From NCBI GenBank assembly GCA_017654855.1, contig CM030332.1:5828001-5892000 (forward strand): 64,000 nt of DNA, read 5' to 3'. Of this stretch, positions 1 through 64,000 are shown one piece after another (positions within the stretch are counted from its first letter, which is position 1; each line of letters opens with the position of its first letter). The notes under the pieces were generated by a model. The model saw only the letters and a program-made list of their open reading frames with translations. It did not search any database and was not told the DNA's origin. The DNA comes from Podospora anserina. Lineage: Eukaryota. The position numbers and the translations under genes are program-made.

Positions 1-5
1 CTTAA

Positions 6-1676
6 GTGCCAGGAGCAACCCAACCCTCCGTCGTTAGTATCGACACTATGGTCAACTGTTCGACTGTTCCTCAGTGGACTTCTTCACCGGGTCACGGCCC
101 CGAAATAGAGCTTCATGATTCCACGGACCATGACCCTCATTTCAACCACGCGATTGGCATAAATGCACCCGCTCCCTTAACTCAACCTCCCCAGATCATC
201 CCTGATGGTGAAATGGAGTCCATGTTGTATTTCGATGTCGCCATAGCGCCTGGGCTCCAAGCGTTGGACAACCTTAACTGGCCCATTGAGCTCACATATC
301 AGGACCCTGTGGTTCTCAAAGGACTGGCTGAACTGTTTAGTCTCGATGGTCCCGATGATCCCTCGCTGAACCAGGCTGTCACCCCCTCCGAGGTGGAGCC
401 TTCTGTCGACGGCGCGCCCACCACCCACAACAACATCCCGTGCGATCAGTCAGGGGATGATCTTCGGGATGACCTAGGGTCTTGCGCTGCTGGAAGTGAA
501 AGCACGCCAGGCATTGATTTGCCCTGGGACGACTCCTGGACGGACGGGTTGTCGTTCAATATGGAGAATCCAAGAAGTATGTTCCTTGATCAGGGAATCG
601 CCGACGTCGCCATGCTTGCGCCATGCCTCGCCCTACCTGAGTCGCCTTTTCCCGCTCGCTATTCGACAGATCAGCTGAACGAGACGTGTCCGTTCTCCCT
701 GTTCTCAATGAGTCCAATCATGGACAGTCAACACGACACCTCCGTCGATGAAACTGACAGGACATCCATCGATTCTCAGCTCAAACAGTCGCCTGATACG
801 TCTTTTAGTGATGGCGGAGTCGATGCGGCAATGCCACCACTTAGCAGGACTGGCGTCACCGATGACAACATGAGGGAAACCCAAGCGCCGTCACTGAAGC
901 TCAAGCTGGAGGATCAGGAGTCCACAGATGCAGGAACGCTGGTATGCAAATATGATGCCTTGGAATGCATTTCCAACAACTCTACGGATAACCATCAAGT
1001 TACGATCACCCCTACTCGAAAGGATCTAAAAAGGAGGAAGGCCAGTCTCGACCCCGACGGCAGCGACTCGCCGCGAGGAAAGCGACTATGTATCGAGACA
1101 TTCCCAGACCTCACGGTTTATTCTGAGGGCAAATCGGCAGGTGTTAACACGAATAGCAGCCAACTTCAGGATCACATACATCCACTGGACACCAAGATGT
1201 CTTGCACGCCAAAGCGCCAACATCGTAGCCCGTTGCGTAAGCATGTGGAACCGAAGTTCGTCACACTCAGAGATATTGCCAAACCAAATGGATATATCAA
1301 GGGCTCGTTTCCTCTACACATTCACAGTCTGGACATGTACCCTGACCCGACCGACTCTTTCATGCTCCACTACCGCTGGGATCGTCGGGAGAAGGTTTGG
1401 GTTACCAATGCTCCAGAGGATGGGAGTGTCTCTCAAGAGGTCCTTCCTGACCGAGTGATGACGGCAGATCAGATGTGTGGCTTGGTGGACAATGTCCCTA
1501 CATTGTTCAATATCTATCTTCGGGTTGGCTGCAGTATGAATTTCGTCATGGAATGGGACGACTCCAAAAACTCCTTCATCATTGACGACCCTATTGTATG
1601 GGAGCCATTCAGCGTATCTAGAAAACACGTGTCTAACAGTTTCAACGCGTTAAATGACAGCGGCAAGCGGCGGTAG
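6..1676 (+). CDS. Hypothetical protein; acidic/Pro-Ser-rich N-terminus, possible small folded C-terminal domain
   Basis: 556-codon open frame (first ATG at 48, in-frame TAA just before the frame). No recognisable motif. Confidence 0.45.
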   Translation: MPGATQPSVVSIDTMVNCSTVPQWTSSPGHGPEIELHDSTDHDPHFNHAIGINAPAPLTQPPQIIPDGEMESMLYFDVAIAPGLQALDNLNWPIELTYQDPVVLKGLAELFSLDGPDDPSLNQAVTPSEVEPSVDGAPTTHNNIPCDQSGDDLRDDLGSCAAGSESTPGIDLPWDDSWTDGLSFNMENPRSMFLDQGIADVAMLAPCLALPESPFPARYSTDQLNETCPFSLFSMSPIMDSQHDTSVDETDRTSIDSQLKQSPDTSFSDGGVDAAMPPLSRTGVTDDNMRETQAPSLKLKLEDQESTDAGTLVCKYDALECISNNSTDNHQVTITPTRKDLKRRKASLDPDGSDSPRGKRLCIETFPDLTVYSEGKSAGVNTNSSQLQDHIHPLDTKMSCTPKRQHRSPLRKHVEPKFVTLRDIAKPNGYIKGSFPLHIHSLDMYPDPTDSFMLHYRWDRREKVWVTNAPEDGSVSQEVLPDRVMTADQMCGLVDNVPTLFNIYLRVGCSMNFVMEWDDSKNSFIIDDPIVWEPFSVSRKHVSNSFNALNDSGKRR

Positions 1677-3056
1677 GATGGTGGGGACATAAGCTGTGTC
1701 ATTGATCAAATGTATATATTTATGTAAAGAGCTACTCTCCCATCACATTCACCATGAGATTCCAGAACTTCTGCCCGGTGAAACGGCAAGCATTCTCAAG
1801 ACCGATGCGAGTTCAATGCGTGGGATTTCACACACAGACTGGGACGGTATAGTTCGATGTAGCGGTATATCTGAACCCATGACCCAGTTGTCAAGTACAC
1901 CTGACGTAGTATCATAGTAGACAGTAGCTTGTGTCGGGTCATGAAACTAATCATAGCGTCGTGCTTGGTTACGGCGTTTTGGATCTCGAGGTCTTCCAAG
2001 CAGGGAAAGTGCAGCTTCCCCAGAGGCAGCAGGCACTTGAACCCGGCCGGACTTAATGACAGTAAGAGCTTTCGAACCTTTGGAAACAAGGAAAGAAAGT
2101 CAGTAGCGGTCGTACCATGGGCATCCCGGACAGCGAATGGGTTGATTCGCAAATCTGTGACGTGCTGTAAGGAAGCGTCTTGCTAAGCCTTGTGCCCGAA
2201 TATAACTTGGAGATCAAGCTGCGTATTGACGGGGAAGAGGTGGAGACATGATAGCACAGGTCAAAGAGTGTCCTCAATCTTGTTATCGGGATTGAGAAGC
2301 ATCCAGATTCTCTCTATTAATCTGGCGTACTGCGGGTTTTTTGGGTTTGCCCCATCCGTATTTCCTCAATGTTGCCACCGTCAGCATTCGAGGAATTGAA
2401 TGAGCTTAGTTCCGTAATAATAGCCTGTATGGTTTAATTGCGCTGATGGTTAGAAGTCGCGATGGTTTTCGTGGTGGTTGGATAAGTAGATGGCTAAGGT
2501 ATGCTAGCAACGAAAATCATTAAGTTTAATAATAAGCTCGGGCACTGTAAGTAGGCCAGTGTAGCTCGTAGGTACTTCAGGAGTAATGTTTTAATACCAT
2601 TTTCAATTAAGATTTACTATAATAAACCCTAACCCATATAATAAAGTGCCCCTTTAACAATATCAAGGTGCCCGTGGAGTAAGTCCTATTAGAAAAGCCT
2701 GAAGAGGGAGTACACGAGCAGGAAGAGGAAGAGGAGGAACAGGGGGGAATAGGAGGAACAGGAGGAATAGGAAGAAGGGGCGGCTGGAACCAAAGTCGAA
2801 GATAAACAGTCTTTAAGGCCTTGTGTAAGGACACCTTATACTTTCCGATATAGGTTTTTCACTTGGCCTACACGGCACGGTTTTCCTATATAAATACCAG
2901 CAAAAGGCCCGGCGCATTCGTTATAAAAAAGGTTAGAACGGTGTAGGAAAAATAAAAATATATTAATCTATTAGCCAGCAAAAGCAACGCAAGTCTCGCG
3001 GTAGTAAACTTTTAAGTCATAGAGTGCATAAAACAAAAATACCGTTCTCTGACAGA

Positions 3057-5333
3057 TTATCCACCATGTGATGGGGTTGCCCTCGGACTCCTGTCCATCT
3101 GCTTAAAAACGTACCTCGCCTCGCGCCCGGTAATTTCCGTTAAGTACGAATTTGGTGTCTCACGCTTCCTCTTCGGTTTTGAGAGCCTGGAAACCGCTCG
3201 AGCCTTGAGAGGTGGGAAGAGGTGGGCTCGGTCGAAGTCGATGATCATTATGCGACAACGCTCGGCGTTCCAGAGATAATTGGCCCTATTGTCATCCCCA
3301 TGATCAACACCCTCGCTCCAGATGGCCGTCAATGACTCCCTCTTCAGCGTCTCGGCGTCGGCCATGCTAGCGCTTGGCGTCTGGCCCGCCCACGACATGA
3401 GCATCATGTAAACAACAAACTCGAGCCCCGGGAGAATGTAGCCACGATCGAGGCGCACGAGGCCCAGATGCACCGGTACCACGTCGCCCTGAAGATGATC
3501 AAGCCGTGCGTAGACCCGGCCTTCGTGCTCCAAACGACTAAGGCGGTCCTCCAGTGTTCCTTTGCCAACAAATGTGTAGCCGTATGGAAAAAGCTCCAGC
3601 TTAAAAAGCCAGCCCATTGCTCCTCTCTTGTCCCAGAAGTCCACCATCCGGCATCCCTTGTAGGGACTCAAGAGAAGCTGCTGCTTCACCATATCGGTAA
3701 AACGATGGGCATTGACGGGATGCCGAGAGGAGCCATCGAAGCGATGTAATGAGACATTGGGGCAATTCTCGTCCAGGTCTTTCCCTCTCTTGAGACCTAA
3801 TAGGCACGCTTGTGTGCAGTATTGCCTGGTGGGCTCCGGGTCAGCCATAGCGATATCCTCGTCCTCGCCACCACTCGACGGACCGCGCTTCCGCTTATTA
3901 GCCGCCAGCCTTGAGCGAGATGCGCCGGGTTCCGAATGGTCCTCGTCGTGTTCGTCATGCTCGTTGCCTTGGGGGAGTACCGCTGCCGGTTTGCAAGACG
4001 ACTGAGACCGCAAGGCCACTTTCCGACCGGTCGGTTTCGCTTCGGATGTATACTCTGAGTTTTCCGTGTTCTGCGACGACGCCGCCGACGATAACTCGGG
4101 GGGCTCGAGCCCAAGATAGGCCACATCCGCGTACGACTCCGACCATGTTTTCAGTGTCGCCTTGGCTACTGACAGTGCTGTTTCGAGAGATTGTCCCTCG
4201 AGAGCTTCGGACTGAAAGCTGGACAGGCAGAAGCTGACTAGTTGAGCCACTGCGGTGTGGGATAGCCGATCGGTCCAGTCGTTGGTCGGCTCGCCCACAT
4301 CGTCGGCCGGCAGGCACGGATGACAGTACAGCGTTTGCCAATCATCTCTGTCAACGTAGAGGAGTAGCAAGCACCGGCCCGCAGCAACATAACCATATGA
4401 TACCCCGTAGGTGATCATGTAGTCGAAGACTTGCGTCAGTGCCATGGCGATGAATGCCTCGGCCTGCTCCCGGCGTTGCACCTCCTCGTCGCGGCTGAGC
4501 TTGTCGTCGTTGATGCGTGCGACGACCTCGTGGAACAGGTGTTCCTTCGCCGTAGCTGACCGAACATGCTCGATAGCGACTTTATGGGCTGCCTTGTAGT
4601 CGTATATAAAGGCCTGGGTCTGGCCTCCGCCGGGTTGCATCCGTATGCCGACTCCGTCAGGCTGTCTGTTCGAGCATATGTATTTCCTCTTGGACGTAGG
4701 GCGCTTATTCGGCCCGGCTTGTTGGCGTCGCTCCAAACTCCCATCGCTGGTGTTGTCATCTGCACCGCTACTCCTGTCATCTTCTTGTGTGAGCTCGCGG
4801 AGGTTAGCGCTGAACCGAAACTCGGGGCATCGATATGCTTTGCCCGCCTCCTCATGCGTTGCAAGAACCTTGAGGATCCCCTGTACTGGGCGCTCGACTG
4901 CATCTACCTCAAAACGGTCGATCGCTTTCTCGTTGCCCGCTAGATGATCCGAGATAATCGTCCCAAGGTTCTTAGTCGTGCTGGCTGGTTCGAAGAGCTG
5001 CCTTTGACCACAGATCTTCTGCACAAGATCGAAATAACGTGGGTGGAGGACGTTGGTAAAGTTGGTCCAAGGACGAAGTCGCTTGGGGTAGTACTTGCCC
5101 ACGACTTTCGTATAGCCCGTAGAAGACCTCGATGTGTCGGTAAGTCGTAGAGCGTTGTAGAGATGCCTGTGGCAGTTGCGCAGGTATTCGAGGAACGTGG
5201 TCTTTCGATGCTCCAGCTGAAGCCGCTCCTTCTCGCATCGCTCTTGCGCCTCTCGTGCCTTGGCTTCCTCCTCTCGTGCCTTGGCTTCCTCCAGCTTACG
5301 AAGGAGCTGTGTAATCCTGTCTTTGTCGGACAT
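3057..5333 (-). CDS. Spok: Spok-family meiotic drive (spore killer) toxin-antidote protein, 758 aa
   Basis: Starts MSDKDRITQLLRKLEEAKAREEEAKARE (coiled coil), then TTFLEYLRNCH...GKYYPKRLRPW. Nuclease-like region QPDG...YDYKAAHK, Cys cluster QYCTQAC...DENCP, kinase-like C-terminus YTFVGKGT / HGDDNRANYLW / IIDFD. Matches the remembered Podospora SPOK architecture. No internal stops. Confidence 0.93.
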   Translation of the reverse strand: MSDKDRITQLLRKLEEAKAREEEAKAREAQERCEKERLQLEHRKTTFLEYLRNCHRHLYNALRLTDTSRSSTGYTKVVGKYYPKRLRPWTNFTNVLHPRYFDLVQKICGQRQLFEPASTTKNLGTIISDHLAGNEKAIDRFEVDAVERPVQGILKVLATHEEAGKAYRCPEFRFSANLRELTQEDDRSSGADDNTSDGSLERRQQAGPNKRPTSKRKYICSNRQPDGVGIRMQPGGGQTQAFIYDYKAAHKVAIEHVRSATAKEHLFHEVVARINDDKLSRDEEVQRREQAEAFIAMALTQVFDYMITYGVSYGYVAAGRCLLLLYVDRDDWQTLYCHPCLPADDVGEPTNDWTDRLSHTAVAQLVSFCLSSFQSEALEGQSLETALSVAKATLKTWSESYADVAYLGLEPPELSSAASSQNTENSEYTSEAKPTGRKVALRSQSSCKPAAVLPQGNEHDEHDEDHSEPGASRSRLAANKRKRGPSSGGEDEDIAMADPEPTRQYCTQACLLGLKRGKDLDENCPNVSLHRFDGSSRHPVNAHRFTDMVKQQLLLSPYKGCRMVDFWDKRGAMGWLFKLELFPYGYTFVGKGTLEDRLSRLEHEGRVYARLDHLQGDVVPVHLGLVRLDRGYILPGLEFVVYMMLMSWAGQTPSASMADAETLKRESLTAIWSEGVDHGDDNRANYLWNAERCRIMIIDFDRAHLFPPLKARAVSRLSKPKRKRETPNSYLTEITGREARYVFKQMDRSPRATPSHGG
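5249..5292. repeat. 21-bp tandem repeat (x2) encoding the EEAKARE heptad of the Spok coiled coil
   Basis: cctctcgtgccttggcttcct repeated exactly at 5249-5269 and 5270-5290. Confidence 0.9.
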
Positions 5334-5448
5334 TGCGTCCGCTAGACTCGGCTGCTTGGGGCTGGAAGGGATGTCGTGATGATGTATGGCGGCGATTGGA
5401 CGGCGGAAGCTTCCGTCGGTCTGATGGCTCGAGGTCTGTATTATATGT

Positions 5449-5504
5449 CTGTTAGCCATCAGCGAAGCCTTAACGTATCAGTCTCATCAGATGAAGAGAA
5501 GTAC
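5449..5504 (-). other. Probable 5'-UTR intron of the Spok gene
   Basis: Minus strand AAG|GTACTT...GCTAACAG (56 nt). It contains the upstream ATG (5459) used by the ORF track, which supports 5333 as the real start. Confidence 0.55.
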
Positions 5505-6272
5505 CTTAATCTTGTACAGAGCGTAGATATCGAGTTAATATGTACGGGGTAAATGTGGTGGTCGCGCCGAGAGGGGAGAAGAAATGGGGTCTGGTTTATG
5601 TAGATATGCGGAAGTCAAGCGCAAGGTTGAGCAGTAGTCCTGCCGCGCCTGTTACGGCTGGCAGGTTCTCTGAGGTAAAGGACTATAGAGAAGAAAGAAG
5701 GAAAGGCTCCGCCAAGCCAGAGCTTGCAGAGCTTCGAGGTGCAAGCTGGTGGGGCGCTTGATAAGATAAGGTCCTCGAATGTGGAGCCACGCTGGAAGTG
5801 GGGTGCCAACACCATAACCCCCCCAAAAAAAACCCTCGCTTCCTAATACCAATAAACAAGCGAGCTTTATAAAAAAAAATTGCTACTTCAAAGACTGGAA
5901 TTTATACCGGACTACATCACTTGCCTCGCAGTCTTATCGAAAAGCCTTATTAACGAAGGCTTTTGTTGAAAAGACCAACAGCCACGACTCCCCCGAATCC
6001 TCAGTGAGCCCCACTTCCTCCCACATACCCTCAAGCCTGTGACCGCACCCCAAACCAGTATCTGGTCGACCCAATTGTTAATCCTTTTTTGGCTAACAGC
6101 AAGGGGAACAATACTCCAGCCTGTAGTCCCGGCAACCGAAAAAGGCCCAGCCAACAAATTCGCATCGAAAACCAGAAATTGGGTCGTGATGCCAGTCGTT
6201 GTATTGGGGGCCGCGTGTGCATTTACATCCATTCTCGCTCAGTATCTACCACTCTGCTATCCGTCCCCTTGA

Positions 6273-6911
6273 CTACATGCGGCCCTGCCTGTGCCCGTCG
6301 TAGCTCTGCTCCTGTGCGGCTATTGCTGCCGCTTTACTAGGCCGGATCCAGTCCTTGTCTGTGACGTTGTAATACAAGAGGTCTCCCTGCTCGTTTAGCC
6401 CCGAGGGAAAGGCCCCCCCCCGGTCGTGGGTAGCACTTCTACGGCACTCTGTGCCATGCCAAGCACAGTTGCCGCACTTGCCGTTGTCGATGCTGGGTTG
6501 CGAAACGCAACCCAGGAACGGATACGCAACGGGCGAACGGCGCTCAGGTTTGCCATGCCTTCGGTCGGGCACAGCAGTCGTATATTGGCCCTGGCGGCTT
6601 GCGCAGCACAGACATTGCTCATCGTTCCTGGCCGGCATCAGGCAGTTAGCCAGCCGTGCCTAACAGAAGGGGGAGGGAATGGGGGCTTACACCTCACCGA
6701 GTGACTGGATGATCAGAGCTATCGCGCGTGCCCTTGAGGCGCACGCTTCGGCTAAGATTCTGCCAAATGGCAGGCCATTATAATGCTCAACAAATACCGG
6801 GCGGACACGGAATTTGCAGGATAGCCAATTGATGGAAAGTAACTGCACGAGGTCGGAGTCGACGCCAAGCTCTCTTGCAAGAGCTGTGAACTCGGCCTGC
6901 GTCGATGGCAA
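6273..6911 (-). CDS. DUF3716-like Cys-rich (zinc-binding) protein, probably two exons
   Basis: ALIIQSLG...CLCC...PFLGCV...GKCGNCAW...C pattern. A GTAAGC...CTAAC...CCAG intron (about 6628-6690) joins ORFs 6687-6911 and 6273-6638. Confidence 0.5.
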
Positions 6912-7885
6912 ATCCCATCGGACATAGAGGCAGTGGTTCTTTGGAAGTCGGTATACGCGCAGCCTCCTCAGCGCGCCGACATGGCAGCCAGAAATGGTAG
7001 CGCGCTGCTCCGCGTCAGCCGGTCGCGGGCGTCGCTCTTGGTCCTACTCGGAGGGGACAACCCAGACATGCTGCTGCGGGCCATCGTCGACAGGGTGCGG
7101 CAGTTGTTGGTTAAGTCGCTCGCCCGGGCGGGAGTCGGCGACGGCATTAGCCATCATGTATCCTGGAGCTGGTTAGCGGATGTCTATACAATGCCGGGTT
7201 GGCTAGGCAAGAGAGAGGGCGATACCGTGTGCGGGCGATGGATGGTAGAGAGTGACGGCGGCGCTCTCGGGTCGCGTTCCTCGGTCCTGCTCTTCCGCGT
7301 AGTAGCGGCTCCGGTCTGTTGCAAATCGCTGTTTGTGTTGGAGATGGCGATTGTTGCGGCGGGGAAGGATGCTGCGGCGGGAAGAAAGTTGCCGGTGCTA
7401 AGTCCTGCTGTGGGGCTGGCCCACGTGACCACAATGTCGCGGTGAGCAATGGCTCGGGCCAATACTTTCAATCACCAGCAGCGGAGCCTTGGGTCGGCAA
7501 TACCAACGCAACGTGTAACTAAGAAATCGCGGCAACGCATTTCTGTCTGAACGACGCTCCTAACTTTTACCGTCCGCCTCTCATGGATAAAAACATCAGT
7601 TGGAATTGTATGTAAATGTAAGCTGCCTTCATGGCCGAGGAGCGCAAGGAGCGCGTGTTGTTATTGAGGCACAAGATTGCCTCCAGATGGCCCCAGTTGA
7701 GAGCGTTGAGATGGGAGAGCTTCCCGATGCTGCTGCTATCGCCGCTTGAGGGCTGGGATTGGTGGGTCAGGAGCCTTCAGAGGTTGGCGGCACGATGAAG
7801 AGCAGTGCCTGGCGGGTAGTTTGGTTGTGGAATTGACTGTGTTGTCATTTACTTGTACCTTTTAACTGTTCGGTTCATTAACTAT

Positions 7886-7959
7886 CGTAGTTTTGCTTCC
7901 GTAAGTAGATCTGAGGAATATCCTCTGCGTAGTTTTGCTTCCGTAAGTAGATCCGAGGA
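7886..7959. repeat. Direct repeat, about 32 bp x2 (42-bp period)
   Basis: cgtagttttgcttccgtaagtagatc(t/c)gagga at 7886 and 7928. Confidence 0.85.
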
Positions 7960-8459
7960 GTGTCAAAGCGGCTAGTGACCGCCCCAACCGCAGCCAGGTC
8001 TGGAGGTGCTTGACAGTGTGGCACCGGCGCAATGTCTAAGCCGCTCCAGATGCGAAACCCGTGCGAAAAAAATTTAAATATCGGATCTATGGCACTGGTT
8101 TGGTCTCTAGTGTAAGCATTGCGAGAAAACACGTCGCACCGGTGTTGTCCCTGATCCACTCCGGGCGCCATTTCCGGCTTGTGTCTGCGCTGTCGAACGA
8201 TCTGTGTTCGTAAGACGGCTCTCGTGTCTATTCCGGGCATGTCCTCCGAAAAGTGCTAGAACATTGCGGCTGGCAAAGGGTTTCCTGTAAGCCACGTATA
8301 TTAGCCGCTTGCTCGGCGTGTCACTCAACTCTCAAGCGATCGCAGTGTGCATACAATTTGGCCATCTAAACTCTTCTATCTCCCCTTTCGCAGGCTCGGA
8401 TCCCACCACATCCATTAGCGCTGAGCATAGCGTGTGAAGGTTAACGCAAAGGCCCTTAT

Positions 8460-9119
8460 ATGATGAACCGGAACAGGCGGATCTCTAAGGCGCCTGGCTT
8501 TAAGGAAGGCAGCGGCGACCACAGCTCCACCACCCCCCCAGCCGTGCTAAACGATGGCAATATCTCCACGTCTAAGGAGCCGTTATGGAAGGACGGCTAT
8601 TGCAAGGCACTGTCGCCTACTTTGGACGAAACCCTGCCACCAACCCAAGCTTCTGATACAACAATTGATTATCACACCACCCCAAAAAATCCTAGAGGGG
8701 GGGAAACACACAGACCGACCGTTCAAGACGTCTTTGGAAGAAGGCCAGCCATGGCCGTTAAAAAAATGTACATGGCGGGAGATATCCCACGGTTCGTAGT
8801 CGCCTTTACCTCTCCTATCTGGCGCAAGGTTAAAGAGCTGGCGGGCGAGACGTGCTTCGAAAGTTTCCTTCGACAGTATCGCGGATGGAAACATTTCTGG
8901 CAGTTCAAGGATACGTCGGCTATTATATACTTCCCACCACACGCTTTGCCGGGCAAGATTTCATATAAGAAGGTGATCGGTATGAAGCTGGTGGGCGAGG
9001 AATGGATGGCTTGTGTAGAAGCTGAGACGGATATAGGACCGAAGGATATAGGTGATAACCACCTCGCGGGGATTATTGCGAAGTTTTGTGAAAAGACAGA
9101 CTGGACCGACTTATTCTAG
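8460..9119 (+). CDS. Hypothetical protein; C-terminus weakly chromo-like
   Basis: 219-codon ATG ORF. YKKVIGMKLVGEEWMACVE resembles the start of a chromo fold only weakly. Confidence 0.35.
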   Translation: MMNRNRRISKAPGFKEGSGDHSSTTPPAVLNDGNISTSKEPLWKDGYCKALSPTLDETLPPTQASDTTIDYHTTPKNPRGGETHRPTVQDVFGRRPAMAVKKMYMAGDIPRFVVAFTSPIWRKVKELAGETCFESFLRQYRGWKHFWQFKDTSAIIYFPPHALPGKISYKKVIGMKLVGEEWMACVEAETDIGPKDIGDNHLAGIIAKFCEKTDWTDLF

Positions 9120-9915
9120 TTATCGATATTAAAAGTGTAGCCAAGTTATATCAAATCAAAATAAGTTTTTAAAAAAGATTAACGAAGTAATTTATACATC
9201 TATATTACCCTCTCTATAAAGTTGTTCGCGTATCTATCAATATTGGATTAACGATATATTATTACGGGGCTGGGTATTAAGCTGTGAACCGTACTATACT
9301 TTAGTTATAAACTTTTCTCTTCTTCTCCAGCACCGATACCTAGCTGTTATACAATAGGGGCGACTACCCTATAGCTAGCTAGCCGTTGCCTTGCCCCGGG
9401 GTCTTACCCAAACGGTATGCACCTAACTCATTGCTGTTTAAAGCAGATACAAGGGCCTCGTGGTGCATCCATAGCTCGTTAATTTGGTGATACGGGATAT
9501 GCGATGTTAGCATAGCTTGCGCGAATCGATATTATTACCGGGAATTTATACGAAGCTAAAGTTAGAGATTAAATGGAGCCTTGAAATGGATTCTACCTTA
9601 GTATAGAGATTTTATTAGGGATAGAAACGGCTTCTATTAAGGGGCAATTGCATTCTTTAGGTCCACACTAGATAGCTTCGTCTGGCTGTCCAAAAGGTAG
9701 TGTCTAAGTGGGGTATGGGGGATAAAAGAACGCCACAATATCCTATAGATTTATATGGAGGTCTAACAATCCAGGGTGTCGGCTTTTCTGTATTTCGCTT
9801 AAAACTATAAGCGTAGGCCTGGAGCGGTATGGCCTAATTTTCATCTTCTCTCTATCGCGTTATTATTTAAAAGTTGTTATTACGTCCCACCCGATCACCC
9901 GAACACTAAACAGGA

Positions 9916-10245
9916 ATGTATTCTAAGTTCTTAGTATTGGGCGCTTTGCCTATGCTCGGTTTTGCATAAGCGTATTCTGCTAAGCTTAGAGGCCGTATTG
10001 AGGGCGGTTATATTAAGCCCATAACGACCTATGAGGGTATCGGTAAACAATTATGTGGAGACGGATGCGTTCCCATGGATTATACCTGCTGCCCCAGTGA
10101 AGAAGGGGCCTGTGTTCTAGATTGGGAGTGCTAGTTGGGTAATAACAACGAGTACGGGTGCTGTCCCGAGGGTGCGGAATGTGTGGGTGACGGCGGAGTT
10201 ATTACTACGACCTTTTACGATACTCTCCCCACTACCCTAGCTCGG
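9916..10245 (+). pseudogene. RIP-damaged secreted Cys-rich protein
   Basis: One frame reads MYSKFLVLGALPMLGFA*AYS...CGDGCVPMDYTCCPSEEGACVLDWEC*LGNNNEYGCCPEGAECVGDGG. It has a signal peptide and Cys pattern, with TAA/TAG stops consistent with CAA/CAG to stop changes. Confidence 0.55.
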
Positions 10246-13200
10246 GGTCAGGTTAAAGACGAGAATAGAAAGAATGATCGCAATCTTCCCCATCTCAAAT
10301 ACCGTCGACGGCATGTTCCTCGCGCGCATCACTGGCCAAATCATGGGCTGCCACCTAGGCTACATGATCGGCAAGGGCGCAAAGGACGATTTCTGGGTAG
10401 GCTTGGACCCCATCAACGACGCCAACTTCCGCAGGACCTACATGGAGCAAGACCACGGCATTGACACCATCAAGAGGGCCGAGAATACTGAGACTACCCT
10501 CGGCGTTTACGACGCGAAGATCAACAAGACCATCTGGACACTCATCAAAGAACAGGAAGAGTCATCAAAGAAGAAGAAGAAGGACGCGGCGGGCAGCTCA
10601 TCCTCAATAGCCCCGCCGGCCGACACCCCGCGGAGTGACCCTCCCGTGGCCCCGGCTGTGCCCAAGGTCACGCTCGCTAAGCGAGCCGCCTCGGAGTCCC
10701 TTGCAGGAGGTAGCCGCAAGAAACTCAAGCTCGACGTAAGTAGTAACGATGAGAAACCCGAGCCAACAAAACCCGCCCCTATTATCATCCTGCTTAGCGA
10801 CAGCGATAGCGAGAACGAGCCCCTAGCCCGGAAGTGCGTCAGAACCTTCAGAACAGTCACCCCCCGATGTCAAGACGAGCGTCGGGAGGCGAAGCGTGGA
10901 CCATGCCGGAGAGTCTCACGGCGTACGATCGAACAGTGGCGAATCGTCTGAACGCGATATACAGCGAGATCGCGAGCATCAAGAACAACGCAAGCGCGAC
11001 GACAGACAAGAAACACCAGGACTAAATCGATAACTTGATTAAGCAACCCCAGGAGCAGGTGGATAAATTGCAGACGGCACTTAACGCATACGAGCGTAAG
11101 TTCGAGAGCTTAATCAAACAAAACCAGGAACAGATTACCAAGTTACAGGCGGCGCTTGACGCCTACGGCCCCAAGTTTCACAAGGTGTAGGAGGCAATCG
11201 ATATCCACGGTACAAAGGTCGAGAACCATGAAAAGGAAATCGCCGAGCTTAAGGCCCAAGGTGTGGGGCTGGTGACCTAGGTAAGTCACTGGCTGCGAAA
11301 AGGGAGGCCAAAATGGCCAGAAAGGTAGACAAGTTGGTGATACAGTAATTGATTGTTGGTTATTCAGAGTAAAGGTCAAACAGTAAGGAAAATATAGCTT
11401 AAGAGTAAATCCGGTGTGGGTCTGGCAAACCCAGGGCCCTTTGTCTGGTGGCCCACACAAGGGGAGAAGCTGACAGATCGCGTAAAAAGATAGTCGAGGC
11501 CATTAACAGACTGCTGGAGGTGCCCTCTATTGCCGAGGAATACACCAAGGTTGTCGACAGAGAGGAAGCCACGAAAGCCAAGAAGTAAAGAAGGAATGGG
11601 TAACGAAGGTGCATGGCACGGCGTTTGGGACAGCACAGAAGCTGGTTATCGCGTTGCTTTATTCCCGTTTCATGTATGATAGCATTGCTAGCGAGGCACG
11701 GGGAGAACAGAGAAGGGGATTGGCATGGCATAAGGCACTCTGCGAGGACGCAGAGATCTCTAGGTGAGAAGATCACGTGACGGAAGGGTGGGTCATTAAG
11801 GTACTTGGCAGTGGCCTGGGCTGGAAGGAAACTTAACTGGATCATCGAAAATAAAAACGTGTTGACTTGGGCTTATTATTGCCACCACTGCCTACGCCGT
11901 AATTGCGTGACATCTATCCGCCGCTGTCAGACATGATGTGGGTATTGTTAGTTGATTGAGTGAAAGGATCTGTAGGGCTAGCGCCAATACCTAACTATTC
12001 TGCCGCCACACGACATCCCGACGTCCTCGTCGGATGCCCTCTGCTACCATACCTCTTGTACCAACTGATAGACCTCTTCTACTAACGTAAATATCTACTC
12101 GTCTTTCTATCACTACACTGAACTACTATTTCACTCTCCTTTCTTCCGTAGCCATACCTCTAAAACCTTGCTATTCTTCCTTGCCACCTCTAATCAAACT
12201 CCTTGCCATGCCCATAAAACCGTACCAAATATTGTGTATCTCCTTTCTTGGTAGCACTGCTGCTCACAATAGCCTTAAGTTCTTGATTGGCTGTATCGCT
12301 GGCAATTACCTGCCATATGGATTGTAGGCAGATCTGCTGATTCTCTCCGTGATTTCCAGTAGTAGTGTTTGGCAGTCATGGCTGCGATACACAGGGCGTC
12401 GTATGCGTCCAACCTAGTGGCATGGATATCGTCTATTACCGGCACTCTGCCAGCTACCACATCGCTGGTAGATACGGGGTTGAGCCCCTTGATGACTTCG
12501 TACGGTGATTTGCCAGTTGCTGAACTGCGGATGATATTGTGTTCGAATTGTAATCCACCCTGGGCGACTGCTCGAAGTGATTGAGCCCTTGAACTGACTG
12601 TCTGGATGGCCCTCTCGCTCTAGCCATCTGCTGATGGATGGTAGGCCGTGGTATATAATAAACTTGTGAAACCTTCCAGCCATCACAGAGTCCCATACCG
12701 ATGGCAACCGGGCCGGGCGCGACCGACTCTGCACTTGCGATTCCGCCGTGCCAATTCTATACCACACTTTTGCATATGACACCCTGTGGCGTGCTGCCAT
12801 CTGCAGCTAGCCTTCTCGGCGGTCTGGAAGAGCATGACGTCACCCCTGCCTGGACCACCTGACCGTCCCTCGGTTTTCTGCTACCACCAAATGTTTCCCC
12901 GACAACAAGGCAAAAGGCGCAGGCATCCTCGCCACCACGAATAACGAACAGCCTTTCCATCACCACTTTTTCCTCGACTTTCTTGATAAACACCGACAAC
13001 GCTTACCTATCGGTCAGACCTGCGCAGACGATTTCCTGTACGTTAGCCGAATCGAGCAGCGGGCGCCAGGCAGGCCGGCTCTGTCAACCTCAGCACGCCC
13101 TCTACGCAAGTAACCAAATGCTAATCGAGCGACCATACAGTGAACAGCAGCACCAAGCAAGCCCGTCCCGCCAATCCCAGCAGACTCTTACGCAGGCAGC

Positions 13201-13350
13201 TCGGTTTGGCGATTACCCGTCCAGGTGAGCCAGTCCCGCTAGCCTCAACAAGCTCTTGCGCAGGCGACCAGACGCTGATTGAGCGATCGTATAGTTTGCT
13301 ACGCAAAGTCCAGCCGGAATGCCACGCATACCCATCCTCTTTCACCCAAC

Positions 13351-16300
13351 ATGGATGATCGATCGGGAGGCGAAGGTACAAAGCGACCGGCGCCGAGCCT
13401 CTGCCTGATTGATACCGACACGACTATCACGAAGCGCAGGCGGATGACGCTCGAATACCTACACCAGCGCCCTTTAACGGGCGGAAAATGCGTTAATCTG
13501 CGAGACGTCCAAGTGCTACTGCGGCAGGACGGCAGCCGGCAGACGCTGTACACCGACATCGTGGCCCATTGGGCTACGGATTACGCCACGGCGACCACGG
13601 ACGGCCGGCTCCAGCCAGAGCACATCGATTGCGATAAGATGTTCCGCGATCTCAAGCTCTATGCCGGTATCCAGGAACACAGTGACGCCGAGGTCAAGAG
13701 TCAAGTCCTGGCAGCGTATGTGGAGTCGGCAGCCGGCAGCAGTGACCACGAAGACTACGTCCGCGATGACGAGAGCCAGGACAGCAGTATCGCCTCAGGT
13801 CGGTACGACATCCGAACGGCCGGGGACCTGCGGGTCTTGTTTCTCCACCTCAGCAAGTGCGCAGCTGCCCGATAGGACGGGAGCCCAGACTTACCCTTGC
13901 TGGAACTCGTCGTACGGAATGTTGAAGCAGCGACCACCGAGACAGGCCCCGCAGCTAACGTCGCCGAGGTCGATAAGGTCGCAGCACCCACCGCAGATAG
14001 AGATAAAGAAGAGCCGCCTAGTCCACAGTACGAGCCCGACCAACCACCCACGCCTCAAGATATAACCCCCATCTACGCCACAGCTATCAACGAGGACGGT
14101 AACGACGTCGCAGAAGATGTCGACAATATATACGGCAATATCAGCGAGAGTGTCAGCGAGGCGGCCAAGACGGGCTGTGAGTTTAGCGACAATACTCGGA
14201 CGATAACTCGGTGGTGTTTATATCCGAGCGGTCCCTTGCGTTGACGGATAATGACCAAGCATCGCCGGGATTATACGACAGTGAGGCGGACAGTGAATAC
14301 GGAACCGCCGCCTCCGTAGCGAATTCTCTGCAGAGTCTCAGCGCGGCTCTCTGCACTATAGATGACACAGAGCGCTGGGAAGCCACGTGCAGGCTCTTCT
14401 GCCACAACCAGGCACACACCGCACACGACCAGGGCGCCAAGCTGCTAGGGACGAAACGCCGCCTCCGCCCTTACCAGATGGAGGCGGCCTACGAGCTACT
14501 ACAGCGGAGCTTTGGCGGGCAGTTCGACGGCGGCATCATGGCGCTCGGCACCGGGCTGGGAAAGACTGTCGCCAGCCTGGCCGCAATCGCCATCATGAGG
14601 CTAGTGGAGCTTAACAATTCCGAGGTCAAACAGGACTGGGACATCGGAGTCACCGCCAACCGTCGGCACAACGGCCCGGGGATGATGGGACCTTGCCCAT
14701 CAGGCAACCCGTGGAGCATTGAGTGCTGCTGCGTAGCCGGCTCGCTCAGTTCCAAAATCGCCCTCCAGCTGGGACCCGGCCCGTCGCTCATCCTCACCCC
14801 GGCCGGCATCACCAGCCAGTTCGCCGGGGAGGCTACCAACTACCTAGAGAAGCAGGTCCAGCGGCCGGAATCGGACACTTGCATCCCATTTGTGGACACG
14901 ATTGACGTGAGCGCTAACTCTACCCTCGCACGCGACATCCGAGATGACATCCTGACGGGCTTTATCGGGGACCAACCAATCTACATGGCACCAAAGAAGG
15001 GGGACCTGCAGGCAGTGCCTGCATTTGTGCAGGGCTCGGGGTCCCAGATGGGATACACGGCGGGCCAGGTGCAACAGCTCTTCTGCAAGCACCGGCTCCT
15101 GGTCGTCAGCAGCAGCCCTCTCTCGCTCTTGGCAAAAGGGGAGGACTACCGCTCAGGCTTTGCCCAGGCCTACGACTTGCAGCAGCAGCAGAGAAGGGCG
15201 GCTAAGCGGTACATTGCTCGGTGGGCAGTGGCGCCGAGGTTTGTTATCCTGGACGAGTTTCACACCGTCAAGGACAAGGCGACCGTCGTGTACAAAACAC
15301 TGCAGCAGATCCGGAGCCAGGCCGCTCCCGGCCATAGCTTCAAGCTCGCGGCGTTAAGCGCGACGCCGATCTCCGTGTCGCTGCAGCGGAGCCTGAGCTC
15401 GGTACTGTCGCTCATCTTGCCCGGCGGCGTGGACGCGTTCTGCGGGGCCGCACAGATTATCGACTCTGCAACAAAGGCCGGCAAGCCCAAGGACGTGGAC
15501 AAGTACAATGACGCCATCACCACATGCTGCAAGCTGCTCGGGAGCATCATGACGCTCCGTACAACGAGGAGCCTCTTCCATGGCAACGTGCTGGTACCGC
15601 TCCCCAAGCTCCATTCCAGACAGATCCCCTGCAGATCTGAGAGGGCGCAGAGGGACGACTTCCGGCGTAGGTTGGGCGAGCTGACGGCGGCATGGAGCCA
15701 GGAGATCCGCGCCAGTCTCCGGAACCAAGCGCCCGAGAGCGACGACGCGCTGCAGGACCGCTTCTTCAACTTCGTCCGTTACAACCCGTCATTCATGCTA
15801 ACACTCTGGCTTGCATCATTCCCAGGCATTGTTGACCTGCCCGACGAGCTTTCGTCCAACCCGGGCGAATGGCTGAATAGCGACAAGCTCGGCAATACCG
15901 TCGCTACAAGTGAGGGACGCGCCGACCATACCGTCGGCCGGTATATCGACATCATCACGGGCGGGAGCGGGAAGATAGAGCAGCTCAGTCAGTGCCTGGG
16001 TCGGGCCCGCAAGGACCTCCACCGCAGTTGCGCAGGGGACGACGGCCAACCGGCCCCGGTGCTCAAGAAGCACGCCTGCGTCTTCGCCTCGCGGCCGGGC
16101 ATCGCACTCATCGTCGCTGCATACGCAGACAAGCACTGGGCCTCGGAGTGGGAGGTCGTCATGGTTCTCTCGGCGGCCACCCCGGAGGGGAAGAAGGCGA
16201 TCGGCGGAGCCTTCCATGACATCCCGATCGGCAGCGTAGAGAAGCCCACGCTCTTTATCGCCACCGTCGGTACGTGCGGTACCGGTCTCGACAGCCTCCA

Positions 16301-16541
16301 GAAGGCGAACCACGCTGTCCTCTTTGACCTGCCCTTTGTCGAGTCCGAGAGAAAACAGGCCAGAGGTCGCATCTGGAGGTCTGGACAGCGGTTTCCCTGC
16401 TACTGGACCGAACTCTGGGCGGCCGATAGCGACGCTGAGGTCCTGATTAACGACCGCCACGAGAGACGCATGGAGGCATTCAACCGGGTCCTGAGTTGCC
16501 ACAGCGGCGACAGCAGTCGGGCAGAAGGGAATGAGCAGTGA
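13351..16541 (+). CDS. SNF2-family helicase/ATPase (about 1035 aa model with one intron; one in-frame TAG at 13873-13875)
   Basis: Motifs LGTGLGKT, ILDEFH, LSATP, GTGLDSLQKAN, QARGRIWRSGQ in ORF 14211-16541. Upstream frames 13351-13872 and 13876-14176 are collinear and join through a GTGAGT...TTGAC...AAG intron at 14177-14259. Confidence 0.8.
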
Positions 16542-16899
16542 CGGGTCCGAGAGGGTGCGTTGGAGGAACGTTTAGGGCTTGTAGGAACTGTTATAAGAGG
16601 GATGGCGAAAACTGTCTGGTCGTTTATATAAGGTGGTAGGTTGAGATTGACGAGGAGTGTTTATCGGTATTCGATAGTGAGGAGAACTTTATTGTATAGA
16701 TGCTGTTTGGAGAATACCTTTGTCGGATTTTTGTTAGTTCCCTCTGTACTCGGCTTACGGTAGCCTAGTGGCTATCCCACTTGGTGGTAACTAATCGTTA
16801 TTCTCGTTCTTATGCCAGGGTCGTGATATATATTACTATCAGGCAGTTTAGAGAATCACATTTGTAATATCGATAGAGAACCAAGTAATATATGGAACG

Positions 16900-17330
16900 T
16901 AAGATGATATATGAAAACGAGAGTAACGTGTAGAAACGGAAGAACGTTAGGGTCGGTATCCCGGTATGATACAATATCGTGTGTTTGAGTAAAGAGCTTG
17001 AGGGCGTTGGCCAGATCTTCTGGGACTGGAGAATCAAGGTCGCTATCCTGCATCGGCTGGTCTTGCGGCTCTTTATCAGTAGCACGGCTTTGCTTTATGG
17101 CTTTCGAGATTGGGTTGGCTTCACTGCCATAGCCGAGTACCGCACAGCAGTTTGCGATTACCATGTGATATCCGGCCTCGAGCTATTTGCGACTGGAACG
17201 AGTGATTTGGCTATCCAAAGACTGGAGGAAGTCGTCCATGGTTGGGTGTAGCTTGTGCTTTTGTGTCCCGCTGAACATGATGGCATGAACCTTGACGAAT
17301 GCGAACTCGGTAACCGAGAGTCTGGATTGC
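16900..17330 (-). pseudogene. Fragment of a fungal Est1/SMG6-like protein
   Basis: Minus frame reads AFVKVHAIMFSG...FLQSLDSQITRSSRK*LEAGYHMVIANCCAVLGYG...DPNVLPFLHVTLVF, resembling remembered fungal Est1-like proteins. The stop fits TGG>TAG. Confidence 0.5.
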
Positions 17331-18178
17331 TGCTGATTGGGCGTTGGAGCCAGGATTGGGTCGAACAGAGTTATAATACTTTCGCGAGCAGAGCCGAAGG
17401 GATCGCAACACCTCGAACGCTAGAATAGTCTCATAAAAAAGAGCTATTATTAAATAGCTATACGAGGTAAATAAATATAAGCATATGCTCCAGGCTTAAC
17501 TCAGAAACTGTTCCTGGCGTAGATACCGCACTGTATGACCTGGATTCAGAATACCTGCTCCCGTGTCTTATTTCCATTCTCATTCTATGTTCGAAGGGGG
17601 GAAGGGGCACGATGGAAGAGATACCCTGGTATCGGTCGAGGTTCTAGATAAGCAAGCAGCTAAAGGAACACCTGCAATCTTCTGGATAAGGCGGGGTAGC
17701 CTCTTGAATGCCGACCTAACCATAAAAGAGTTTAATATACCTTGCCGCAACAACAGCGCCGTTCAGAAGTTGTGGTGGCTTGCATTATGACTTTTGACTT
17801 GGGGACTGCTATCAACTAACGGGCTGACCTATCTGCATAGTGCGGGGTTGCAGCACCGCTAAGTTCATATCGCCTTAGCGTATGTAAGGCGTCGGGGCGA
17901 TAGTTAGCCGCTGGCATGCATACCTGGTACGACTTCGGCGGAACGCCACTTGGACACTAAGCCTCTTGGTAAATGTAGTTCGAAAACAGCTGGGAAGGAT
18001 CAGAGCTAGCGAATGTTGGGCAACGCACACACATCACCTGGGAACGAGCTTGTAAGTATCATCTGGTCCCCCTTTCCCCCCGCTATATAACCCCAGCCAT
18101 CAGAACACCCGACTGCTGTCAGGACACGGCCATAGACAACAGTCACTCGCTTGTTATAACCTTTACCTCGCAATAATC

Positions 18179-19440
18179 ATGGAACACCGACGGGGCACAT
18201 CCATATCGTACTTCGATCGCGAAAATTCGCACGCAGTAGGATCTTTCCGGTCTCCACCTATTGATACTGCACCTATCCAGTGTGTCTGTTGCACCAAGTC
18301 CGGAAGATACTGTACTGGTATCACTCAGGAGAAGCTTCAATGTGGGTGTCTGGTTACCCTTAACGTTCTCGAAACCATCCTGATAATAAGGTATATTTAG
18401 GTATTAAGTGTGAAGAGGAAGATCGCCGTTGCTTTTTGCCGCTACCATCACACTTCCACAGCGCTTTCTCGGGCGCCGACAGAGATACGGACGATTCGCT
18501 CTGGACATATCATTACCTGTTCTTCTCCAGGCTTACGCCCCCTGGCCCCACCCAGAAAGAGCTCCTCGATGCAGTCTACCGTGCTTGCCAAGCTTGTCTT
18601 GCCACGCTCTACGCTATACTGTCTCTATGTCCACACTCTGAAAGCCAGGATCTGGCTGAGAGAAGCGCTTTGTATCATGCTCAAGCACAGAACGGCGCTG
18701 AAGAGAGCATTTGGATCCCGTTTTCTGGCTTTGTTCGGTCTTTGATGGAAGGGAGCGTTTCAGTACAGCATATGTCCACCCTCTGGGATAAGCTGCGAGA
18801 AGCGGAATATATCCCGCCATACATCTTCGAGTTCGCATTGCGCAATGTGCGTATATACAACTTTGCCATCGATGTTATTCCAATGGATGTGGATTATTCG
18901 AGTTTCCGCAGCTCACCACCGACACCTGTTCTTGACAGCGAATGTATGCAATTCCTCCCATGGATCTGCGAACTCCGGAAGGGACCGCTGGATAGCGGAG
19001 GTTACTATGTCTGGAAAGACATGACTGCTTCAAAGGTCAAGCGTCACATGGGCCCTGAACTTGAGCTATACCTTGGGGCACTCGATATACATATCGCTCA
19101 GCTATGTTCGCAGCTGTATCAGCATCAGCTGAAACCTTTGTTCAACCTGCTAGACAACTTTGCCTCTGGACCCTACAACAACTTTTTTCTTCTACTTTTC
19201 CCGTGCTTCCTGGTTGGGTTGGCATGTCGCGAGAAGCCTCACCAAGAACGACTGAGGAAGCACATCTTGCAGATAAAGCAGCACACGCAATTCAGTAACG
19301 CTATGGCGGTATTGGAGTTTTTAGAGTACATTTGGCATCTGGACATTGCAGAACGCTGGGCTCTTTATTCAAGTATATATGCGGTGTTCACGCTACCAGG
19401 GTTGTTCGATAAATCTACCCTACCTCAAAGAGAATATTAA
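18179..19440 (+). CDS. Fungal transcription-factor-like protein (partial Cys cluster plus Fungal_trans_2-like C-terminus)
   Basis: Exon 1 carries CVCCTKSGRYCTG, followed by an intron (about 18342-18400). C-terminal LLFPCFLVGLAC...FSNAMAVLEFLEYIW. TATA-like TATATAA near 18084. Clear paralog at 31799-32989. Confidence 0.7.
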
Positions 19441-21974
19441 CCATCGCGCTTAAGTGAACGTGGCCGACCTGTATATATATGATAGTCTCTACCACCATTG
19501 TTGTTGAGGTGTGACGAGCTGTTTCTCTAGTTTGTGAAATCGTGCCGCAGAAGCCTGTTCTGGTGAATGACCTTCTGTTTCACATAATTGGCAGTTGACG
19601 CTGAAGTCGTTCACACAATCGGCAGCTGAAGTCGAACTGCGCACTCGTCATCACTTATTACTGTCAGCTGGTAAATCAGGATATTACTTGAAGAACTTGA
19701 TGAGGTCTATACACAATTTCGCCGCCTTGTCCGGCATGGTAGCGTCCTCCTTGCCTCTGGATCGACCCAATGCCCAAAATGGACTGGCAAAACTTGCGCC
19801 AGCAGTGGATCAACCGCGCTCAAGCGGTAGTGGCAGCAGCATCAGGGAGCTCCAGTTTAGAACCTGCTATGTTGGCGCATGTATATAACGAGATCGTACG
19901 TCAAAGCTCCCAACCCCTTAACCACATCTCGCACCTCCTCCTCGTCTAGCTATTAAGCGAAAGGTTGCCTATGAAATCTCTTCCCCCTGTTGTGAAACCA
20001 TATTTCGAAGATTCATGGGAACTTGTTTGTGAGAAGCAAAGTGTGGGTGGGGGGGTGGGCGTTGTTGTGGTTGCTGTGAGATGATCGAGACACGAAGCGT
20101 CGTTCAACATGCGGGAATTCGCAGCTTGTCAACCAATCAGTGCCCAGAGTGCACCTGCAACAGGGCGACCACAACCGCCTGGCCAGTCCCCGCGGTAAAT
20201 GCGGCCCTGGTCACTGCCGAGCTGAGGGATTTGTGGTGAGCGACCTTGCTGGGAGAGCAGTGTAAGCAGAAACCGGCGCTTTGTGTGGAATGAAAGGTGT
20301 CCCATCGAAATGCAACTCTGACTGCCTCCGGAGCTTACCTCCGGAACTTGCATATGGAACCTAAGCCTGGAGCATTGTGCCCTGTTTCTTCTGCATTAGC
20401 TACCTACCTGGTTGGTAGCAAGGGCCGGATGTGTCTGTACCAACAGGGTTGATCAGCGTGCAACCGCTTCCTCGGCAAAGTGTCGAACCTTGGCCGCCAG
20501 TGTAGGCCAACCATGCAGAATATCGGTGAGCTGAAGCGGCAAACCTGAGCTACTTAAGGTAAAAGAATCCACGGCTCGGCTTCCATTGCAGTAGCTATAA
20601 TGTTGCAGCAAGACTCCAAGAAACATCTTCTCCAAGCAATCTCCGCATCCAACAGTGCATTGAGGGCTACATGCAACCTATCGAGGAGCCAGACGTCTAG
20701 CCCTACACGGCATCCCTCGGCCAAAGTCCTACGTTCCGTACCCTGGACCGGCCCTCGTATCGTGCACCTTATGAGAGTCGGACCGAGGCGTTTGCCACAG
20801 ACGGGTGTGGAACAAAAGTAACCTTGAACTTGGGCGTACAACCAAGCGAAGAAGCTTATGAACTGTCCAAGCCGTGTTCCAAAAAAAAATCCAGTAAATC
20901 ATTCAACCCCTCCTTTGTGTCTCCCCACAAAGAGGTTTCCACGTTTCACGTAGCCTGAGCGGTGCGAGAGTGGCTTCCTAGATAGTGCCGTGCTCCACTC
21001 TCGCATCAGCCGCATGTTGACCCCTGCAAATTGGCGTGATTCGAAAGTTGGTATGGTTGGCTAGCGCCTGGTCCACTTCCTTTCCAAGAGGCTTGCTGTT
21101 CGAGCCAGAATCTTGCGCGGGTGCGGTCCGAGGTTGGGCATCAAAATGAAAACCCCAACAGGGTTGCATGCCACTCACTTCCCCTTTTGCTGAAAAAGCC
21201 CCGGGCCCCCTTATTGACCCCTGCAAAAGTTAGGAAGCGCCAGACATTCGGCTAGATTGCGCCTAGGTAACAGTAGAATAAACCCACCTGTCCAGACGCC
21301 TTCATATTCGTGTAGAACTCAAGGCTTCCTTTTTCCATGTTGCTTTGCACTGGGGAGAAAGAAACACGGGAGCTGCGGGTTTTGAAGCTGGGAAATACTA
21401 TGACAGGTTCATCAGCACTCGGTTGGTTGTGTTTTCTTGGGGGGTACGATTCGAGTGATGGGTGCATAGACTTGTGCAGTATTTTGCACACCCTTATTGG
21501 TCGAAGTTCAGCCACAGCTAGGTTCTTGCTATAGTTAATGCGAAAGTGGGGCAAAGACAACGGAAGGTACTTACTGCGCGGGTCGTAATTGGAATTGCAA
21601 CGGTGGATTTGTCGTGTGATGAGGGAATAGGTAGAGAGGTGGCGTCTGAAGAGTCGACCTCGAAATTCAGTTTCCCGGCCCCACCAAGGAAAACATTGTG
21701 GAGATGTATTCGAGCTGGTATGGGAAGCAAGTGGAGAGTGCCCCACAGCTGATGGCAATGGCAGATGAATTTTCGTCTCCCCCGCCATTAAGCGCCATGA
21801 CGGTCAGTGAGGTTGAGGGTCTCATGTTGCCACACTTGATGAGTCCCCAAGGAGCGACCGAGGCGGCACGGCGCAGGTTTCAACAACCGACCACCTCGGG
21901 CGTAGGTTCTGGCACGGTCGTTTAGGAGACCCAGGTCTTGATCTCCTTCTTCTATCCAAACGCCTCTTTCACTT

Positions 21975-22190
21975 CCCTACCTCGAAGCTGTCGTCAGAGA
22001 AGCCCTCCGTTTCCACCCCGCTGTTGCCATGCCTCTCGAACGCTATGTTCCTGCGGAAGGCTTCACTCTCCCCAACGGCAACTTTGTTCCTGGCGGTGCA
22101 TCAGTTGCGGAAGAGTTTAAACCAGAGAGATGGCTACAGGATGTCAAGGGGGGGGAGACCGACGTCGAGCGAATGGATCGGCTGACGTCG
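21975..22190 (+). pseudogene. Cytochrome P450 internal fragment
   Basis: LPYLEAVVREALRFHPAVAMPLERYVPAEGFTLPNGNFVPGG...EEFKPERWLQDVKGGETD. Paralogous to 26690-26930 with an internal deletion. Confidence 0.8.
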
Positions 22191-22881
22191 AGACGAAATT
22201 GCGAGGCTGCGGATGGGGTGCCTGCGGTGGGCCAATCAGAGAGCTGCGTTATGAGGGACACAAGCCGCCTCAAAGCGGGGGGCCGCCCTGCAGCCAACAA
22301 GCGGCTGGTGAACATGGGGGTGTTAAACTAGCCGAGTGCCTCACTCCCCGGGAACCCCTGGCTCGTGTCTTGTGCCTTTTGGCACCCCCCGCTGATTGCT
22401 CGAGGATGGATTACTTATTGCCTAGGCCAAAATGCAAAAGCTATTTCTGGTTTCCGCAAAGGCAGATCATTGCTGGCAATACAATATATCGATCGAATGG
22501 CAGCGTCATTCCCACGGGTGAATTGGGTACTATGTCGGAGTCTCTTCCCAGATGAGGGTTAGGGTATGGCTCCTGAAATTAACATGACATTTCCCAGGAT
22601 GATGTTGGATTGGAAGGAAGGGGGGATTATGCGATAGGTGGTGAGGGATAGAGGATAGATACACACATAAACACATCAACACACACATAACAACTAAAAC
22701 TGTACCAGTAATTTGTAATATAGCCTCCTAATGCTTGTGTTTTCTTTTTCTATGGGGGGTGAAAGAAGGGGAAGTAGCGTAAGAGGAAAGATATTTAACA
22801 GCTGTATATAATGCTCAAAGACTGCCTTCCTGTAAGGTCTGATCCCTGGGGGATATGTTGCGGCGCTGGCGGTGGGTGCTG

Positions 22882-23595
22882 TTATGATGGTGGTGGTGAT
22901 GGTGGTGGTGATAGTAGTTGTGATAGTGGTTGTGATGGTGATTGTAGTTGTGGTCGTTGTGTAGGTGCTGGATCATCCGCGGTGTACGGAGATTCGATAT
23001 AGGGCCCTATTTGCCCCTGGTACCACGCCTCCACTATCTCCTCTGGTATTCTCTCCCATGTTTGATCTCGGTACCCGACCCATTCAACCAGTGCGCATGC
23101 TACTCCCTCAGCAACGCTGAAGTGATGCAGGGCGAAGATTTCGTATTCTTCAGATGCAGTCGCGCTATCTCTTGTCGCGCTATCTCTTCCTCCTTTATCA
23201 TCCCAAAACTCCAATAACAGTGAACGAGCAAAGTGGTGCACCCTCCATTCTAGTTCCCAGACTCGCTGTTGAGTGATTCCTCCCTGCCCAGTTAAAAGTA
23301 CCAGAATTGATACTTGTGGAGAATTTTCACTCCTCCAGTCCAATAGATGAGTGATCCTGGGAGTCCCAAGCTCACGGGAGGAAGTATTTGTCGATTTTGG
23401 TGTGGCGAAATCTAAAAAGGAGGAATGAGACGCCGGGGAAAGACTCTCAGCTGGTGGTTTTGTGTGCAGAGACTCTTCGCGGGCGCCCTTAGAGATGACG
23501 TGAGGCCCGTTTGCCCATGGGTCTGAACGTGAATCTGATACGGGAGGCTCAGCGTGGGAGCCTTCCGACTGATTATACTGAAGTTCCGGTCCCAT
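22882..23595 (-). CDS. Putative tandem chromodomain protein
   Basis: EEYEIFALHHF...ALVEWVGYRDQTWE (Y/W/Y aromatic cage positions), preceded by a second chromo-like unit RITHLLDWR...VWELEWRV...LLEFWDDKGGRD. Pro-rich tail. Confidence 0.6.
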   Translation of the reverse strand: MGPELQYNQSEGSHAEPPVSDSRSDPWANGPHVISKGAREESLHTKPPAESLSPASHSSFLDFATPKSTNTSSRELGTPRITHLLDWRSENSPQVSILVLLTGQGGITQQRVWELEWRVHHFARSLLLEFWDDKGGRDSATRDSATASEEYEIFALHHFSVAEGVACALVEWVGYRDQTWERIPEEIVEAWYQGQIGPYIESPYTADDPAPTQRPQLQSPSQPLSQLLSPPPSPPPS

Positions 23596-23741
23596 AGTTA
23601 AGCTTCTCTTCTGAAGGAAAGGAAAGGAAGGAAGGAAGTAGAGAGTAAGAGTAAGAAAGAGAGCGGAATATGCATCCAAATCTCACTCGCCATTTAAAGG
23701 TCGATTAGTGATTGCAATTGGATAGAGGAGGCTGGGAACAT

Positions 23742-23868
23742 TTGAAAATAAGAGACTTTGTCCCTCCCGCCGAGAGCCCTTTTAAGATTTGATGGTAGAG
23801 CTTTTGAGATAAATAGGGGGGTTTTTACAGTGGAGCTCCTGAACAGGGATTTCTTAGTTAAGCTTTTA
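23742..23868. repeat. About 125-bp segment repeated in inverted orientation at about 61354-61479
   Basis: Both copies translate to SSTVKTPLFISKAL. Differences are mostly transitions. Confidence 0.85.
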
Positions 23869-25292
23869 AACTGATCTACCACTTTATCTCTGTCTACCTC
23901 TAGATGGGGCGCTAACTTTATCTAGCAAGCCCTACATTGAAATACCGCTATTTAGTAGCCTGAGATAACGGTTAGTATTGCTGATGTAGGGAGTGCCCGA
24001 TTACCGCGCCCTCAAAAAACTCCTATGTTTGAAGTGTATTGGTAATTTGCGCTTGACGGAATCTCCTCGCATGGTTTTCTGAAGGGGTAGTTGGCGGGGT
24101 AGCTGGCGGGGTATTTGACGAGGCATTTTTTCTGGAGCGGATTAACGGAGGGGGCACGGTGTTGTCAGGTGATACGGAGGGTAAATTAATATATCGATAG
24201 GATCGATGGTCGAGTCCGTCGGAAAACATGGGGAGCAGAAAGGTGCGACGAGGGAAGGAGGCGGAGGAGAGTAGAAGCCAGCGGAGCGAGCGATGGGGGA
24301 TTTTGTGAAATATCTTGTTAAACTTAGCTACGCCATAAATCATAAGTAGTTAATGTACCGTTATGAAATAGAAGAGCGATTAATGAATTATTTAGTCCGT
24401 CTTGCTATCAAAGGCGAAATGTACTGCGTTAAACCGGTAGAAAAAGCTTTATGCCAATATAAGGTAGAAATGTTTGGCCCAATTGCACGGCCAATGTCGT
24501 CATCTTCGATGGCCATCACGTTGCCGAGGAAGCGGTTGCACGTCTGTAACAGTGGTCACAGCTGCTGTCTGAAATCCCAGAGCAGGTGAGAGTTTTCACG
24601 CGCACATAAGTCCAGCGCTTCGGGTGGATCGGCACCACACAAGGGCGGATCGGGCCAAGCCCGCTGTTATTCACACTACGGGAGGCGAAAGTGGTGTGTG
24701 TCGGACGACCATTTCCCCCTCAACCCTGTCTGTCTTCTTGGTCAGTGAGAACCAATCATGCATGCCACCGCCGTCATAGTGCAATCAGCACAGTAAGCAT
24801 CAACCCACCCCCATACTTCCTAGTTGATGGGCTAAATGTCGTGTTGTGAAGGAAGTAAGCTACCCTGTGTGGTTACCTGCATCGATCTTTCATGCTGCCT
24901 GAAGCTATTGATGCCGAGACCATGCTCAGGCAGAACGAAGAGCGCTAGCTGTCATGACCACGCGCTTCCAAGTTTCAATCTCTCTCGATCCCTCCCTCCA
25001 GCGTATCGGGCCTGGTGCGAGAGGGGGTTTCCGGCTGGTTTTTGAGGGGGGGGCTCTGAAAGTGGAGCTCGAGAGACATGGATGAGACGGGGGCGATGCG
25101 ACTTCGCACAATCCGTGCGGTTATATGTGCATTTCAAGCGGCCTCCTTGTTGAGATGAACAGCACTTCGCCTTATACACCAGAACACCCCCGTGAAAAGC
25201 AACCTCAGTTCTCAGCACCATACCGACTTTTTGGTCATTCCTTCCGAAGCTGGGCTGCTTGTTATCTGCTTTCGGCAACCAGCGACAACAGG

Positions 25293-27166
25293 ATGTCGAC
25301 ATCAGGCGGAATCCTCGATGCTCTCGTGGGACTTTGGTATGGGAGTCCGGTTATCCTGGACAGCCACTTTCTCACACGACTAGCTGTCGCCGTGTTTGTT
25401 ACTCCAATTGTCACCTTGTTTCTTTGGTTGACTGTTTCATGGGCCACATCTCCGCTGCGCGGGTACCCAGGTCCCTTTCTCGCCGGTATGGTTCCTTGTT
25501 GTTTGACAACTTGCCACTTGAGGCATATGTACTGATAATACTGCCACGATCAGGTTACACAAACCTCTGGCGTCTTTACCACGTTAGAACTGGGAAGTAC
25601 CACTTGACCATGAAGAGGCTTCACGACACGTATGGACCAGTGGTGCGCATTGGTCCCAACTTACTGGACCTCGATTACCCCGAGTTATCCAAAGTGTTGT
25701 ATGGCACTGATGGAAAATGGCGCAAGGTTTGTATTCCTACCTACAACGAGGTTATGCCGTCAACTTTACTAACATCGAAACTTCTCAGACCGAGTTCTAC
25801 CACAACAACAGTGCCCTCGTCAATGGGAAAATTACCTACCGTTTGTTGCCTTCAATGCCTGGACGTCCTGCGAGTTGTAACTGACAACACAATAGATATG
25901 TTCAGCACCACCGATCAGACTGAGCACGCTCAAATGAAGCGTCCGATTGTCAAGCATTACTCTCTCGGCAGTGTACTGGCCCTCGAGTCACACATGGACA
26001 ACGTTCTCGGAGAGCTCATGCAACAGCTCGACAATCGTTTTGCCAAAGGCGGTCAGGGGACCTGTGATTTGGGAGAATGGGTTGCATTTTGTCAGTTCCC
26101 CCCTGCCTACCTATCTTTGCATTCTCATCTCCCTTCAATCACACACAGGCAGCTAACTCGTCTTTCCTCTCCAGATGCCTGGGACCTCATCACCTCGGTC
26201 ACCTTCTCCAAATCCTTCGGCTACATGACCCAAGGTCACGACTTTGACAACTCCATCGCCACAGCCGACAAATCCCTCGACTACTTCGCCTCCGTCGGCC
26301 AGATCCCTTGGCTGGACTTCCTCCTCGACAAGAACCCCATCCTCCGCATCGGTCCCCCCAACCTCAGCAACGTCACCAACATCGCCATGACCTCTCTCAT
26401 CGCCCGCATGCAAGGTCAAGACAAGCACTTCAGCCCCAAGGTCCCCGACTACCTCCAACACTTTATTGATTCCAAGAATACCCATCCCGACACCGTCCAC
26501 GACGGCATGGTGTTTGGGTATTTGCTCGTCAACCTCATCGCGGGAGCAGACACGACCGCCATCACTATCCGAGCCATCTTTTACTACGTCTTGAAGAACC
26601 CAGCCGTCTACGCCCGTCTGGTAGGGGAGATTCGTTCAGCGGGGATTGAAAACTCCAACGCCTTTCCTTACTCTCAAGCTCGCCAGCTGCCCTACCTCGA
26701 GGCTGTGGTCAGGGAGGCGCTCCGTGTTCATCCTGCTGTGGCTATGCCGCTTGAGCGTTATGTCCCTGCTGAGGGGTTCACCCTTCCCAACGGCGACTTT
26801 GTTCCTGGCGGGGTCGCCGTTGGTATCAATCCTTATATTGGCAATAGGAACAAGACTGTTTGGGGTTCTGATGCGGACGAGTTTAGGCCTGAGAGGTGGT
26901 TGCGGGATGTCAAAGGTGGGGAGACCGATGAGGAGTATAAAAAGAGAATGCAAAAGTGGAATGCCTGTGACTTGAGCTTTGGGGCTGGGTCGAGGATTTG
27001 TTTGGGGAGGAACTTGGCGTTGGTGGAAACGTATAAGCTTGTGGCTATGATTTTGAATAGGTACGAGGTTGGGCTGGTGGACAATGAGAAGGAGTGGGAG
27101 ACGGTGAATAGTTGGTTTTGGAGGCAGAAAGGGGTGGAGGTTAGGCTTAGGGGGATAAAGTCCTAG
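25293..27166 (+). CDS. Cytochrome P450 monooxygenase (multi-exon)
   Basis: N-terminal TM and PGPFLA, I-helix AGADTT, EALR, PERW, heme motif FGAGSRICLG. GT-AG introns near 25485, 25727, 25841 and 26091. Confidence 0.93.
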
Positions 27167-27431
27167 GTCCGAGCATAATTGTGGTTCTTTGAGAGTGAGG
27201 TTCTCCAGGTCAATGCCCGTAGCAGCGAAGCCCGAGATAAGGGTGTAAGATAGTCCGCAATCTTATCTATTTATCTTCTGCAGAGAATTTGGTTGCTTCA
27301 TTTCTATGCTGGAGCTCAATATTAAAAACAGAAGCCTTTAAGGGAACGGCCGCCAGCCGCCGGTGAGAGTGTCGTGTTTAACCTTGAGTGGGCGTCTCGA
27401 CGGTGTGGTGTGATCATGCTTACCTCGTGAG

Positions 27432-27550
27432 ATGACGTTCAGAAGTGGGGAATTGCGGCGTCTACATGCAAGGATGTCTACATGCGGCTCTTGCATTAGC
27501 GTGCAATTTTTACGGCCAGTGCACCCACCCAGCCTTCATTTTTCCGCCCG
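27432..27550. repeat. Diverged direct repeat of about 28761-28935
   Basis: Shared atgac.ttcagaagtggg..ttgcggcgt...ctcttgcattagcg...tttacggcca and ccagccttcattttt blocks. Confidence 0.7.
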
Positions 27551-29778
27551 CTTTTTCGCTTACCTCGCCCACTTGTCGCTTTCCTCGCCCGTTTGTCGCT
27601 TTCTTCACCTGGGTTTCTCGCCTGGTTTTTCACGCTACTTAGATATGGACAAGCTCCGCGCCGCTGCCAATACGTTTCTGGATTGTTTGTGGGCTAGAGA
27701 CATCGCCTCTGACATCGTGTCCGAAAAGAAATTTATCTAAAAGCTTTCGATACGCGAGATGTGACAAGGGCCGAGATATCAGAGCTTGGAACAGTGGTTC
27801 AATTCAGCTAATGATCTTTTAGTGGCCTCAAGATCCTTGATGGGGATTCTTTTCGGCTGATCAGTCTGTCGCGTTCCACGCGTATTTATCCTTCTTCTGG
27901 TGGCCTGTGCCCTAAGGGTCTTAGGCGCCCGCCAAGGCCTATCTCTTTGTTTGAATACAAGCTAATGATATGGCGGAGATTTTGAGGTCCGCCAGAGGAA
28001 ACTAGGATGATCTTAGATTCGCCGACGGTTCCCGCAAGTACCAAGGTCGCCTGGTTCACCACTGGTTTCGCCTCATTATACCCCAACAACTGGAACACTT
28101 CGTTCCCTATTGTGTTCCGAAGCGCATTCGTACAACACCCCTGTATTCCGCCTCCTCTGTCGAGGAATATTCGCCGGTCCGGAGTTTCTATCTGCCACAC
28201 GCAATGGGGAGGAGCTAAAGTTGCCGCAACGGGCCGACGACCCCTGCCAACCTATCAAAGTCGAAGCAAGGCCTGGCATTCTGTCGTCGAGCATGCCTAT
28301 CGTAATCTCAGCCTCAAAACTAGCGTTGTGTGGCTCCGATAACAAGGAGATTGCCAGATCAATAACCGTTACACCATCGTCGCGAGTAACTGTCTTCATC
28401 GACTCTAGAAGCTCAGACGGGAAGACCTTACGCGCCTGTTCTAATGGAGGATTGGCAAAAATACTGGTCTTGCATTCGGTCTGGTTCGAAGGCAATGTTG
28501 CCCTGTCGAAGCTCTTAAGATGCTTGAGTAGTTACGCATGAAGACGACCCATTCGTTAAGGAAAGGTCTGGTGCGGTCTCGACAGCTAGACACTCCTCAA
28601 CTATATCCTCAGTTCCTATATTATACCACGGCAAAAGTCGGGGTTGTGGTTGCAGATTCCTAAACTTTCAACACCAGGATGCCGAAGCAAGCCTTGAATC
28701 AAGTTTGTTGCTCCGGCCCAGAAACTACATCGTTATTATCAGATTCACGCTCATCATGATATGACATTCAGAAGTGGGTATTGCGGCGTGTATAGGCAAG
28801 GGTGTTTACATGCAGCTCTTGCATTAGCGCACATTTTACGGCCACCTCTCTGCAAACCCGTGCGTTTAGTTGCCAAGCCATTAGCGTATAATACAGTGTA
28901 TTTCTGCGGTCCAGCCTTCATTTTTCAGCCCGCTTCCTTACCCGTTTATTGATTTTATCGATTTCCTCTCTGATTTCCTCTCATCATTACTTGTCACTGT
29001 GAGCTAGTAAATCAGGAAATTACTTGAAGAACTTGATGAGGTTTATTGTCTGTCTGATAGGTCATGTTTCCCAGCCAAAGTATCCTGCGTCTCCGGCTCT
29101 CGTAATGGGAGTCGTTTCCAAAAGACGAAATGCAGAACTTGTGTATCTGCCAGCCCATCGGCCACCATCAGGTTTCCAATAGCCATAGCTGCTGACCTCC
29201 ATCTCTCAAGACCGATAAAATACGGGCCTGCCCCGAGGGTTAGAAGCTTAGCACATGTGTCCTACGGGTGCTCAGGTTAATATTGAATGCCAAGCTCATA
29301 ACGAAAGGCAAAAACCTACGCGGGAACTCCATTCTCGCTAGGCTTAAACTTTGCCTGTGCCCTTGTAAGCGGTGCAAATGAAGCCTCCTGAAGTGCCCTC
29401 GCCATTGCAGTCTTCACACTTAGCCATTTACACCGCGAAATGTTGGTGACGGTCAGAACGAAGTTAGCTGAAACGAACTTGCCGACGACTGAGAAAATCG
29501 CTCGACTTGTGCCGACGTTTTGTCTGTTGGTGAGGAAATGCTGTCAGAAAGATACCGCAACAAAATGGGTGTCAGGACTGTATCTGCCTGCCACGTCACT
29601 CACGGCTAATGCCGGCTGATTTTGCCACCCGGCTTGCCTTCAGGGAATTGGCTGGCCATGTGGGGTAGAATCACTGCCACTGGAACAACTTGGACATGCC
29701 AACCATTTTACCAACTCTCTCGCAAGATGTCGGACGAGCATTTGCAACACCTACCTGTTCAAGACTCCTCCTTAAATC

Positions 29779-31000
29779 TTGCTAAAGAACCTATCGAAAG
29801 TCTGTACAAGAGCGTCACCGCCAAAAAATCTTTGCTCAAGCAGCTCGTCTTTTTTCAGTGCCATTGACGAGAAAGCTGCGAAAATCCTTGCGGATGCACT
29901 TGCGCGTTACCCAAACAATGTGTCGCTTTCGAAAAAAGATTTCAGTCGGGTCTACAAATTCCTTGAAATGGTATTTATTCCGGGTGTCCTCGGAGATACC
30001 ACAAAGAGACGTTGCTTCCAACAGCTGAAGCATGAAATACTCCCTGCCGTCGGGGTCCTCCTTAAATCGAACGATATCGCCGACAACGCTACGAGGTAAC
30101 GACAAGGAAGAAGTTGTCGGGCCGTAACCAGCCCAGCGCCTCCTTGATAAGCTTGGGGTCAAACCTGCGGAGTTTAGAATACCCCGACACCAGATGCTCG
30201 CGCGGAATGGGCTTTTGCATCCTTTGGCTAACCGAGCTCGCAAACCGGTAAGCTCGCAGCCTAGCGGAAGAGTCCGGACTGGGTACGTTTGCCCATTGTA
30301 CCACTAAACTCTGGAATGAGTACGAGGAGGGGGTCTCAGCTGTTTCTCGGATTGTCCATAAGTCGACAAGCTCCAGGCACTTACTCAAGCGTACCTTTAC
30401 TCCTGCCGGTATCCTGAACTTTCTCAGCTCGTTGACTTCAAAAGCCACCGAGAGGAAATCATGGATCCCTGGCTTGGTAAAAGAGCAGACGAAATTCTTC
30501 GGGCATGGGATGCTGCTGATTCGCGTAGAATATCAGATTTGGTCTTCATCTTCGTAGTGGGTGGACCTGGAGTCGGGAAGGGGACTCAGTGCGAACGAGC
30601 CGCGCGGCATTTCGGCTTGAAACACATCTCTGTTGGTGATCTGCTGCGCCGCGAAGAGAGTCTGCCCAACTCCCTATACAGGAACTTCATTAGAAAAAGC
30701 TTCCGCGAAGGCTTGCCAGTCCCGCCAGGATTGGTTATAAAACTCCTCAGTGTGGAACTTCAAGAATTAGGTGCAGATAGAAACCGTATGCGTGGGATGA
30801 TTCTCGATGGGTTTCCACTCAGCGAAGACCAGCTTCAGGCATTTGAAGAAGAGGTACGCCGATGCTTGGCTTTAAATCCAGTGAGGTACCTGGCCATAGA
30901 AACTGCTAGAAAAGTGACCTCAGATTTGGTATTGCGTATGTGGCTGCGGAGGATCAACATTGATTTGTGGGGCAAGTCGAGCGCTAACATTTATTACCCT
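29779..31000 (+). pseudogene. Degenerate HD-hydrolase-like plus adenylate/UMP-CMP kinase fusion
   Basis: Kinase motifs GGPGVGKGTQC, HISVGDLLR and ILDGFP in ORF 30461. Upstream, LWNEYEEG...IVH /frameshift/ VDKLQALTQAYLY leads in frame into the kinase ORF and resembles the C-terminus of HDDC2/YfbR-type HD domains. Confidence 0.6.
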
Positions 31001-31286
31001 GGCATAGGTGTATCTCCTGGCGAATGCCCCACTCGAGCGGCAAACTCGCGAACGCCAGCCGGCGAGGCTGCAAGACGAAAATTGTGGTGGGAGCCGCAGA
31101 CGATGCAGCACTTCACTGGTTGAAGCGATCTTGCTAACTGGTTAGCGGATTTAAAAATGGTCGGAACTAGCTAATGCTGTGCAACACACAAGCATCACCG
31201 GGGACGCGCTTGTGAGTATAATCTCGTCCCCCTGCTGTGCGGTCCCAGCTAATAGAATACTCCTGTCGGGACACGGCCATACCGTC

Positions 31287-33066
31287 ACTTACTTGCTGAA
31301 AACCTCTACCAAAACGCTCGCGATTGACCGAAAGCTCTGGAAATATATACATTGTAGTACCGTTTGACCTCGATGAATTTCTCGGCGGTAGCATCTCTGC
31401 GGTCTCCTACTACGCCTATCCGGTGCCTCAACTGCACCACGTACAGAAATTGTTGTACCGGTATTACTCAAGAGAACCTTCAATGTAGGAATTTACCTCC
31501 TGTGTTCCCAGAAACCGTCCTGACACTACTTTTAGGCGATGAGTGTAAAGATCAGGAGCTCCATTGCTTTTTACCGCTACCGTCCAGCTTTCACAGCACC
31601 TTCTCGGCCTCCGACATAGACAGAGATAAAGACAACTCGCTCTGGACATATCACTATATATTCTTTCTAAAGCTTACGCCCCCTGGCCCCGGCAAGCGAG
31701 CGCTGCTCGATGCGGTGTATCGTGCTTGCCAAGGTTGTCTCGTCACACTCTACGCGATACTATCCTTATCATAGATATTGCTAACGAAGTGAGCTTTGTT
31801 AAGCTGGTAGAAAGCCATCTGTTGTATGCTTGAACCAGTTACACGGCCAATACAGAGCCCAGCGTGCCTTAAGCTCTAGACGCCAGATTTGTTCCAAAAA
31901 TGCTAACACGCCTATGGCGTCCCTGAACTGCGTGTGTTTGATGATTTCCAGGATAACCCCTTTTATACGTTCTTGGCCAGGCTCCTCCCGACATGCAAAA
32001 CCAACAATGAAGCATGGGAAAAGTAGAAGAAAATAGTTGTCGTCGGGTCCGGAGGCCAACTGATCTAGCAGCTTGAACACAGATGATAGCTGATGTGGCT
32101 GCGAACAGAGTTGAGCAACATGTATGTCGAGTGCCTCACGGTATAGCTGAAGTTTAGGGCTTAGGTTGGGCCTGGCCTTTGAGTGAAAAATGTCCTTCCA
32201 GGCGTAGTAGCATGCCGCATCCAGCGGTCCCTCCCGAATTTCACGGACCAATGGGAGAAACTTCATACATTCCTCGTCAAGAATAGACGTCGGCGGCAAG
32301 CTGCGGAAGCTTGAAAAATTCACATCTATTGTGGTGCGATCGGCAAAGTTACAGATACGCACATAGCGCAGCGTGAACTCAAAGATAGATGGCGGTATGC
32401 ATTCTGCGTTACGCAGCTTATGCCAGAGGTTCGAGAGATGCTGTAGTGGATTTCTCCCTTCCATCATCGACCGAACAAGGCTAGAAAATGGGATCCAAAT
32501 GGTCCCAGCGCCATTGTATGCTTGTGCTTGAGCATGAAAAAAAGCGCTTCTCGCAACCAGATCCTTGTTGTCGGAGTGTGGACATAAGGATAGTATCGCG
32601 TAGAGTGTGACGAGACAACCTTGACAAGCACGATACACCGCATCGAGCAGCGCTCGCTTGCCGGGGCCAGGGGGCGTAAGCTTTAGAAAGAATATATAGT
32701 GATATGTCCAGAGCGAGTTGTCTTTATCTCTGTCTATGTCGGAGGCCGAGAAGGTGCTGTGAAAGCTGGACGGTAGCGGTAAAAAGCAATGGAGCTCCTG
32801 ATCTTTACACTCATCGCCTAAAAGTAGTGTCAGGACGGTTTCTGGGAACACAGGAGGTAAATTCCTACATTGAAGGTTCTCTTGAGTAATACCGGTACAA
32901 CAATTTCTGTACGTGGTGCAGTTGAGGCACCGGATAGGCGTAGTAGGAGACCGCAGAGATGCTACCGCCGAGAAATTCATCGAGGTCAAACGGTACTACA
33001 ATGTATATATTTCCAGAGCTTTCGGTCAATCGCGAGCGTTTTGGTAGAGGTTTTCAGCAAGTAAGT
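31287..33066. repeat. 483-bp near-perfect inverted repeat (arms 31287-31769 and 32584-33066, 814-bp spacer)
   Basis: Arms are reverse complements; only one mismatch was noticed (ttgccaagg vs ttgtcaagg). Identical N-terminal translations appear on opposite strands in the ORF track. Confidence 0.95.
31799..32980 (-). CDS. Fungal transcription-factor-like protein, paralog of 18179-19440
   Basis: CLNCTTYRNCCTG, SLWTYHY..F..LTPPGP, LLFPCFIVGFAC...FLEQIW. Collinear similarity to the 18-kb gene over its length. Confidence 0.7.
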   Translation of the reverse strand: MNFSAVASLRSPTTPIRCLNCTTYRNCCTGITQENLQCRNLPPVFPETVLTLLLGDECKDQELHCFLPLPSSFHSTFSASDIDRDKDNSLWTYHYIFFLKLTPPGPGKRALLDAVYRACQGCLVTLYAILSLCPHSDNKDLVARSAFFHAQAQAYNGAGTIWIPFSSLVRSMMEGRNPLQHLSNLWHKLRNAECIPPSIFEFTLRYVRICNFADRTTIDVNFSSFRSLPPTSILDEECMKFLPLVREIREGPLDAACYYAWKDIFHSKARPNLSPKLQLYREALDIHVAQLCSQPHQLSSVFKLLDQLASGPDDNYFLLLFPCFIVGFACREEPGQERIKGVILEIIKHTQFRDAIGVLAFLEQIWRLELKARWALYWPCNWFKHTTDGFLPA

Positions 33067-33068
33067 AC

Positions 33069-33294
33069 GCTGCCCCGAATGCAGCCCATGTCAGCCAATT
33101 GAAAAAAAGCTGCCCACATCCTGCTGCCTGAATGGAAGGGCTCTGCATTGAACCGGGAAAAGTGTCACCGCCGTGGTAAGCGAGAATTTTCCCTACCTTG
33201 TTAGTCGTCGCATTTAATCTCACCTACCCGGGCCGTCGAATCCTGCCCACCCCCGCTTGTAACTTCGAATCTCGCTATCCTACCAGGGCGACCT
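33069..33294. repeat. About 225-bp direct repeat of 52588-52812
   Basis: Near-identical cagcccatgtcagccaattg...cgctatcctaccagggcgacct. It begins 2 bp after the inverted-repeat arm. Confidence 0.9.
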
Positions 33295-33997
33295 TTGCTT
33301 TGACACTCTCCGGAAAGCGGGTTTGCCTTCAAACGACAGCTTGCATAGACACACAGATACAAGCCCATCTCAAGGATTGGCACTCGGCCTTGGAACCAGA
33401 TCACATCAAGGCATACAGCACCAAAGACTGTTATCTTGAAAGATGCTTTGTCACTGGGGACCTCCTTCACTAAAATTAGCAAGAGTTGGGTTGTGGCACG
33501 GCCACAAATCTCATTTCTACTAGATAGGCAAGACCAAGATAGCACAGATGTGTGACATATGACAGACATGCCCCCTGCACAGAGTAGCCAGCATGATACC
33601 CACCAGCCACAGAACCCCTGCGCCATCGAGGACACCGAGGACCCCGAGGACCTGGTTAAACTTGCCCGGCTCACTCTCCTCCTCCTGCGACACCTTGGCG
33701 GATGTTGATCAGCTCAACGAGCTGAGAGCCGGTACGAACAGGGATGGAAACCGGTATTATTCTTCCTTCCAAATTTCTTCTTCGATAATCTTTCGCTACA
33801 TCAAAGTCGAGACTTTTCTTGCAGACGGAAATGGGTCCGAAAACTCTACCCCTGAGAAATATATCTGTCCCTTGAAGTCCGAGCCCACGGCGCCTTTGAG
33901 AAAGAAGAGAGCACCTAAACTTCTTCACGATAAACACTTCTTGAAGGCACTCTGCTCCAGCTATCGACTCAAGACTCACAACAGCAACTCTCCAATC

Positions 33998-35250
33998 ATG
34001 ACCTTCGGAGGTGACGGCCCATGGGCGGTCTCCGTCATGTGGATAGTCACAGCTTTGACTTTCGTCTTTGTGCTACTCCGCATCTACACTAGAGCCTATG
34101 TGGTGGAAAGCTACGGCCTCGATGACCACGTCTACAACTTCGCCTTTGTGAGCCTCTCTCCCTGAGTAAAGGCCCCAGAATGCCATGGTAACTGACTGTC
34201 AACACAGGTCCTCCTACTATGCTACACCATCATGACGACCATTGCGGCCCAGCACGGCTTCGGCCAAAACATGTTCGACATAGCAGACGTCAAAGACCTC
34301 GTCAAAGCCATCTTGTTCGAAGCCATCGGCCAGACGTTTGCCGTGGTGGGCATGGCTGTGGCAAAGTGGTCACTGGGCCTCTTCTTGCTGCGTCTTGTCA
34401 CCCAAACGTGGCACAAGGTAGTTATCTGGATTACGATGGGGAGTCTGATGGCGGCGTCCATCTCTGTCTGCTTTGTATTTTGGCTGCAGTGCTCTCCGCC
34501 GGCGTACCTGTACGACAGACGGATTCCAGGGGGTTATTGCTACATCAACACTACGCCGGTGTCTTTTACCTTGTGCAGTATGTCCTAGTGTCCTAGCAGT
34601 GCACCTTCGTCTTGAGCTTTTGACTGACCTGACCTTAACAGTCCTCTGCGTCTTCGCCGACTTCTTCTTCGCCATTTTCCCTTGGGTGTTCCTATGGAAC
34701 CTTCAAATGAACCAACGCGAGAAAATCGTCATCGCAGCTAGCATGAGCCTTGGTTTGATAGCCGGTGCATGCGGTATTAAGAGAACTATTGAAGTTCCCA
34801 ACCTGTCAAGTGAGAACTATACCAGTAAGCCACCACCTACCTCTACTTGCCTCGTACACTTCGGAGCTCGCTAACAATTCCTAACCAGAGGACACAGTCG
34901 GCCTGATTGTCTGGTCCGCCGCTGAAATTGCCATTACCATGATCTGCATCGGCGTCCCCGTCGTCCGCCCGCTCTACAAAGGCTTCATCAACAAGCTCAT
35001 CTCCCGCGCGACCCGGTCTACCTCCGGATACAAGAAGCAAGCGCCCGGCCCTCGATACGGACTCAAGACCTTCGGCGGGAGCACAATGCCTGGAGCCAGC
35101 CGGGAGGGTGACGAATATTCTAAGGCTGCCACGATTGGTGCGAGGAGTATGCCGGATAATAGGAGTGATGAAAATATTTTGGGCGAGGGGTACCGTGTCG
35201 AGGTGGATACGGATGATGCGGAGGATGGAGGGGGGAGAGGGAGTATCTAG
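33998..35250 (+). CDS. PTH11-like (fungal rhodopsin-domain) integral membrane protein, multi-exon
   Basis: VLLRIYTR...GLDDH, HGFGQN, AKWSLGLFLLRL, FWLQCSP, ADFFFAIFPW, WSAAEIAITMIC motifs across GT-AG introns. Confidence 0.85.
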
Positions 35251-35779
35251 GTTATGAATACTTGGACGGTTGATCGGTCGTCGCCGGCTGGGTAGAGGGG
35301 GAGGTACTGATTTTTCGGTCTGCCACGGAGGTGAACACACACATACCGAGACCACACTGCTGTCTCGCATGTAAGTGTCGAAGGAGTCCGTGACCGCTCC
35401 ATCAACCGTCATCAAGATGTCGCCCTCGCGGATGTCGCAGTTCGAAAGAACTCTTTCTGCAACGAGCACATGATGGAGTTGATGCTGCCAAATTACACCG
35501 ATATCCGGCTTTTTACCTAACCTTCGCATAATACTGAAAGCGCTGGGCGAGATGACCCAGGTGTAGGCTGCAGGGTAAAGCCATCGTTGGTATCCCGATT
35601 CTGCCAGGATGTGTAAATAGTGCACTTTTGCAAAAGCGATGGCGTTGAATACTGCCCCACAGTGCGAAAGCCACGACCTGGTTTCTCATCCCTCCCCCAT
35701 GGTTACATACATTCAATGCATCGCTTGGTGAGGCTTCCATGTTTGCAGGCAAACCAGCTAATAGGAGGACAATAATATC

Positions 35780-35990
35780 CTCAGTGTGGTGCACTCCCTT
35801 CGAGCCGATGACAACGGACGGTTGTCTATTCAAGAACGAAAAGAGAGGCGTATTGCTACTCCTCTACGTCGACGATTTTATTCTCGCCGCCCGAATCAAC
35901 AACGACATCGACTGTGTGGCCGATGAGATCTCTAAACTCTACGAGTTGAAGCGTATGGGACAGACGAAGACGTTTCTGGGCTACAATATG
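35780..35990 (+). mobile_element. Ty1/copia reverse transcriptase fragment
   Basis: DGCLFKN...LLLLYVDDFILAA...YELKRMG...FLGY. No LTRs or other domains nearby. Confidence 0.7.
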
Positions 35991-36543
35991 ATACCAGATC
36001 TGTCGTAAGTCATAGCTACAAACTAGAATTTAGTCGCACACATAGAAAGACGACCTGATATTTACGTTGGTAGAAGAGGTCTATCAGTTGGTACAAGAGA
36101 TATGGTAGCAGAGGGCATCGATGTTGTGTGGCGGCAGAATTGTACAGATACTTTCACTCAATCTCTGACAGCGGCGGACAAATGTCACGCAATCATGGCG
36201 TAGGCAGTAGTGACAATAATAAGCCCAAGTCAACACGTTTTTATTTTCAATGATCCGGGTGATGTGCCTAGCTGTTGGGGGAATGGGAACGGCTGAGGAC
36301 GAGGTGGTAACCTTAAAAGCTTGGGGTTGGAGCCATGGCTTACAGTGCGAATAGAAGTTCACTGCAGCCACGTCAGCCGGGTTGCAGCCAAAGCCGAGAT
36401 GGAGCGAGATAGGGGGGGGAGGAGGTGACGAGTTGGGCCACACATCCGTGCTGTGAGCCCAAATTCGATGACTGCGAACTGGCTGTCCAGGCCGCCTTGC
36501 AACCTTGCAGTTTCCACTTCCTTGTCTTCTTTTCAGCTAGGGA

Positions 36544-36644
36544 GATGATGACGAGTCCGAGTGGGATAGCAATGGCTGTAAGGCTGATCCCCTTGGAATT
36601 CGGATGGAGGTACGGAAGGAAGTCGGCGAGCTCGGCGGATGGTA
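36544..36644. repeat. 101-bp copy of ABC-pseudogene sequence 47574-47674
   Basis: Identical except ggctgtaagg vs ggctataagg. Confidence 0.9.
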
Positions 36645-37030
36645 TGTAGGGTCCAGTCGCAAGCGTGATCGTCCTAGCCATACCGTCTCGATGATACGAA
36701 AGGCAGGCTTCATCGTTCCAGGGCAAATTTAAAGCTGCACGCCAATGCCTCGAGCCACTTTCCAGCTAGCACCCCTGCCTAGGGTGCAGTTCTCATCTCG
36801 GCTACATCTTATCGCTGTGTATACTGAACTTGGCTTCTGAGAGAAGGCGCAAGCCGTGGCAAATACGATGGAGGTTGTGACGGAGCGGCAGCGTCGGCTC
36901 CAACGATGGTTGCCAGGGAGACCCCGTTTCCCGTGCTGTAGCCAAGCATTGATAAGAAGGTAAATTTAAGAGCGCAACTATTTTAAAGCTTTGCCTCGAC
37001 TCCAACTTTCCTCCGTGCTCCCGCCACTTT

Positions 37031-37036
37031 CACACA

Positions 37037-37076
<40 letters not shown>

Positions 37077-37098
37077 GCACGGACACACACACATACAC
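37031..37098. repeat. (CA)n microsatellite
   Basis: Imperfect CA dinucleotide run. Confidence 0.9.
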
Positions 37099-37316
37099 GC
37101 CCTATTCCCCATACCATCCCTACCGTTGGTATTCGTCAACTATCGACCACTATTATAACCTCACTGCTGATCGTAGGCATTGCGTTTAGTTCTTTCTATT
37201 CTGCTAGCATATTAGATGTAAGTATCTGGTCTTACGTCTGATCTTATTTTTCTTTATTAACCCATCAGCGACTTCCAGGCAGCCTGAGGGTCGGTCAACC
37301 GGCTTCACTTCCCGAG

Positions 37317-40132
37317 ATGAATATCCCCCACGTGAATACGAATCCCCTGATGAAACAATATGCGGAAATATTCGAGCTCAGGCAGCTTGGCGAGGACAAC
37401 GAACAGCAATTACGCCGCAGACTTGATAGGGAAAGGATGGCCCTTAACGCCCGGTACCGAACCGACAGAGAGATGTATATCGCCTTGGAGGGTCATCCTG
37501 AGCTTCACGCTGGCGTAGAGAGGCTGTTGGAAGAGGTGACCACATACAAGAGCGAAGAGCTGGATCGTCAGTATTATGAGGATATTGCAGCCCTCAGAAA
37601 GCGCTATAAGGATCTGGAGGCCAGCAAGTGGCAGACCGTACTAAATATTGATGTACTTCCCTCAACCGCAAGCCTTCTTCCGGTGAGCATTTGCTGGAAA
37701 CACCATGGAGTTGATAATAACTTGCTAACCAGATACATCCAGATGTCCGCGGCTAAAAGGGCTCAGTCAGTCATGCCATCTTCAGCCGCCCCGTCCAACA
37801 AAGTCCAGGGGCTAATGGCTCCAAGAGTCTCTGGCTATGATCGAGGCTTCGGTGGCTCTTCAAAACTTATCAGGCACGGGCCTCAGACCATTGCATCACA
37901 CGATCTTTCTACCATACAGGCGAACGGATCGCGAAAAACTTCGGGGCCATCCATGCATGCCGACTCTGCATCGGTCTTGCCTTCCATATGGCCCGTTGAC
38001 CATCCCATGGCACAAATGCCTCCTGGACAACTCACCAGAAACGACCACCGTATCTTGCCGGGGACGCCAACCACTAACGGGTGGCTAAGATATCAAAATT
38101 ATGCTTCTGCATCCCCGGATAGAATCCCACCGCTCCATCCTTCTTACCTCAAGGGTGATGGGGCTGTGAACGGTTCAGCGACTGAACGCCAAGTTTTGCC
38201 TCCAATTCTTGGGCCTCAATCCTATCATCGTTGTCATGTGGATGAAACAGTACGTCCTGTGGAAACATGACTTTGGTCTTTGATAGTACTAACCCCGTGA
38301 AACAGCCTAAACGGAAAGCCACGCTCACGGATTCGGCCACTCCCGATGTTAAAAGGGTAAAGCAAGATCATCCCTCTAATAGTGCGGACCTCGACCGGTC
38401 AACGCCCACAGGCAATGAAGATGTTCGTCCACAGAGAACCGTTCACTTCAATGAGGTCTGGGGGAACGGGAACCCGGAGTACAAGCACATCATCATCCAG
38501 TTCCCCGACGGTGGAGATTACTACATCCTTCGCTGCGAAGAGCATGGTGTCAACTTTGGGGAGCATCCACTTCGAGGAGCTGCCAAGCACCTGGCCAGTG
38601 CTCAGCATGGACGCCTGTCGAAGGAGCACACCCAAGCTATCAGAAGACTCGGCTGGATTGTGGAAGGGTGTAATAAGTATTTGATGGCTATAAACAACAA
38701 GATGGTCATCAAAGCCTTCAAGAATGGTTACAAGCCTTTCAACGCCAATCAGCTCAACAAGGCCGAGAGGGCCAAGAATGGCTTACCTCAGCTTGATAAG
38801 CACGGGGTCCCTATCACCAGCCCACTGAGCACGACCGCAGCTACGCAGCGGAAACCGGGCTCTAGCATTCATAACCCAACCCCGGCCGGGCTTTACACGG
38901 GCTACTGCGTTACTGACCAACAGCAGCGCCCTGCTGTGGTTCGTCCGTGGGAACAAGATAATCTCAGCTTGGCTGGCATGACGACTGCTGACAGCCGCCG
39001 AACTAGTGTTTCGAACTATGATATGACAGAGGCCGACAAGCAACCATTGCACCCCAGCGCGCAGGCCATAGCTGCTCAAGCCCTTAGCAACCTACAGACC
39101 CCCTCGCGGAGTACTGGTCTCACAGCGATCAATTCCCGGAGCGCAGCATCCAGCGCCGAGCCCCCCTCACGACTAGCGACTTCCGAGCAGTCTCCAGCTG
39201 TTGTTGTGCGCAAGCGCAACCCGGCTAGCCTGCAGCACATTTTATGGCTGGATGGTGCGTCGGTTCATTTGGAGGCTCCTGCCCAGCCCAACAACGCACT
39301 CGGGACCCCGATTTTGTCACCACAGCCCCTGTCCTCGATAGTCGTCAACAGCGGGCCAATGGCTTCTCAGGGCGGGTCTGGTACACAGTTCACAGTCACG
39401 GAGCTTTCTTCTGACAGCCCGCCCTACCGAGTGAGGCGTGGGGACAATCCGGGCGACCCGATCCACATCTCTTCGCCACCCCTGCAAACTGAAGAAGTGG
39501 TTATGGGACTCACTTTACCAGAGCTTTCTGGGACTATTGGAGAGCAACTCGCAACTTTGATTAAGTTTGGCGTCTCTCACTGGCCTCGAGACGACTTGCT
39601 TCAGTTTAAATCCGGGGAAATGATCACGGGACGTATCCTACATGAGCTGTTGAGTTTGGAACTTAAACAGTTCGGAGAATACACCTTGGGAGTCCCACCT
39701 CAGAGGGCGGCAAAGGTCACGGCAGGAGAGAGTATTGTCAGTATTGTCATGCCATACAACGTTAACGATAATCACTGGGTTATTGCTATTATTGATAAGA
39801 AACGAAAGACGTTTACCGCTTACGGTATGACCGAGGATATGCTGAACGAGTACAAAGTAGCCTATCAAGATGCACTTGAAGTTGGCCACCTTGAGGCAAC
39901 TTTACATCCTCTCCAGGACTATACCGGTAACACCTGCGCCTTTCGGTGTTGTGATGCTTTAGCTAGGTACCTTGGGACACGACCAGCAATGATGCTAAAC
40001 CCGCTTTCTCTTCGATTATTCTACCTTCAACGCCTTTTGCAATCTCGCCTTTATGACAGCGTATCTGTCCCACGACCACCATATGGAAGGGGTGGGGATG
40101 GATCGGCAGACGACAGGCACCCAACCACCTAA
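37317..40132 (+). CDS. About 900-aa protein with C-terminal Ulp1/C48-like cysteine peptidase domain
   Basis: In-frame introns 37683-37742 and 38250-38305 join ORFs 37317 and 38267. C-terminus IVMPYNVNDNHWVIAIID...LQDYTGNTCAF (HW and Q-x6-C). Central Cys/His motif ILRCEEHG...AAKHL...H. Confidence 0.6.
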
Positions 40133-40244
40133 CACTGCTATGAGGCCACTTCTGGGATCCATTATCAGGGACTAGGCGAGGTGCAACTAGGTGACGGGGC
40201 TGGAGCGAGGGATGTGGGAGGCCAGAAACGAGCTCGAATATCCC

Positions 40245-40400
40245 GTAGGCTTAAGGAAGCATTTACCACTGCGCCTATCTTTTCCCACTTCGACCCCTCT
40301 CACGCTGACCACCAGAACTTGGCCTACTTTACGACGGCAAAAGTGCTAAATCGACGACAAGCAAGGTGGGCGCAAGAGCTTGCGGCCTACAACTTCATCA
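40245..40400 (+). mobile_element. Ty3/gypsy RT-RNase H fragment with internal deletion
   Basis: [16 protein letters not shown] fused directly to [30 protein letters not shown]. Confidence 0.75.
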
Positions 40401-40568
40401 TGTTAGATAGCTTACCTAGACTATAACAAACCCACATTATCTACTGTAGTTTGTGCATAAGGTACCACTGGTACCTGTAGTGGCGTGAGGAGTTTAGGTC
40501 CTTCCGGCGCCGGCGGCATGCCACTTTCACCCACTTCACACGAAAAAGGTAACGACAGCATTTGTGTA

Positions 40569-41053
40569 CTATGCAACATCAACAAAACATTTACCAAGCC
40601 CGCAATCTGGCTAGTGATTTTAACTCCTTGCTCTCACCCTCTGCTTACCTATCGACCGAGTGAAAATGCCCTTGCCCCCCACGCTCCGGTGCTCCTGGGC
40701 ACCCCTCCCCGCTTTGGCGTTGGAGTACGATCTGAGACTGCGATTCGATTCTAATTCAACCATGAAAAGTTCCCTGTTTTCTCAAGTCTCATTAATGTCG
40801 GGTGAGCCAGCTGCTTTTGACGAGAGTTACCAGCCTAGTTTTTAAAGCTCGTTCCGTCGAAGATAAACTAAACGGCAACATTATCCTTGGCCTGATCGTG
40901 ACGGCTGAAGCTGTCCTGTTGGGTCTCGGGAGCTGGAAGATTTTTGAGGGAATGACAATTGAGTTCGCCTGGCTCGCGGCTCTTCCCTTCTATCTCTGCC
41001 ACTTCCTCTCCGCCACTATAACGTTGCGGGGCATAGCACGGGCTGCGATGACT
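40569..41053. repeat. Deleted direct copy of 62471-63539
   Basis: Collinear match lacking 17 bp (ctgg microhomology) and 62740-63306. The 62-kb copy carries many C>T/G>A changes. Confidence 0.9.
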
Positions 41054-41117
41054 TGCTGAGATGGTCAGCACTTATCAAAGCGCAAACGTCCCTAATCGCG
41101 GCGTCCTCCTTTATCAT

Positions 41118-42750
41118 CTGGGCTGCTTTTTTTCTGGGTGCTGGAGCTGACCAAAACTCTGCCTGTCCACAGTGTACCTTTCATCCCGCGCACAGGCTCC
41201 CCAGACTGCCACTGCCACGCTCAACAGACAAGCCAGCAACGACCTCCTTTCTCCTGCATCGTGCCCGTCACTTTCTCCATCACCCTCCCCTTACGCGCGC
41301 TCAGTGTCTTCCGACGACAGCTTCTGCGATCCACGCAATCTGACTGTCGGCTCTGTCAATTCCACTCTTGCTCCAGAATTTGCGGCTCTCCCCGCTTTTT
41401 GCCTGGGTGAGGAAGAGGATCAAAAATTCGTGCTCAGGGGCGATTCGTTTATCAGCTCCCACAACGCGTCCACCATCTTCACTAGCCAGGACCTGCACCG
41501 CACCCTTCCCTCCAGCTTCACTACTGGTGACCTGTCAGACTTTGACTCTGACGACGAGTTCCAAGGCCTTGCCATCTTGAGCGAAGCCCTCGTGTCCCAG
41601 GCCAGCAGCCGGTCGCGTTCCTGCAGCGAGACCAGCTTCAAGTGCGAGGAAGACTTTGAGGACAGCGACTCCTTTGCTGCCAGCTACCTGCCCAGCCCAC
41701 CAAGCTCGTGCGAGGACGCCGACGAGCATCAACCCAAGAGGCAAAAGAAGTCTGCCGACAGCTGCTGCAGCAAGTCCACCATGAACGCCGCTGCTGAGGC
41801 CGAGGCCTAATCAGGGGCTGCTCAGGACCAGTCCCAGACCCCGGCCAACCAGGACAACACCACCAGCGAGGCCCAAAACAACAACTCGGGTGCCAACTCC
41901 GCTTCTCCCGATACCGCTGACACCCCCTCCGGCACCCCCGCTGCTCCCACCAACCGCCGTGGTCGCAAGCAGTCCTTGACCGAGGATCCCTCCAAGACCT
42001 TCGTCTGCGAGCAGTGCAACCGCCGGTTCCGCCGCCAGGAACACCTCAAGCGTCACTACCGTTCTCTCCCACACCGAGGACAAGCCCTTCGAGTGCCACG
42101 AGTGCGGCAAGAAGTTCTCTCGCTCTGACAACCTTTCCCAGCATGCCCGCACCTACGGAGCCGGTGCCATCTCTCTCGACCTTCTCGATGGCTCCGACAT
42201 GGCTGCCGCCGCCGCCGCCGGTCACCTAGGTCAAGGGTATCCACACCCTCACGGCATTTCTCTTGCTCCCGACTACCACACGCTCGGCCATGTGTTGTTC
42301 CAAATTAGTGCTGAGATCCCAGGCAGCGAGTCGTCGTCGGATGAGAGCACCGAGTCCAGCAGGAAGAAGCGCAAGAGGTCAGAGTAATGGAACGCAAAAC
42401 TTGCTCGATCAGCCTTTTATCTATTCAATTCTCTGCACACTCTTCATAATGTCGGTGGTTCTCGCATTAGAACGTACCGTCGCCATTGATGCCCGGACAT
42501 GACTGCCACGACGCGTTGTTTCATCGGGCCTGGGTCAACACATCAACATTTACATATATACACTGGGGGTTTGCTCTTTTTCATCAAGATAAAGCGAGGC
42601 GGTGGGACACCATTTGGGATTCTTTTTTCATGGCGCAGACGTTTTAACGCCTTTTGGCAGGAACTCAGCAGGCAAAAAGGATGGGTTGGTGTTTGTTTGT
42701 TATTTTATATCTTTTTTAGTCTTCATGTGTGTGACATTTGTTTTTTTGTA
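41118..42750 (+). pseudogene. Truncated inverted duplicate of the Seb1-like gene (exon 2 plus 3' UTR)
   Basis: Reverse complement of 58184-59815. Starts inside the intron. CAA>TAA at 41808, +1 C near 42069, and His>Tyr in the second zinc finger. Confidence 0.92.
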
Positions 42751-44599
42751 TCAATGTCCACAAACACTTCATGTACCACCACCAACTTCCGCTCTGCACC
42801 CGCGCCTTCGTACCCTTCCAGGAGAAGGACGAAAAGCTTTACATCGCTACGAGGAATTCTTTCCAGTATCTTCTCATGGTAATAACTTCGTCTAGCAAAC
42901 CACTATAATTCAATATCTCTCAAAATCAATAACCAGACCACTTTTATCGTTTGCATCGTGGTTGATATTGCAGTATCTGTTATTTCCACCATCATCTATA
43001 TAATGTTGCAGCAAGACTCCAAGAAACAGCTTCTCCGCTTCCAACAGCGCATTGAGTAAGGAAGATTTATAATACTGTTCAGTGTAAGTTTATTACTAAC
43101 GATATCGTGGATTATAAAGTTAACTTTTATATAGCTAGGTTTGAACGGCGGTCTTAATAAATTGCGGAGTTATTTGGTCGGTCTCTTCTTTCCATTCATG
43201 TGGAGGATTATGGCGGTATTACTCTTATCGCTAAAGACTACGAGGTTCAATGGAAGGATCTTCGGTCTCTTTACCTGCTGAAAGAGCATACTAAATACAA
43301 TAGCGCGCAAATCAGAGGATGTTTATAGAGATAGAAACAATATTCGTTTATGCCCAGTGTACCTATCCCACAACTACCTAAGCTAAATGTGCCGATGAAA
43401 ATTGAAACGTTGGGATGATATATAAAGCTAAACCCAGAGATTTTACTGCATGAGAAGAATTATAGATGGAAATCCGCTTCCAGACCCCTTCTCCTATTCA
43501 TGCATGATAATCTCGAGTCCACATGGATCCCCCTCGTATGTAGAGAGGAGGCTCTCGCTCGCGCCATGCTCTGCGAGAGCCCGGCGAAATAATTCGAGTT
43601 GCTCAACACTAGGGTGAGGTGTATCGTGACCGTCATTGCATTCTTCAAGTTCGCAGAGGTCAATCCGGTGTATAACATATTTGAGGTCGTCGATTGTGGC
43701 ATTAAAAGCCACTTCATCATCTTCGGATTCAGTGTTCAACACTCCCATAACCTGCTCTATTGTCGAGTCGTTGTCGGTCAGATCCGGCAAGTATGCGGCA
43801 CCGCCGTGGCCACGATCGGGGGAGGGCACCCTCGAGTTGTTCTGGTCAAGGTCGTAAAGGAATGCCATCGAGTTGTCTTATGGGATGTATTCTGGGGTTC
43901 TTGTTAAATAAGTGATTGTCAATTGAAACTCTGAAATGGGTAGGAAGAGTCTTACTAGTAGAATCTTGACCAAGAGAGCCCCAATGGCAAGGGTTAGACT
44001 GGAATGGAGACCTTCGAGGAAGGACGACTCAGCAGGTCAAGAGATCCAAATACAGGCACACACTCCACCCTCTTGTGTCTCGCATGTCTCGCACTAGTGA
44101 AGAGAGGGAACTTATGCATGTTTGTGAAAATGACGAAGGAAACCTGGAATGTGCCATGCCGCTGCCGATCTTTGTGATATCTGATATCAGTGGGGGGGTT
44201 GGGGGCGGGGTTGGCAGGGGCTTAGTGGCAGGGATTTCTGCAGTAGGAGAAACCGCATGCGCACCGTCTCGTAAGGTCTTCACCCAACCTGAACGGTATA
44301 CCCCGCACTGCTTGAGAGGTCCTGCCATGGCGTGGTTCGCCACATCCTCATTGATGACGATAGAGAGATGTTCCGTACCACCAGCATCAAGATCATCTGC
44401 AACAAGCTCAAGGCTCGGTTCAAGCCAGACTACTCGCAAGCAATGGACGTTCTCAAGTCGCCCAAATTCAACCTGTACGACATCTACGCTGGCAGAAATA
44501 TCAGAAATCCAGACCAATCATGTAGATGTTAGGTCGAGCTGGACGTCCTTTTGTCGTTTTTTTCTTTTTCTGATAGAGCAAGTGTTGGTGGTGAGAGTG

Positions 44600-45700
44600 T
44601 TGGGAGACGGAATAGGCAATGGCCGTCTGACTGCAGGAGACTGGGACAAGACTCTAACTTACACGAATGTCTTTCACACCGACGTCTTAATGGTTACTTT
44701 GTTGCTGGGAAACTTAAGGGATGCTCTGGAGAAAACGGTCTACTTAAGGCGCATTTTAGAGGCAAAATGTGCAGTTCGGGACGGTGTTGAGTATTTTGAA
44801 CCTATTGGCGGTCATATCGAGTTTGTTGACGTTGGCTTTGCCTACTCCGATAATAAGATGGTCCTGAAGAACTGCAATTTGTCTTTCCAGCCTGGTAAAA
44901 TAACTGCGGTTGTGGGTCCATCTGGGGTTGGGAAGTCGACTATACTTAAGCTGATATTGAGAGCCTACGATCCGCATACCGGCTTCGTTAAGATTGATGG
45001 GCAAGACATCAGGAAACTTCGTCTTAATGCGTAAGTGACTTACCAACCCGCTAATGTACTGAGACTAAGACCAGGATGTGTCTAGCCTGCGGTATCGGAT
45101 AGCGGTTATGGAACAAGAGCCGTATCTCTTTAACAGAACTATTCTGGAAAATGTGAGATATGGGAAGTAAGGCGCTACAGACAAAGAGGTCCACGAGGCT
45201 TGCAAGAAGGTCAACATCCATGATTGTATCACGAGTCGCCAGAAAGGGTACCAGGAAGTAATCGACCATGGACGGTAAGTTTAAATTACATTTATGGCGT
45301 GGAACGATATTAATCGAGTGCAACTTAGGGGATGGTCGGGCGGGGAGAGACAAAGGTTTGGACTAGCTCGCTTGTTTGTCCAAACCCCCGATATTGTTTT
45401 TATAGACGAGGGAACCAGTGCAATCGATCCCGACACTAAGACGCAAATAAACATCAACTTAAGAGAGTTGTTTCAAGGGAAAACAACAATTATTATTGCG
45501 TATGTACCTATATCTTTTTAAGAAGGTCACTACTAAATAGCCGACTGCTTCTAGGCACCGATTATCCTTAGTCAGACACGCCCACAACATATTACGGTTA
45601 TCAAGTAATGGGCAAGTCTATGAAGAGGGAACTCATAAAGACCTTATGGATAAGAAAGGTGGTTATTATTCACTTTTTCAGCAGCATCGTAGTAATGAAT
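44600..45700 (+). pseudogene. ABC half-transporter (ABCB, HMT1/ATM1-like) 3' part
   Basis: IEFVDVGFAY, Walker A GPSGVGKST, SGGERQR, VFIDEGTSAID. Stops and frameshifts; no 5' half adjacent. Confidence 0.75.
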
Positions 45701-46997
45701 AAGATGGAGTTTCTATACGGTGGGACCTGGTCGTCGGGAATGTCACGCGTCAAACTGATATCGCCGGTATCATTGCGTTCCAGGAGGCGCATTGTCGAAA
45801 ACCCGCCGAGCTCAGCTCTCGTAGCATGGAGAATGGGTCATGCAAGGTTTTGCGAGGCTTCTTTGGCTGCCTCACGTGTTTAGCGGTGGAAACACGAATA
45901 TGCCTTAGGCCTTTGCAGTCAAAAAGGAATCTGTTGTTTGCCCGTATGACTATTCGACAGCGGGAAAAGCCGAGCAGGTGCGCGGGAGACGGACGGAACT
46001 AGCAGGCTCAACAAATCAGTAGCTGAAACCAGGATACGCTCTCAGATATAGACAAGAATTACCTGCCCCGAATGATTGTTGAGAAGCGTAGTGCAAAACT
46101 CGGTAGGTTCGATTGTTGCTGTTTCCAAAGGTCGACAACCCCGCACATCAGGCATTTTGCTGACGTTGGTGCCCAAGCGGTTGGCGTCAACTGCGCATAC
46201 TGGAAGCATTGTCATTGGCGTTGCTTTGCTGGCGCGCATGAAGATGTCCCTTTGGAGGCCGTCGTTTTGCCCCATCGTTTCGTTCTCTTACACCTCAGCT
46301 TCTCAGCCCCCTACCGCCGGTATCCAGAAGCTGTCTAGATCTTACAGGACTACAGCATATCACCCCGACATCAAAGATCCCAATACCCGAGATTTGTGGC
46401 TAGGCCAGAGGGCCTAGGCTGTGCCGCAGTGTCCAGCACAAACGCGCAGGCTTCAATCCTGGTCATAGTTACCCAGGCCAGTGCCGTATTTTTGTTGCCA
46501 TTAAACGTTTGCCAAATTCGTCGATAGGGATTATTCCGTGGCCAAACCTCCAGCAGCATTTTTTCGAATCGAAGCAGTAAGGGTCCCCGTTTAGAAAGAC
46601 GTAAAATTCCGAATTAAGCTGTTCCGAAAGCTGCCTAACTCCAGAACAGCCCTGGCAATACCAAAGACCTCCGGGGAATCCCCCGGCGGCCGCACCTCGC
46701 ACTACGGCGGCTATGCAGGAGTCGGCAATGCAGGGTTATTGGCTACGATACTGGGATCTGTTTGGAGGAAACAGGAGGTTGGAGCGTGTTTCCAGGGCAT
46801 GGGGGGCTGGAGCATGTTTTTAGACCAGGATACCATGTGGTACTGTGTTGGTGCCTTTATCCATCAATAAGAACGTCGACAATCGCGCCTCCCTTGCCCC
46901 CATGTACGTTTCCTACTCTCTCATTTTTTCGTCCTTGTCCTTCTGACGACGCCGAGTCCATTCCAGCTGCTTGCTTCACCGAGAAACACCAATCGAT

Positions 46998-49645
46998 ATG
47001 GCCGTCGGACTGGAGCCGTGGATTTACACCCTCCGGAGTTATTGCGCCTCGGCCGTCTTCGTCACCCTCTTATTCGCAGCACCTATTCTCTCGTCCTTTG
47101 GCGTCGCGGACGCTAAAAGCTATAAACACCCGTCCGGCTTTCGACCGCTTCTTGTCTCCCTGTTCTTGCTCTACCTCGGCGATATTGCTGTACTCGTTAT
47201 CGAGGCGCAGAGCCGAGGCGAGCTCCCTGATACTGTCGCCTTAATTTCTATAAGTATCTTTGCCTTCACTAGCGTTATTTAACTGGAAAAACTTGCTACA
47301 CTGGAGAAAGTGCAATTCTCCGTCTCCTGTATCTATCTCGGATCCTGGTTTCTTCTCTTTACCGTCGAGTTCTTTACCATCATCTGGCTCTGGTCGCGAC
47401 CTTCCGCTGCACTCTTCCCGTACCCGCAATTCGGCATCGTTTTTACTACTGTGGAGCTCCTGGCATATATTGCACTCTCCTCCCTCTTCTATCATGCCTG
47501 CTGCGAGAGATATGAGAGCCTGACCCAGTCCGATATCGAAAACGCTGCTTCCGAGAGCACCGGATACGGCGGCGATGATGACGAGTCCGAGTGGGATAGC
47601 AATGGCTATAAGGCTGATCCCCTTGGAATTCGGATGGAGGTACGGAAGGAAGTCGGCGAGCTCGGCGGATGGTAGCCCTTCATTAAAAAGTTCCGCATCT
47701 TTCTCGAATTCATGTGGCCATTCGACAATGCCCTCCTACAGCTACGATTTATCCTGACGTTGTTCTTCGTCATGGCGGGACGCGTCATCAGCGTCTATCA
47801 GCCGCTACAGACTACCCTTCTTCTCGACGCTCTCGCTTCGGGTACCGACCCTTGGCGTCCCCTTGCGGTTATAATAACTATCGACTTTGCCGACACTGTC
47901 TGCTCCTTCATCGTTAAACTGCTATGGATCGACGTCGGTCTCTACCGCGACGAGAAGCTTAAAGTCAAGGTCCAGTCCTATATTATGAGTTTGGATTTCT
48001 CGTTTCACTCGTAAGCCTAACCGACAGATGTAATCAAGGCTGTCGACAACGCAGGCAGTGTTGACACGCTACTCGACTCCTTTATCTTCGAATTCTGGAT
48101 GAATCTGGTAACCTTCGTCGTCGCCATAGTCCAAATGTTCCACCGGTATGGGCTGTACGTGGTACTCGTCTGTAGCCACACAGCACTCTACTATTGCATC
48201 GTCGAAAAACAATATGTGACGGTGGCTGCCGCAGAACACGACAAGTGCAATACGCTCCGAGACGAACAGGAGCGTCGTCGTCAGGGTAGCGTACGTGGAT
48301 GGAGTACTGTGTCCAATCACAACCAGGCCAATTACGAGACCGGTTTTTTTAGTTTAGCCGTGAGGTCCTGGATGTCATAACGGCGACGATATCAGATGAT
48401 TTGCTATGGTTTTAATGCCACACAGTCCGCCATACTCTTCTTTGGGTTTGCTACTTGCTTTGCGTTTGTTATATATAAGGTTTAATCCGGAGAGGGCCCT
48501 ATTAGTAATCTGGTTGCATTTACCGGCCTTTGGGGTTTCCTTTTAAGCCCTATCGACTACTTTACGTCTATCGTTTTAGACATGATCGAGGATCTCCTTA
48601 ACACCGTTCGTTTGAGAAGAATCCTAAAATGGGAGCTATCTACACAGAAGGGTGATTAAAACCTGAAGTACGATATAGGGAAGATAGAGTTTTAGGGCGT
48701 TTCTTTTTCCTATCTAGGGTCGAACCGGCTGATTATCGACAATCTGAGTATGGTGATCGAAGGGGGCTTAATAGTTGCTTTTGTTGGGCCGAGCGGCTTA
48801 GGGAAGTCTACGATGTGTAACCTCTTGATGGGGAACCTCACCCCTACCGCGGGTACCATCTTTATCGATGACCAGGATATTAGGACGCTTAAGAAAGACT
48901 CGTAAGTCTACCGGCATTTTATTTAATGAAGATACCTGAACTAAATGCTTCTTAGATTACGCGACTATATCGCGATGATGTCCCAGAATCCATATATCTT
49001 TAACAGTACGGTCTTGTATAATGTGAAGTACGCGAATCTGGGTGCCACAGATGAAGAGATATATGAGGCCTGCCGCAAGGCAGGCATCCACGAGACCATT
49101 ATCTCTCGTAAGGGCGGGTATAATACGTTGATGGGGGAGGACGGATAGTAGGTTACCTTTGTTGCTGCGAAATATAGGCTTAAACGCCACTTTCGGCTAC
49201 TAACCACTGGTCTGATGTAGGAACTTCTCTGGTGGCGAGCGGCAGCGTATCCTACTCTCTCGCCTATTTCTCAACAAGACTGCTAAGGTCAAGCTTATTG
49301 ACGAAGGGACTAGTGCCTTGGACGCTGAGACCGAGGCGGGTATCAAGCAGAGTATCGAGGAAGGGCTTGCCGATGAGACGGTGATACTTGTTGCGTGAGT
49401 CTCCTTCCCTAACTAACTTCGATGTGCTTCAACTAATTATCCCTATCTGGTGTCTCAGGCATCGGTTATCCTCCGTCAGGCACGCCGATCTGATCTTCGT
49501 GTTCGGCACAAACGGTAAGATCATGGAAAGCGGTACTCACGATGAGCTTGTGGCAAAGGATGGCGAGTATGCTAAGTTGTGGAAGATGCATATTGGTGAG
49601 AAGATCGGGGGGGACACTGGTGATCTTATTGACGTGTTAGCCTAA
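46998..49645 (+). pseudogene. HMT1-like ABC half-transporter, RIP-inactivated
   Basis: N-terminal TM region, GPSGLGKST, SGGERQR, LIDEGTSALD, HRLSSV. Repeated in-frame TAA/TAG stops (about 47280, 47673, 48378 and others). Confidence 0.85.
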
Positions 49646-50496
49646 GTCAGGGGCACCCGGGGGTGGAGGAAGGGCACGTCACGCTAGGCCGCAGCTGATC
49701 TGTCATGGTGGGCGGGATAAGTTGGCGCATAATAAGACTCTGAGCTTATGCTGCCATATCCCTTTAAAAAATAGAATGCACAGTTCGGCAGTTTGAACTT
49801 GGAATTGAGAATCTGAGCGAGTTGAAGAATTTCTAATTATTGTCGACGATTAGAATTCTTATATTACACTCGCTACACACATTCCTTAAAGAAGTACTGT
49901 TTTGTTTAATTGCACTCTAATCTTGATTGTAGTATTATACTTTAGTCGTTTTCGGCACATTTACTAAGGAGCGGATTTTGGCGCCTGAATTCCCTATAGC
50001 TTGACAAACTTGCGTTATCCGATTTCGTTTTCTTAGGACCGTCACAACGACGGATCCGGTGATCGCCTTTGTAGTTGCAGTTGTTGCGATGCTCATAAAT
50101 AGCCCCGGGGCCTTCCTTCGAGCAGAAGGAGGCTACATTCCAATTGTTCTTCTTACATACCCTCTACATGAGAGACCCTATCATCTTGATTGTGACGACT
50201 CCTTGTTCAAACCCCTTTGACGTTGCGATCCTGGTGCTACCTAGCCAAAGGCCAGCGTTACAACCTTCCTCTCTTCATTCGAGCAGTCGCAAATACGAAT
50301 CGAGCAACGGATTACGGCATTAAAAAACTCGGATGATAGCAGGGATGCAGCTGCTAATAATTGTCAGGTTAGAGGCACTACACGACGACAGACGAAGAGG
50401 CAGGCCTGAAATCTTCGACGTAAATCGCTATCCACTCCTTATTCTTAAAACAAACCACTTTAGATTTATGCGACTTCGGCATCCCCCTCCCCTCTC

Positions 50497-51403
50497 TCAG
50501 GGGCGTATAGATTCTGCCAGAGTATCTCTAGACGGTGAGGTTGTTGGGTTGATATGTAACAGAAGGGAGGGAGAAACCCAATCCGCATAGACCAAACCTC
50601 CGCCTAACTGCTTGTCAGCTTGCAACTTAGATCCAAGCTTGCTCTCAATGAGTTTGTGTGCCGCGAGTGGCTGAAATCCATTTTCTCGCAGCCCGCAGCC
50701 TGTCCCATTCGTTATTTGAGTACCACCATCGAAACCATTGATGTGGTCCGCTCTCGGAGTTCCCAAGTCGTAGTCCATTCCCGGGGGTATCTGTCCGCCC
50801 ATCATCATTATTGTATTCTCCATCTTACCAGGGGTCATACTATTAGACGTAAACTTTGAGGCCTGATTGTAGACGCTGTTTGTACCCCTGAAAGCCGCGA
50901 AAGTAGGATTTCGGAAGTTTAAGTCTGACAGGCGGAAGAGTAGAATCGTTAGTTTATTTATTATCTTTCGGTATATCCCGGTTATAGTAAGGCGGAATAG
51001 GGGAACTTTAGTTGTATATAACCTACCCTGTTGATTCCATATCGCTTGGATCCCTGTTTATGAAGGCGGCTACTGCCTTAGAAAAGTGTTCTTGAAAACG
51101 GTGTTTTGAGCGTGCTGTTTTCTGCGGAAGGAGAGGATAAAGATACGTTAGCCTTGTAATAGGGGAATAAAAAGAGGTTTGAAGGTACCTTGTCCTCCTT
51201 TTGCTCGTTGGGATCTGGCACTGCGCTTTAAAATGATGGCAGTTCGTACACAGCATTTTCGTAGTAGCGTTGCACCGGACCTTACGACGCCAGCATTCTT
51301 CGCAAGCCCTTACAGCACGGTGTTTCTTCCCGCTGTTACCGGCAGCTGGCTGGCTACTGCGCTCCGGCTTCAAAGCTGAGCCGAACGATGATTGACGCTG
51401 CAT
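50497..51403 (-). pseudogene. Zn2Cys6 transcription factor remnant
   Basis: RACEECWRRKVRC...CTNCHHFKAQC binuclear cluster. The rest is broken and short. Confidence 0.6.

Positions 51404-64000: not shown

Follow-up and report, generated by a model that had tools for sequence, protein, structure and literature searches.

A Podospora anserina Enterprise element carries an intact spore killer gene that is very probably the known Spok4

Near the start of the window, i.e. the whole 64,000-nucleotide stretch of Podospora anserina DNA that we analysed, lies an intact gene of the Spok type. As the original prediction had it, positions 3057-5333 form one uninterrupted frame: read on the minus strand, which the prediction had not specified, they encode 758 residues followed by a stop, with zero internal stops, and the opposite (plus) strand of the same interval is riddled with stop codons. 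Upstream of 5333 the frame stays open as far as an ATG at 5459, which would yield a product of 800 amino acids. We discarded this longer product, as that ATG lies inside a 5′-UTR intron. A published primer for deleting the Spok3 intron joins both sides of a 69-nt intron (PMC6660238; this and all other articles are cited from the parts of their text available to us), and a Spok2-type contig in sequencing run X5 skips approximately positions 5436-5504. Therefore, 5333 is the right start and the protein of 758 residues the right product. The coding region bears no RIP signature (composite index -0.38). The locus and its surroundings comprise the following features:

2664-2683, plus strand: perfect match to the published DownSpok4_R primer, 393 bp downstream of the stop codon (0 matches in 100 shuffles)
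2835-5986, no strand assigned: segment in common with the Spok2 copy of contig C6 (UTRs and coding sequence), 91% identical in a DNA comparison of window positions 2400-6600
3057-5333, minus strand: coding sequence, very probably of Spok4, 758 amino acids, no coding intron (open reading frame; identical entry in UniRef and NCBI nr)
3057-3161, minus strand: frameshifted tail, residues 725-758, the hallmark of Spok3 and Spok4 (53-nt deletion relative to the C6 Spok2 copy in the DNA alignment)
3210-3713, minus strand: predicted kinase-fold domain (resistance part), residues ~541-708 (model, Foldseek, VIA-align)
3294-3296 (D680) and 3630-3632 (the unusual D568), minus strand: residues of the kinase domain, together with DFD at residues 699-701 (conservation)
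3720-3818, minus strand: cysteine cluster C506-x3-C510-x13-C524-x5-H530-x7-H538, essential for resistance in SPOK3 (motif as in PMC6660238)
4134-5195, minus strand: domain 1 and predicted PD-(D/E)xK nuclease domain (killing part), residues ~47-400, interrupted by disorder at 179-221 (residue mapping, conservation, model)
4656-4658 (D226), 4599-4601 (D245) and 4593-4595 (K247), minus strand: nuclease residues, together with QxxxY at residues 301-305 (alignment to SPOK3)
5208-5333, minus strand: N-terminal coiled coil, residues 1-42, with a 21-nt repeat (alignment; repeat D3; helix 3-42 in the model)
5436-5504, minus strand: 5′-UTR intron, GT..AG, 69 nt, with the spurious in-frame ATG at 5459 (published primer Nt174-242del against the sequence)
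6297-6316, minus strand: perfect match to the published UpSpok3&4_F primer, 983 bp upstream of the start codon
14187-16541, plus strand: SNF2/DEAD-like helicase frame, in a 4.0-kb block that is duplicated at 99.1% identity ~41 kb away (L038)
C1:5790598-6038094, no strand assigned: Enterprise (Starship) element of ~247.5 kb that encloses the whole window (1-64000), placed by its ends and its captain, both outside the window

A homology search with the 758-residue protein retrieved 116 proteins at E ≤ 0.001 (query included) from 8000 scored candidates, and judging by these comparisons the resemblance to the SPOK family is not a matter of chance. Homology extends over the full length, with 96% identity to SPOK1 and 94% to SPOK3. 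The exact protein is recorded in both UniRef and NCBI nr, and its 90% cluster has six members, among them Podospora comata SPOK1, P. anserina SPOK3 and a fragment from P. pseudocomata. A Pfam scan of the protein returned 0 families; the homologue table carries a precomputed PF27653 assignment. Searching the PDB with the single protein sequence gave 0 matches, and a profile of 92 sequences gave 52 weak kinase matches, the best at E 0.012.

The residues named in the original prediction are found exactly where it placed them, i.e. K247 in YDYK (244-247), C506, C510, C524 and D680 in HGD (678-680), and the alignment pairs them with SPOK3 K240, C493, C497, C511 and D667, respectively. The roles it gave them are correct as well: in SPOK3 mutants the nuclease lysine (K240) is required to kill, whereas the kinase aspartate (D667) and the cysteine cluster are required for resistance, which acts in trans (PMC6660238). 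The remainder of the PD-(D/E)xK motif is also in place, as D226, D245, K247, Q301 and Y305 align to SPOK3 D219, D238, K240, Q294 and Y298, and the pattern C-x3-C-x13-C-x5-H-x7-H is formed by C506, C510, C524, H530 and H538. Conservation was assessed on the 96 homologues of at least 650 amino acids out of 120 other proteins. K247 is kept in 95 of these 96, most of them untested, and the same holds for D680. Such near-invariant residues thus mark an intact family member, not an active driver.

A structural model built from 92 sequences reached a mean pLDDT of 77.7 and a pTM of 0.74; an earlier one from nine sequences (pLDDT 31.3) was discarded. Apart from the gap within the killing part, the model is disordered at 407-495 and in the tail, a layout that agrees with the domains printed in PMC6660238. 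For the C-terminal domain, kinase-fold matches were obtained with Foldseek (best E 1.1e-5) and VIA-align (top Z 12.0, rmsd 2.6, 134 aligned residues). The N-terminal half had a single match among the best 50 listed, the endonuclease BpuSI (3s1s), which aligned to model residues 50..376 with a middling Z of 9.8 (rmsd 3.7, 149 aligned residues). As a lead, ‘domain 1’ may be part of the nuclease fold; 50 and 376 are only the first and last matched residues. A fold search against viral models gave kinase-type matches, besides some unnamed or polyprotein entries, and nothing informative. Both the nuclease and the kinase activity are predictions. A 2026 preprint (10.64898/2026.10.04.756499) compares AlphaFold models of SPOK3.

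The original prediction had left open whether this copy is a known paralog or has a new specificity. Primer sites, tail, repeat length and substitution counts resolve this question: the gene is very likely (we estimate about 95%) Spok4, which has been published as a single-gene spore killer from the Podospora anserina complex and travels as cargo of Enterprise/Starship (the ‘Spok block’). DownSpok4_R binds at precisely the distance past the stop that is printed for Spok4 (393 bp; PMC6660238), and the Spok3 reverse primer DownSpok3_R has no site at ≤ 3 mismatches. The upstream primer lies one base short of the printed Spok4 distance (983 instead of 984) and thereby equals the figure given for Spok3 (PMC6660238). 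The C-terminal tail is almost identical to that of SPOK3, and according to PMC6660238 the underlying 3′ frameshift is common to Spok3 and Spok4 only. At the other end of the protein, the coiled coil has the length of that in SPOK1, without any N-terminal indel between the two, and is 7 amino acids longer than in SPOK3 and 28 shorter than in the Spok2 copy. This is how Spok4 has been described, with a coiled-coil repeat of Spok1 length and a coding sequence close to Spok1 (PMC6660238).

Alignment against SPOK1, SPOK3 and Spok2 gave 19, 40 (43 with the tail) and 52 substitutions, respectively, the first figure being counted over 724 shared residues. Table 2 of PMC6660238 lists 19, 41 and 53 for SPOK4. 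To calibrate, we counted the other pairs over the shared frame (whole alignment in brackets) and obtained 42 (49) for SPOK1-SPOK3, 47 (49) for SPOK1-Spok2 and 57 (65) for SPOK3-Spok2, against 51, 40 and 54 in the same table. Since the calibration pairs do not reproduce the published values, the agreement for the gene studied here is supportive but no exact proof.

Taken one by one, the relatives differ as follows. SPOK1 (Podospora comata, A0A447CCJ8) shares the numbering of K247 and D680 but, besides its 19 substitutions, ends in another C-terminal tail (734 versus 758 amino acids). SPOK3 (Podospora anserina, A0A516F180) shares the frameshifted tail, whereas it is set apart by its 40-43 substitutions, by another downstream flank, by a coiled coil that is 7 amino acids shorter and a linker that lacks 3 + 4, and by one extra residue. 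Spok2 (Pa_5_10; C6 copy) is alike in DNA over 3.15 kb, but has a longer repeat and lacks the 53-nt deletion. In comparison with published Spok4, the 5′-UTR intron, the location in the Spok block, the primer sites, the tail and the coiled coil all agree, and the upstream primer distance is the one departure. Spok4 has been deposited as GenBank MK521589 (cited in PMC6660238). None of the other five members of the 90% cluster is named SPOK4, and by elimination the exact-match database protein is probably the MK521589 record; letter-for-letter identity with the deposited allele is presumed. The original prediction had also stated that identity to a published allele would remove novelty, and with high probability the gene is such a published paralog.

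The 36.0-Mb genome holds a second close Spok copy, on contig C6. Aligned to the Pa_5_10 (Spok2) record it shows 0 substitutions over 697 residues, which identifies it as Spok2. The PODANS_5_10 record itself has 721 amino acids and is without 54 residues of the intact 775-residue C6 frame, a gap which suggests that an intron was wrongly annotated in the reference. Spok3 was not found among the best-scoring candidates in the genome, and the window together with 40 flanking 10-kb stretches contains no further Spok besides the Spok4 copy. A distant relative is encoded on contig C8 (C8:466442-468706; L003:766-3144, minus strand), namely an intact frame of 792 amino acids with ~30% identity and EYK and HGD motifs. 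Enterprise-like left-end (C8:472236-472634) and right-end (C8:464716-465001) pieces flank this frame, as if it sat in a small decayed element of ~8 kb. PMC4022471 mentions three Spok-like genes of this distant kind. Weak Spok-like matches were also observed at C5:1523342-1525442 (two internal stops), C1:1809667-1810107 and C3:1543668-1543949.

The surrounding element was delimited by its termini. Its left end reads ATACTT(boundary)AGGTAG, and 13 dispersed matches start at this point or slightly beyond it; the dispersed repeats stop at a second AGGTAG ~247.5 kb further on. The two AGGTAG duplications occupy C1:5790592-97 and C1:6038095-100, and RGGTAG is given as the target-site duplication and end motif of Enterprise (PMC8092012). 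It follows from the end motifs and the repeat boundaries that the whole window lies inside Enterprise, with Spok4 ~40.5 kb from the left end. The captain is located ~33 kb before the window, where a DUF3435 piece (L037:4155-4637) scored 28.6 bits (Pfam cut-off 25.8) and a chromo domain was detected within L037:4595-6682; the left end and the beginning of the first frame tested are ~0.8 kb apart. This captain is Kirc. A genome-wide search for the DUF3435 family missed it and returned loci on C5 and C7 only (C5:428288-429720 and C7:1777280-1778353). These loci contain internal stops, possibly through introns or decay, and neither tblastn nor blastn matched them to the C1 captain or to the flanks. 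Compared with the Enterprise/Spok block as laid out in the available text of Vogan et al. 2021 (PMC8092012), the element agrees in having RGGTAG at both ends, a DUF3435 and chromo domain captain at its start, terminal pieces repeated throughout the genome and a duplicated helicase cargo, and in size it reaches the upper limit of the range of 110-247 kb given there; no difference was found. It carries Spok4 without Spok3, and blocks with only one of the two have been described (PMC6660238).

As regards other cargo, the helicase at 14187-16541 is probably Uhera, an Enterprise cargo gene described in PMC8092012, a name that we assigned by likeness. The window further contains frames for a cytochrome P450 (25439-27166), an adenylate-kinase-like protein (30461-31123), a weakly matching Ulp1-like peptidase (38267-40132) and an ABC-transporter fragment (44084-45034). 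Several window segments recur at 85-99% identity elsewhere in the element. A 483-nt inverted repeat (31287-31769 / 32584-33066, 99.8%) overlaps a frame of 393 amino acids (31799-32980). A 74% paralog of this frame lies in inverted orientation at 18233-19369, and the two frames match Fungal_trans_2 weakly. An inverted duplication of 1.64 kb (41111-42750 / 58184-59822, 98.9%) covers a C2H2 zinc-finger frame (58547-59152) and is adjoined by a pogo/Tc5-type DDE transposase (56411-58084). Next to the spore killer gene, a repeat of ~70 nt with dozens of genomic copies (about 5990-6061) starts exactly where the homology to the Spok2 locus ends.

The original prediction went on to call this gene a functional driver. 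That it is an intact Spok driver is supported, but the motifs from which activity had been deduced are insufficient on their own, being carried by 95 of the 96 homologues. The case for function is made instead by the identity of the gene, since it is Spok4 whose knock-in killed. The knock-in and cross-resistance tests that had been proposed are thus already in print for Spok4 (PMC6660238). Crossing a Spok4 knock-in with a Spok-free strain gave two-spored asci in 343 of 346 cases, and with a Spok2 strain in 216 of 217, i.e. killing took place despite Spok2. Spok4 and Spok3 kill each other, Spok4 confers no resistance to Spok2, Spok2 and Spok4 act independently, and mutual resistance between Spok1 and Spok4 was inferred from strain crosses (all PMC6660238). 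Point mutants, in the text available to us, were made in SPOK3 and SPOK1 and not in SPOK4. In SPOK1, whose residue numbers are those used here, an allele that has lost resistance causes fragmentation of the chromosome in E. coli, in a K247-dependent manner (PMC9972908).

Against this background, the gene would be expressed and its protein would reach every nucleus of the young ascus, as tagged SPOK1/2 were found in all ascus nuclei (PMC4022471). [quoted passage not shown] By a narrow preference, we assume that the kinase phosphorylates SPOK itself or a cognate SPOK, which would be favoured by the higher concentration in carrier spores, following one of several models considered in PMC6660238; PMC12693581 calls the mechanism of SPOK resistance undiscovered. 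Spores without the gene would die, leaving two-spored asci, and the transposon would provide mobility. From the printed crosses, the copy is expected to kill in combination with naive, Spok2-only and Spok3-only partners, to give no resistance to Spok2 or Spok3, and to share mutual resistance with Spok1.

A different outcome would be expected if the copy were a gene-converted or mutated Spok4 variant whose killing or resistance specificity departs from that of the tested allele. We consider this improbable. It draws on documented gene conversion between Spok paralogs (PMC6660238), on the one-base gap in the upstream primer distance and, above all, on residue 568. This residue is Asp here and in 0 of the 96 homologues, where Gly (81), Arg (8), Ser (5) or a gap (2) is found, and it lies just before G571-x-x-G574, presumably the glycine-rich loop of the kinase, in a region with a local pLDDT of 67. 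In run X15, a Spok4-like contig of 665 nt covering 3161-3825 differs from the window at only four positions, among them those that give Gly at residue 568 and Leu at 582. Spok4-like alleles thus appear to vary at 568 and 582, to judge from these contig data. The depth of the X15 contig is about twice that of the Spok4 flank (145 versus 70.4), and X15 also has a Spok1/2-type 3′ insertion; two Spok copies may have been homogenised over the kinase domain through gene conversion in the material of this run, as its contigs suggest. On the other hand, D568 is one of the 19 substitutions relative to SPOK1 and their number matches the published SPOK4 figure, so D568 is probably an ordinary Spok4 residue. 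Moreover, Arg or Ser occupies position 568 in 13 of the 96 homologues, which means that glycine is not required, and the window letter at 3631 is partly present in run X18 (70.6 of a depth of 147.6 differ), which may not be independent of the assembly. The protein already exists as a database record, and allelic variation of Spok4 is almost nil (PMC6660238). It would likewise be surprising if private residues, first of all D568, altered which paralogs the copy protects against.

That the copy only looks intact and is inactive or confers resistance only, through silencing or a non-catalytic loss of killing, is very improbable: the Spok2 allele of strain A, which lost killing via changes near the catalytic lysine (PMC6660238, PMC4022471), provides a precedent and no native transcript was seen in the runs compared, but a RIP signature is lacking, the tested residues are all intact, the UTRs and the intron are conserved with Spok2 at ~91%, and the primer sites that delimit the driving knock-in fragment are found on both sides. 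The expression data refer to the four of 24 runs that were compared with the window (X1, X5, X15 and X18). Two of them held sequences that we rejected as signs of Spok4 expression. In X1, bacterial expression-vector sequence is joined at 5333 and the letters are SPOK1-like, which points to a cloned relative; the contig from X5 is of the Spok2 type, and its status as RNA is a guess.

We therefore regard the gene as Spok4, and the finding as a correct rediscovery, not a discovery: Spok4, the drive it causes, the way it interacts with Spok1-3 and its transport by Enterprise are already published (Vogan et al. 2019, PMC6660238; PMC8092012). Two small leads come out of the analysis. One is the predicted model, in which the range matched to a restriction endonuclease includes the uncharacterised ‘domain 1’. 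The other is possible variation at residue 568 among natural alleles. If the private residues did alter protection, which we doubt strongly, they would offer a natural handle of only a few residues on how near-identical SPOKs tell self from non-self.
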